Part shown: positions 1 through 40,182 of the stretch, in pieces
Layout: each line of letters opens with the position of its first letter
Position numbering within the stretch: position 1 is the first letter of the stretch
Assembly: GCA_964567575.1 (NCBI GenBank)
Contig: CAZMMZ010000008.1
Span: 9,960-50,141 of the forward strand
Source of the DNA: Candidatus Undinarchaeota archaeon
GTDB lineage: Archaea > Undinarchaeota > Undinarchaeia > Undinarchaeales > UBA543
Length of the DNA stretch: 40,182 bases
Reading direction: 5' to 3'
Notes under the pieces: model-generated
Database searches by the model: none
What the model saw: the letters and a program-made list of their open reading frames with translations, nothing else
Told to the model about the DNA's origin: nothing
Program-made: the position numbers and the translations under genes

Positions 1-36
1 TCCATGTATTGTCTCAACTGAGTGGAGGATTTCATA

Positions 37-234
37 ATGATTTTAGAACTTCTCATGTTAATATCATTAACAAATATTGCTCAATTGATCTTTGTTTTAC
101 TTGCAGGATTTATTCTTGTTATAACTGGATTAATTTTCTTAAAATATTTTAAATTCATTTTTGGATATTTGATGTTATTTGCATTTCTCGGATTTGTTTT
201 CTACGCAGGTTGGCAGTATTGGCCTATACCTTAA
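37..234 (+). CDS. Small membrane protein, about 2 TM helices (65 aa)
   Basis: ORF track 22..234. GGAGG at 24-28 favours ATG at 37. Two hydrophobic segments. Confidence 0.6.
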   Translation: MILELLMLISLTNIAQLIFVLLAGFILVITGLIFLKYFKFIFGYLMLFAFLGFVFYAGWQYWPIP

Positions 235-266
235 CTTTTAAATAAGAAGGGATACACCATTTAACT

Positions 267-428
267 ATGAGCGATCCAACTGCTGTAACAATGAATACGG
301 TTCAAATTTCAGCTAATTTGCTTTTTGGAAAAATGGTTAATGGACTTGCTTTATTCTTTTTAATTGCTGGTTTAGCATTGCTTGGTTTTATTGCATATTG
401 GTATGTTAAAGTTCGCAAAAGAAAATAA
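267..428 (+). CDS. Small membrane protein, 53 aa, C-terminal TM plus basic tail (not in ORF track)
   Basis: Translated by hand: MSDPTAVTMNTVQISANLLFGKMVNGLALFFLIAGLALLGFIAYWYVKVRKRK*. Fills the gap before tRNA-Ala. Confidence 0.6.
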   Translation: MSDPTAVTMNTVQISANLLFGKMVNGLALFFLIAGLALLGFIAYWYVKVRKRK

Positions 429-460
429 TTATAAACTTCTTTTATCTTTAATTTTATTAT

Positions 461-534
461 GGGCCCGTAGATCAGTCCGGTAGATCGCGACCTTCGCAAG
501 GTCGAGGCCTCGTGTTCAAATCACGACGGGTCCA
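461..534 (+). tRNA. tRNA-Ala(CGC)
   Basis: Acceptor GGGCCCG/CGGGTCC with G3:U70 Ala determinant. D stem GATC/GATC, anticodon arm CGACC-TTCGCAA-GGTCG, T arm TCGTG-TTCAAAT-CACGA, discriminator A. CCA not fully encoded. Confidence 0.95.
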
Positions 535-615
535 CCCCTATCTTTCCAATTTAGAAACAAATATAAACTATCATCTCTCATATGCCTCAATAATCTCGTA
601 TGGAGGTAAATAAAA

Positions 616-735
616 ATGTGGTATTTTGATGATGACGATGGTGATGAAGCAAATTCAGAAACTGATTTCGATGAAGATAAAGAAAAACCAAATGAGCCTG
701 GAGCAATAGACGACGAAGAAGAAGACGAATTTTAA
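616..735 (+). CDS. 39-aa highly acidic peptide (not in ORF track)
   Basis: MWYFDDDDGDEANSETDFDEDKEKPNEPGAIDDEEEDEF*. SD GGAGGT at 602-607, TATA-like AATATAAA near 560-567, T-run after the stop. Confidence 0.65.
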   Translation: MWYFDDDDGDEANSETDFDEDKEKPNEPGAIDDEEEDEF

Positions 736-740
736 TTTTT

Positions 741-765
741 GTCTTGGGCCCTAAAAAGCCCAGAC
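741..765. terminator. Hairpin between the convergent acidic-peptide gene and proS
   Basis: GTCT(T)GGGC-N8-GCCCAGAC stem flanked by T-rich runs. Confidence 0.4.
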
Positions 766-770
766 TCTTT

Positions 771-2207
771 CTAATAACTTTTAGCAAAATAAGCAACAGA
801 TGTAGCTTTTTTCCCGCAATGCACGCACTTTCCAGTTGGCTTTGCCTTTCCATCTAATACTCGCACAGTTGCAGTTGTTTTATCTTTTATTTGTTCTTCA
901 CAAACACGTTCACCACACCAACCAACTTTAATAAATCCACGATCTTTTTCAAGTATTTTTGTGAATTCATTAAATGTTTTTGCTTCATGAATACTAGCTT
1001 TCAAGAATTTTCGTGCTTTTGACAATAATGATTTTTGAATTGTATCAAGAAGTATTGGGAGTTGCTTTTCAAGTTCTGAAATTTTTACAAAAGTTTTTTC
1101 TCCATTATCTCTGCGAACAAGAACAACTTGTTTCTTTTCAATATCTTTTGGCCCAATTTCAATACGTATTGGCACTCCTTTTAATTCCCATTGATTATAT
1201 TTCCAACCTGGGTTGTAATTATCTCTATCATCAAGATGAATTCTAATTTTATCTGAAAGTTTTTCTTTTATTTCTTCAGCTTTTTTCAAAACATCTTTTT
1301 TTGTTTTGTCAAATAAAATTGGAACAATAACTGCTTGAATTGGTGCCATGCGTGGTGGCATTACAAGTCCTTTGTCATCTCCATGCACCATGATAATTGC
1401 CCCGATTGTGCGTGTTGTAAGTCCCCAAGAAGTTGTATGAACATATTCGTGTTTTTCATTTTCATCAAGGAATTTAATATCAAATGCTTTAGCAAAACCT
1501 TGACCAAGATAATGTGAAGTACACATTTGAAGTGCTTTACCGTCAGGCATCATTGCTTCTAAACAGGAAGTATAATCTGCTCCTGCAAATTTCTCAGCTT
1601 CAGATTTCTTTCCAGAAAGAACTGGAATTGCCATTTCTTCTTCAATAAGATGACGATACATTTCAAGAGAAACTTTTACTTCTTCTTCAGCTTCTTTTTT
1701 ATTTTTATGAGCAGTATGTCCTTCTTGCCACAAAAATTCTCGAGTTCGTAAAAATGGTTTTGTTACTTTGGTTTCCCAGCGTACAATATTACACCATTGA
1801 TTCAAAAGAATTGGTAAGTCTCTATGTGATTTTACCCATTTCGAATAGGAATCCATAATAATTGCTTCAGATGTTGGACGAAGTGCATAGCGTTCAGAAT
1901 CTCCTTCTTTTTGTTCAATCCATGCAACTTCTGGGGCAAAACCTTCAACATGATCTGATTCTTTTTTAAAAAATGATTCTGGAATAAAGAGTGGGAAATA
2001 AGCATTTTTGTGTCCGCGTTTTTTAATATCTTTGTTAATGTAATCTTGAACATATTCCCAAATCTCGTAAGAGTAAGGACGGAATACAATACAGCCAGCA
2101 ATAGCAGCATAATCTGCAAGCTCTGCTTTTTGAATAACTTCAGTATACCAGTCAGGAAAGTTCTCTGACTTTTTCACTGTCATTCCAATAATCTTCTCTT
2201 TTGCCAT
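771..2207 (-). CDS. proS: Proline--tRNA ligase, archaeal/eukaryotic type
   Basis: Class II motifs (LRPTSE, VRWE...PFLRTREFLWQEGHT, TSWGLTTR), anticodon domain, C-terminal Cys-containing domain ending AKSY. Confidence 0.97.
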   Translation of the reverse strand: MAKEKIIGMTVKKSENFPDWYTEVIQKAELADYAAIAGCIVFRPYSYEIWEYVQDYINKDIKKRGHKNAYFPLFIPESFFKKESDHVEGFAPEVAWIEQKEGDSERYALRPTSEAIIMDSYSKWVKSHRDLPILLNQWCNIVRWETKVTKPFLRTREFLWQEGHTAHKNKKEAEEEVKVSLEMYRHLIEEEMAIPVLSGKKSEAEKFAGADYTSCLEAMMPDGKALQMCTSHYLGQGFAKAFDIKFLDENEKHEYVHTTSWGLTTRTIGAIIMVHGDDKGLVMPPRMAPIQAVIVPILFDKTKKDVLKKAEEIKEKLSDKIRIHLDDRDNYNPGWKYNQWELKGVPIRIEIGPKDIEKKQVVLVRRDNGEKTFVKISELEKQLPILLDTIQKSLLSKARKFLKASIHEAKTFNEFTKILEKDRGFIKVGWCGERVCEEQIKDKTTATVRVLDGKAKPTGKCVHCGKKATSVAYFAKSY

Positions 2208-2304
2208 TGTATTTTCTTATAGTAGGTCTCTTTAAAAATATAGTGGTGTGGCTGGTTCCTTTCTAAACACTAGATATAAATACCAAAATATACACGTATT
2301 TGTT

Positions 2305-2997
2305 ATGCCTGAAAAGAAAAAACATCATCATGAGTACATACCGATTCATACAGAAGGTTCTGGGAAAGTAGGAACTCATGAATATAAAACAAAAGGCAGT
2401 CTTTCTGGTTATCCAATAAGCAAATGGAAGAAAAGTAATTTTAAATATGGTTTGCATTTTTCAAGACATGTTCATGGGATTTTCATGTATCCACGAGCAG
2501 CTATACGTCGTATAATTGATGAAAACATTGTTCCGCAGGATCTTTTTATTCCATTAACAGTTGTAATTATAGCTGGTTTGCTTACTGCCATTGGCGGATC
2601 TATGTGGCATATTCTTCTTACACCTTCTGTTATAATCAGTTTCTTTTCTACATTGAAATTATTAATTACAATTGTTGGAATGCCGGTTTGGTTTATTTTT
2701 ATCTGGTTGTTCTGGACTGGAGTTCTTCATGTTATCTCTTCTATTGCAAGTAATAAAGATATTTTCAATACTCAGCGATTACATAAAACTGCAAAAGTAT
2801 TTGGACTTGTTTTTGCTCCAGCATTTTTGAATATCTTACCTTTAGTAAGTCTCTTAACTGGTTACTGGGTGTGGATTTTAAGTGCGTGGGCAATTGAGAT
2901 AAATTATGGTTTAAACAGAAAGCGAGCATTCTTAGTAACAATCCCTCTTTTGTTTGCTACAATTCTCGGAACATTCATTAGACTTAGTGTACTCTGA
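2305..2997 (+). CDS. Yip1-like multi-pass membrane protein
   Basis: ORF track 2248..2997. ATG 2305 follows a TATA-like element. 'MYPRAAIRRI' followed by about 5 TM helices is typical of Yip1-domain proteins. Confidence 0.55.
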   Translation: MPEKKKHHHEYIPIHTEGSGKVGTHEYKTKGSLSGYPISKWKKSNFKYGLHFSRHVHGIFMYPRAAIRRIIDENIVPQDLFIPLTVVIIAGLLTAIGGSMWHILLTPSVIISFFSTLKLLITIVGMPVWFIFIWLFWTGVLHVISSIASNKDIFNTQRLHKTAKVFGLVFAPAFLNILPLVSLLTGYWVWILSAWAIEINYGLNRKRAFLVTIPLLFATILGTFIRLSVL

Positions 2998-3037
2998 TAC
3001 GAAAATTTATAAACGTTAATTACAAACATATTTTGTT

Positions 3038-3397
3038 ATGAAATTCGGAGAGTACGGAATTAAAATATTGTTTATTATTCTGCTTTTTATTAGTGGTGCT
3101 GCATTTTATTCACTTGGTTGGATCGGTATCTTGGTTCCTATTTCAGCATTCACTCTCTTTTTTATTATGGGACTTTATGCTACATTTTCTAGAATATTAA
3201 TGCATTCTTCATATTATTTCGGTTTGTCAATGATTGTTTCAATTATTGTTTTTGGATCATTATTATTTTTCCCAGCGCAAACATTTTGGATTGCACTCAT
3301 TGTTTTTGGACTTCTTATAATTTCAATAATAATCGCTATATTTCGTTATTATAATGGGGTGTTGGGCAGAATCCAACTGCATCGTTGGTTGTCATAA
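3038..3397 (+). CDS. Hypothetical 4-TM membrane protein
   Basis: 119 aa, almost entirely hydrophobic. TATA TTTATAAA just upstream. Confidence 0.65.
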   Translation: MKFGEYGIKILFIILLFISGAAFYSLGWIGILVPISAFTLFFIMGLYATFSRILMHSSYYFGLSMIVSIIVFGSLLFFPAQTFWIALIVFGLLIISIIIAIFRYYNGVLGRIQLHRWLS

Positions 3398-3450
3398 TTC
3401 TTGAAAGAAAACCTTTAAGTATACATCAGATTTATCCCTGCTGAGGTTGA

Positions 3451-4296
3451 ATGGTAACAGATTTAAAAAAACCACTTGTGAGATATGAGACTAAAGAATT
3501 CTTATCAAGATATTTATTAATAGGAATTGTTTCTTTCTTCTTTCTTTTACTTATCTTAATGCCACTTGGCTCAATGTTTTACTATTCAACTAGCGAAGGC
3601 CTTTATGCGTTTTTCCAAGCAGTTACTTCTCCTGCTGCGTTGTTTGCACTGAAATTCAGTGTTCTTCTTGCTCTTGCTACAACAGTTTGTAATGTTTTTA
3701 TTGGAACTCTGGGCGCGTATGTTTTAGTTCGATATGATTTTCCAGGAAAAAATATTCTTAATGCAGTTGTTGATTTGCCAATAGCTGTCCCAACAGCTGT
3801 TACTGGTTTTACACTTCTTTTGCTTTATGGGCCTATTGGTATTTTTGGAAAATATTTATCTCAACATGGTATAACTATTCTGAATGCATTTCCTGGAATT
3901 CTTTTGGCGCATGTCTTTGTAACATTTCCATTTGTTATCCGATCCGTAAGTGGAGTTCTTGAAGGTGTTGAAAGAAATTATGAAGAAGTTGCAAAAACAT
4001 TAGGAGCATCACGATTTCAAATTTTTAAACACATTACTTTACCGTCAATTAAAGGTGGTATTATTTCTGGATTAATTTTAACCTTTGCTCGTTCTCTTGG
4101 AGAATTTGGAGCAACAATGATGATATCTGGAAATATTGCATTAAAAACTCAAACTGCTCCTCTGTTTATTTACAAACGTATACAAGAACTTGATTATACA
4201 GGTGCTAGTGCTATGGCTATTTTATTAGCACTTACTTCATTTATTATTCTTTACAGTTTGAAAGTTATAACTAAAAGAAAGGAGAAAAGCTCATGA
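3451..4296 (+). CDS. cysT: Sulfate/thiosulfate (or molybdate/tungstate) ABC transporter permease, CysT-like
   Basis: VLVRYDFPGK..VDLPIAVPTAVTG, EAA loop (EEVAKTLGAS), FARSLGEFG..SGNI match CysT/ModB-type permeases. Confidence 0.8.
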   Translation: MVTDLKKPLVRYETKEFLSRYLLIGIVSFFFLLLILMPLGSMFYYSTSEGLYAFFQAVTSPAALFALKFSVLLALATTVCNVFIGTLGAYVLVRYDFPGKNILNAVVDLPIAVPTAVTGFTLLLLYGPIGIFGKYLSQHGITILNAFPGILLAHVFVTFPFVIRSVSGVLEGVERNYEEVAKTLGASRFQIFKHITLPSIKGGIISGLILTFARSLGEFGATMMISGNIALKTQTAPLFIYKRIQELDYTGASAMAILLALTSFIILYSLKVITKRKEKSS

Positions 4297-5435
4297 CCAA
4301 AGAACCAGAAGATCAAGTAACACCTCGTAGCATCCATACAAAAAATATTGTGAAAAGTTATGATGAGAATATGGTTGTTAATGATGTTTCTCTTGATGTA
4401 AAGAATGGAGAATTTCTTGTTATTCTTGGTCCAAGTGGTTGCGGAAAAACAACATTGCTTCGAATGATTGCTGGTCTTGAAAAGCAAACGTATGGAGATG
4501 TCTTTTTTGATGATATTAATGTTGGTGGTATTCCTCCTCAAAAACGTAACATTGGTTTTCTATTTCAACAATACACTTTATTCGAACACATGTCTGTGAA
4601 GGAAAATATTGAATTTGGTTTGAAGCTCAAGGGTGTGAAAAAAGCAGAGTGTGAGAAAAAAATTACAGAGCTTCTTGATATTATGGGGCTTTCTGAAATG
4701 TTAAATCGTAATCCAAAAAATCTTTCTGGCGGTCAAAAACAAAGGATTGCGCTTGCTCGTGCTCTTGCAATGAATCCTTCTGTTCTTTTGCTTGATGAAC
4801 CTTTTGGAGCTCTTGATGCAAGCACTCGAACAAAGATGCGTCAGGATGTTAAAGATATTCAAAGAAAACTTGGGCTTACTACAATTCTTGTTACTCATGA
4901 TCAGGAAGAAGCATTCGAGCTTGGTGATCGAGTTGCTGTAATGAACCAAGGAAAAATTGAACATATTGGAACACCTCAAGAAATTTATGATAATCCTCAT
5001 ACTGCTTTTGTTGCTCAGTTTATTGGAACAGTTAATGTTTTGAATGGTGTTTTTGAAAAAGGAAAAATTAAACTTGGTTATTTACTTCTTGATACTCCTA
5101 AATTAAATTTCAAATTTAAAGAGGGAGACTCTTTGAAACTATTAGTTCGTCCTGAAGATGTTGAAGTTGAAAAAGCTCTTGCAAAAATGAAACGGAAAGA
5201 AGAAATAACAACTGGTAAAATTCTTAATTTGCTTTTCTTAGGTCCTTTTGTTAAACTGAGAATTAGTCTTGGGCGTGGAATTACTGTTCGTGTTCTTAAA
5301 CCAAAAGAAGAAATTACTAAAAAGAAATTCAAAATTGGGGATGATGTTTTTGTAAATATTTCTAAATTTAAAGTATTTCCAGAATCAGTTGATGCATCTA
5401 TTCCAACACCAGTTAGTAACATTTTGAAAGTTTGA
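4293..5435 (+). CDS. cysA: ABC transporter ATP-binding subunit, CysA/PotA-like with TOBE domain
   Basis: Walker A GPSGCGKTT, signature LSGGQKQR, LLLDEPF, VTHDQEEA. ATGA overlap with the permease stop. Confidence 0.8.
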   Translation: MTKEPEDQVTPRSIHTKNIVKSYDENMVVNDVSLDVKNGEFLVILGPSGCGKTTLLRMIAGLEKQTYGDVFFDDINVGGIPPQKRNIGFLFQQYTLFEHMSVKENIEFGLKLKGVKKAECEKKITELLDIMGLSEMLNRNPKNLSGGQKQRIALARALAMNPSVLLLDEPFGALDASTRTKMRQDVKDIQRKLGLTTILVTHDQEEAFELGDRVAVMNQGKIEHIGTPQEIYDNPHTAFVAQFIGTVNVLNGVFEKGKIKLGYLLLDTPKLNFKFKEGDSLKLLVRPEDVEVEKALAKMKRKEEITTGKILNLLFLGPFVKLRISLGRGITVRVLKPKEEITKKKFKIGDDVFVNISKFKVFPESVDASIPTPVSNILKV

Positions 5436-5549
5436 TTTTCTACTAGAAATAAAGGTATATGAAAAACTTTAAAAAGGACTTACCTCTTGTATAAGACTAC
5501 TTCTTAGAGCTTTTTGTTCTAAAGTTGAGACTAAAGGGGAAATGTAAAA

Positions 5550-6287
5550 ATGGCAGAATTAATTAAAGAAGGTGACTTCGTAACAATTGACTATATCGGT
5601 AAAGTCAAAGCTACTGAACAGATTTTCGATTTAACTCGTGAAGATGTAGCAAAAGAAAAAGGCGTTATGTCTGATAACGCACGCTATGGTCCAGTTACTG
5701 TTATTGTTGGGGCAAAGCATGTTATTCCTGGTCTTGACAAAAAACTTGTTGGTCTCAAAGTTGGAGACAAAAAGACATTTGACATTTCTTCTAATGATGC
5801 TTTTGGAAATAAAGATTTAACACTTGTGAAACTTATTCCTAGAAGCGAATTCAAAAAACAAAAATTAAATCCAGTTCCTGGAATTCCAATTAATATTGAA
5901 GGGCGCTATGGTATAATTCAAAGTGTTAGTGGTGGTCGAGTGAAAGTTGATTTCAATCATCCACTCTCTGGCAAAGAACTTTCTTACGAAGTTGAGATTC
6001 ATGATATCCTTGAAAAACCTGAAGAACAAATCAAAGCATTATTCAGGTTCCATTTGTCAAAAGTGGACACAAGTGAGGTAGATGTCAAGATTTCCGGCAA
6101 AAAAGTTGACATAAGCACCCCAAAAACGCCACAAACCAGAAGATATATAAATTTGACAGAGGAAGTAGTAGCGGGAGATATAATCAAATACATTAAGGGG
6201 ATCGAGACAGTTCGATTTATCGATGTGTTTGAAAAAGCGCAGCCACAAAAATCAAAAGAACCAGCAGCGGCTGACGCAAAAAAATAA
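5550..6287 (+). CDS. slyD: FKBP-type peptidyl-prolyl isomerase, long archaeal SlyD type
   Basis: GDFVTIDYIG, VIPGLD, IF domain, VDFNHPLSGKEL, C-terminal extension. Confidence 0.92.
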   Translation: MAELIKEGDFVTIDYIGKVKATEQIFDLTREDVAKEKGVMSDNARYGPVTVIVGAKHVIPGLDKKLVGLKVGDKKTFDISSNDAFGNKDLTLVKLIPRSEFKKQKLNPVPGIPINIEGRYGIIQSVSGGRVKVDFNHPLSGKELSYEVEIHDILEKPEEQIKALFRFHLSKVDTSEVDVKISGKKVDISTPKTPQTRRYINLTEEVVAGDIIKYIKGIETVRFIDVFEKAQPQKSKEPAAADAKK

Positions 6288-6313
6288 TAATCAATTAAAA
6301 GAGATGGGAAAAA

Positions 6314-7405
6314 ATGGCCAGTCAAGAAACAATTAATGACACAACATATGCAATGCCTGCAAGCTCTGGCTTGGAGGACGTGGTACGAGCAAAGAGGACC
6401 GTAATTAAGGTCGTTGGCAGCGGCGGTGCTGGAAATAACACCATAAACCGCCTTATGGACATCGGTATCGATGGAGCAGACTGTGTTGCTATCAACACAG
6501 ACGCACAAGATTTACTTTATACAAATGCGTCTCAAAAGATTCTTATTGGGAAGGAAACAACTGGTGGTCTTGGTGCAGGTTCTGATCCTCGTGTAGGTGC
6601 TGATGCCGCAAAAGAAGATGAGAAAGAACTTAAAGATTCTGTCGCAGGTTCTGATCTTGTTTTTGTAACATGCGGTCTCGGTGGTGGTACTGGTACCGGT
6701 TCAATTCCTGTTGTTGCAGAGCTTGCAAAAAAGAGCAAAGCTCTAACAATTGGTATTGTTACACTTCCATTCAGCATCGAAGGTGCTGTTAGATGGGAAA
6801 ACGCACAAGCAGGTCTTGCTGCTCTTCGTGAACACACAGACACTGTTATTGTTATTCCAAATGACAAGCTTCTTGAGATTGTTCCTGAACTTCCATTAAA
6901 TGCTGCATTCAAGGTTGCGGATGAAATCCTTGTAAATGCTGTTAAAGGAATTACAGAATTAGTCACAAAAGAAGGTCTTGTTAACCTCGATTTCGCTGAC
7001 ATCAGAGCAATTATGCGCGATGGTGGTACAGCTATGATCGGTCTTGGTGAATCAGATAGTGATGATAAAGCAAGAGAAGCTGTTGAAAAAGCTTTAACAA
7101 ATCCGTTACTTGATGTGGATATTGCAGGTGCAAAAGGGGCACTCATCAACGTTGTTGGTGGTCCTGATATGACTTTGCAAGATGCACGAATTGTAATGGA
7201 AGCTGTTTCCGACAAGTTAGATCCAAATGCACGAATCATTTGGGGAGCTCGCATTGATCCTGAACTTCAGAACATAATGCGCGTTATGCTTGTTGTTACA
7301 GGTTTAAAGCCTCAAAAGCAAATAATCGGTCCAGACGACTCAGAAGAAAAGAAAGTGTATAGAAATAAAATGGAAAATGAGTATGGGATTGATTTTGTCG
7401 GCTAA
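6314..7405 (+). CDS. ftsZ: Cell division protein FtsZ
   Basis: [18 protein letters not shown], tubulin signature [15 protein letters not shown]. Confidence 0.98.
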
Positions 7406-7410
7406 ACTTC

Positions 7411-7584
7411 ATGATGAATCTTAAAGAAAAACTGCAAGCATATGCAAGAATCTTAAGAATCGCAAAAAAACCATCAGGAATGGAATTTAGGGCTATTCTT
7501 AAAGTGACTGGCCTTGGCATCATTCTTATTGGTGTCATCGGCTTTTTGATCAGTATTGCATCAAGATTAATAAAAGCTGTTTAA
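7411..7584 (+). CDS. secE: Protein translocase SecE/Sec61-gamma (57 aa, not in ORF track)
   Basis: MMNLKEKLQAYARILRIAKKPSGMEFRAILKVTGLGIILIGVIGFLI... has the R-x-L-x-x-A-x-K-P motif plus one TM. Conserved ftsZ-secE-spt5-rpl11 order. Confidence 0.93.
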   Translation: MMNLKEKLQAYARILRIAKKPSGMEFRAILKVTGLGIILIGVIGFLISIASRLIKAV

Positions 7585-8309
7585 TGGGAACTAATTGTAT
7601 GAACTCTGATAAAGATATTACAAAATCTGAAGCTCAGAAAGAGCAGGTTATGTCTAGTGAAAACAAGGCTGAGCAAACTTCAGTAGAAGCGGAAACCCCT
7701 ATTGAAGAACAAGTTGCAAAAGAAGCACCTGTTGAGGAACCAGTTAAAGAAAAGAAAGAATCTGAAGACGAGGAAGAAGAGGAAGAACTGGAACCTGAAG
7801 TTGATGATCATGGTATTTATGCAATAAGAACAACTGCAAATAAAGAAAAAAATGTTGCATCCAAAATTTATGATCGTATTACTCGTGATAATTATGATAT
7901 CTCTGCAATTGTTGTGCCAGGATTGAAAGGTTACATTCTTGTTGAAGGTAGTCGAAAAGAAATTGACAAAGCATATCGTGGTGTTACACATGCACGTGGT
8001 TTAGTTGCTGGAAAAACTAGTCTTGATGAGATTGGTCATTTCCTTGCACCAAAACCAGCAGTTACTTCACTTGAAATCGATTATGTTGTTGAAGTGTCTA
8101 CAGGTCCATTCAAAGGTGAAAGAGCAAAAATCACTCGCGTTGATAATACAAAGAATGAAATTACAATCGAATTGCTTGAAGCTACAGTTCCAATTCCAAT
8201 TACAGTTCCTGCAGAATCTGTAAGAGTATTGGAAAAAGATCCTGAAGGAAAGAAAGAAAAGAAGGAAAAACAGCAGAAAGAAGAAACAGAAGATCCATTC
8301 GCACTTTAA
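7584..8309 (+). CDS. spt5: Transcription elongation factor Spt5 (NusG family) with long acidic N-terminus
   Basis: NGN domain (IYAIRTTANKE...GYILVE) and KOW (GPFKGERAKITRVD). Start may be 7599. Confidence 0.95.
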   Translation: MGTNCMNSDKDITKSEAQKEQVMSSENKAEQTSVEAETPIEEQVAKEAPVEEPVKEKKESEDEEEEEELEPEVDDHGIYAIRTTANKEKNVASKIYDRITRDNYDISAIVVPGLKGYILVEGSRKEIDKAYRGVTHARGLVAGKTSLDEIGHFLAPKPAVTSLEIDYVVEVSTGPFKGERAKITRVDNTKNEITIELLEATVPIPITVPAESVRVLEKDPEGKKEKKEKQQKEETEDPFAL

Positions 8310-8368
8310 ACGTGATAGTGGGTAAAGCTTAAATACACCCAACTAAACATATTCTGCTTCACATTCAA

Positions 8369-9160
8369 ATGGTTGAACAAATAAAATCTCTTGTTGAAGG
8401 TGGAAAGGCAACTGCCGGACCCCCATTAGGCCCAGCATTGGGTCCTCTAGGTGTTCCTATTAACAAAGTTATTGAGGAAATTAATGCTAAAACAAAAGAT
8501 TTTGCTGGAATTCAAGTTCCAGTTACTGTAACTGTTGATCCAAAAACAAAAGCTTTTGAAATTGAAGTTGGAACTCCTCCTGTTTCTTCACTTATTAAAC
8601 GCGAACTTTCTCTTGAAAAAGGTGCAGCAAATGCAAAAGAGGAAAAAGTAGCAGACATGGTTATTGAGCAAGTTAACAAAATTGCTCTTATGAAAGAAAG
8701 CACATTAAAAACTGGTAGCTTTAAAGCTGCAGTTAAGACTATTGTTGGTACTTGTGTTTCTATGGGTATTATGGTTGAAGGAAAGCCTGCAAAAGAAGCT
8801 CTTATTGAAATTGATGACGGAAAATATGACGATAAGATAAATTCAAAGAAAACTGAGCTTTCTGACGAAGAAAGAAAACGTCTTGAAGAAGAGAAAGCAA
8901 AACTTGGAGCAGAAATTGCAAAAGCTCGTGAAGCTGAGCAAGCAATTGCTGATGAAGTTCTTGCAAAGATGGATGGTAAGACCGATGCAGAGAAGAAAGC
9001 CGCACTTAAAGATGCTGGTGTTTCAAGTGCTCTTGTTAACAAACTCATTGCTCCTGCTGGTGCAGGTGGTGAAGGTGCAGCTCCTGGTGGTGCTCCTGGT
9101 GCAGCTCCTGCTGCTGATGGTGAGAAGAAAGAAGCTCCTGCTGAAGAGAAGAAAGAATAA
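8369..9160 (+). CDS. rpl11: 50S ribosomal protein uL11 with about 100-aa C-terminal extension
   Basis: VEGGKATAGPPLGPALGPLG and VGTCVSMG motifs. Confidence 0.96.
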   Translation: MVEQIKSLVEGGKATAGPPLGPALGPLGVPINKVIEEINAKTKDFAGIQVPVTVTVDPKTKAFEIEVGTPPVSSLIKRELSLEKGAANAKEEKVADMVIEQVNKIALMKESTLKTGSFKAAVKTIVGTCVSMGIMVEGKPAKEALIEIDDGKYDDKINSKKTELSDEERKRLEEEKAKLGAEIAKAREAEQAIADEVLAKMDGKTDAEKKAALKDAGVSSALVNKLIAPAGAGGEGAAPGGAPGAAPAADGEKKEAPAEEKKE

Positions 9161-9202
9161 GGCTAACTTTATTATACTATCACAGTTTATTCTATAGTAG
9201 TT

Positions 9203-10348
9203 ATGAAATTTGCAGTGATGTCTGATTTTCACCTAGGGTATGCTTACAACACTGAGCGAAGGGAAGATTCTTTTATTCAAGCAGAAGAAGCATTACAGAA
9301 AGCTGCTGAGTTGAATGTTGATGCAATTTTAATTGCAGGAGATATTTTTGATTCTAGAATCCCAAGTCAAGATGTTTTAGCAAAAGCTCTTGAAATTTTA
9401 AAACCAATTGCTGAAAAAATTCCTATTATCGCTATTCACGGAACTCATGAACGAAGAGGTAAAGGATTAATTAATTCTGTTCAATTATTGGAAAAAGCTG
9501 GATTGTTAAAACATTTACATTGTGATAAAATTGTTTTGGATTTTAATGATCAAAAATTAGCTATCCATGGGATGAGTGGAGTTCCAGATGATTATGCACA
9601 TCTTGTTCTGGAGAAATGGGTTCCTGAAGTTGTTCCTGGTGCTGTTAATGTGTTAATGCTTCATCAATCAATTGAACCGTTTCTTTATACTGGTGCGAAT
9701 TCTTCTTCTCTTAAATTAACTGATTTGCCACAATCATTTGATCTTTTAGTTGGTGGTCATATGCATTGGAATGAAGAAAAAAAATATGGAGATGGAACTT
9801 TCATTATTCCTGGTTCAACGGTTCTTACTCAAATGCGAAAAATTGAAATGGAAAAACCAAAAGGTTTCTACATTTATGAAAACAATTCTTTACAATTTAT
9901 TCCATTAAGCACGCCCCGTAAATTTTATTATAAGCAATTATCATTTGAAAACGCAAAGCCACACGAGGTTATTGATAAAATAAAATCTCAACTTTCAGAA
10001 ATATCTATTGAAATTAAAAAACCAATTGTACGTTTTATTTTAACAGGAACTCTTGAAAAAGGATTTTCAACCGATGATCTGCAATTAAGTTTATTAGATA
10101 AGCAATTTCAAGGAAAATTTATTTTGCGCATTGATAAAACAAAATTAGGCAATCAGGAAATTTTAGAACGGCGTGAGATCATTGAAAGACTTCGTCAAAA
10201 ACAACTTTCTGTTGATGAACTAGGACTTGAAATTCTTAAAAAGCATCTTGAAGAATTAAATTATAAAGATTTTTCAAGTATTGAATCTCTTTTAACTAGT
10301 TTAGCTGAAGGGGATGTTGAATCTGTACGAAAGTTAGTTTCTAATTAA
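9203..10348 (+). CDS. mre11: DNA double-strand break repair nuclease Mre11
   Basis: Phosphoesterase motifs SDFHLG, AGDIFD, HGTHE, LHQ, GGHMH. rad50 nearby. Confidence 0.93.
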   Translation: MKFAVMSDFHLGYAYNTERREDSFIQAEEALQKAAELNVDAILIAGDIFDSRIPSQDVLAKALEILKPIAEKIPIIAIHGTHERRGKGLINSVQLLEKAGLLKHLHCDKIVLDFNDQKLAIHGMSGVPDDYAHLVLEKWVPEVVPGAVNVLMLHQSIEPFLYTGANSSSLKLTDLPQSFDLLVGGHMHWNEEKKYGDGTFIIPGSTVLTQMRKIEMEKPKGFYIYENNSLQFIPLSTPRKFYYKQLSFENAKPHEVIDKIKSQLSEISIEIKKPIVRFILTGTLEKGFSTDDLQLSLLDKQFQGKFILRIDKTKLGNQEILERREIIERLRQKQLSVDELGLEILKKHLEELNYKDFSSIESLLTSLAEGDVESVRKLVSN

Positions 10349-10349
10349 T

Positions 10350-10730
10350 TTATTGTACAGTTCCAGGACCTTCGGGGGATATTCCAATGCGTCTTCCCTC
10401 ATTTTTACATTTACCAAGTTCACATCCAAATTTGCAATTGTGTTGCATTACGCCTCTTTTTTCCCCTCTACAATATTGTTCAAGAACATATCTGTTATCT
10501 TTTGCACAACTGTCATGGAAGATTCCATCTCTGTTTGTAATGTATCCTCTTTTAGCATAGTTGAATCCACTGTCACTATCAACACAATTTGGAATAACTA
10601 TATTTGTATGTCTTCCAAGAAATAAAATTGAATCTCCACTTGGGGTTACTTCAAAATCAACTACAAAAGAAAATACGAGTATCAATGATACTAAAACAAG
10701 TCCGGATATGAGAACAATTTTTTGATTCAT
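10350..10730 (-). CDS. Membrane-anchored Cys-rich surface protein with one CxDSDxG repeat
   Basis: N-terminal TM, then CVDSDSG...DSC...LEQYC...C..GC..G.C pattern. Confidence 0.75.
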   Translation of the reverse strand: MNQKIVLISGLVLVSLILVFSFVVDFEVTPSGDSILFLGRHTNIVIPNCVDSDSGFNYAKRGYITNRDGIFHDSCAKDNRYVLEQYCRGEKRGVMQHNCKFGCELGKCKNEGRRIGISPEGPGTVQ

Positions 10731-10731
10731 G

Positions 10732-11127
10732 TTATTTCTTGTGTCTTTTTCTATATTTAAGTTCTTCTAATTTCTCATTCAGTTTTTCATGTGTTTTTCT
10801 TGTTTCTTGTTTTATTATATGATTACTCAATATACTTACAATTCCAACAAGAAGTCCAACACTGAGCATTAAATAAAACATTGTGAATAGTTTTCCTAAA
10901 ACGGTTGATGGTGTAAAATCTCCATATCCAACTGTTGTTATTGTTATTATTGTAAAGTATACTGAATTGAGCCAGGACCAGCCTTCGGTATATCTGTAAA
11001 AGACAGTTCCAACTATAACTGCAATTGAAATAAGAAAGAGCAGAGCTCTGAATTTGTAATCTCTAGCTGCAACACTAAGAGCTTTAGCAAATTTTGCTAT
11101 TATTTCTAAGGGGGATTTCATAGGCAT
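10732..11127 (-). CDS. Two-TM potassium channel (KcsA-like pore only)
   Basis: Selectivity filter TTVGYGD between two TM helices. No RCK domain. Confidence 0.9.
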   Translation of the reverse strand: MPMKSPLEIIAKFAKALSVAARDYKFRALLFLISIAVIVGTVFYRYTEGWSWLNSVYFTIITITTVGYGDFTPSTVLGKLFTMFYLMLSVGLLVGIVSILSNHIIKQETRKTHEKLNEKLEELKYRKRHKK

Positions 11128-11213
11128 GGTTTTCTTGTAATCTATTGAAGTTTATAAATCTTTATTATGGGCAAGTTTATTATAGAACCCCTATCTATTG
11201 TTTAATGGGGAGA

Positions 11214-13643
11214 ATGATACAACGCTTACGTTTGCAGAACTGGCGCTCCCACTCTGATTCAGAATTTAAGTTTTCGAGTGGCGTGAATGCGCTACTAGGT
11301 ATTATGGGATCTGGTAAAAGTTCTGTTATGGATGCTCTTTGTTTTGCTCTTTTTGGGACATTTCCTGCGTTAAATCAGCGAAAACTTAAGATTGATGAGG
11401 TTATTCGTTCACGTCCAGAGCAGCAAACAAAAGCTAGTGTTGAAATTGAGTTTAAAGATCGACAGGGTGTTTCATATTCTGTTATTCGAGAAATCGAGCT
11501 TGGTAAAGGGACAAAACAAGTTGAATTACGAAAAGATGGGGCCCTTATAGAAAGTTCTAATTCACAAAGCGTCAACATTCAAGTTGAAAAACTTCTTAAG
11601 ATTAATTATGATGTTTTTTCACGTGCAGTTTATTCTGAACAAAATGAACTGGATCAATTCTTGAATATTCCAAAAGGTCAAAGAATGGAACGAATTGATA
11701 AACTTCTTAAAATTGATCGGTTTGAAATTGCGCGCAAAACTGCTGGAAAAGTTGTTAATAAATTTTCAGATGAATTATCTTCCAAAGAACTTCTTTCACA
11801 GGATATTCTTGCGGCTGAAGAACTTTCAAATATTGTTGAATTAGAGCATGAAAAAAGAGAGCTTGAACAAAAAACAAAAACATTATCAATTGAATATGAA
11901 GCAACAAAAACAGCTCACAACGAACTTACAAAAAAGCTTGAAGAAGTTGAAAGTCAAGCTAGAAATTTTAATGAATTTAAATTACAAAGAGAAGGTCTAA
12001 AAGAACGATTATTCAGCTCTCAAAAACGTTTAGAGGATATTGGTTTTGATTTTTCTCAAATTTCATTTGAAGATGTTAGTGTAAAAAAGTCTGAGATTTT
12101 ATTACAATTAGAAAATCTCCAAATTTCAAAAAATAAATTATTTGAATTATCTAATAAAAAAACTGGATTAACTTCTACAATTGAAATTCTTGATTTTGAA
12201 GCTCAAAAAACTAAGGAAGAATTTTCAAGAATAGTTCCAGAAATTTCTATAGAAGAAGTAATTCAACAACACGAATTCATTTTCCCTGATTCTGATGAAG
12301 AAAAAGTAATTAAAGAACAAATTGAACAATTAAAAAATTCGTATTCTTCAAAGGAATCTCTTGAAGAGGAAATCAAAAAGCAAGAATTCCGATCAGTTGA
12401 ATTCCAAAAGAAAACTGAATCTTGCAATGAGCGCAGAAAACATGCAAAGGATATTATTACATCTCTTCAAGAACATGATAATTGTCCGTTGTGTGATAGC
12501 GATATTGGTGGTGCAAAAAAAGATGAGCTTTCTCAAAAGAATAATCTTATTCTTCAGCAAATTGGTCAAGAACTTACAAATCTAAATGCAATGATTGTTG
12601 CTGCTAAAGTAAAGCGTGATGAATCTGGTAGTGTTTTAACAAGATGGGATGATCTTGAAAAGCAAATTGATTTGTTTAAACATAAAAAAGAATCTAAGAA
12701 AGAACAAGTAGCTTCTATTTTGCGAAGATTTACTGATATTAATAATAAAAAAGATGAAGTTCGAAATCAATTACAAACATTTAGTAATGAATTAATTAAA
12801 TTAGAAACAGAATACTCTGAAGAAAAAGTTGATTCTCTAAAAGAAGCGCAAAGGAAACTTGATAATGCAGAGCATGCGTTTGAATTGAAAACCGAAATTT
12901 CGCATATTAAAGAACATCTTCTTAATATTGAATCAAAAATTCAAACTGCTGGTGTTGATGAAGTAATTCTTAAAAGATTCCGCGAACAGAATTCTGAATT
13001 CATTAGAAAATCTGAACAGCAAAAAGTCCAGATTAATTCTTTTAAAGAATTGTTTAATGAAAAGCAAAAGCGTCTTGAAGATTTAACTCGCAAGAAAGAT
13101 CTTGCTGACAAGTATCAAACAGATATTAAAAATCTAAAACATTCTTGCGAATCACTTGAAATTTTCCAAAATGCATTAAAGAAAACACAAGAAAGTTTGC
13201 GCGCAGAATTTATTGAAAGTGTAAACCAGATTATGAATGATGTTTGGGTACATCTTTATCCATATGATGATTTATCTGGTGTTAAATTAATTGTTGATTC
13301 AGGGGATTATGTTCTTAGTGTTCATACAAGCCAAGGTTGGGTTAATGTTGAGGGCCGTGTTTCAGGTGGTGAACGATCGCTTGCTTGCTTGGCCTTACGT
13401 GTTGCTTTTTCACTTGCACTTGCTCCAAATTTAAGTTGGTTAGTTCTTGATGAGCCAACTCATAATTTAGATGTAACTACAATTGACATGTTAGGTGAAA
13501 CATTAAGAGAAAGATTACCAAGTTTAATTGAGCAAATCTTTTTAATCACCCATGAAGAGCGGTTGGAAAGTGCAGTATCTGGTCAATTGTACAAACTTGA
13601 ACGGAATAAAGAATTAGATGAGCCAACGCGAATTGTGAGTTAA
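11214..13643 (+). CDS. rad50: DNA repair ATPase Rad50
   Basis: Walker A GIMGSGKSS, zinc hook CPLC, signature VSGGE, LVLDEPTHNLD, ITHE. ATG 11214 follows GGGGAG. Confidence 0.95.
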   Translation: MIQRLRLQNWRSHSDSEFKFSSGVNALLGIMGSGKSSVMDALCFALFGTFPALNQRKLKIDEVIRSRPEQQTKASVEIEFKDRQGVSYSVIREIELGKGTKQVELRKDGALIESSNSQSVNIQVEKLLKINYDVFSRAVYSEQNELDQFLNIPKGQRMERIDKLLKIDRFEIARKTAGKVVNKFSDELSSKELLSQDILAAEELSNIVELEHEKRELEQKTKTLSIEYEATKTAHNELTKKLEEVESQARNFNEFKLQREGLKERLFSSQKRLEDIGFDFSQISFEDVSVKKSEILLQLENLQISKNKLFELSNKKTGLTSTIEILDFEAQKTKEEFSRIVPEISIEEVIQQHEFIFPDSDEEKVIKEQIEQLKNSYSSKESLEEEIKKQEFRSVEFQKKTESCNERRKHAKDIITSLQEHDNCPLCDSDIGGAKKDELSQKNNLILQQIGQELTNLNAMIVAAKVKRDESGSVLTRWDDLEKQIDLFKHKKESKKEQVASILRRFTDINNKKDEVRNQLQTFSNELIKLETEYSEEKVDSLKEAQRKLDNAEHAFELKTEISHIKEHLLNIESKIQTAGVDEVILKRFREQNSEFIRKSEQQKVQINSFKELFNEKQKRLEDLTRKKDLADKYQTDIKNLKHSCESLEIFQNALKKTQESLRAEFIESVNQIMNDVWVHLYPYDDLSGVKLIVDSGDYVLSVHTSQGWVNVEGRVSGGERSLACLALRVAFSLALAPNLSWLVLDEPTHNLDVTTIDMLGETLRERLPSLIEQIFLITHEERLESAVSGQLYKLERNKELDEPTRIVS

Positions 13644-13673
13644 TGATAAATACTTAAAATTCTATATTCTATT

Positions 13674-14249
13674 ATGAAATATTATTTGTATCATATTTTT
13701 CCAAAAGATATGAAAGGAAATATCCTTAGTCCATTAAAAGGTTTGAAAGAAATTAATTCTGATTTATATTCTACTAAAAAAACAAAATATTCTGGTCGTA
13801 AGCGTATACGCAAATTGAAAATTAAGAAATTAAATTGTAGATGGGATGATGTATTATTTTTTTCTGCTGTTCATCCTTCTAAAATCAATCAGGCTTTGTT
13901 AGATGCTGGTCTTCCTAAAAATCGCTATCATGCATTGATTAAAAAATCTTATCAAGTAGATGTTGATTGTTTGGATCCTTCAAAAGCTGTAGTATTTTGG
14001 TATCGTTCTTGGAATAAAATTTTGTCTAGATATGTGTATCAATATATTAGTGATAAACAAATTGATTGGTTCAATCCAAAAGATATGGACAAATATAGTG
14101 TAATTCCAGATAAAACAAAAAAAGCTTTTAGAAAACGCATAAAGAATAATGAAATGCTTTTGTTATTTGAGTATGTTCCTCATATTTTGTATAATGGCTC
14201 AATTGATGTAAGCAATAAAGATAAGGTTTCCATTGTAGAATTGGATTAA
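13674..14249 (+). CDS. Conserved hypothetical protein (YLYH...LNCRWDDVLFFSAVHP family)
   Basis: 191 aa ORF with its own TATA-like element. No confident function. Confidence 0.7.
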   Translation: MKYYLYHIFPKDMKGNILSPLKGLKEINSDLYSTKKTKYSGRKRIRKLKIKKLNCRWDDVLFFSAVHPSKINQALLDAGLPKNRYHALIKKSYQVDVDCLDPSKAVVFWYRSWNKILSRYVYQYISDKQIDWFNPKDMDKYSVIPDKTKKAFRKRIKNNEMLLLFEYVPHILYNGSIDVSNKDKVSIVELD

Positions 14250-14283
14250 AAAAGTTTTTAAACAGATTAATTGAATTGTTTTC

Positions 14284-15090
14284 ATGACTCTTGCATCTTT
14301 CTTTACAACATACTTCGCAGAACCTCTTTGCAGTGCAACAAATGGATATAATATTTACAACACTTTAGTGTATGGATTATTAGCTGCAGTGCTTGCATTT
14401 GGTTTATATTATCTTTTGAAAAGATTAAATGTGAAAATTGATGGGAAGCTTTTCTTAGGTGCAGCGCCGTTTGTTGTGCTTGGATCGCTTTGGCATGTTT
14501 ATGCTGATGCAGTTCCACAATGTTTGCCTTATTTCCAAACTCCGATAATTTATATTATGTTTACATTAATTGCAATTGCGGCGATGCTTATTGGTTTATT
14601 TATTGAAAAGAAAACTCCACTTAAACCAAACTATTGGCAGTTTATGTTAATTACATTTGGAATTGCTTTTGTTTTATCTGCATTCACATTCTTAAAATTT
14701 GTTCAACCTTTAGCAGCTTTGAAAATTTTTGGTTTAACTGCGTTGTTTGGTTTAATTTTTTATGGACTTTCTAAAAAATGGGATAAACTTTTCACACCAA
14801 TTAATATCTGCGTGTTAACAACTGCAATGTTTGATGCAGCGTCAACTGCAATTGGAATGAGCCAATATGGTTATTCAGAAAAGCATATCCTTCCAACGTT
14901 CTTGATTAATCTTGTTGGATCTGCGTGGATTATGATTCCTTTGAAATTCGTTGTAGTTTTATTTGCATTGTGGGCAATTGACAAATTGGAAGATGATACA
15001 CAATTCAAGAATATAATCAAGTTTGCTATTCTTGTTGTAACTCTTGGTCCTGGAAGCAGAAATACTATAAGAATGTTAATGGGTGTTTAA
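14284..15090 (+). CDS. DUF63 family archaeal membrane protein
   Basis: GYNIYNTLVYG, DAASTAIG..YGYSEKHILP, LGPGSRNTIRM pattern. Confidence 0.85.
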   Translation: MTLASFFTTYFAEPLCSATNGYNIYNTLVYGLLAAVLAFGLYYLLKRLNVKIDGKLFLGAAPFVVLGSLWHVYADAVPQCLPYFQTPIIYIMFTLIAIAAMLIGLFIEKKTPLKPNYWQFMLITFGIAFVLSAFTFLKFVQPLAALKIFGLTALFGLIFYGLSKKWDKLFTPINICVLTTAMFDAASTAIGMSQYGYSEKHILPTFLINLVGSAWIMIPLKFVVVLFALWAIDKLEDDTQFKNIIKFAILVVTLGPGSRNTIRMLMGV

Positions 15091-15968
15091 ATTACTAAAG
15101 TAATTCCAGAAAGAACTATTGCTATTGCAATTATTTTTTGTATTATTGTAAATCTACTAACATCTTCATGCATGTATTTCTTGAAAAATATTGAAGAGAA
15201 TGTTGCAAAGATTAATACAAAGAATGGGGTTGTTGCGTATAATGTTGTTGCAAGTGTTGCTGGTCCTAGTGTAATTGCTCCTATGTTAGCAAAATAACTC
15301 AAAACCGTGCAGATGTGCGTTGCAATTAATAGTATTATCAAGTTTCTGTGTTTGAATTTTTCCCAAATCTGTTGTGAATCTTTTTTTGATAACCAAAATA
15401 TTCCTGCTGAAGCAGAAGAACCAATTAAAAACCAGAAGAAAAGAATTGGTATTGTTTCTGGAGTTACAAAGTATTTTATTAAAATAACAATTATTGCATA
15501 AAGTGTTGCTCCAGAAAATGCGCGACATTCTGTTTTGATATTGAATTTATGTTCTTTCAAATGGTAAGACATTAACAATACGCCAAATGTTACCATTACG
15601 ATTCCTATGTATATTTTCGTTGTAAATATTTCATTAAAGAAAATTGCAGATAATATCATTACAATAAGTGGGCTTGTTCCTAATGTTGGTGCAACTCTTG
15701 ATACCTCTTCTTCATTTAGTGTTTTTGCAAAAACTGAAACAGCTAATGTAAACAGAATTCCTAAGAAAAAGAAGAATGTGCTTTTTACTGGATCAAATGA
15801 TATCTTTACAAAAAATAATAATGGAATTATAAACAATATTCTAAAAATGTAAATCATTACAAATTCTTTTGGCTTAAGGTATTGATTCAAAATTGCTTTA
15901 TCTGCTACATGGCTAAATCCAATTAATGCTGCTGCAGACAATGCTAGTATGATCCATACTGGTATCAT
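15087..15968 (-). CDS. EamA/DMT-family transporter
   Basis: Two 5-TM repeats with EEVSRVAP, GPATL...PFFV. Confidence 0.85.
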   Translation of the reverse strand: MIPVWIILALSAAALIGFSHVADKAILNQYLKPKEFVMIYIFRILFIIPLLFFVKISFDPVKSTFFFFLGILFTLAVSVFAKTLNEEEVSRVAPTLGTSPLIVMILSAIFFNEIFTTKIYIGIVMVTFGVLLMSYHLKEHKFNIKTECRAFSGATLYAIIVILIKYFVTPETIPILFFWFLIGSSASAGIFWLSKKDSQQIWEKFKHRNLIILLIATHICTVLSYFANIGAITLGPATLATTLYATTPFFVLIFATFSSIFFKKYMHEDVSRFTIIQKIIAIAIVLSGITLVI

Positions 15969-16030
15969 AACGCGCTATAGTTAATTTCCATTTAAATATT
16001 CACCCATTCGAAATACTTATATAGGATATA

Positions 16031-16054
16031 TGTCACCCCTTAAGAGTGGTGACA
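16031..16054. promoter_or_regulatory. Inverted repeat TGTCACC-N10-GGTGACA between the TATA box and the first CPBP start
   Basis: Perfect 7-bp arms. TTATATA near 16018-16024. The right arm contains SD-like GGTGA 2 nt before ATG 16056. Confidence 0.5.
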
Positions 16055-16055
16055 A

Positions 16056-16517
16056 ATGTCAGCGTATCATTTAGGTAGTATTATTGGAGAAGTCCTTAGG
16101 GTTAATATCTTTGGCGTAAATATAGCCGCAGGTATGGTCGAATGGGGCTTTTTGTTAGGTGCTGTTGCGTTTATTTTAAATGTCATATTATCATCTGCTG
16201 GTTATCGATCAATTGGTTTCCGTACTCGAGACTTTCTTTCATCTGTCATTTCTGGACCAATCATAGAAGAAATAATCTTTAGATTAGTCTTAATATCAGC
16301 ATTTACAATATTTTTTAATTCAGTATTGATTGCTGTTATTGCTTCATCTTTTCTATTTGCAATAGGCCACATCCTTTGGGGTGGGTTTACCTTTATTGAT
16401 TCGTTCGTAGACGGACTTATCTGGGGTTGGGCTTTTCTAACATTAGGAATAGGAGTTCCTATAATTGCTCATATTTTACATAATTTCTTGGTTTTCGTAA
16501 CCAATTCAGCAAAATGA
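16056..16517 (+). CDS. CPBP (CAAX protease/Abi) family intramembrane metalloprotease, motifs intact
   Basis: EEIIFR, FAIGH, HILHN. Confidence 0.88.
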   Translation: MSAYHLGSIIGEVLRVNIFGVNIAAGMVEWGFLLGAVAFILNVILSSAGYRSIGFRTRDFLSSVISGPIIEEIIFRLVLISAFTIFFNSVLIAVIASSFLFAIGHILWGGFTFIDSFVDGLIWGWAFLTLGIGVPIIAHILHNFLVFVTNSAK

Positions 16518-16918
16518 ATGTTTGGAGTTACTTTCACAATATGGCCTTTTGGATGGTTCCTTTAGCATTAGGTTTATTCACTGCTGGAATTACTTTTCCA
16601 TTAAGATCAGTTTTGCTCCCTGCAGGACCATCACGAATTTGGCCAGTTTCATTTCATGTTTTCATAAATCCAGTTATTGAAGAAGTATTATTCAGACTTC
16701 TTTTACTTGGATTTTTAACAAACATGTTTAGTTTTACTGTTTCAGTTCTAATAATGTCTGTTATTTATTCAATTTATTCTGGAATTTTTTATGGAGCTCC
16801 GGCAATGGCTGATGGCTTAGTGCTCGGTGCTTTCCTTAGTTTTGCAATGCCTCAATTTGGTTTTCCAGTTATTGTAATAACACATATTGTGTATCGTTTT
16901 ATTTTCTTTTTATCTTAA
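16514..16918 (+). CDS. CPBP family paralog with degenerate motifs
   Basis: EEVLFR retained. FxxxH replaced by YSIYS and HxxxN by HIVYR. ATGA overlap with the first copy. Confidence 0.75.
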   Translation: MNVWSYFHNMAFWMVPLALGLFTAGITFPLRSVLLPAGPSRIWPVSFHVFINPVIEEVLFRLLLLGFLTNMFSFTVSVLIMSVIYSIYSGIFYGAPAMADGLVLGAFLSFAMPQFGFPVIVITHIVYRFIFFLS

Positions 16919-16973
16919 GAAAACTTTAATAAGGAGCAGTCTTACGTATTATATCTCTAAGGAGAATAGTAAA

Positions 16974-17435
16974 ATGGAAGCAGAGACAAAAATTGAAGAG
17001 AAAAATTTAATGGCACCTCATCGTATTGAAGCATTCAATGAGGTTCACAGCAATATTAAATGCCTTAATGAGGGTATTTCTACTGCACTTGATTTGTCAT
17101 CTATCAAAAAACATTTTGATGATCATTCAGAACTTTTGAATCAAAAGCAAGAAAAACTTCTTGAAACAGTTAAGAAATTAGAACTTACAAAAGAAACTCT
17201 TTCTGAAGAAGTTAATTATAGAGAAACTGAAGAACTTCGTTTGAATCAAATTATTTCTGAGTTGCGAGCTCAAAAAAGCGAAATTGAAACAAGACTTTCT
17301 GGTCATGAACACGATGTTCAGAATTTACAATCTGAAAAAGAAAAGCTTGATTCTCTTTTAGCAAGAATGAAAGGTGTTCTTTCTGAAATGCATACAAAAG
17401 TAAAAGAGTTTCAGCAAATCGTAAAAGCAGAATAA
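16974..17435 (+). CDS. Coiled-coil protein (153 aa)
   Basis: AAGGAG SD before ATG 16974. Heptad-rich E/K/L sequence. Confidence 0.75.
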   Translation: MEAETKIEEKNLMAPHRIEAFNEVHSNIKCLNEGISTALDLSSIKKHFDDHSELLNQKQEKLLETVKKLELTKETLSEEVNYRETEELRLNQIISELRAQKSEIETRLSGHEHDVQNLQSEKEKLDSLLARMKGVLSEMHTKVKEFQQIVKAE

Positions 17436-18110
17436 TTATACTATTTCCAGTGCTTGTAAAATTGCACTGGTTCCATTTTCTAATATTACTGGACCATGTC
17501 CTGGTAAGATAATTTCTACATCTAATTCTGATAATTTTTCTAATGATTGTTTTAATTGTTCTGAGCTTCCAGAAGGCAAGTCAGTTCTGCCTATTGAATT
17601 TGCATCAAAAATCGTATCTCCTGATATCAAAATCTTTTCAGATTCATTATACAAACAAATTGAACCAGAAGTATGTCCAGGTGTGTGGATTACTTTGAAT
17701 CCATTAATTAAATATCCTTCTTCCAATTTCCTTTCAATAATAAGTGTATCTATTTCGTTTTTTCCTAATTTGTCTTTGATATAATTTAAATTTGAAGCAA
17801 ATTTGAAACCAGTTTTTTCTGAATTTCCTTGTTCAAGTGCAGTGGCATCAAGAGAATGAATTGCAAGTTGAGCTTTAGTGAATTCTTTTAGTTTTTTATT
17901 TCCACCACCATGATCATAGTGGCAATGTGTATTCACAATTAGTTTTATTTGTGAAATATTAATATTTTTTTCATGAAGTTTTTGAATAAGATAATCGTGG
18001 TTGTCTGCACTTCCGGGATCAATAAGAACTAGCTCTTCTCCTTTCAACACATAGGTATTGCATTCATACCTTCTTCCTTCTATTATTTCTATAATATTTT
18101 CTAGATCCAT
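17436..18110 (-). CDS. MBL-fold metallo-hydrolase (glyoxalase II-like)
   Basis: THCHYDH, HTPGHTSG, SGDTIF, PGHG. Confidence 0.92.
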   Translation of the reverse strand: MDLENIIEIIEGRRYECNTYVLKGEELVLIDPGSADNHDYLIQKLHEKNINISQIKLIVNTHCHYDHGGGNKKLKEFTKAQLAIHSLDATALEQGNSEKTGFKFASNLNYIKDKLGKNEIDTLIIERKLEEGYLINGFKVIHTPGHTSGSICLYNESEKILISGDTIFDANSIGRTDLPSGSSEQLKQSLEKLSELDVEIILPGHGPVILENGTSAILQALEIV

Positions 18111-18209
18111 TTAACTGTTAAAAACAAAGTGAAACATTGCAAAAAAGAAGGCAAGCCCTACCATCACGCCCAAGACCGCCATCATTTTAATTAGTATTTT
18201 AAAGTTCAT
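18111..18209 (-). CDS. 32-aa single-TM peptide (not in ORF track)
   Basis: MNFKILIKMMAVLGVMVGLAFFFAMFHFVFNS*. ATG overlaps the upstream stop (TAATG) and its stop abuts the MBL ATG. Confidence 0.65.
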   Translation of the reverse strand: MNFKILIKMMAVLGVMVGLAFFFAMFHFVFNS

Positions 18210-18436
18210 TAAAGTCCAATTAAAGTTGAAGTCATAGAAATGTTTTGTATGTTTCTTATTTGTTGTAAAAGTAGCGAGTTTAATCCATCTAAATCTGCGA
18301 CATTTGCTTTAGCTATGATGTCATAATCTCCATAGACTGCCCATGCTTCTTTTATGTTGCTATTTTGTTGTAATTCTGAAATAACTTCTTTCTCTTTCCC
18401 AGTCTTTGTCATTATCAGAATGAATGCTGTTACCAT
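18209..18436 (-). CDS. Stand-alone Lrp/AsnC ligand-binding (RAM) domain protein
   Basis: AFILI...GKEKEV...VYGDYDIIAK...IRNI...TSTLI, 75 aa, no HTH. Confidence 0.88.
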   Translation of the reverse strand: MVTAFILIMTKTGKEKEVISELQQNSNIKEAWAVYGDYDIIAKANVADLDGLNSLLLQQIRNIQNISMTSTLIGL

Positions 18437-18491
18437 CTTACCACCACCCCTCTTTGAGTGTCTTGTAGGTTATAAAGATTGTGGTATTTAA

Positions 18492-19475
18492 TTATGCCAG
18501 TACTAGCAGCGTGCCTATTCCGACTAAAATTACTGAAGCTTCTGCAATTGCTAAATAAATTCCTAATTTTCTTGATTTTCCTATAAATGCATATGTTGAG
18601 CTAGATGCAACTGAAGCAACTGTTCCAATTATTACTGCATAAAGCGCAACCATTACTGAAACTTTTTTTGCAAGTAGGAGTGCTACAATTATGAAAAGAG
18701 GCATTCCACCATAAGCAACTCCTAAAATTGCTGTTAACATGTAAAGCCCAACATATGAAAGTTTTGTAAATATCCAAACTCCAACTTGGTAAAATACAAA
18801 GAATAATAGAACTGAAATTATTGTTTCTTTTGGAGAAAAGAAACTGTATTCTTCTGCTTCTTCTTTTTGGCTTTTCCAATTAAATAAGAAGTAAGCTACT
18901 ACTGAAACTACTGCCATTGAAATCATTGAAACCCAGAAGAAGAGTGGTGGTGTGTTAAACACTTTAAAGAATATGCCAATTATTACCATAACTATGAAGT
19001 TACGCAAGATTGTTGCTGTGTTTGTTAGCATTAACATTGCTGCACTGTCTTTAACTGCGTCTTCATCATTTTTGAACATCTTTATTGCGTTCTTTAGTGA
19101 TAGTTTTGTGTTTGTTATTCCTGCACCAATTGCAAGTTCTCTAAGTGTGTTCTCAGGTGCTACTAGTTCAGAAAAATAAAACACCCCTAAATACAATGTC
19201 ATTATTGTTGCGATCATGCCAATAAATAATTGATAGGTTATTGAATTTCCTGGTAAGTATGTGTTATTTGGGAGCCAAAGCGTAACCAACCAAAGCAATG
19301 CTGTTATTGCAACAAACCAGAATGTTTTGTGATGAACTCCTTCTCGTAAACTTATTCCTTTTTTTATTGTAGTTATCCCTGTAATTATGTAAATTAAAAT
19401 TGCGAACCAAAGTGGTAATAGTACGTATGTTGTTATTGGTTTTAGGATTTGTATTGCAAAGGATTCTTCAGCCAT
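18492..19475 (-). CDS. Multi-pass membrane protein, divergent DUF4010-like
   Basis: About 10 TM helices. Layout (LPN..LPG, GAGITNT, ATILRN, FFSPKE) resembles the DUF4010/MgtC-associated family. Confidence 0.5.
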   Translation of the reverse strand: MAEESFAIQILKPITTYVLLPLWFAILIYIITGITTIKKGISLREGVHHKTFWFVAITALLWLVTLWLPNNTYLPGNSITYQLFIGMIATIMTLYLGVFYFSELVAPENTLRELAIGAGITNTKLSLKNAIKMFKNDEDAVKDSAAMLMLTNTATILRNFIVMVIIGIFFKVFNTPPLFFWVSMISMAVVSVVAYFLFNWKSQKEEAEEYSFFSPKETIISVLLFFVFYQVGVWIFTKLSYVGLYMLTAILGVAYGGMPLFIIVALLLAKKVSVMVALYAVIIGTVASVASSSTYAFIGKSRKLGIYLAIAEASVILVGIGTLLVLA

Positions 19476-19566
19476 GTTTTTCTATTTGTTTGAATAGTTT
19501 AAAAAGTTACCTAATTTGCTATGTGAGGGTTCCAAATCTTGTATCGAAACCCTTAAATAGTACATA

Positions 19567-19605
19567 TGTAAACATATCTTTACAAGATGTAAAGTATTCT
19601 TTACA
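19567..19605. promoter_or_regulatory. Two tandem operator palindromes TGTAAA-N6-TTTACA
   Basis: 19567-19584 TGTAAACATATCTTTACA and 19588-19605 TGTAAAGTATTCTTTACA, 21 bp apart. They lie between TATA TTAAATAG (19553-19560) and ATG 19614. Confidence 0.75.
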
Positions 19606-19613
19606 TAAATATC

Positions 19614-19847
19614 ATGAAAAATCACATAAAATCTCTTCGAGCGAAAAATGATCTCTCACAACAAAAGCTAGCTGAGCTCTTAGGTGTTAGTCGTCAAACC
19701 ATCCATATGATAGAGCTTGGGAAGTATAATGCATCGCTTGATCTTGCTTTTAAACTCGCAAATTTGTTCAATGAGAAGATAGAAAACATTTTTATACGCG
19801 AAGAACCTACGGTCTTTTATTCGCATCATACGCGAAGCTATAGGTAA
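19614..19847 (+). CDS. XRE/Cro-C1 helix-turn-helix transcriptional regulator
   Basis: LSQQKLAELLGVSRQTIHMIELGKYNASLDLAFKLA. Confidence 0.92.
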   Translation: MKNHIKSLRAKNDLSQQKLAELLGVSRQTIHMIELGKYNASLDLAFKLANLFNEKIENIFIREEPTVFYSHHTRSYR

Positions 19848-19852
19848 AGAAA

Positions 19853-20518
19853 ATGAATAAAAAAGAATTACTTCCGATTGTTATAATTTTACTAACGCTT
19901 GTTACAGCAATTTACATTTATCCATTGTTGCCAGAGCAAGTTCCAACACATTGGAATGCTGCTGGAGAAGTTGATGCTTATGGATCACGATTGTTTCATG
20001 TGCTGATGTTTCCTGGAATAATTATTTTTATTTATGCACTTTTTGAATTAATTCCACGTATTGAAGTTTTCAGAAAGAATGTTAAAGATTTCATGAAGCA
20101 TTTTTTTGTAATGAAAGTTTCAATACTTGCATTTATGTTCTATGTCTTTATACTCACAACTTTGCCTAACTTTGGTTATTCAATTAATTTTAATGTGCTA
20201 TTAATGCCAGCAGTTGGGTTGCTGATGGTGGTTATTGGTTATCTAATTAAATTTGCTAAAAGGAATTTCTTTATTGGAATTAGGACTCCATGGACTTTAG
20301 CAAGTGATACTGTTTGGAAAAAAACTCACGAAATTGGTTCTAAGGTATTTATTGGACTTGGTGTTTGGTTAGCTATTGTTGGTTTGGTTCTGCCAGTTAA
20401 ATTTATTGTTTGGGGAATTATGATTCCAATTTTTGGAATGGTAATTTGGATGTTTGTGTATTCTTATCTGTTGTATAAGAAAGAGAGTGAAAATTTCAAA
20501 AAAGAGCCTAAGCTTTAA
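19853..20518 (+). CDS. SdpI/YhfL family membrane protein (DUF1648 + SdpI)
   Basis: LPEQVPTHWNAAGEVD and NFFIGIRTPWTLASDTVWKKTH motifs. Confidence 0.9.
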   Translation: MNKKELLPIVIILLTLVTAIYIYPLLPEQVPTHWNAAGEVDAYGSRLFHVLMFPGIIIFIYALFELIPRIEVFRKNVKDFMKHFFVMKVSILAFMFYVFILTTLPNFGYSINFNVLLMPAVGLLMVVIGYLIKFAKRNFFIGIRTPWTLASDTVWKKTHEIGSKVFIGLGVWLAIVGLVLPVKFIVWGIMIPIFGMVIWMFVYSYLLYKKESENFKKEPKL

Positions 20519-20524
20519 GTTATT

Positions 20525-20773
20525 TCACAATTCTGCTAATTCTTCAAAAAACTTCTTCTTAGTACTTAGCTCTAGGAACCATCTCGCTTTTCTATGATTG
20601 GCATTATTTCTAAAAACAGGTCTAGTATTCTGTAAACTATTTTTGTGTTCTCTACCTTTTGCAGGATGAGTGTCAATTTGCCTAAGAACTGGTTTAAAAT
20701 ATTTATGGTGCAAGTACTTTCTTAATGGTTCGTATTTCTCCTTATTTCTTATAACTTGTTGTGAAAAAGACAT
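20525..20773 (-). CDS. Hypothetical basic protein (82 aa)
   Basis: Fills the gap between convergent sdpI and lysS. BRE/TATA-like sequence about 20 nt upstream. No recognisable motif. Confidence 0.45.
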   Translation of the reverse strand: MSFSQQVIRNKEKYEPLRKYLHHKYFKPVLRQIDTHPAKGREHKNSLQNTRPVFRNNANHRKARWFLELSTKKKFFEELAEL

Positions 20774-20819
20774 ACTATCTATCTTGTTTTTTTATATTAA
20801 AATGTTGGGTTTTCAAAAA

Positions 20820-22490
20820 CTAAACTTTAAATCGTTCCAAAACAAATTTCCTATCCAAACTCAAAACAAATTGTGCTAATCTTGGTCCACGTTCTTTTCC
20901 AAGCAAAGCTAAATACGCAGATCTAAAGAGTTGTTTTGGTGTTAATTCTTCTTTTGCAAATTCATAAATAGCGCTTTCTAATTCCTTTTCTTTCCACTTC
21001 TTTGTTCCAATAATATCAGAGAGTTTGTTAAGTGCTTTTTTCTCTTCTTTGCTAAGTTCTTTAACTTCTGCAGGAACTTTTTCTTGTACAATGAACTTGT
21101 ATTGCTCTGGTGCAAATTCTTCAATCCATTGCTTTGCACGAGTAAGTCTTTGCTTTACATAATCTAAATCTTCTTTAGAAGTTTTAGCAGGAATATGTCC
21201 AGTTCCTTTTAAAATTTCTAGAGATTTTTTAATATCAAAGTTTGTTGATTGCACAACCATTGAAGCATGTCCTAAACCAATTTGCAGCGGCAGTTTCTTT
21301 GGAAGTGCTCCGACATGAGCTAATTCATATAATCGTTTTTCATGTGCAAGTTCGCGTTCATTTTCTTTTTTATCTTTTCCAAAATAAATCCTTTCTGTTG
21401 CATCATAACTATCATACAAAAGCAAGAGTTTATTTGAATCATATGGGTCAAAGTCAAGTACAGCGCGGGGTCTTGTTTTTATTAAAAGATATCGCAATAA
21501 TTTTGGAGGGACATGTTCTGAAATAGTTGCAAATCCAATTCCAGATCCTTTTGAAGTGCTCATCTTTTTCCCACCAACAGTAAAGAATTCATAACCTTTT
21601 CCTGTTTGTTCCCAATCACTTGGTAACGGTGGTCGATATTTGAAAACATCTGTTGCAATTTGAACTGCAACTGTTCTTGAACCACCGTGAGTAAAGTGGT
21701 CCTTCCCTGCAGTTTCATAAACAACTCCAATACTTGGCCACTTTGCTGCCCATTCTACTTTCCATGGGAACTTTCCACCACCATTGTAAGGTGAGCGTTC
21801 TCCTTCATAACCGCAACCCTGTGCCCATTTCACTAAGTCTTTTCTGCAGCGGTATTTGATAACTTCTTTTTCAGCATCCCATTCGTAAGCTTCTGTGGTT
21901 CCGATTTTTCCACACTTTTCACAGATTGGGTTGAATGGTAGTTTCTTTACACCAGCAGAGTCTTCTCCTGAAATTTGCCTGTAGATATCTTGAATCTGTT
22001 TAGTATTATCTAATGCAATTTTGATTGTGTCATTAAACAAGCCCTTGTCATAATTTTCTCCAGTACTTTGTAATTCAGCTTCAATTCCAAACTTATCAAA
22101 TTTTTCAGTGCATTCTTTAAAATAATAATCAGCATAACTTTTGTATCCTTTTTCAGGACTTGGAATATCTCTGAATGGCATTCCTAAATATTTTTCATAC
22201 TTTTCTTTTTTCAAATAATTTGGAAACTTGTCAAAAGGATCAATATCATCATTACCTAAAATAAATCTGCCTTTCACACCTTGATCTCGCAATGCTTTTG
22301 CAATAGCATCAGTTATTACCCAACCACGTCCTGAGCCAATATGTATATGCCCTGATGGTGTTTTTTCATCCATACAGATGTAACCGTTTTTCTTAACAAC
22401 TTTTTTTAAATCGTCATCTGATTCAACACGCTTAATAATTCTATGCGCCCATTGGTCTGCCCAGAAAAGGGATTCTTGTTCTGAATTCAT
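20820..22490 (-). CDS. lysS: Lysine--tRNA ligase, class I
   Basis: TPSGHIHIG, KFPWKVEWAAKW, AGKDH, KMSTSKG, GPRLAQF. Confidence 0.97.
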   Translation of the reverse strand: MNSEQESLFWADQWAHRIIKRVESDDDLKKVVKKNGYICMDEKTPSGHIHIGSGRGWVITDAIAKALRDQGVKGRFILGNDDIDPFDKFPNYLKKEKYEKYLGMPFRDIPSPEKGYKSYADYYFKECTEKFDKFGIEAELQSTGENYDKGLFNDTIKIALDNTKQIQDIYRQISGEDSAGVKKLPFNPICEKCGKIGTTEAYEWDAEKEVIKYRCRKDLVKWAQGCGYEGERSPYNGGGKFPWKVEWAAKWPSIGVVYETAGKDHFTHGGSRTVAVQIATDVFKYRPPLPSDWEQTGKGYEFFTVGGKKMSTSKGSGIGFATISEHVPPKLLRYLLIKTRPRAVLDFDPYDSNKLLLLYDSYDATERIYFGKDKKENERELAHEKRLYELAHVGALPKKLPLQIGLGHASMVVQSTNFDIKKSLEILKGTGHIPAKTSKEDLDYVKQRLTRAKQWIEEFAPEQYKFIVQEKVPAEVKELSKEEKKALNKLSDIIGTKKWKEKELESAIYEFAKEELTPKQLFRSAYLALLGKERGPRLAQFVLSLDRKFVLERFKV

Positions 22491-22536
22491 TGATACAAAT
22501 CAGTACTATGCTTTTATTAAGGTTTTTGTCTTGAAA

Positions 22537-23448
22537 TCAAAGCAACGGAGTAATATAAACTTCTATACTTCCGCCAATAATCATAAGCAGAATTGCTGCT
22601 AGCATAAAGATACCAACATCAACTGCAATTCGTTTGAATTCCGGTCTGTTGTAATGCTTTCTTACAATTGCAACTGAGAAAATTCCTCCTGCAATTGCAC
22701 CAAGGAAGTATCCAACTATTTCAAAAATTCCATGAACAAAAAATGAAAGGAAACTTATTGGGAATGCTGTAAAGTAGGTTCCAGTTTTTGATGCAACAGA
22801 AGCTCCTGTTGCAACTGTTGTTCGAATTAAATTTCCAATTGCTACACCAACAACTGCTGCGTTCCATGTTAAAAGTAAAAGCGCACCTGCTCCAAATACA
22901 AATGAAAATGCAACAAATAAGAAAAGCAATCTAAGGTTATTTGCAAGAATTAATTCAAGAAGTTTTACTTTGCTTACAGCCATTGAAGTTGCTTTATTGA
23001 TTAAATAACCAGTTAAACCAGCACCCTCAACACCAATTAATGATCCTACAAGAACTGTTCTTAAGTTTTGGATCCTCATAACTTCCCCGATTTGATCTTT
23101 AAACATCACGTGTATGATGTCACTTGGGAGTATTGTGAACCAAAACGAAAATGCAATAAGCATTCCAAAGAACATGAATAAATAAACCATTATAACTTCA
23201 TCGTGTCGCTGCCATAGGGTTTCTTTCACAATTTTCTCACATTCTTTTCCTTCTTCTAAATAAAATATACGATAAATCATTGGCACAAGTGCCATTGCAG
23301 TAAAGAAAAGGAACCACGCGCTTGCGCCTTGTGGAAAAATGTAATAAGCTAACCATAAACCAGTTGTTGCAACTACGAATCCAAGAATTAACATATCCAA
23401 AGGATGTTTTTCAACTTCTTGTGGTGAAATGATTGATTCAAGAACCAT
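22537..23448 (-). CDS. Stage II sporulation protein M (SpoIIM/DUF95) family membrane protein
   Basis: ILANNLRL, WNAAVVG, HGIFEI, IEVYITP. Confidence 0.85.
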   Translation of the reverse strand: MVLESIISPQEVEKHPLDMLILGFVVATTGLWLAYYIFPQGASAWFLFFTAMALVPMIYRIFYLEEGKECEKIVKETLWQRHDEVIMVYLFMFFGMLIAFSFWFTILPSDIIHVMFKDQIGEVMRIQNLRTVLVGSLIGVEGAGLTGYLINKATSMAVSKVKLLELILANNLRLLFLFVAFSFVFGAGALLLLTWNAAVVGVAIGNLIRTTVATGASVASKTGTYFTAFPISFLSFFVHGIFEIVGYFLGAIAGGIFSVAIVRKHYNRPEFKRIAVDVGIFMLAAILLMIIGGSIEVYITPLL

Positions 23449-23454
23449 TATTTT

Positions 23455-23604
23455 TTAGATTATACCAAAGAAGTATTTAAGTGCTACGTAAGCAGCTCCT
23501 AAGCACAATACTAGCAAAGTTAGCTTTAATGTTTTTTTTAATAAGAAGAACAATAAGAAACCTGAAATAAGTACAGCTGCTCCTACCAATATTGTTTCTA
23601 TCAT
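23455..23604 (-). CDS. 49-aa two-TM membrane protein (not in ORF track)
   Basis: MIETILVGAAVLISGFLLFFLLKKTLKLTLLVLCLGAAYVALKYFFGII*. Sits between eif5a and the SpoIIM gene on the same strand. Confidence 0.65.
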   Translation of the reverse strand: MIETILVGAAVLISGFLLFFLLKKTLKLTLLVLCLGAAYVALKYFFGII

Positions 23605-23622
23605 TTGTTACTCTCTATATCG

Positions 23623-24072
23623 TTAACCGGTTGGGATTATTCTTTCAATCCATCTCTTTGCGCCGTAAACCCTAACCTCAACTTCTATACCTGATTGTAA
23701 TTGGGTTTCATCCATGTCTAATGGAACTTGAAGATCATATGTTTCAAAAGTCTCTAAATTCATAAGTTGAGCTACAGCAGGGGTTGTTGCTAGTTTTGGA
23801 TCATTTGGTACAACTTTTGCTGTAATTGATAAAACTTGAGATTTTTCTTTTTCAACTACTGGTTTTTCAATTTCTTTGTGCCCTGAGTAAGTAACTTCTC
23901 CACCGCTTCCAGTGAAAATGTTTTCATACATAATTCTTACTTTAGCGTGTCCATGTTTTCCAGGAGCTGAAGTTGAAGTATTTTTTATTTTAAAAATTTC
24001 ATCGCATTGTCCCTCTAAAAGGATCAAGTCGCCTTTTTTTAGTCTTGTTGCTGGTATTGCACTTGTTGCCAT
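23623..24072 (-). CDS. eif5a: Translation factor aIF-5A
   Basis: Hypusine-site motif SAPGKHGHAK, QLMNLETFET. Confidence 0.95.
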   Translation of the reverse strand: MATSAIPATRLKKGDLILLEGQCDEIFKIKNTSTSAPGKHGHAKVRIMYENIFTGSGGEVTYSGHKEIEKPVVEKEKSQVLSITAKVVPNDPKLATTPAVAQLMNLETFETYDLQVPLDMDETQLQSGIEVEVRVYGAKRWIERIIPTG

Positions 24073-24142
24073 ATCTTACACCTAGTTAGAAAATAATAAC
24101 AACATATATAAAAAGGTTTAGTAAATTCTAACAATCCAAACT

Positions 24143-25159
24143 ATGGCAACGAAAGAAGAGGTTTTTAATAAACGTGTGGAAAGCGGTGTAGAAAATGCTC
24201 TAAAAAAGTGTATGGGTATTAAAACAGGAGAGTCTGTTCTTATTCTTACTGATCACCAAATGGGAGATATTGGTGGTCTTTTTTTCAAAAAATCTATTGA
24301 ACTTGGAGCTGGCGGAATGATTATGGATATTCCTCCTGCAAAAGTTGATGGAGAAGAGCCTCTTGATCAAGTTGCTAAAGCAATGAAGAGGGTTGATGTT
24401 ACTTTGTTAATTACTTCAAAATCATATTCTCATTCAAAGGCTCGTGAAGAAGCAACAAATTCTGGAACACGAATAGCGAGTATGCCGGGTATTACGGATA
24501 AAAGTATTGCAAGGACGTTGAATGTAAATTATGAAAATATCCGTAAAAAAGCCAGAGCTCTTATTGAAGTCCTCAAAAAGAATCGAACTATTAGAGTTCA
24601 GACTGAAGCTGGCACCGATATAACATTTAGATTTGGTGGTCGCGAGATTCATGGTTATAATTGTGGAATTTATGACAAAACTGGGGCCTGGGGGAATTTA
24701 CCTAACGGAGAAGTTTATTTTGCTCCTGTTGAAAAAGAAGCAGAAGGTACAATTGTTATTGATGCTTCAATGGCTGAAGTTGGCAAAATCAAAGAGCCAA
24801 TTACTCTTGAAGTTAAAAATGGTTTTGTTACAAAGATTACTGGTGGTAAAGAAGCAGATAAACTTTCAACTTTTATTCGTCCTCTTGGACGAAATGCGTA
24901 CAATATTGCTGAACTTGGTATTGGTTTGAATGAAGATGCAAAAATTACTGGTAAAGTTCTTGAAGATGAAAAGGTATTAGGTACTGCACATATTGCGCTT
25001 GGGACAAATATTACTTTTGGTGGAACTGTTCGAGCACAATGCCATTTGGATGGGGTTTTCAAAAATCCAAGTATCTGGGCTGATGATACGCAAATAATGG
25101 ATAAGGGTAAATTCCTTATTGACTTTGCTAAAATTCTTAGGACAGCGGTTATCAAATGA
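24143..25159 (+). CDS. Aminopeptidase (M29 / archaeal leucyl aminopeptidase-like)
   Basis: GEEP, GNLPNGEVY..P, IAELGIGLN, LEDEKVLGTAHIALG, HLD. Confidence 0.88.
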   Translation: MATKEEVFNKRVESGVENALKKCMGIKTGESVLILTDHQMGDIGGLFFKKSIELGAGGMIMDIPPAKVDGEEPLDQVAKAMKRVDVTLLITSKSYSHSKAREEATNSGTRIASMPGITDKSIARTLNVNYENIRKKARALIEVLKKNRTIRVQTEAGTDITFRFGGREIHGYNCGIYDKTGAWGNLPNGEVYFAPVEKEAEGTIVIDASMAEVGKIKEPITLEVKNGFVTKITGGKEADKLSTFIRPLGRNAYNIAELGIGLNEDAKITGKVLEDEKVLGTAHIALGTNITFGGTVRAQCHLDGVFKNPSIWADDTQIMDKGKFLIDFAKILRTAVIK

Positions 25160-25608
25160 TTTTAATTGTAGATGCATCAGCAGTAATAAATAATTTTGTA
25201 GAGAAGTATCCAGAAGATCGCTTAATCACAAGCCCGCGCGTTATTAATGAGCTTGGTGAAAAACGAGATGATATAAAAAAATTAGAAGAACAAAATCCAA
25301 AACAAGTTTTTCTGAAAATTGTCAAAGATAAAAATATAAAATTAAATGATAATGTTTCTTTGCCAGATATGGAACTTCTTGCGCTTTCTCTTGAATTTAA
25401 TGCTCCAATTGTTACAGATGATTATGGTATTCAAAATCTTGCTAAAGATCTTAATATTAAATTTATTCCAGTTGCGCAGGAAGGAATAAAAAAAGTTCTT
25501 GTTTGGGAATATTATTGTTCAGGTTGCAGAAAAAAATATAATCGAACTGGGGTTTGTGATATTTGCGGTTCTAAAATAAAACGACGTGCTTCTAGAAGTG
25601 TTCAATAA
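25156..25608 (+). CDS. nob1: Ribosome-maturation endonuclease Nob1 (PIN + Zn ribbon)
   Basis: IVDASA, D...LAL, VTDDYGIQN, CSGC...CDICGS. Confidence 0.9.
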   Translation: MILIVDASAVINNFVEKYPEDRLITSPRVINELGEKRDDIKKLEEQNPKQVFLKIVKDKNIKLNDNVSLPDMELLALSLEFNAPIVTDDYGIQNLAKDLNIKFIPVAQEGIKKVLVWEYYCSGCRKKYNRTGVCDICGSKIKRRASRSVQ

Positions 25609-26650
25609 GCTCCTTTAGGACGTGTCTTTTTTCAACATATAATCTTAGAAGAGCGTGTGCAAGTCCTAGCATTAATGGTCCAATAATTACTCCTTTAATT
25701 CCAAATACTATTGGCCCTCCAAAGAAACCGAAGATAATTAGGAGAGGGTGGATGTCCGATTCGCGTTTCACAAGCATTGGTCTTATGTAAAGGTCTGGTG
25801 CAATTGTAAGAAAAACCATACAAAGAGCAAAGAAAATCATAACTCTAATTATGCCAGTTGGAAGAATAAACAGGTGCCATAGTGCAAGTGGGATGTATAA
25901 TGACCAAGGACCAATAACTGGTAAGAATGATATTACAAACATCATTAGAATAAGAGTTAATAATGAAAATATTGCAGGTTGGAAAATAGCCCAATAAATA
26001 GCTCCAAAGAATATTGCAATAATTATTGAGGTTAAGAAATGTCCAACAAATAATCCGTAACAAATATGATCAAAAGCATCCATAAGTTCTTGTAAAAATC
26101 TCTCTTTCTTTGGAATGTTTTTGTTTATGAATTTTTTAATATTTGGTCCCTCATAAATAAAATAGAATGAAGTAATGAAAAAGAGTGCAATTCTAAGTAT
26201 TAAATCCAGAAGCCAGGTTGGTCGCACTATAAATTCTCCAAGACTTGCTGAAAGTCCTACTACAACTTTTGAAAGTTCTGATGCAATTCTTTCACTAAGA
26301 ACTCCAAATCCAACTTCTTTCAAACTGAATTTTAATGTATTTGCAAAAGCTCCAGATTGAATTGCTGGTAAATTTTCAATAAACCATCTTAGTAAATAAT
26401 TAAGTCCGTAAAATGTTGCAAGTATAAACGGTATCGAAACAATTGTAACTGCAAATACAGATGCAATAAGATATTTCATATCTTTTTTCACAGGTTTTCC
26501 ATACATCTTTTTTGCAAGTGGTGCTGCAATATAAGCAATAGCTAAACTTAGAAGAAGAACGTCAATAAATTCAAACAGAACATAACCTGCAATTGCTAAA
26601 ATTCCAATTAAAATTGCAAGACTAACAAATTTCCAACTTCGAGATCCCAT
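25592..26650 (-). CDS. AI-2E (UPF0118/PerM) family transporter
   Basis: FLPVIG, DLYIRP, IHPLLIIFGFFGG...GVIIGP. Confidence 0.9.
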   Translation of the reverse strand: MGSRSWKFVSLAILIGILAIAGYVLFEFIDVLLLSLAIAYIAAPLAKKMYGKPVKKDMKYLIASVFAVTIVSIPFILATFYGLNYLLRWFIENLPAIQSGAFANTLKFSLKEVGFGVLSERIASELSKVVVGLSASLGEFIVRPTWLLDLILRIALFFITSFYFIYEGPNIKKFINKNIPKKERFLQELMDAFDHICYGLFVGHFLTSIIIAIFFGAIYWAIFQPAIFSLLTLILMMFVISFLPVIGPWSLYIPLALWHLFILPTGIIRVMIFFALCMVFLTIAPDLYIRPMLVKRESDIHPLLIIFGFFGGPIVFGIKGVIIGPLMLGLAHALLRLYVEKRHVLKELIEHF

Positions 26651-26694
26651 ATCTATGAGTTGTGTTTATATAGTTTAAAAGCTTTTCTTATTTA

Positions 26695-27684
26695 ATGAAA
26701 AAACTGATTGCAACAATGCTGATTACTGGTCTGTTGTTATTTGCTCTCGTCAGTACGTTCTTTTTACGAATTGAAAAATCTCCTGTTGAAAATCTTGAAG
26801 AAGCCACAATAAAACTTACATTTGAAGGAGAATTTGAAATTAAATCTAATAATCAAGGAATTCCAAAATTAAACTGGGCTGCAGTTAAATCTTTGAATTA
26901 TCCAGAAGCAAGCGGCCATCTTGAAATTATTGAATTTGGTGCATCAGAACCCTTTACAATTGGTGAAGATGAATGGGGGAATTCTTTTGTTCTTCTTAAT
27001 TTTTCAGAGCCAAAAATTGGTGTTAATAAATATAAACTTTGGACAACGGTGAAAGTTCAAAAATTAGACATAACTACTATTCTTCCTTCTTCTGAAATAA
27101 TTCCTCAGGAATTCATGGATGCAAATGATATGGTTCAGAGTGAGGATTCCAAAATAAAAAATCTTGCAGTTTCAATTGTTAAAGATAGTTCAAATCAACT
27201 TTCAAAAGTTCAGGATATTACCGAATGGGCATATCAGAATATTGTTTATGACCGTGCAGTTGAAAATGAAACTCTTGATGCTCTTTGGACTTTGAATAAT
27301 AAGCGCGGAGTTTGCGTTGAAATTTCACATCTTGCTGAAGCGCTTATACGTTCTGTTGGTATTCCAGCGCGACACGTTTACGGTGCTGCGCCATATAATT
27401 TCCCTGTTGGTTGGCAGGAACACACCTGGGTTGAATCATACATTGGCAAATGGGTTCCAACAGATCCAACATGGGATGAAACCGAATTCATTGATCCTGC
27501 GCATGTAACTTTTGCACGCGTGCCTGATCAAACTTTTGTTGAAGAAAAAGTTAGTGTATCTGGTAGAAACATTGAAATGGGTTATATGATTCTTCCAAAA
27601 ATGTCTGTTGATATTTTAGGTGAAGTTCGTGGTAAAGAACCAATTGTTTTGAAATTATTTGGAAAAAAGTTTAAAATTCGATAG
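26695..27684 (+). CDS. Membrane-anchored transglutaminase-like domain protein
   Basis: N-terminal TM. Catalytic triad motifs GVCVEISH, EHTWVE, TDPTW. Confidence 0.88.
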   Translation: MKKLIATMLITGLLLFALVSTFFLRIEKSPVENLEEATIKLTFEGEFEIKSNNQGIPKLNWAAVKSLNYPEASGHLEIIEFGASEPFTIGEDEWGNSFVLLNFSEPKIGVNKYKLWTTVKVQKLDITTILPSSEIIPQEFMDANDMVQSEDSKIKNLAVSIVKDSSNQLSKVQDITEWAYQNIVYDRAVENETLDALWTLNNKRGVCVEISHLAEALIRSVGIPARHVYGAAPYNFPVGWQEHTWVESYIGKWVPTDPTWDETEFIDPAHVTFARVPDQTFVEEKVSVSGRNIEMGYMILPKMSVDILGEVRGKEPIVLKLFGKKFKIR

Positions 27685-27686
27685 AT

Positions 27687-27727
27687 AATGTGAGGTTAAC
27701 CTCACATTTTGTGATGTTAACATTACA
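27687..27727. repeat. Two related tandem palindromes between convergent genes
   Basis: AATGTGAGGTTAACCTCACATT (27687-27708, perfect 22-bp palindrome) and TGTGATGTTAACATTACA (27710-27727, one mismatch). Confidence 0.8.
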
Positions 27728-28808
27728 TTTTATATCTTAAAATCGCTGCAGCGCCACCAAGATTTTTAATTTGCTGACCTTCGCGTGTTTCTAGAGAAAG
27801 TAATTCGAATTTTGAGCCTGCATCTTGTGCTAGTTTCTCATATTCTTCAATAAGTGCATCTTCAGAATCTTCTGAAAGCATTGCAGTTTCAACAGCGCCT
27901 TGTGCTAAAGCACGTTTAACTTCTTCAACACCATATAAAGCAAGTCCGTCATCTTTTCCAAGATGGTCTAGGAATTTCGCAACAAGATTTCTTTCTTTTG
28001 TTATTTCAGCTTCTGCAATAATATCTTTAGATTTTTCTAAAAGTTCTGTAATTCCGGTCTCACCTGTATAACCAATATCCAGCACCCCAATAACTTTTTT
28101 CTTTATATGAGTTTCAAGGTTTCCTTCATCCATAAATTCTTCTTTTGTTGGTCCAGGGCCTCCAACAAGAATTCCTCTAAGGTCTTTAATATCTCTGAAA
28201 GTAGTATTTGCAACGTCAGCAATTTTTCTGTAAAACTCTTTTGCCATTCCTGCAATAACACGCTCGAAACGCTGAGCAGATTGACCACCAGCACGGAACT
28301 TTCCCGGGATTAATGAGTCAAAACTCTTCACAATTTCATAGCGCTTTCCTTTTAACAACGCAACATCAGCGTGTTGCCTTTCAACAACCACAATACCGTA
28401 TGTTTCAACATCCTCAAGCATTTCTTCAAGAGGTTCCATTACGAATTTCTGTGAGCATCTGTATAAATTTAAATTAAGTGGTCGTGGGGGTGTGATAGAT
28501 ACTATTGTAAAATCTTCTTTACCTTCTTGTTCTGAAACATTTCCACAAAAAATTGCAATTCCATTTTTAGGTGTTCTTTTTAAAAGTTTTAAATGTTGAA
28601 GAATTTTAGTTAAAGCAGTTGTAACATTCTTACGTGTGGTAGCGCTTTTAATATTAACGGCTGTTCCTTGCTCATCAGAAAGTCTACGTGTAACTTTATC
28701 TAAATTATAACCGTCTGCTGCATAAACTGTAATAAGTTCTGTATGACGTCCTCTATATGAAGTCAATTCTTTCAGCTTCTTTTTGAGATCTCTCATTTCA
28801 TCTGTCAT
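27723..28808 (-). CDS. prf1: Peptide chain release factor aRF1 (short form)
   Basis: NIKS, YRCSQKF and GGQ motifs. 361 aa. Confidence 0.96.
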   Translation of the reverse strand: MTDEMRDLKKKLKELTSYRGRHTELITVYAADGYNLDKVTRRLSDEQGTAVNIKSATTRKNVTTALTKILQHLKLLKRTPKNGIAIFCGNVSEQEGKEDFTIVSITPPRPLNLNLYRCSQKFVMEPLEEMLEDVETYGIVVVERQHADVALLKGKRYEIVKSFDSLIPGKFRAGGQSAQRFERVIAGMAKEFYRKIADVANTTFRDIKDLRGILVGGPGPTKEEFMDEGNLETHIKKKVIGVLDIGYTGETGITELLEKSKDIIAEAEITKERNLVAKFLDHLGKDDGLALYGVEEVKRALAQGAVETAMLSEDSEDALIEEYEKLAQDAGSKFELLSLETREGQQIKNLGGAAAILRYKM

Positions 28809-31249
28809 TCTTCTTTCTCGATTTCTACGTATATTTCAACAGGAAGCTCGCATTTTACTTTCTCTCCGTTTCCTTTTCCAAATTTAAGAGCCCCTGCTCT
28901 GGAAACGCCTTGTAAATCTAATTTAAACATTTCTATTACTTCTTTTAATTCAGAATCTTTTGTGTCAATAGAAATTGTTTTGACTTCTTTGCCAAGAGAA
29001 ATTCCGTTTTCTTGTTTGTATTGGCGGATTGAAGCAATTAATGTTTTCAAAGTTTCACCAGCCTTTTCAATTGCTTCATCTGGTTCTCCTGCGTCTGGCC
29101 ATTTGCAAATATGAATGCTCTTTGCTTTTTCAAATTTATTAAAATACATTTGATAAATTTCTTCAGTAACGTAAGGCATTATTGGTGCAAAGAGTTTGAG
29201 TATTGTTGAAGCAACTGTGTAAAGAGTATACTGCGCTGCTTCTTTTCCACCTTTTCCATATTTCTCTGGATTGTAAATTCTATCTTTAACAATTTCAAGA
29301 TAATAATCGCAGAATTCATGCCAGAATAATTTTTCTGTTTCTAGTTTTGCTTTTGAATATTCATATTTCTCAAAAGATTCTGTTGCGAATTTAATAACTG
29401 AATTAAGTCGTGAAAGAATCCATTTATCAACTTCTCGAAGTTTTGGTTTCTTTCCTGGTTTGTAACCTTCTAATTGCATTATTGCAAATTTACTAGCATT
29501 GAAAAGTTTAGTTGCGAATTTTAATCCTGTTGATAAATCTTTTTCTTGGAATGACAAGTCTTCACCCAGTGAAGAACCAGCTGCCCAAAAGCGTAACGCG
29601 TCAGCACTGTATTTTTCAATCATTTCATGTGGATCAACAACATTTCCTAAACTCTTTGACATTTTCTTTCCGTGAGGGTCAAGAGCCCAGCCACTTATCA
29701 TAACATCTTTCCAAGGATTTTTGTGTTCATGCATTTGCGCTTTAACAACAGTGTTGAACAACCAGAATGTAATAATGTCGTGAGCTTGTGGACGTAAATT
29801 CATAGGATAAATTTTGTCAAATTGTTTTGGGAATAATTCCACTGCAAGTTTTGGAGTAAGAGATGAGGTTGCCCAAGTATCCAGAACATCTTTTTCTGGT
29901 TCGAATTCTTTTGAACCGCATTTACAAGCTTTCTTTGGTTTATCTTTCAGTGGATCAATTGGTAAATCTTTTTCATCAGGCAAAAGCACTTCTCCACATT
30001 TTTTACAATACCAAACTGGAATTGGAACACCATAAAAGCGTTGTCTTGAGATACACCAATCCCATTGCAGACCTTCGACCCAATTCAGATATCTGTTTAT
30101 CATATGTTTTGGATACCAATTTAATTTTTCTCCAGCAACACGAAGATCTTCTTTAATATCAAGATATTTTATGAACCATTGTTTTGAATTAATAATTTCA
30201 ACAGGAGTTCCACAACGTTCATGAACATTAACAGGATGTTTTATTGGTTTTTGATTTACAAGCAATTTTTCTTTTTCTAAATCTTCAATTATTGCTTTGC
30301 GTGCTTCTCCAATTTTCATTCCAGAATATTTGCCTGCTTGTTTTGTCATTTTTCCTTTTGCAGTTATGCTCATAACAAGTGGCAAGTTGTGTGCTTTGTA
30401 CCATTCAATATCTGTTTGATCTCCAAATGTACAGCACATAACAATTCCAGTTCCTTTTTCCATATCAACGCGTTTATCTTCGCGAATTTCAACTTCAATA
30501 TCAAATAGTGGAACTTTTGCTTTCTTTCCAATTAATTTTTTATAACGAGAATCGTCTGGATGTGCGAAAATCGCAACGCAGCTTGGTAGTAATTCTGGGC
30601 GCGTTGTTGCAATAACAAGGTCTTTTCCATTTTCAAGTTTGAAAATAATATCATTAAAAGTACTGTCAAGTTCTTTATCAACAAGTTCTACTTGAGCAAT
30701 AGCCATGTGACATTCCGGACACCACATTGTTGGAGCTTCTTTTTGATATTCTCTGCCGCTATTGTACAAATCAATAAAAGATTTCTGAGAAATTTTTTGA
30801 GAATGTTTGTTAATTGTTGTGTAATAAATATTATAATCTGCAGAAATTCCAATTTTTCTCCAATCTGCTGTGTATTTTGGACGCAATTCTTTTTCAAGAG
30901 TTGTAAGACAAAATTTTACAAATTCTTCACGAGACATATCATTATGATTAATCTTTTTTTCTCGTTCTATTAATCGCTCTGTTGCAAGACCATTATCATC
31001 TGTTCCAAAAGGATAGAACATATTGAATCCTTGCATACGTTTGAAGCGAGCAACAAAGTCCATTTGTGAATAAGAAAAGGCATGGCCTATATGCATGCGC
31101 CCAGAAACCGTTGGCGGCGGCGTATCAATTGAATAGATTTCTTTTTTGCTATTTGGATCAAATCTGAAGATGTCCTCATCTTCCCACCACTTTGCCCATT
31201 TAGGCTCAGCTTCTTTTGCATCATATCTTTTTGGTAATTCTTTTTTCAT
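28805..31249 (-). CDS. valS: Valine--tRNA ligase, archaeal type
   Basis: DTPPPTVSGRMHIGH, editing domain (ATTRPELL, GTGIVMCCTFGDQTD), DWCISRQR, KMSKS. ATG at 31249. Confidence 0.97.
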   Translation of the reverse strand: MKKELPKRYDAKEAEPKWAKWWEDEDIFRFDPNSKKEIYSIDTPPPTVSGRMHIGHAFSYSQMDFVARFKRMQGFNMFYPFGTDDNGLATERLIEREKKINHNDMSREEFVKFCLTTLEKELRPKYTADWRKIGISADYNIYYTTINKHSQKISQKSFIDLYNSGREYQKEAPTMWCPECHMAIAQVELVDKELDSTFNDIIFKLENGKDLVIATTRPELLPSCVAIFAHPDDSRYKKLIGKKAKVPLFDIEVEIREDKRVDMEKGTGIVMCCTFGDQTDIEWYKAHNLPLVMSITAKGKMTKQAGKYSGMKIGEARKAIIEDLEKEKLLVNQKPIKHPVNVHERCGTPVEIINSKQWFIKYLDIKEDLRVAGEKLNWYPKHMINRYLNWVEGLQWDWCISRQRFYGVPIPVWYCKKCGEVLLPDEKDLPIDPLKDKPKKACKCGSKEFEPEKDVLDTWATSSLTPKLAVELFPKQFDKIYPMNLRPQAHDIITFWLFNTVVKAQMHEHKNPWKDVMISGWALDPHGKKMSKSLGNVVDPHEMIEKYSADALRFWAAGSSLGEDLSFQEKDLSTGLKFATKLFNASKFAIMQLEGYKPGKKPKLREVDKWILSRLNSVIKFATESFEKYEYSKAKLETEKLFWHEFCDYYLEIVKDRIYNPEKYGKGGKEAAQYTLYTVASTILKLFAPIMPYVTEEIYQMYFNKFEKAKSIHICKWPDAGEPDEAIEKAGETLKTLIASIRQYKQENGISLGKEVKTISIDTKDSELKEVIEMFKLDLQGVSRAGALKFGKGNGEKVKCELPVEIYVEIEKEE

Positions 31250-31349
31250 TAGACCCCAACTCCACAGCAATCAAAACTGTGAAAAAGCAAAGCTAGATCC
31301 CCTCATGGGGGTCATACGACAACCATTACATTTGTTTTCATTTCTAGCT
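31250..31349 (-). promoter_or_regulatory. About 100-nt structured 5' leader of valS (putative attenuator)
   Basis: BRE/TATA GAAAAAC-TTATAAAG at 31385-31371 predicts a TSS near 31349. Contains a Val-rich uORF and several mutually exclusive stems. Confidence 0.7.
31312..31341 (-). CDS. Putative valS leader peptide MKTNVMVVV*
   Basis: ATG AAA ACA AAT GTA ATG GTT GTC GTA TGA. 4 of 9 codons are Val, three in tandem before the stop. Confidence 0.7.
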   Translation of the reverse strand: MKTNVMVVV

Positions 31350-31396
31350 AAGACTGTATTGAAATAGTTACTTTATAAGTTTTTCAGATATTGTTT

Positions 31397-32455
31397 TTAA
31401 TGAAATCCAGGGTCACAGCAACAGGAATTAAATGGTAGTTCTTCATTAATACATTCCATATCTGCCATTGGATTTGCTAAATAAAATCCAAATTCTCCTT
31501 GGGAACCTGCACAATCTGCCCATGGTTCTGGTTCTGCTATATCTCCGCAGAATCCGCCTGGAGAGCGTGCATCTAAATAACAATTACCTTCACAACTCAT
31601 TGGATCTGCCTCTTTACATTTACCAGCCGAACAATACCAATTCTCTCCATATTCTTCATCACATATTAGTGGATCATTATCATTACTTGCACACATATCA
31701 TTATCATTACAATAATATTCAACTAAACCACCAACATCACAATAATCAGTTGAAGCTCCTTCAACATCTGTACAAGTTCCTTTTTGTAGATAATTAATTC
31801 CTCCATCTGTATCCGTACAAGCTGCTTCAGGAAAATCATCTGCATCATTTGGATCTGTTCCTGCTTCATATTCTTCTAAGTCAGTCCAACCATCTCCATC
31901 ATGATCTTGATTATTTGGAATACATCTTCCCATGTAGCATTTTCCTTCTGGGGCACAAACTTGAACCATTTCACTACACATTCCACTTTCGTCATTTGAA
32001 CACCAGAATTCAGTTAACATATCTCCAAAGTTTCCATCAAAACAAACATCATGATGCGATGCTCCTAAAATATCAATACAATTTCCTGCTATAATATAGA
32101 CTTCGCCATTATCTGAATCCGAACAAACTGGTGGAACTTCTGGTTCATCATCTCCATTTTCTGGATCTTCCTCTTCTATGGGATCTTCTTCAATTGGTTC
32201 CTCTTCAGGTTTTTCTTCTTTTGGTTTTTCTCCAGGAGTGTCTTTTTCTTTTTCTGGTATTATTTCATCACCTTCAATTTCAAACCCAGTTCCAGAATCT
32301 CCTGATATAATTTCTGTTCGCCTGTCAAGTATGATTTGATATTGTGGATACATTTTACCAAGGACAAATGCACCAGTAATTAATGCAGCTATAATTGTAA
32401 CAGCGAGTGTAATAAAAATAATTATTTTCAAAGTAGATTCTGTTTCTTTTTTCAT
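31397..32455 (-). CDS. Membrane-anchored acidic Cys-rich surface protein
   Basis: N-terminal TM, E/P/D-rich stalk, two Cx(D)(S/T)DxG repeats flanking a DHDGDGWTDLEEYEAGTDP Ca-binding-type motif, Cys-rich C-terminus. Confidence 0.8.
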   Translation of the reverse strand: MKKETESTLKIIIFITLAVTIIAALITGAFVLGKMYPQYQIILDRRTEIISGDSGTGFEIEGDEIIPEKEKDTPGEKPKEEKPEEEPIEEDPIEEEDPENGDDEPEVPPVCSDSDNGEVYIIAGNCIDILGASHHDVCFDGNFGDMLTEFWCSNDESGMCSEMVQVCAPEGKCYMGRCIPNNQDHDGDGWTDLEEYEAGTDPNDADDFPEAACTDTDGGINYLQKGTCTDVEGASTDYCDVGGLVEYYCNDNDMCASNDNDPLICDEEYGENWYCSAGKCKEADPMSCEGNCYLDARSPGGFCGDIAEPEPWADCAGSQGEFGFYLANPMADMECINEELPFNSCCCDPGFH

Positions 32456-32521
32456 CAACCAGATTATTAATTTTAACTATAAAAAGGTAGTTATTTATAC
32501 ACTTTAGTATAACTCGAAATA

Positions 32522-33682
32522 ATGACGCTTACGGATCACAAACACTTTCACAATTTTTTTTGCAAACAAAGATATTAATGAATTGTATGGTGCAATGGCA
32601 ATTTTTCGATTTGGTGTTTCTTTAATATCACTCTACGTTCCGATTTTTATGTATCAGCGCGGGTTTTCAATTTCACACATTCTGATGTTTTTTGTAATAG
32701 CTGCAATCTATTACACAGTATTTTCAATACCAAGTTCAAAAATTTCATCGCGCTTTGGTGTGAAGCATACCATGTTAATGAGTCTTCCACTTCTTGTGGT
32801 GTATTATCTTGGTTTGAATTATCTTAATCCAGGAAGCATTCTGTATTATATATTACCAGGAGTTGCATCTGCACATTCTGCTTTATTTAATATTGCGTAT
32901 CACTTGAATTTTATACAACATGCAGATCGCGATAAAACAGCGCGACAAATGACGGTTTTAAGTATTATTTCAAGTGCTGTTCAATTTGTTAGTCCGTTCC
33001 TAGGAGCACTTATTATAATCAACTCTGGGTTTGGCGCGAATTTCATTCTTGGTTCTGTGATAATTCTTTTATCAATGCTTCCTCTTCTTCTTACAGAGGA
33101 TGTGCACGAGCCAATGAGTTTTTCTGTGAAAGATATTTGTAAGTACATGATATCTCGAAAGTATTTGCCAATGAATCTCTCTTATCTTGGGTATGCAGTT
33201 GAATCTATAATCAGTCGTTTGCTGTGGCCAGTTTTCTTGATTGTGATTTTGAAAACAGTTACAATGGTTGGTGGAATTGTGTCATTAACTTCTTTCTTCA
33301 CAATAATAACAATGTATTTTATTGCAAAGCTTGCTGACAAATGGGATAAAAGAAAGCTGATAAAAATTGGAACTATTTTGCATTTCTTTGGATGGCTTGG
33401 TCGTTTGTTTGTTTATTCTCCGTTGACAATTTTTTCTGTTGATACATTCAAAGGTGTTGCAATGAGTACTGTTCAGATCCCTTGGGGGCTTACTTTTATG
33501 ATATATCCCGTAAGCAAAATTATTTTGAATTAATTGTTGCAAGAGAAATCGTGTTTAATGTATCAATAATAATTGTTCTACCGCTATTGGTTTTATTGAT
33601 AAAATTCGGTGGGTTTGGTTTCAAAACTGCATTTGTAATCGCTGCGCTGTTTTCATTATTGTATATGTGTATAAAGGAATAA
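32522..33682 (+). pseudogene. MFS transporter interrupted by two homopolymer frameshifts
   Basis: ATG 32522 (MTLTDHKHFHNFF) joins the main frame only if one T is dropped from T8 (32554-32561). The main frame joins the C-terminal frame only if one G is added to G5 (33484-33488). Confidence 0.75.
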
Positions 33683-33683
33683 T

Positions 33684-34067
33684 CTATTCTTTCTTTTTTC
33701 TTTTCTTCCGTTTTCCTTTTACTTTTTGTTGTTTGAAAACTTCAGTTTCGCATTTTTCGCAAGTGATTGTATATGGTTTTTCCATATCAATTTCTCCACC
33801 ACCTGCATGTCCGCAGTCAGGACACTTGTAACCGTATTTCATTAAGGATTCTGCCGATTTCTTAAAAAGAATATATTTTCCAATTCCTCTACTTAGATAT
33901 CCTGATGTAAATTGTCCGCCTTCGCCCATAAAGTCTTGCGCTTCTTGCTCTAAACTTTCTAGTGTAATTTTTGTAGAAGTCGAAGTTTGCTGGGACTCTT
34001 CTTGTCGAGCCCCGGCGTTAATAGTGTCTTGTGAAGTCTCTGCGTTGTTTTCTTGCTCTTCAGTCAT
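33684..34067 (-). CDS. Zn-ribbon protein with acidic N-terminus and Lys-rich tail
   Basis: CPDC...CEKC, ends [13 protein letters not shown]. Start abuts the rpl12 stop. Confidence 0.8.
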   Translation of the reverse strand: MTEEQENNAETSQDTINAGARQEESQQTSTSTKITLESLEQEAQDFMGEGGQFTSGYLSRGIGKYILFKKSAESLMKYGYKCPDCGHAGGGEIDMEKPYTITCEKCETEVFKQQKVKGKRKKRKKKE

Positions 34068-34358
34068 TTATCCGAACAGAGCGCCAAGCCCTGCGGAAGC
34101 TGCTGCAGTATCTTCTTTTTTCTCTTCTTTCTTTTCTTCTTTTGCTTCGCCACCTGCTGCAGGTGCTGCTGCTGGAGCTGCGACTGCAGCTTCAGAGATT
34201 GTCTTCTCTATGTCAACACCGTCAAGTGATGCGCAAACAGCTTTAATCATAGCTGCATCTGACTTCTCGCCAGTAGCGTCAAGAACCTTAGAAAGGTTTG
34301 CTTCATTAATTTCTTTGCCTGCTGAGTTTAACAACATAGCGCCGTATACATATTCCAT
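34068..34358 (-). CDS. rpl12: 50S ribosomal stalk protein P1 (aL12)
   Basis: [10 protein letters not shown], Ala-rich hinge, C-terminal [15 protein letters not shown]. Confidence 0.97.
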
Positions 34359-34441
34359 TTTTTTTAATCCTCCGATAATTATGAGTGCCTATTGTGTAGC
34401 GCGTGGGGTTTATAAGGTTTTTGGGATATAATAAAGTCTGT

Positions 34442-35119
34442 ATGAAAACAGCAATACTTTTCTCTGGAGGGAAGGATTCCACAATGGCATTGTACTGGTG
34501 TCTGCAGAATGATTATACTGTTAAGTATCTTGTTAGTGCTTTTCCTGCAAATCCTGATAGTATGCTTTTCCATACATCAAATATTGATCTTGTTAGATTA
34601 ATTGCAGAGGCAGTTGGGATAGAACTTGTTGAAGTTCATGTTAAATCAACAGAAGATATTGGTGAAAGCAAAGAATTGAAAGATGCGTTGAAAAATTTAG
34701 AAATTGATGCACTTGCAGTTGGTGGGGTTTCTTCAAATTATCAAGGAAAGATTTTTGGGAAAATGGCACAAGAATTAGGTTGCGAATTAATTGCACCTTA
34801 TTGGAATGCGCCTCATGAAGACTTAATTAAAGAGTCGATTGATGCTGGTTTTAAAATACTTTTCACAAGCGTTTCAGCAGATGGTCTTGATAAAAGTTGG
34901 CTTGGCAAAGAATTGAATTCTGAAACTTTTGAAGAACTTAAACAACTTTGCGAAAAATTCAGAATTAATATTGGTGGAGAAGGTGGAGAATATTGCACAA
35001 CTGTTATTGATGGTCCGATTTTCAAAAAGCGAATTAATGTAATTGAATCTGAAAAACAATGGGCTGGATTAAGTGGTAAATATATTATAAAGAAAGCAGA
35101 GCTTGTTGAAAAGAATTAA
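34442..35119 (+). CDS. dph6: Diphthine--ammonia ligase (MJ0570/Dph6 family PP-loop ATPase)
   Basis: LFSGGKDS, SMLFH, GGEGGEYCT.V.DGPIF. ATG 34442. Confidence 0.88.
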   Translation: MKTAILFSGGKDSTMALYWCLQNDYTVKYLVSAFPANPDSMLFHTSNIDLVRLIAEAVGIELVEVHVKSTEDIGESKELKDALKNLEIDALAVGGVSSNYQGKIFGKMAQELGCELIAPYWNAPHEDLIKESIDAGFKILFTSVSADGLDKSWLGKELNSETFEELKQLCEKFRINIGGEGGEYCTTVIDGPIFKKRINVIESEKQWAGLSGKYIIKKAELVEKN

Positions 35120-35180
35120 CTATCTCTGGTTAAATTAATTTTATAACTTTAGATTTTGTCTTTTAGGTGGAGGTACTGAT

Positions 35181-35372
35181 ATGGTAAAGAAACCTGACTT
35201 TAAAGCAATAACACGAGTTGGTGAAAAGCAATGGTCAAAGATTGGTTCTGGTTGGATTAATCCAAAAGGCAATCTTTCAGTTTATTTGAGTGTTCTACCG
35301 ACATCAAATAATGGCCGGTATAATTTCCTCCTCGTCCCTAATGGAAAAAGCACTAATTCTCAGCGCGCTTGA
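35181..35372 (+). CDS. Small basic beta-rich protein (63 aa)
   Basis: SD GGAGGT upstream. WSKIGSGWINPKGNLSVYLSVLP pattern. Confidence 0.7.
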   Translation: MVKKPDFKAITRVGEKQWSKIGSGWINPKGNLSVYLSVLPTSNNGRYNFLLVPNGKSTNSQRA

Positions 35373-35381
35373 TGCGCGCTG
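35361..35381 (+). terminator. GC-rich hairpin overlapping the stop of the 63-aa ORF
   Basis: CAGCGCGC-TTGAT-GCGCGCTG, perfect 8-bp stem in AT-rich context, followed by CCATTTTAT. Confidence 0.5.
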
Positions 35382-35442
35382 CCATTTTATCTTATAGCAA
35401 TACTTATAAGAATAAAACATCCCATTATAGCCTGCATATGAT

Positions 35443-35529
35443 GCGGGGGTGGCACAATCTGGTAATGCGCTAGCCTGCTAAGTTAGTTTCCGCAAGGATT
35501 TGCCGGTTCAAATCCGGCTCCCCGCGCCA
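35443..35529 (+). tRNA. tRNA-Ser(GCT)
   Basis: Acceptor GCGGGGG/TCCCCGC, anticodon arm CTAGC-CTGCTAA-GTTAG, long variable arm TCC-GCAA-GGA, T arm GCCGG-TTCAAAT-CCGGC, discriminator G, encoded CCA. Confidence 0.95.
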
Positions 35530-35536
35530 TATTCAT

Positions 35537-35612
35537 GGGCCCGTGGTCTAGTCGCTATGACGTCTCCCTTACACGGAGAAGTTCACAGGTTCAAATCCTG
35601 TTGGGCCCACCA
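35537..35612 (+). tRNA. tRNA-Val(TAC)
   Basis: Acceptor GGGCCCG/TGGGCCC, anticodon arm TCTCC-CTTACAC-GGAGA, T arm ACAGG-TTCAAAT-CCTGT, discriminator A, encoded CCA. Confidence 0.93.
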
Positions 35613-35650
35613 ATTATTTTATATAGAAGACTTTCTACTGGTTTATTATA

Positions 35651-36094
35651 ATGGAAACAAAAACCACAGCAATGGTCGGAATAATTTTCTTAGTTTTAGT
35701 TATTGGGGGTGCTTTAGCACTTTCAACTTTTGGAGTATCTACAGTTGGTCAATATTATAAGAAATCAACTTTCACAGAAGGTACTTGTGAAACTGCGCAT
35801 CTTTATCAAAATGGTGTTTGTCTTCCAAAAGAAACTGGTGAACAAACTTATTTAGATGATAATGGTTGTTGCAGAGCTTGTACGGATATGGCATACAGCG
35901 CAAATGCATGTGGTGATTGTCTTGGTTTAAGTGAAAATTGTCGATGGCAAACTGCAGATGAAATTATAGCTTGTTTTGATACAACAGATGCATTGTTCTT
36001 TGATAACTGTGTAGATTATTGCGAAACTTCTTCTGTTGCAAAAGGAGAAAACTGTTATCATTCAAGCTGTTCTGATCCGATGATTTGTGATTAG
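35651..36094 (+). CDS. Membrane-anchored/secreted Cys-rich protein (14 Cys)
   Basis: N-terminal hydrophobic segment followed by STVGQYY, then a small disulfide-rich domain. Confidence 0.75.
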   Translation: METKTTAMVGIIFLVLVIGGALALSTFGVSTVGQYYKKSTFTEGTCETAHLYQNGVCLPKETGEQTYLDDNGCCRACTDMAYSANACGDCLGLSENCRWQTADEIIACFDTTDALFFDNCVDYCETSSVAKGENCYHSSCSDPMICD

Positions 36095-36129
36095 GTAAAT
36101 TTATAAGCAGGCAGTATCATAATTTTGTT

Positions 36130-36404
36130 GGCACAGCTAGGCTGGGGAATTAGCCCTACCTTGTTACCGCAAACGGGCTTTACGGCGGAGCTGAATGTCT
36201 TAAAGAGGTTTAGTAGCGGAATGTCGTCTTGTGTTTTGGCGTCGAAGCATCGCCCTGTGGGATCGACATTCTTGTGAATCGGGTCAGGCCAGGAATGGAG
36301 CAGCCCTAAGCGAGATTTGTTGATGCTCATAGCCAGCGGTGTGGAGTCATTACGCAAGGTTAAGCGGCATTTTTCTATTAAATCCATTTGAGGATGCTGT
36401 GCTA
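36130..36404 (+). ncRNA. ffs: Signal recognition particle RNA (7S), archaeal-type Alu domain
   Basis: Helix 8 GGG-TCAGG-CCA-GGAA-TGG-AGCAG-CCC (36281-36306). Alu helices 3/4 with AGCCC/GGGCT loop-loop pairing and UGU turn. Helix 1 GGCACAGC/GCTGTGCT. TATA TTTATAAG at 36100-36107, T-run after the 3' end. Confidence 0.93.
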
Positions 36405-36408
36405 CTTT

Positions 36409-37020
36409 TTACAATACTTTCTCCAAATTCTTAAAACTCTTATTCATTGAAAATTTAGTTCCTGGATGTTTTGTTTCTATTTTTTCTAAATTAGATTCAA
36501 TTGCTTTCATTAATGCAGTTTTCACTGGCTTTTTTAATTTAATAAATTCAAACTTATTCAATTTAGCATAAAGCTCAACTTCAGCTTCTGGAATATCTTT
36601 TAAAATCTTCACACTTTCTCTTGTTTTTGATTTTCCTTTAAGAAGATTAAACAAAGTAGTTTTAACAACATCATCTAAAGTTTCTGAAGTAACTAACAAA
36701 CTACCTTTGGTTTTTCTAGATTTAATTGGAATTCCAATTTTGTTTAATATTTTCTTCAAACCAATAGTTTTTCCAGCAAGTGCATACAATTCCAGTGGCA
36801 TTCTTTCTGAAAACTTTTTCAAAAACTGGCAGACCACTATTGATTTTACATCTCCAGAAACTTCAATTGCAATTTTGCCCTTGGGAGCTAATAATTTATT
36901 AAGAGTAATGTTTTTGCGAATTCTATCATTTGTTAATTTAATAAAATGCTTCTTGCACAAGCTCTTCCCAGAATATTCCTGAGTAATTACAGCTGGTTTT
37001 TTACAAAATGTGCAGTTCAT
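36409..37020 (-). CDS. Degenerate TtuA/NcsA (Ctu1/TtcA family) tRNA-thiolase-like protein
   Basis: N-terminal CxxC...LC..HF Zn finger and KHPGTKF retained. PP-loop reads SGDVKS. Central CxxC and C-terminal Zn finger absent. Confidence 0.75.
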   Translation of the reverse strand: MNCTFCKKPAVITQEYSGKSLCKKHFIKLTNDRIRKNITLNKLLAPKGKIAIEVSGDVKSIVVCQFLKKFSERMPLELYALAGKTIGLKKILNKIGIPIKSRKTKGSLLVTSETLDDVVKTTLFNLLKGKSKTRESVKILKDIPEAEVELYAKLNKFEFIKLKKPVKTALMKAIESNLEKIETKHPGTKFSMNKSFKNLEKVL

Positions 37021-37112
37021 TGATAAACACTCTATTAAAATCAGTTAAAAACTTATTGCTCAGTAAAGTTTAAAAGCAAGTTGTCACTAGCACACTTGAG
37101 GTCAAAGGGAAA

Positions 37113-37694
37113 ATGAAAAAAACATTAGAAAATTTAACTAAAGCTTTTATTGGTGAGAGCCAAGCAAGAAACCGTTACAACTACTATGCAAAAATCGCAA
37201 AGAAGGAAGGTTATGAACAAATTTCAGAAATCTTCAAACTAACAGAAGATAATGAACGAATTCATGCCAAACGTCTTTTTGAACATATTCAAGAATTAAA
37301 AAAAGAAGAAGGATCCCCTGGTGAAATTAAAGTAGAAGCAACAGCCCCAACAGTTTATGGAAATACTATTGAAAACCTGAAAGCTGCAATTGCTGGAGAG
37401 CATTATGAAAACACAGAAATGTATCCAGAATTCGCTAAGGTTGCTGAAGAAGAGGGATTTTCAAAAATTGCAGCTCGTCTGAAATCAATTTCAAAAGCAG
37501 AAGAACACCATGAAGAAAGGTATCAAAAACTTTTGAAAGAACTTGAAGCTGGCATCATTTTCAAAAAAGATAAAGAAATGACTTGGGTATGCAGAGAATG
37601 TGGATATGCGCACACTGGAATAGAACCTCCTGAAAAATGTCCAGCTTGCAATCATTCGCGAGCTTATTATCAATTAAAATGTGAGGAATATTGA
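37113..37694 (+). CDS. rbr: Rubrerythrin
   Basis: AFIGESQARNRY, E..HAK, GEHYE...MYPEFA, E.HHE, C-terminal rubredoxin CRECG...CPAC. Confidence 0.96.
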   Translation: MKKTLENLTKAFIGESQARNRYNYYAKIAKKEGYEQISEIFKLTEDNERIHAKRLFEHIQELKKEEGSPGEIKVEATAPTVYGNTIENLKAAIAGEHYENTEMYPEFAKVAEEEGFSKIAARLKSISKAEEHHEERYQKLLKELEAGIIFKKDKEMTWVCRECGYAHTGIEPPEKCPACNHSRAYYQLKCEEY

Positions 37695-37695
37695 A

Positions 37696-38214
37696 ATGGT
37701 AAAACTTTGGAGATGCAAAATATGCGGAGATGCTTATATTGGAGCAGCTGCGCCAACTAATTGTCCTTTTTGCGGTGCAAAAGGCAAATTTATTTTGGAA
37801 ATTCAAGAAGCAGAAGTTAATTTTGATGTTCCATTAACTGAAACTGACAAGAAAAATGTGGAGCATGCTCTTGAAGTTGAAGTAAGTAATGCAGAATTCT
37901 ATTTCTGCGCTGCAAAGAAAACTCCAGGAATTGAAGCTCAGAAACTTTTCAAAACACTTGGAAAAGTTGAAGCAGAACATGCAAGTATTTGGAAAAAAGT
38001 ATTGAAACTTGATAAAACTCCAGAAGGAAAAGAAGAATGCAGTGAGGAATACACAAAAAATCTTGAAGATTCGCATGCTCTAGAAACAAAAGCAATTGAA
38101 TTTTACAAAAAAGCTGCTGAAGAAGCTGATAATGAACGAATAAAAGAACTATTTGAAGCAATTATAGATGTTGAAATTGACCACTTGCAACTTTCAGAAG
38201 AGAGGTTAAAATGA
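37696..38214 (+). CDS. Rubredoxin + ferritin-like domain protein (reverse-rubrerythrin architecture)
   Basis: N-terminal WRCKICG...CPFCG, then ExxH di-iron helices (EAEHA, EIDH). GAGG SD before ATG 37696. Confidence 0.85.
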   Translation: MVKLWRCKICGDAYIGAAAPTNCPFCGAKGKFILEIQEAEVNFDVPLTETDKKNVEHALEVEVSNAEFYFCAAKKTPGIEAQKLFKTLGKVEAEHASIWKKVLKLDKTPEGKEECSEEYTKNLEDSHALETKAIEFYKKAAEEADNERIKELFEAIIDVEIDHLQLSEERLK

Positions 38215-38600
38215 CTGAAAACAATCAAGTTTACATATGTGAAATTTGTAACAATGTTATAAAAGTCCTGCATGCTGGAGTCGGAGAACTTGTTTGTTGT
38301 GGAAAACCAATGAACTTGATAAAAGCGCATACAATAGAGGAAGAAGGAAATGAAAAACATGTGCCAGTTATTGAAAAAACACCAACTGGAGTTAAAGTAA
38401 AAGTTGGTTCAGTACCGCATCCAATGGAAGAAAAACATTTTATTGGAGGAATTGGAATTTTTGTTGAAGGAGAAAAAAGCCAATGGAAAGTTTTGAAACC
38501 AGGTGATCCTCCTGAAGTTGAATTTGAGGAAAAAGGAAAAGTGCTATTTGCTGAAAGTAATTGCAATATTCATGGTTTGTGGAAATCAGAAAGTAATTAA
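38211..38600 (+). CDS. dfx: Desulfoferrodoxin (2Fe superoxide reductase)
   Basis: CEICNN...CCGKPM, EKHVP, HPMEEKH, CNIHG. Confidence 0.96.
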   Translation: MTENNQVYICEICNNVIKVLHAGVGELVCCGKPMNLIKAHTIEEEGNEKHVPVIEKTPTGVKVKVGSVPHPMEEKHFIGGIGIFVEGEKSQWKVLKPGDPPEVEFEEKGKVLFAESNCNIHGLWKSESN

Positions 38601-39262
38601 CGGCGTTTTCCAACACCAATTTTCGGGCAACACTTGTCAAAAGGACATTCAGAACATTTTGGAGAAATCGATCTACAAATATCCTTTGCAAATAGAATTA
38701 TCACGCTATTGAATTCTTTCCAAAACGGTTTTGGCAAAACTTTCCCAAGTTCTTCTTCACTCTGTTCTGGAGTTTTTGTAGCAATCCAACCCAAACGATT
38801 TGGAACCCTATGGCAATGCGTGTCAATTGGAAGCACATTCTGTCCATAAGCAAATTGAAGCACAATATTCGCGGTTTTTGGACCAATTCCTTTAAATGAT
38901 AATAGTTCTTCCCGTGTTTTTGGAACTTTGCCATTAAATTTTTCAAGCAAAACTTTAGACACATGCTTCAAGGTTTCTGCTTTCTTATGATAATGGCCAG
39001 ATGAAAAAATCAGTTTCTCCAGTTTCTTAAGCGGCAGTTTTACAATTCCCTCAGGAGTTGATGCTACTGCAAAAAGCTTTACAGATGCCCGCTCAGTATT
39101 CAAATCTGTTGTTCTGAGTGACAGTAAACAGGATATTAAAACTTTAAATGGATCATTAGATTCCTGGGAAGTCCGGCGAATAGTTGGTTTTCTAGCTGAG
39201 ATATATTTTTGTTCCAACTTTTGCATTGTAAGGGAAATTTCGCATGTCATTATATCATCCAA
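38597..39262 (-). CDS. nth: Endonuclease III
   Basis: HhH GIGPKTA, IDTH, 4Fe-4S C-X6-C-X2-C-X5-C. Confidence 0.93.
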   Translation of the reverse strand: MDDIMTCEISLTMQKLEQKYISARKPTIRRTSQESNDPFKVLISCLLSLRTTDLNTERASVKLFAVASTPEGIVKLPLKKLEKLIFSSGHYHKKAETLKHVSKVLLEKFNGKVPKTREELLSFKGIGPKTANIVLQFAYGQNVLPIDTHCHRVPNRLGWIATKTPEQSEEELGKVLPKPFWKEFNSVIILFAKDICRSISPKCSECPFDKCCPKIGVGKRR

Positions 39263-39273
39263 TTCTTAATTAA

Positions 39274-39633
39274 TCATAACTTGCAGTATTTGCACAGTGT
39301 AGTGCTACACTGCTTGCTTTTAATTTTCCACTTCAGAGACCATTTCTTAATATCACCAACAATATTTACAAAATCAGCTCCGCTTTTAGTCAAACTATAT
39401 TCACATTTTATGGGAAACTTACTCGCATCCACTCGTTTCTTAATCATGCCTTCCTTCTCTAATTCTTTTAATCTTGCAGAAAGGATTTTCGGAGTAATAT
39501 CAGGCATTTGTCTCTTGATATGAGAATATCGCTTCCACTTCTGATTACCTTTGTATAATTCAAGCAAAATCAGTATCGTCCACTTCTTTCCAACAAAATC
39601 CATTGTTTTGTAAACAGTGCAATTCTTTTCCAT
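39274..39633 (-). CDS. HxlR-family winged-helix regulator, Cys-containing
   Basis: C5...GKKWTILIL...ITPKILSARLKELE...EYSLT..G, plus a C-terminal CxxxxCxxC. Confidence 0.92.
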   Translation of the reverse strand: MEKNCTVYKTMDFVGKKWTILILLELYKGNQKWKRYSHIKRQMPDITPKILSARLKELEKEGMIKKRVDASKFPIKCEYSLTKSGADFVNIVGDIKKWSLKWKIKSKQCSTTLCKYCKL

Positions 39634-39709
39634 ACTATCTTTTTAGAAACTCTACCCTATATAAGTATCTTTTGTATACCAACTATTAGAACATTAGGAG
39701 GATCAAAAA

Positions 39710-39886
39710 ATGACTGAAACACAACTTGGAACTTGCCAAGAGTGCGGCTCTGCTGAAATAGAAATCATGACTCGAGTTACTGGATTTTTTTCCAAAGTAA
39801 ACTCATGGAACAAAGGAAAACTTGGTGAATTAAAGAACCGTGCAAGCGCAAAAGCTATAAACAAAAAAATACTTGCTGCAGCTTAG
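39710..39886 (+). CDS. Stand-alone C-terminal Zn-ribbon/glycyl-radical domain of class III RNR (NrdD-like, 58 aa, not in ORF track)
   Basis: MTETQLGTCQECGSAEIEIMTRVTGFFSKVNSWNKGKLGELKNR... matches CxxCG...R(V/I)xG(Y/F)...WNxGKxxE..R. SD AGGAGG. Confidence 0.88.
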   Translation: MTETQLGTCQECGSAEIEIMTRVTGFFSKVNSWNKGKLGELKNRASAKAINKKILAAA

Positions 39887-39913
39887 AACAACACATAGGA
39901 TAGTGAAAAGATT

Positions 39914-40182
39914 ATGGTAAAGAGAAGTATAGTAGAGATAAATGAAGAAAAATGTGATGGCTGCGGCTTGTGTATACCTTCATGCCACGAAGGTGCTTTG
40001 CAAATAGTGGATGGTAAAGCAAAACTAGTAAAAGATATTTATTGTGACGGTTTAGGAAATTGTTTAGGACATTGCCCTCAGGATGCTATTAAAATTATTG
40101 AAAAAGATGTTGAAGACTTTGATTTTGAAGCAACTAACACGCATCTGAAAGATATTGGAAAACCTGAACTAGAAGAAAATCC
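39914..40182 (+). CDS. 4Fe-4S dicluster protein (partial, runs off window)
   Basis: MVKRSIVEINEEKCDGCGLCIPSCHEGAL...YCDGLGNCLGHCP. Not in ORF track because there is no stop in the window. Confidence 0.88.
   Translation, partial: MVKRSIVEINEEKCDGCGLCIPSCHEGALQIVDGKAKLVKDIYCDGLGNCLGHCPQDAIKIIEKDVEDFDFEATNTHLKDIGKPELEEN

Follow-up and report, generated by a model that had tools for sequence, protein, structure and literature searches.

Attenuation mediated by the ribosome is textbook knowledge for bacteria, where it relies on hairpin terminators and on the coupling of translation to transcription. In the leaders of biosynthetic operons, such as trpL, hisL, ilvL, and thrL, tandem regulatory codons lie near the end of the leader peptide, and the stalling of the ribosome decides the fold within a four-segment alternative pairing. 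Aminoacyl-tRNA synthetase (aaRS) genes can be controlled by the same kind of feedback through charged tRNA. In E. coli, pheM-pheST combines a short ORF rich in the amino acid of the synthetase with a hairpin and a U tract placed before the synthetase gene, and classical attenuators have been predicted before trpS and leuS in Streptomyces (PMC1262725). These systems involve a bacterial polymerase and a defined antiterminator alternative. Two other bacterial devices are close to the present case, i.e., the polycysteine leaderless sORFs of mycobacteria, which mask the SD of the next gene with their Cys-codon tract (Canestrari et al., bioRxiv 10.1101/834739), and the T-boxes of Firmicutes, which precede ileS, valS, and cysS, bind tRNA directly, and are untranslated.

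In archaea, oligo-T makes RNA polymerase terminate, an effect that a hairpin can strengthen (Santangelo and Reeve 2006, as cited in PMC13675443); no hairpin is required for oligo-U termination (PMC13675443). Attenuation is nowhere mentioned in this last source, a review from 2026 that compares termination across domains, and a tool paper says in passing that uORFs regulate in archaea too, with no example of such kind (PMC10219788). A preliminary description of the locus studied here had stated that leader-peptide control of a synthetase is not an established archaeal mechanism and, in agreement with it, our full-text literature search found no published archaeal leader-peptide attenuator.

The locus presented here belongs to a DPANN archaeon and consists of a short uORF rich in Val codons, a hairpin, and a U tract, lying before the valine--tRNA ligase gene valS. 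It resembles pheM-pheST in this organization, and it would share with pheM-pheST and with the Streptomyces trpS/leuS attenuators the feedback logic through charged tRNA. Unlike theirs, its promoter is of the TATA/BRE type and its uORF is leaderless or nearly so; here, it is the ribosome that would block the terminator stem, and termination would rely on archaeal oligo-U signals. As in trpL, hisL, ilvL, and thrL, the tandem codons are found near the end of the leader peptide, where a ribosome stall would decide the fold, but the archaeal leaders, with 8-15 codons, are far shorter and stand before genes for synthetases and tRNAs. The mycobacterial sORFs closely resemble a poly-Cys leader present on another contig of the same genome (contig C11, see below); they share with the archaeal leaders the leaderless first cistron and the consecutive cognate codons, and would also share with them the arrangement as a multi-locus, ribosome-read regulon. 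On the contrary, the codon tract of the valS leader has no conserved pairing to the valS start, and two of its sister leaders precede tRNAs. Finally, T-boxes control the same genes and answer to the charged/uncharged tRNA signal that is proposed here, whereas what precedes valS in these archaea is an ORF whose start, frame, and stop are all kept. What would be new is the domain with its transcription machinery, the minimal leaderless architecture, and the presence of tRNA genes among the targets; the principle is the same as in bacteria.

The valS locus and its leader ORF

We analyzed a stretch of 40,182 nucleotides (the window) from an uncultured marine Candidatus Undinarchaeota archaeon. Below, G000 designates the source genome, the other G labels related genomes, the L labels metagenome contigs, and the C labels contigs of G000. 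The source genome amounts to 745 kb in 18 contigs, is about 82% complete, has a G+C content of 34%, and encodes an archaeal SRP RNA. The source DNA is found across many seawater and vent metagenomes, and the region 31150-31480 of the window is identical in contigs of four marine and vent metagenomes. The putatively regulated gene, valS, occupies positions 28805-31249 of the minus strand, which also carries all the leader features given below, and encodes 814 aa from an ATG at 31249. Its identity is given by the NCBIfam equivalog NF009687 (1082 bits vs a cut-off of 738) and its product contains the Pfam domains tRNA-synt_1 and Anticodon_1. The gene located upstream of the leader (353 aa, stop at 31397) has no family match.

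The leader ORF, at 31341-31312, reads ATG AAA ACA AAT GTA ATG GTT GTC GTA TGA, i.e., MKTNVMVVV followed by a TGA stop at 31314-31312, and 62 nt separate this stop from the valS ATG. Its Val codons (GTA at 31329-31327, GTT at 31323-31321, GTC at 31320-31318, and GTA at 31317-31315) represent four of the last five sense codons and are of three different types. Reading the minus strand confirmed in this way the Val-rich leader, with its tandem GTT GTC GTA before valS, that had been proposed from the letters. Such a composition is rare in this genome, where four of the 328 intergenic ATG uORFs of 4-20 codons are Val-rich, two of these being the valS uORF itself and the MVVV nested in it; the other uORFs of the genome are Val-rich in 2 cases out of 326. 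Another uORF, MVRVVV on contig C1, was rejected as a chance case, as it is apparently antisense to a coding sequence.

Conservation of the leader and sister leaders at other loci

The comparison covered the regions upstream of valS in 30 related genomes, in 63 named contigs of GTDB, in 56 contigs from metagenomes, and in 7 contigs obtained via ValRS homologues. Among species representatives, the order counts 13 genomes and the phylum 17. Val-codon uORFs are kept before valS in seven distinct leaders, carried by three members of the genus, one genome of another family, and three metagenome contigs, over a range of ValRS identity of 60-100%. These are MKTNVMVVV (G000, 100%, the reference), MITNTVVNV (G002, 82%), MTSNIVVVI (G001, 80%), MNTKVMVVV (L222, 70%), MASVVVVA (L220/L221, 69%), MTSIVVVA (L223, 64%), and MSNSSVVVV (G004, the genome of another family, 60%). 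All seven are ORFs of 8-9 codons with three or four Val among the last five codons, and in all of them the Val run ends 0-1 codon before the stop, while the N-terminal residues drift. The 9-codon leaders align from ATG to stop with no gap. The Val codons vary synonymously, one column of the alignment reading GTT/GTA/GTC/GTT. Together, the seven leaders contain 25 Val codons (GTA 12, GTC 7, GTT 6, and GTG 0) and, compared with the genes of G000, where GTT makes up 61% of Val codons and GTC 6%, they are thus enriched in the less used codons. The codons present in the leaders are those read by both Val isoacceptor types.

By comparison, none of the 100 short uORFs found before 109 other DPANN valS genes is Val-rich. 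This result, together with the maintenance of a Val-rich uORF in the seven leaders, leads us to conclude from the sequence comparison that the valS leader uORF, with its Val codons, is not a product of chance. The seven leaders correspond to about three or four independent lineages, so that these counts do not amount to seven independent trials. Three of the five families of the order lack the leader, as does one relative whose ValRS is 70% identical, and the leader is therefore dispensable.

Cognate-residue uORFs were also found at other aaRS loci. A genome-wide scan revealed MNTDTSIIIIIR (with the codons ATT ATC ATA ATA ATA), followed by a stop, 85 nt before ileS on contig C2. Within the order, 10 of the 13 genomes, from four of the five families, have an Ile-rich uORF before ileS, and none was found in the four genomes of the phylum lying outside the order. 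The ileS leader peptides comprise MNTDTSIIIIIR, MNTDTQIIIIIR, MNTDSEIIIIR, MSAISGTISIIRE, MSTISGIISIIIRE, MSTIIETIIIRN, MARTASIIIVIGIVA, MKSTASIIIVIGIVA, and MVYTAGIIIAIGIAA. On contig C11, a poly-Cys uORF (MKSKTFDCCCCCQ and stop) is followed by a U tract, tRNA-Cys(GCA), and cysS. The same arrangement is found with MEPKTIECCCCCC in G002 and MKSELCCCC in G005, the poly-Cys count referring to the three genomes that were read through; G008 has the same downstream leader and tRNA-Cys, its uORF falling outside the stretch read. The tRNA-His(GTG) and hisS genes are preceded, in eight genomes representing four of the five families, by a uORF ending in (D/E)CLH plus 1-2 codons, with synonymous changes (GAT/GAG, TGC/TGT, and CAC/CAT); in the f3 genome G004, no (D/E)CLH uORF was found in the 300 nt read before hisS. 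Hence, the residue matches the gene at four loci (Val, Ile, Cys, and His).

Many other synthetase genes of this genome are organized differently. In the window, proS (771-2207) and lysS (20820-22490) have their TATA 29-31 nt before the ATG and no leader. The preliminary description had likewise considered these two genes as devoid of a leader, and gave a distance of about 20-25 nt between TATA and ATG. It had also regarded the layout as specific to valS; this holds with respect to proS and lysS and fails at the scale of the genome, where ileS, tRNA-Cys/cysS, and tRNA-His/hisS have leaders as well. At least 13 other aaRS genes of G000 look leaderless and none of them has a leader ORF, i.e., proS, lysS, thrS, leuS, gltX, argS, alaS, metS, pheS, a Gly-type gene, two Asp/Asn-type genes, and one Tyr/Trp-type gene (a second gene of the Tyr/Trp family was left out). 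In ten cases, a TATA-like 8-mer located 26-33 nt from the ATG passed the scan, and in three others a weaker box was recognized by eye. No Thr uORF was found before thrS and no uORF was seen before leuS, which has a tRNA-like sequence directly upstream of the gene.

Promoter and RNA elements of the leader

The valS promoter is composed of an A-rich BRE-like stretch and of the TATA-like CTTATAAAG (31371-31385, with CTTATAAAG at 31379-31371). In the source genome, the TATA-to-ATG distance, determined with a TTTAWATA-like 8-mer on 344 upstream regions, shows a sharp mode at 30-31 nt, indicating that its mRNAs are mostly leaderless. At the valS leader, 38 nt separate CTTATAAAG from the uORF ATG. 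The spacing is similar in the rest of the genus clade, with a CTTATAAR box located 38-40 nt before the uORF ATG in G001 and G002, as in G000, and TTTAAACA located 36 nt before it in L222. Since this spacing of 36-40 nt exceeds the mode of 30-31 nt, a 5' UTR of about 6-10 nt is predicted for the genus clade, and the valS transcript of the source genome is predicted to start near 31349, about 7-8 nt before the uORF; the earlier estimate of about 8 nt matches this prediction. These predicted UTRs have no SD, which we count against the attenuation reading set out below. In the distant leaders (G004, L220, and L223), the box lies 29-31 nt from the uORF, which would therefore be leaderless there. 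No TATA-like box was seen between the uORF and valS in G000. A sigma-70 promoter/terminator scan was set aside as not applicable to an archaeon.

The predicted 5' end of the valS transcript forms one arm of a stem, P1, that encloses the uORF. Its 5' arm (AGCUAGA, 31343-31349), which corresponds exactly to the predicted 5' UTR stretch in the genus clade, pairs in both the MFE and the centroid folds with the 3' arm (UCUAGCU, 31291-31297), which starts 14 nt past the stop. In the distant leaders, a P1-type 5' arm is found within codons 1-3. Directly 3' of the stop codon stands a second hairpin, P2 (CCCC-AUGA-GGGG, 31299-31310). P1 is adjoined by a U-rich tract (UUGCUUUUU, 31282-31290), the candidate termination site, and then comes P3 (CACAG-UUUUGAUUG-CUGUG, 31263-31281), a hairpin with a U-rich loop restricted to the genus clade. 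Just before the valS ATG, an SD-like purine stretch covers 31251-31263 (GGAG at 31263-31260 and GGGG at 31257-31254). Sequence and fold show, between the leader ORF and valS, a terminator-like stem and U tract, whose role in termination is putative.

Several of these elements keep their position and pairing in the relatives while their sequence changes. Within the genus, P1 of G001 (AGCUAGU/ACUAGCU) contains one compensatory pair, the only P1 pair that covaries there, and in the distant valS leaders the enclosing stem is unrelated in sequence (AUGAGC/GCUCAU, GGCAAG/CUUGCC, and CAAGC/GCUUG). An enclosing stem is present in the MFE fold of the seven valS leaders and of the Ile and Cys leaders. 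The arms of the ileS leader in family f2 (GGCACGCAC/GUGCGAGCC, GCACCGC/GCGGUGC, and GGUUUACAC/GUGUAAACC) vary in sequence by lineage. The same is seen for P2, which becomes ACCCU-GCA-AGGGU, CCCCU-GUGU-AGGGG, or CGGG-UUUAG-CCCG in relatives. P3 shows a compensatory change in L222 (CACAAA/UUUGUG) and is absent from G004, L220, and L223. The most regular trait of the seven valS leaders is their spacing, with 12-17 nt between the stop and the P1 3' arm, and 21-25 nt between the stop and the U tract. This last distance is 23 nt in the ileS leader and 20 nt in the Cys leader; as a background, 5.3% of 318 uORFs have their first T tract in a window of 19-27 nt. When the distant leaders were aligned with MAFFT, the P1 arms came out misplaced.

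On the other hand, the folding energy of the G000 leader is no better than that of shuffled sequences (z = -0.6), and 9-31% of dinucleotide shuffles yield an enclosing stem just as large; taken alone, the stem does only moderately better than shuffles. In view of this weak significance, we did not lean on folding energy, and we regard the structural evidence for the leader as moderate. Moreover, we found no antiterminator helix conserved across the seven valS leaders, unlike in classical attenuators. In the ileS leader of G000, there are possible competing pairings (CACUAG:CUAGUG vs UUCUAGUG:CACUGGAA), seen in this one genome. Two attempts to recognize a general terminator motif were also made. 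The TTTTCA word of the leaders is not enriched at ordinary 3' ends, and a loose genome search for CTTTTCAAAAATTTC returned mostly coding-strand noise and was abandoned.

A proposed ribosome-read valine gauge and its alternatives

We propose that the valS leader is probably a valine gauge read by the ribosome and acting on termination at the U tract. According to this model, the start of the valS mRNA would lie about 100 nt upstream of the gene, and the mRNA would open with a very short leader ORF, on which the translating ribosome would gauge charged tRNA-Val. The ribosome would load at the 5' end while the polymerase is still on the leader. When Val-tRNA is ample, it would read the nine codons and depart, so that P1 and P2 could close while the polymerase is on the U tract, and the polymerase would stop there, before valS. 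When Val-tRNA is scarce, the ribosome would wait on codons 5-9, inside the P1 loop, with its footprint covering P2 and reaching the 3' arm; the stem being blocked, the polymerase would continue into valS and more ValRS would be made. The ribosome itself would thus be the antiterminator, in a minimal attenuator that would require no antiterminator helix. What the sequences show directly is the parts of this leader, with their conservation and constant spacing, and the match between codon and gene; we infer where the transcript starts, that the uORF is translated, that the polymerase terminates at the U tract, and in which direction the leader responds. This direction, i.e., more ValRS upon shortage, is assumed by analogy with pheM-pheST and T-boxes. 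One property of archaeal termination speaks against the attenuation reading: since oligo-U termination requires no hairpin, the U tract might stop the polymerase regardless of the ribosome. We also count against this reading the lack of an SD before valS in G001 and G004 and the restricted distribution of the leader.

The valine gauge could also have a translational output, uORF occupancy unmasking the SD or controlling reinitiation at valS while transcription continues. The source genome offers an argument in this direction, as GGGGUC (31257-31252), 5-10 nt before the valS ATG, is complementary to the GACCCC found at the uORF stop. However, this pairing is not conserved among the seven leaders, and the SD-like element, present in five of them, is lacking in G001 and G004, which have no G-rich element before valS; SD masking by the codon tract as in mycobacteria was rejected in the same way, the stop-proximal complementarity being found in G000 only. 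It may be that, in a mostly leaderless organism, a gene located 60 nt inside its mRNA needs ribosomes delivered by the uORF, and the mycobacterial poly-Cys leaderless sORFs, which act by SD masking, give a precedent (bioRxiv 10.1101/834739). Nevertheless, the feature that is actually conserved is the U tract at 21-25 nt, and the sister Cys and His leaders precede untranslated tRNA genes, where the output cannot be the initiation of translation; this favors an effect on the transcript and makes a translational output rather unlikely in our view. An opposite logic, which we judge improbable, would make use of the same U tract. A fast ribosome arriving at the stop would push the paused polymerase through it and a stalled ribosome would result in termination, so that valS would track translational capacity instead of offsetting a shortage. 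The spacing of 21-25 nt suits this idea, because a ribosome terminating at the uORF stop would have its P site about 34-36 nt upstream of the 3' end of the RNA (taken at the end of the U tract). Such a length is approximately the contact distance in bacterial collided expressomes. The independence of archaeal oligo-U termination from hairpins suits it as well. Yet this logic would create a positive feedback on shortage, contrary to every known aaRS control (T-box and pheM-pheST), and would leave the conserved enclosing stem and P2 with no role.

The uORF might also be no sensor at all, the region being a structured non-coding leader, an upstream terminator, or a protein- or tRNA-binding RNA in which the Val codons are incidental. 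Short ORFs are indeed common in this AT-rich genome (328 were counted) and the fold significance is weak. Against this stands the fact that the seven leaders, despite differing nucleotides and stems, retain the same ATG start, frame, length, and Val run, as well as the residue-gene match at four loci, and we hold such a reading for very improbable. The upstream neighbour differs between genomes and is divergent in G001, so that the hairpin and U tract cannot be ascribed to termination of that neighbour. A known RNA family is likewise ruled out, T-box (RF00230) included, as Rfam gave nothing on the leader, whether the cut-off was the gathering score or an E value of up to 1, and the P2 loops, not being conserved, do not act as an anticodon mimic. 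Sub-threshold C/D-box matches were returned by Rfam at 31380-31451, outside the leader. A functional leader peptide is also unlikely, because the Val run alone is kept.

Returning to attenuation by the ribosome, the sequence evidence makes it very probable that these archaea, like bacteria, use the ribosome to sense the supply of amino acids. Whether valS, ileS, tRNA-Cys/cysS, and tRNA-His/hisS form together an Undinarchaeales regulon placed under coupled transcription-translation attenuation is, in our estimation, an evenly balanced matter. Its design would consist in leaderless or near-leaderless mini-ORFs, with Val, Ile, Cys, or His codons lying 0-3 codons before the stop, each mini-ORF being located inside a stem that adjoins an oligo-U tract 20-25 nt downstream. 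If such a regulon exists, Archaea would gain their first example of such attenuators, with tRNA genes included as targets. With elements of about 70 nt in four amino-acid flavours, archaeal transcription-translation coupling would become directly testable by means of reporters and in vitro assays. If the proposed mechanism is true, a ribosome trailing the polymerase can, with a stem of the nascent RNA, gate oligo-U termination in archaea. It would also mean that a genome-reduced and probably host-dependent DPANN cell, devoid of amino-acid biosynthesis, nevertheless keeps track of how far individual tRNAs are charged, and that this measurement sets the levels of synthetases and tRNAs alike.

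Ile-rich leader of ileS and the ileS-valS cluster

In the source genome, ileS is preceded by a leaderless short leader ORF (uORF), MNTDTSIIIIIR, which carries the Ile codons ATT ATC ATA ATA ATA before its stop (leader at L150:3223-3363, contig C2, minus strand; relatives, L160-L171). Ile-rich uORFs before ileS are conserved across 10 of the 13 genomes of the order and, in all ten, a sequence-conserved hairpin, GUGCUCC-UUUUCAAAAAUUUCC-GGGGCAC, lying 3' of the uORF.

In family f2, ileS, a tRNA-like gene, a spacer and valS are arranged head to tail (loci L010, L011 and L013 of genomes G003, G010 and G007, respectively). The spacer is conserved, GC-rich and structured; the tRNA-like gene, with its apparent intron or introns, received no ARAGORN call. 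In these three genomes valS has no separate leader. In G003 and G010 the leader peptide before ileS, IIIVIGIVA, includes Val codons alongside the Ile codons, and its G007 counterpart has Ala where the other two have Val.

Other upstream elements in the source genome

Directly upstream of leuS (L157:270-400, contig C4) stands a sequence resembling a tRNA, apparently interrupted by a long intron, for which ARAGORN made no call; the same contig carries a Tyr/Trp-family synthetase gene (22129-22971), which is preceded by bases given as N. In the window, positions 31380-31451 of the minus strand gave weak, below-threshold C/D-box sRNA-like matches (SNORD18, E = 0.018, scoring 24.5 bits where the gathering score is 41), which coincide in part with the valS promoter and with the 3' end of the ORF preceding it. 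On contig C2, the uORF MRLVIII (65122-65145, minus strand), with leaderless-type spacing, lies 29 nt past a perfect TTTATATA box, and the gene for A-type ATP synthase subunit H is found 50 nt downstream of it; this uORF may be due to chance.

Cys and His leaders and a motif common to three leaders

At the Cys locus (L173, contig C11), the poly-Cys uORF MKSKTFDCCCCCQ (269-310; relatives, L178, L187 and L186) is followed by a U tract, tRNA-Cys(GCA) (372-444) and cysS (490-1968). An equivalent layout occurs in G002, with the uORF MEPKTIECCCCCC, and in G005, with MKSELCCCC; the upstream neighbour of cysS in G001 differs from this arrangement.

The His uORF (L205:158-193, contig C3; relatives, L207-L218) precedes tRNA-His (271-345) and hisS (370-1662). 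The ile, cys and his leaders have in common the word CTTTTCAAAAAYTTY, located in a hairpin loop (L150:3283-3297, L173 at about 331-345 and L205:218-232, respectively), and, nearby, the word CTAGTGA. The 3' ends of ordinary genes show no enrichment of the CTTTTCAAAAAYTTY motif.

The His uORF ends in (D/E)CLH plus one or two residues, a feature kept in four of the five families, with synonymous nucleotide changes, and not seen in f3 (G004). Because it contains just one His codon, this uORF may act as a sensor of the arrest type or one that reads a single codon.

Follow-up and report, generated by a model that had tools for sequence, protein, structure and literature searches.

In our judgement, the leader of valS, the gene for valine--tRNA ligase, in the window (the whole stretch of 40,182 nucleotides analysed here) is probably a ribosome-read sensor of Val-tRNA charging, most likely one that sets how far transcripts read through into valS and the release factor gene aRF1 behind it. 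That a ribosome reads the leader as a measure of tRNA charging is very likely, judging from the match between the codon that dominates a small upstream open reading frame (uORF) and the gene that follows it. For the output of the sensor, the sequences lead us to favour transcriptional over translational control. The source genome of the window (G000) is a metagenome-assembled genome of 745 kb in 18 contigs from the Undinarchaeota, which are DPANN by NCBI taxonomy and were represented by 17 species genomes in the set examined. The window itself points to an archaeon through its SRP RNA of archaeal type and its aRF1 gene. G001 and G002 denote the other two species of its genus, and G004 stands for a second family.

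The leader occupies a spacer of 147 nt on the minus strand, between the end of an ORF for a Cys-rich protein (31397) and the valS start codon (ATG, 31249-31247). From 5' to 3' the spacer holds a TATA-like box, the uORF, a hairpin (P2), a U-rich run and a second hairpin (P3) that overlaps a GGAG, and a longer-range stem (P1) encloses the uORF. The individual features, with the two genes downstream, are as follows.

31371-31378, minus strand: TATA-like box TTATAAAG, the putative leader promoter seen in the sequence, with a predicted transcription start at about 31348
31343-31349, minus strand: 5' arm of P1, AGCUAGA, where the transcript is predicted to begin; both the MFE and the centroid structure pair it with 31291-31297
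31312-31341, minus strand: leader uORF, nine sense codons and TGA (ATG 31341-31339, TGA 31314-31312)
31299-31310, minus strand: P2 hairpin, CCCC and GGGG around an AUGA loop, just 3' of the uORF stop, from folds
31291-31297, minus strand: 3' arm of P1, UCUAGCU, from folds
31281-31290, minus strand: U tract UUGCUUUUUC directly 3' of P1, a candidate site of premature termination, seen in the sequence
31261-31283, minus strand: P3 hairpin, UUCACAG and CUGUGGA around a U-rich loop, from folds
31260-31263, minus strand: SD-like GGAG, 10 nt 5' of the valS AUG, seen in the sequence
28805-31249, minus strand: valS, valine--tRNA ligase, 814 aa (NCBIfam NF009687, 1082 bits against a cut-off of 738)
27723-28808, minus strand: aRF1 gene (TIGR03676, 415.8 bits against a cut-off of 234.7)

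Valine codons stand at positions 5, 7, 8 and 9 of the uORF, so that Val accounts for four of its last five codons. With the usual archaeal TATA spacing, transcription would start near 31348, about 7 nt 5' of the uORF AUG. Directly behind the 3' arm of P1 (31297-31291), the U tract reads TTGCTTTTTC from 31290 to 31281; its longest uninterrupted run is short (U5). Frameshifted read-through from the uORF into valS is excluded, as a TGA (31273-31271) lies in the valS frame before the AUG. The ValRS protein carries the Pfam domains tRNA-synt_1 and Anticodon_1. The start of aRF1 overlaps the valS stop by 4 nt; the two genes are probably co-transcribed, and the Val leader may govern the release factor too.

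Several neighbours of this unit deserve a record. The Cys-rich protein directly 5' of the leader (353 aa, 31397-32458, minus strand) has no Pfam family and only a sub-threshold match to the Amuc_1099 pilus-like family. At a distance of 4-5 kb from valS, the plus strand carries a tRNA-Ser(GCU)/tRNA-Val(UAC) pair (35443-35612) and the archaeal SRP RNA (36130-36403). ValRS proteins of CPR bacteria (Parcubacteria, Moranbacteria, Saccharibacteria and Nealsonbacteria; loci L086, L094, L097, L098, L101 and L103-L105) are 50-57% identical to the G000 enzyme, which suggests a transfer of ValRS between DPANN and CPR.

Folding of the G000 leader gave P1, P2 and P3 in both the MFE and the centroid structure. 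In P2, CCCC (31310-31307) pairs with GGGG (31302-31299); in P3, TTCACAG (31283-31277) pairs with CTGTGGA (31267-31261) with one U-G pair, and in an extended form of this hairpin the U tract is paired with the SD region. A sequence-only reading of the window had proposed these three pairings and a further one, and all four are present on the minus strand at the coordinates it gave. The further pairing, of GACCCC (31313-31308) with GGGGTC (31257-31252), was to link the uORF stop to the valS SD. The two segments are complementary, yet neither the MFE nor the centroid structure contains the pairing, none of G001, G002 and G004 shows an equivalent, and it never formed in folds constrained by a ribosome footprint. 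We therefore do not retain it as a switch.

As to significance, the 161-nt G000 region as a whole has a folding z-score of -0.14 and the P1 domain alone one of -1.62. A P1-like helix of 7 bp arose in 84 of 2000 shuffles of the G000 sequence (approximately 4%), in a test that scored the longest contiguous helix, is blind to bulged helices and gives modest significance per sequence. The evidence for structure from a single sequence is thus modest, and comparison with relatives provides much stronger evidence. Apart from a chance snoRNA hit at E 0.57, no Rfam family matched the leader at its gathering score or at E<=1, and a T-box or other known RNA family was rejected on this result. An anticodon-arm mimic of the thrS operator type was rejected as well, because the P3 loops (U7 in G001, U7C in G002, UUUUGAUUG in G000) do not include a Val anticodon.

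We compared the valS loci of 40 relatives and inspected the DNA upstream of each. Only four leaders are distinct, those of G000, G001, G002 and G004, whose ValRS proteins are 81-82% (G001 and G002) and 60% (G004) identical to that of G000; relatives with ValRS about 70% identical (P0004-P0006) were left out, and the copies of the G001 leader seen in metagenomes do not differ from it. All four leaders, from the three species of the genus and from G004, have a Val-rich uORF of nine codons at the equivalent site, with a TATA-like box 22-31 nt 5' of its AUG. Measured with this box to the predicted start, the 5' UTR of the uORF would be 0-7 nt long. The conserved uORF, together with the Ile and Cys leaders described below, supports the earlier proposal that the Val codons serve as a sensor read by the ribosome.

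The structure is conserved as well. The sequence-only reading had suggested covariation across relatives as a check, and both P1 and P2 covary in the individual folds of the four leaders; covariation was taken from these folds, as the MAFFT alignments of the leaders are not structure-aware and have the P1 arms offset. P1 reads AGCUAGA/UCUAGCU in G000 and G002 and AGCUAGU/ACUAGCU in G001, a compensatory change, while in G004 it reads UAUGAGC/GCUCAUA and contains the start codon of the uORF. A U-rich tail follows P1 in each of the four, so the terminator-like element of stem and U tract that had been read from G000 recurs in G001, G002 and G004 with compensatory changes. The pairing of the C-run with GGGG recurs as well: P2 is retained in G001 and G002, and in G004 it occupies the same position with its C and G strands swapped (CGGGU/GCCCG). 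The P1 domains of the four leaders have folding z-scores of -1.6, -2.8, -1.3 and -2.3.

P3 is another matter. Its core is conserved within the genus only (G001 and G002), and G004 lacks it. An SD is found in G000 (GGAG) and G002 (GGGAGG) and is absent from G001 and G004. The suggestion that P3 hides the SD therefore stands for G000 and G002, where the MFE folds place the SD inside the extended P3, but not as a general feature of the leader.

In families f4 and f5 there is no Val uORF, and a TATA-like box lies about 25 nt before the valS AUG. The same box position was seen in approximately 150 further valS loci from DPANN and CPR, among which no Val uORF was found apart from one uncertain case. 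In this case (L096, the archaeal MAG nzgw40), a 12-codon uORF with four Val codons lies about 90 nt 5' of valS, with a hairpin and then a T run behind it; by sequence it may be an independent example beyond the Undinarchaeota.

In G000 we searched the regions 5' of its 810 predicted genes for short intergenic uORFs in which a single amino acid predominates. Three uORFs stood out, and each matches what follows it: Val before valS, Ile before ileS, and Cys before tRNA-Cys and cysS. In short intergenic uORFs of the 810 upstream regions, runs of at least three codons for the same amino acid were found at one gene for Cys, two for Val and four for Ile. Because such runs are rare, three cognate matches are very unlikely to have arisen by chance. 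No cognate uORF was found before 11 other synthetase genes located in G000. A scan for a uORF with a flanking 6-bp helix and a T run, and a motif search allowing two mismatches, gave too much noise in so AT-rich a genome and were discarded. The two further leaders of G000 are these.

Contig C2, 5282-8450, minus strand: Ile leader, a 12-codon uORF predicted to be leaderless, with five Ile codons in a row (mostly AUA), then ileS
Contig C11, 2968-4667, plus strand: Cys leader, a 13-codon uORF with five consecutive Cys codons, then tRNA-Cys(GCA) and cysS

NCBIfam confirmed the identities of the downstream ValRS and IleRS in G000, and an intron-bearing tRNA-Ile(UAU) gene lies directly 3' of ileS. 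Ten of the order's 13 genomes, from four families, carry the Ile leader (loci L044-L053). Its uORFs have 11-15 codons, differ in length by whole codons with the frame kept, and are all preceded by a TATA-like box 24-26 nt 5' of the ATG. The Cys uORF of G000 lies 103 nt 5' of the sole tRNA-Cys gene, which is followed by cysS; between the tRNA gene and cysS, G001 and G004 carry an additional PALP (cysteine-synthase-like) gene. Cys leaders precede tRNA-Cys in nine genomes, including one family outside the order (L064, L066, L068, L074, L075 and L240-L243). They have uORFs of 9-13 codons, always in frame, and share a conserved CAUAGG motif 3' of the stop that pairs back into the uORF.

In family f2 (L010, L011, L013 and L051-L053), ileS, tRNA-Ile(UAU) and valS adjoin one another on the same strand, and the one leader peptide upstream combines codons for Ile and Val, which looks like a shared sensor for the two synthetases. 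Elsewhere in G000 (contig C4, 41569-41747, plus strand), an intron-bearing tRNA-Trp(CCA) gene lies directly 5' of a bacterial-type LeuRS gene, with no uORF.

We folded 14 leaders, the four of valS and 10 further leaders of the Ile and Cys type, from the 5' end of the RNA to the first U tract. All 14 form a closed domain whose outer helix pairs the 5' region of the uORF with a segment near the U tract and ends 0-6 nt before that tract; the z-scores of the domains range from -0.5 to -4.2. In three f2 ileS leaders the outer helix is built from three unrelated sequences, all of which pair, and within an inner helix of the ileS leaders four pairs have changed on both sides. The start codon of the uORF lies within this stem or next to it in the leaders of G004 valS and of ileS. 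A second conserved hairpin, whose U-rich loop holds the U tract, shares sequence with the 3' arm of the outer helix in leaders of the ileS and Cys type. After the Ile uORF (L044-L053) this second hairpin (GUGCUCC ... GGGGCAC, with a U/A-rich loop) is highly conserved and has one-sided changes only, so that it may be either an RNA or a DNA element. In f2 its loop lies 23-24 nt 5' of the ileS AUG and could double as the ileS TATA box; in f1, f3 and f4 there is a further TATA-like box nearer the ileS AUG.

For the valS leader we propose the following course of events. Transcription would begin about 7 nt 5' of the uORF AUG, and a ribosome would load on the 5' end as it emerges from the polymerase. 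The nascent RNA would then close P1 by pairing this 5' end with the segment just 3' of P2, with the uORF in the enclosed loop, and the U tract directly behind P1 would act as an archaeal termination signal. When Val-tRNA is plentiful, the ribosome would complete the nine codons and depart, P1 would close, and the U tract would halt many polymerases. Under a shortage of Val-tRNA, the ribosome would be held on the Val codons and P1 would be blocked, giving read-through and more ValRS. We infer the translation of the uORF, the termination at the U tract, the part of P1 in it and the sign of the response.

Termination of transcription is favoured as the output because every leader has its outer stem next to a U tract, because U tracts are a termination signal in archaea (PMC8716108), and because the Cys leader precedes a tRNA gene and masking of the SD is not conserved. 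A leader before a tRNA gene cannot act through SD masking. Against this output speak the short U tract of the valS leader in G000 and the T5 runs of that genome, which are no more than mildly enriched after genes (23%, compared with 14% inside genes). The part assigned to P1 is argued by bacterial analogy, since termination in model archaea has no need of an upstream hairpin (PMC8716108).

The geometry of the uORF constrains how such a switch could work. Its Val codons adjoin the stop, so that a stalled and a terminating ribosome differ in position by 3-9 nt only; the switch must accordingly rest on dwell time rather than on position. A footprint of -12 to +15 nt in the constrained folds leaves the P1 arms of the genus uncovered, and a block of P1 would therefore be steric. 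Neither the free nor the footprint-constrained folds of the valS leaders contain an antiterminator that competes with P1, and in this respect the valS leaders lack the mutually exclusive pair of structures that belongs to an attenuator. Three other marks were found: a leader ORF of cognate codons before the gene (Val, Ile and Cys), a frame that is kept in relatives, and a stem with an adjoining U tract between leader ORF and gene, in four valS and 10 further leaders.

We weighed other accounts of the same leaders. In one of them, the uORF senses charging and the output comes from factor-dependent termination or RNA decay instead of a P1 terminator: aCPSF1/FttA might gain access to the U tract, or a ribosome on the 5' end might set 5'-to-3' decay, and P1 would then do no more than sequester a 5'-terminal start codon. 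Archaeal termination at U tracts bound by aCPSF1, for which a hairpin is not strictly needed (PMC8716108), fits this account, as does a P1 that contains or abuts the start codon in the G004 valS and the ileS leaders, and a P1 3' arm that in the ileS and Cys leaders overlaps a second hairpin with the U tract in its loop. The outer helix is, however, strictly adjacent to the U tract in 14/14 leaders, which is the geometry of a hairpin-type terminator, and we regard this account as unlikely. Somewhat less likely still is translational attenuation, under which transcripts always reach valS and a stalled ribosome exposes an SD masked by P3 and the U tract. Bacteria offer a precedent in the short poly-Cys ORFs of mycobacteria (bioRxiv 10.1101/834739), and the masking is predicted in G000 and G002. 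Footprints placed at codon 7, codon 9 or the stop nevertheless leave P3 and the masked SD of these two leaders unchanged, contrary to the earlier idea that a stalled ribosome frees the SD. With G001 and G004 devoid of an SD, G004 devoid of P3, the uORF-SD pairing not conserved and the sister Cys leader placed before a tRNA gene, little speaks for this output, and unmasking of a ribosome-binding site in the manner of the mycobacterial Cys ribulon was rejected on the same footprint and SD results.

It is also conceivable that nothing is regulated here, and that the uORF arose by chance in an AT-rich spacer or represents an independent small gene or RNA that has its own terminator and happens to adjoin valS. 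The near-zero z-score of the whole region and the frequency of 7-bp helices in shuffles would agree with this. So would ileS, which seems to own a TATA-like box near its AUG, such that the Ile uORF unit could be a separate transcript. Against it stand the cognate matches at three loci of one genome, kept across families despite sequence divergence, and a reading frame that survives length changes of whole codons. At valS, moreover, a TATA-like box at promoter spacing is absent between uORF and gene, and two of the three genus members have an SD. We consider an absence of regulation very improbable.

Leader-peptide attenuation is a textbook bacterial mechanism that needs coupled transcription and translation, and full-text literature searches found no published case of an archaeal leader-peptide attenuator. 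On balance we lean towards the view that true attenuation of transcription by ribosomes occurs in archaea: within one order of the Undinarchaeota, mini-genes that are leaderless and carry runs of Val, Ile or Cys codons would gauge charged tRNA, and the enclosing stem with its U tract would decide between termination and read-through into a synthetase or tRNA gene. If so, a Pol II-like polymerase can terminate with the help of a hairpin and in a manner coupled to translation, and a DPANN cell that depends on a host adjusts its charging machinery to whatever amino acids reach it. The leaders would point to a control of synthetase and tRNA supply without a protein regulator in genome-reduced DPANN that rely on amino acids from outside. 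A compact leader with Ile and Cys parallels in one 0.75-Mb genome also offers a concrete test of ribosome-steered termination in archaea and of what an RNA stem contributes to it.

The enterobacterial trp, his, leu and ilv attenuators consist of four segments, of which 2:3 form the antiterminator and 3:4 the terminator. As proposed for valS, the position of a ribosome on cognate codons sets the fate of the terminator; the valS leader differs in having one long-range stem, P1, with a U tract, which the ribosome itself would block. The T-box riboswitch of Gram-positive synthetase genes recognises uncharged tRNA by direct binding and lacks a leader peptide. Its task would be the same, namely to sense tRNA charging and raise synthetase levels via read-through of a leader terminator, whereas the valS leader has a leader peptide and no T-box match in Rfam.

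Closer in kind are the E. coli pheST attenuator with its Phe-rich PheM leader peptide and the leuS and trpS attenuators predicted in Streptomyces (PMC1262725). These share with the valS leader a short ORF of cognate codons before a synthetase gene, then a stem and U tract, and the logic by which scarce charged tRNA leads to more enzyme. Unlike them, the valS leader is archaeal: its promoter is of the TATA/TBP type, and the polymerase is Pol II-like and not known to need hairpins for termination. The uORF of the valS leader is predicted to be leaderless or nearly so, its terminator-like stem encloses the whole uORF, and no separate antiterminator hairpin is seen. In the mycobacterial 'Cys ribulon', a stalled ribosome on leaderless poly-cysteine short ORFs unmasks an SD, which constitutes translational attenuation (bioRxiv 10.1101/834739). 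Here the likeness lies in sensory short ORFs, predicted to be leaderless, with runs of a single codon and in the use of one design at several loci, through which a single amino acid would draw a collective response, and the Cys leader of G000 is a close look-alike. In the Undinarchaeota, by contrast, SD masking is not conserved, one leader stands before a tRNA gene, and the targets are synthetases and a tRNA rather than cysteine metabolism alone.

Follow-up and report, generated by a model that had tools for sequence, protein, structure and literature searches.

An Undinarchaeota SRP RNA gene without helix 6, in a genome in which no SRP19 was found

The window analyzed here, a stretch of 40,182 nucleotides from an Undinarchaeota genome, carries an SRP RNA gene that raises the question of whether an archaeal SRP RNA can dispense with helix 6, the binding site of SRP19, and which particle such an RNA would form. 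A 2010 review describes SRP19 in all archaeal groups, coexisting with helix 6, and considers the clamp between helices 6 and 8 to be likely in every SRP RNA of archaea and eukaryotes (PMC2905702). We found no published account of an archaeal SRP RNA without helix 6 or of SRP19 loss in DPANN or other archaea, although subscription journals or supplementary tables may hold one; the main text of the Undinarchaeota paper does not mention SRP.

The locus is a genuine archaeal SRP RNA gene. The Rfam Archaea_SRP model (RF01857) matches it from end to end (model positions 1 to 317) with 122.1 bits against a cut-off of 96.5 and an E value of 1.9e-27, and this is the sole match of the model in the source assembly (G000; 745 kb, 18 contigs, 82% complete). 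A preliminary description of the window had recognized an archaeal SRP RNA of about 275 nt at positions 36130-36404; the identity was right, and the extent given by RF01857 is one nucleotide shorter, ending at 36403. The position of the TTTATAA motif upstream of the gene fits an archaeal TATA box. The coordinates of the RNA, its parts, and the candidate signals are listed in Table 1.

Table 1. Features of the SRP RNA gene, in coordinates of the window
Feature	Position	Strand	Basis
TATA-like box TTTATAA, candidate archaeal promoter	36100-36106	+	Read from sequence; centre lies about 27 nt ahead of the 5' end of the RNA
SRP (7S) RNA gene, variant without helix 6, 274 nt	36130-36403	+	RF01857
Helix 1, 5' strand, with partner 36396-36403; archaeal-type closure of the Alu domain	36130-36137	+	MFE, Rfam structure line, within-phylum covariation
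Helices 2, 3, and 4 of the Alu domain, with the UGUNR motif (TGTTA, 36162-36166)	36139-36194	+	Rfam alignment; helix 3/4 pairs covary
Full-length 5' strand of helix 5, with the invariant GA of GTCGAAGC (36241-36248)	36196-36266	+	Rfam alignment, pair counts, RNAalifold
S-domain hairpin resembling a complete bacterial 4.5S-type RNA	36247-36345	+	RF00169 model 1-97, 61.8 bits, cut-off 40 (contig C8:46206-46304)
Site of the lost helix 6, one base (C36267)	36267	+	40 model positions versus 1 nt in the cmscan alignment
Helix 8, GGAA tetraloop 36292-36295, conserved SRP54-binding motif GGTCAGG...AGCAGCC	36270-36315	+	Rfam alignment, RNAalifold pairs, tetraloop tally
3' strand of helix 5, with the conserved GCGGTGTGGAG block	36317-36394	+	Rfam alignment without insertion; pair counts
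T5 run, candidate archaeal terminator	36406-36410	+	Read from sequence; 3 nt past the RNA 3' end

The neighbors of the gene are the tRNAs Ser-GCU and Val-UAC, a diphthamide synthase, a TtuA-like gene, rubrerythrins, and a membrane-anchored, cysteine-rich ORF; an SRP-related protein was looked for among the adjoining genes, and none was found. The cysteine-rich ORF lies directly upstream of the RNA (35651-36094, +; 147 aa), has an N-terminal membrane anchor and 16 cysteines, and matches no Pfam family. Its product is probably a secreted or surface protein. An antisense ORF of 98 aa (36091-36387, -) inside the RNA gene is almost certainly spurious, and annotation pipelines could mis-call it as a gene.

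The alignment to RF01857 removes exactly helix 6, as the preliminary description had proposed. Model positions 142 to 181, which form 18 bp and a GGAG loop and are intact in canonical relatives (L002 and L010), are represented by C36267 alone, and the short RNAs of the relatives G050, G013, and G001 show the same gap, with 0 to 1 nt at this site. A GNAR-capped helix 6, the SRP19 site that forms an adenosine clamp with helix 8, is not present, and the flanking bases are all assigned to helix 5 by covariation. With helix 6 gone, the clamp cannot form, and its clean excision turns helices 5 and 8 into a single continuous rod. Otherwise the RNA resembles the canonical archaeal 7S RNA, such as that of Methanocaldococcus jannaschii (structures of canonical archaeal SRP are 1LNG and 2V3C; PMC2905702), in helix 1, in Alu helices 2 to 4 with the UGUNR motif, in a helix 5 that has its full length and the internal-loop motif GA / GGAG, and in helix 8 with its GGAA loop and SRP54 site. 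Helix 1 covaries in the phylum alignment (columns 2-10 with 272-280), and the helix-8 sequence GGTCAGGCCAGGAATGGAGCAGCCC matches the consensus in the Rfam alignment, the GNRA loop and the SRP54-binding loops being kept. The genome likewise encodes an archaeal SRP54 and the receptor FtsY, so that the differences from the canonical system are the missing helix 6, with its 18 bp and GNAR loop, and an SRP19 that was not found.

SRP19 was searched for in the source genome with four profiles. Neither Pfam PF01922 nor NCBIfam NF002993 yielded a match, and the same holds for an HMM made from the SRP19 sequences of ten relatives, run unfiltered on all six-frame ORFs (best E = 2), and for an 11-row profile (A2). 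The genome is incomplete (82%), which makes its own lack of a match weak, so the comparative pattern weighs more. Among the 61 genomes sampled, SRP19 was matched in 22 of the 24 with a long SRP RNA (306 to 384 nt) and in 0 of the 33 with a short one (262 to 277 nt); 17 of these 33 reach a completeness of 94% or more, and two consist of one contig each. PF01922 as run misses the Sulfolobus acidocaldarius control, while NF002993 finds the Sulfolobus control, so that a very divergent SRP19 may escape detection, and absence tallies made with Pfam only may hold false negatives. SRP54 was found in 60 of the 61 genomes, including the source genome. For SRP54 and FtsY in the source genome, PF02978 and PF00448 match contig C2 at 33844-34839 (-), and a second PF00448 match lies at 41863-42447 (+). 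The identity of this SRP54 (contig C2, 456 aa, L078:1429-2796:-) is 84% with the protein of MAG UBA543, 47 to 52% with SRP54 from other DPANN-type archaea, 40% with an Asgard SRP54, and 34 to 40% with bacterial Ffh.

We consider it highly probable that the locus provides a tiny marine DPANN archaeon of the Undinarchaeota with a functional SRP RNA from which helix 6 has been excised, in a genome in which no SRP19 was found, with a particle that would consist of SRP54 and RNA only. Such a particle would be SRP19-independent, as the preliminary description predicted. The place of SRP19 might instead have been taken by another protein, not SRP19-like, which attaches to the rod of helices 5 and 8 or to the tip of helix 8, stabilizing the SRP54 site. 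These genomes contain many small ORFs without a family assignment, the 147-aa ORF upstream of the RNA gene being one example, which would leave room for such a protein, although nothing speaks for it directly. The adjoining ORF, however, is cysteine-rich and membrane-anchored and is no RNA binder, the other neighbors encode a diphthamide synthase, a TtuA-like protein, and rubrerythrins, and archaeal SRP54 binds 7S RNA without SRP19 (PMC2905702). A substitute protein therefore appears improbable.

The fold of the RNA was tested by covariation. SRP RNAs were collected from 57 of the 61 related genomes, and 31 of the short ones were aligned with MAFFT, blind to structure, and then folded with RNAalifold, which pairs 36247-36268 with 36317-36342 and continues straight into helix 8. 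The 21 pairs of this region are formed in 91.5% of the alignment cells and show changes on both sides in 18 of 21 cases. Their covariation score is 0.767, compared to 0.15 to 0.20 when the partner strand is slid by 1 to 3 columns, and none of 500 shuffles reached the score of the continuous helix 5. The same fold results from RNAalifold on the phylum's own 14 RNAs alone, with 45 of 64 pairs compensated, and the single-sequence MFE structure of the whole RNA agrees with it. The covariation thus supports a predicted helix 5 that runs without interruption into helix 8, which the preliminary description had arrived at by hand.

The hand-made pairing itself needs correction in places. Two of its three examples, TCTTGTGT/ACGCAAGG and GAATGTCG/CGGCATTT, belong to the fold, whereas the third, GGCGTCGA/TTGATGCT, is mis-registered: in the correct register, TTGATGCTC (36320-36328) is paired to GGGATCGA (36259-36266) and GGCGTC (36238-36243) to GGAGTC (36343-36348). 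Pairing GGCGTCGA with TTGATGCT gave rise to two apparent features, a leftover of 13 to 24 nt at 36246-36269 with a 5-bp stem and a CTGT loop and an insertion of 15 to 24 nt in the 3' strand at 36328-36351. The former is the distal part of helix 5, in the 5' strand, and has strong covariation; the latter stretch fits the Rfam model without any insertion.

The finding that could have overturned the continuous helix 5 had been named in advance, namely, covariation in favor of a long alternative stem between GAATGTCG and CGACATTC (36264-36271), for which GAATGTCG was placed at 36199-36206, while its true place is 36219-36226. This stem, with its GAAG-containing loop, might represent a non-canonical helix 6 bound by a divergent or unassembled SRP19. 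The isolated segment 36219-36271 does fold at -17.3 kcal/mol as a single sequence, and in the 31-RNA alignment the stem is 58% paired, slightly above the background given by a shuffled mean of 52%. However, it excludes the pairs of the continuous helix 5 that are conserved at 91.5% with compensatory changes, it would cost helix 5 about 20 bp, and the whole-molecule MFE prefers the continuous helix. In the RNA of G001, from the same genus, the alternative stem is broken (GGATGTTG versus CGATGTTC), while the helix-5 partner compensates, GAATGTCG/CGGCATTT being replaced by GATGTTG/CAACATT, which leaves no base for a helix 6. The GAAG sequence is part of the GA motif, which the Rfam alignment places in helix 5 for canonical RNAs as well, and the search for SRP19 gave no match in all 33 short-RNA genomes. 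The stem was rejected on its low pairing, its breakage in G001, and its incompatibility with the well-supported pairs, and a bound non-canonical helix 6 is very unlikely. It is hardly credible that the short RNA has arisen by decay of a copy or by faulty assembly, the functional SRP RNA lying in unassembled sequence of a genome that is 82% complete, given that the locus is the only SRP RNA match in the genome, that 33 genomes from many assemblies, closed ones included, have no SRP RNA other than the 262- to 277-nt form, that the compensatory changes indicate selection on the fold, and that the SRP54-binding motif and GGAA loop are intact.

A relaxation of the helix-8 tetraloop after the loss of helix 6 was also considered and was rejected by a tally of the loops, which are GGAA (25), GGGA (2), UGAC (3), and UGGC (1) in the 31 short RNAs and GGAA (16), GGGA (2), and UGAC (1) in the long RNAs.

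In shape, the SRP RNA without helix 6 equals a bacterial type. The model of the Bacillus-type large SRP RNA (scRNA, RF01854) matches over its full length (model 1-256) with 93.1 bits against a cut-off of 60, whereas Methanocaldococcus and Sulfolobus controls stay below the cut-off, in agreement with the earlier view of a Bacillus-type design with an archaeal Alu domain. Both RNAs have an Alu domain, a long helix 5, and helix 8, and both lack helix 6; SRP19 is missing from the bacterial system and was not found here. Unlike the Bacillus-type RNA, the one described here has a helix 1 and an archaeal-type Alu domain, RF01857 scores higher and wins the clan competition, and the partner is an archaeal SRP54, nearest to archaeal proteins. 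Its helix 1, its higher score with the archaeal model, and its archaeal SRP54 partner point to loss from an archaeal ancestor and not to bacterial transfer, and the likeness is most plausibly due to convergence by loss, not to shared descent. The small bacterial SRP RNA (RF00169, 4.5S) is matched by the S-domain hairpin, but this hairpin sits within a 274-nt RNA with an Alu domain, so the whole RNA is not of the small type.

The particle probably comprises SRP54 and an RNA of Bacillus shape and nothing else. The M domain of SRP54 would bind the helix-8 loops directly, and the GGAA tip would serve receptor docking as in bacteria. The Alu domain would still reach the ribosome factor site, so that an archaeal ancestor would have arrived, through loss, at the architecture of the Bacillus-type large SRP RNA. 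Doing without helix 6 and SRP19 may be tolerable because archaeal SRP54 does not need SRP19 to bind 7S RNA (Zwieb and Bhuiyan 2010, PMC2905702) and because SRP19 is dispensable in Haloferax, where its deletion is viable (Yurist et al. 2007, J Bacteriol 189:276, as cited in PMC6098224 and PMC2905702). As far as those citing papers describe it, the Haloferax volcanii deletion strain likewise has an archaeal SRP without SRP19, but it is a laboratory deletion whose RNA keeps helix 6, whereas here both partners are absent in nature and across a phylum. If the SRP of these archaeal phyla has two components and an RNA of Bacillus shape, the SRP core can be stripped down in nature, and archaea without helix 6 offer natural material on what SRP19 and helix 6 contribute in archaea.

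The short RNA is not confined to the source genome. All 14 SRP RNAs detected in 17 Undinarchaeota genomes are short, that of the source genome included, and MAGs of Undinarchaeota, Woesearchaeota, Nanobdellota, and Nanoarchaeia have a short RNA and no SRP19 that could be found. Short RNAs also occur in 14 of 15 genomes of another phylum, whose genomes measure 1.0 to 2.4 Mb; the smallest genomes are thus not the only ones with the trait. The covariance-model scores of the short RNAs are low, three of them falling under the Rfam cut-off. SRP19 is unfit as a universal archaeal marker in estimates of genome completeness.

In the phylum of G053, the genome G115 has an SRP RNA of 309 nt (L202:50-358:+), compared to 267 to 277 nt in the 14 others, which are short. 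The Rfam model could not align the helix 6/8 apex of the G115 RNA and left out 77 nt.

A different combination was found in the phylum of G055, sampled with 16 genomes that are at least 90% complete and 1.0 to 1.3 Mb in size. SRP19 was found in 0 of the 16 with PF01922 and NF041311, and sub-samples were negative with two more profiles, while 14 of the 15 SRP RNAs detected (L024:1501-1809:+ and L185-L198; genomes G055 and G090-G103) are long and have helix 6. Helix 6 carries the GNAR loops GGAG, GUAG, GCAG, and GCAA in this phylum and shows compensatory changes (alignment A3); in G090 (L185:1501-1792:-), it is reduced to a stub of 6 bp. These data suggest that helix 6 can outlast SRP19, perhaps because of the RNA-RNA clamp, and that it is lost at a later step. 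The phylum may be a living intermediate, with SRP19 lost and helix 6 retained, and the member with the 6-bp stub may represent the next step. An assignment of this phylum to the Nanohaloarchaeota was rejected, as its proteins are not acidic. G017, with a long RNA and no SRP19, was also considered as an intermediate lineage and was rejected because SRP19 is present in 13 of the 16 genomes of its phylum; its missing SRP19 is a sporadic miss.

It is conceivable, and we propose it tentatively, that the joint loss of helix 6 and SRP19 is ancient, possibly a single event common to most DPANN phyla, and perhaps stepwise, with SRP19 lost first and helix 6 later. A published phylogeny places the Undinarchaeota between the two main DPANN clusters (PMC7414124). 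If true, an ancient shared loss would be a rare structural marker of DPANN relationships and not a by-product of recent genome shrinkage. The RNA type itself is a discrete character that can be used in the debated phylogeny of DPANN.

Two further observations concern single genomes or small sets. The SRP RNA of G099 (L186:335-665:-) has an insertion of 23 to 29 nt exactly at the GGAA tip of helix 8, which may be an intron-like element or an expansion. Four MAGs of 0.9 to 1.4 Mb titled "uncultured Methanosarcinales archaeon" (L097, L098, L099, and L103) encode an SRP54 that is 48 to 52% identical to the Undinarchaeota protein; the first three, in which an SRP RNA was detected, have the short form, and all four gave no SRP19 match. 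They look DPANN-like, and their Methanosarcinales titles are probably wrong.
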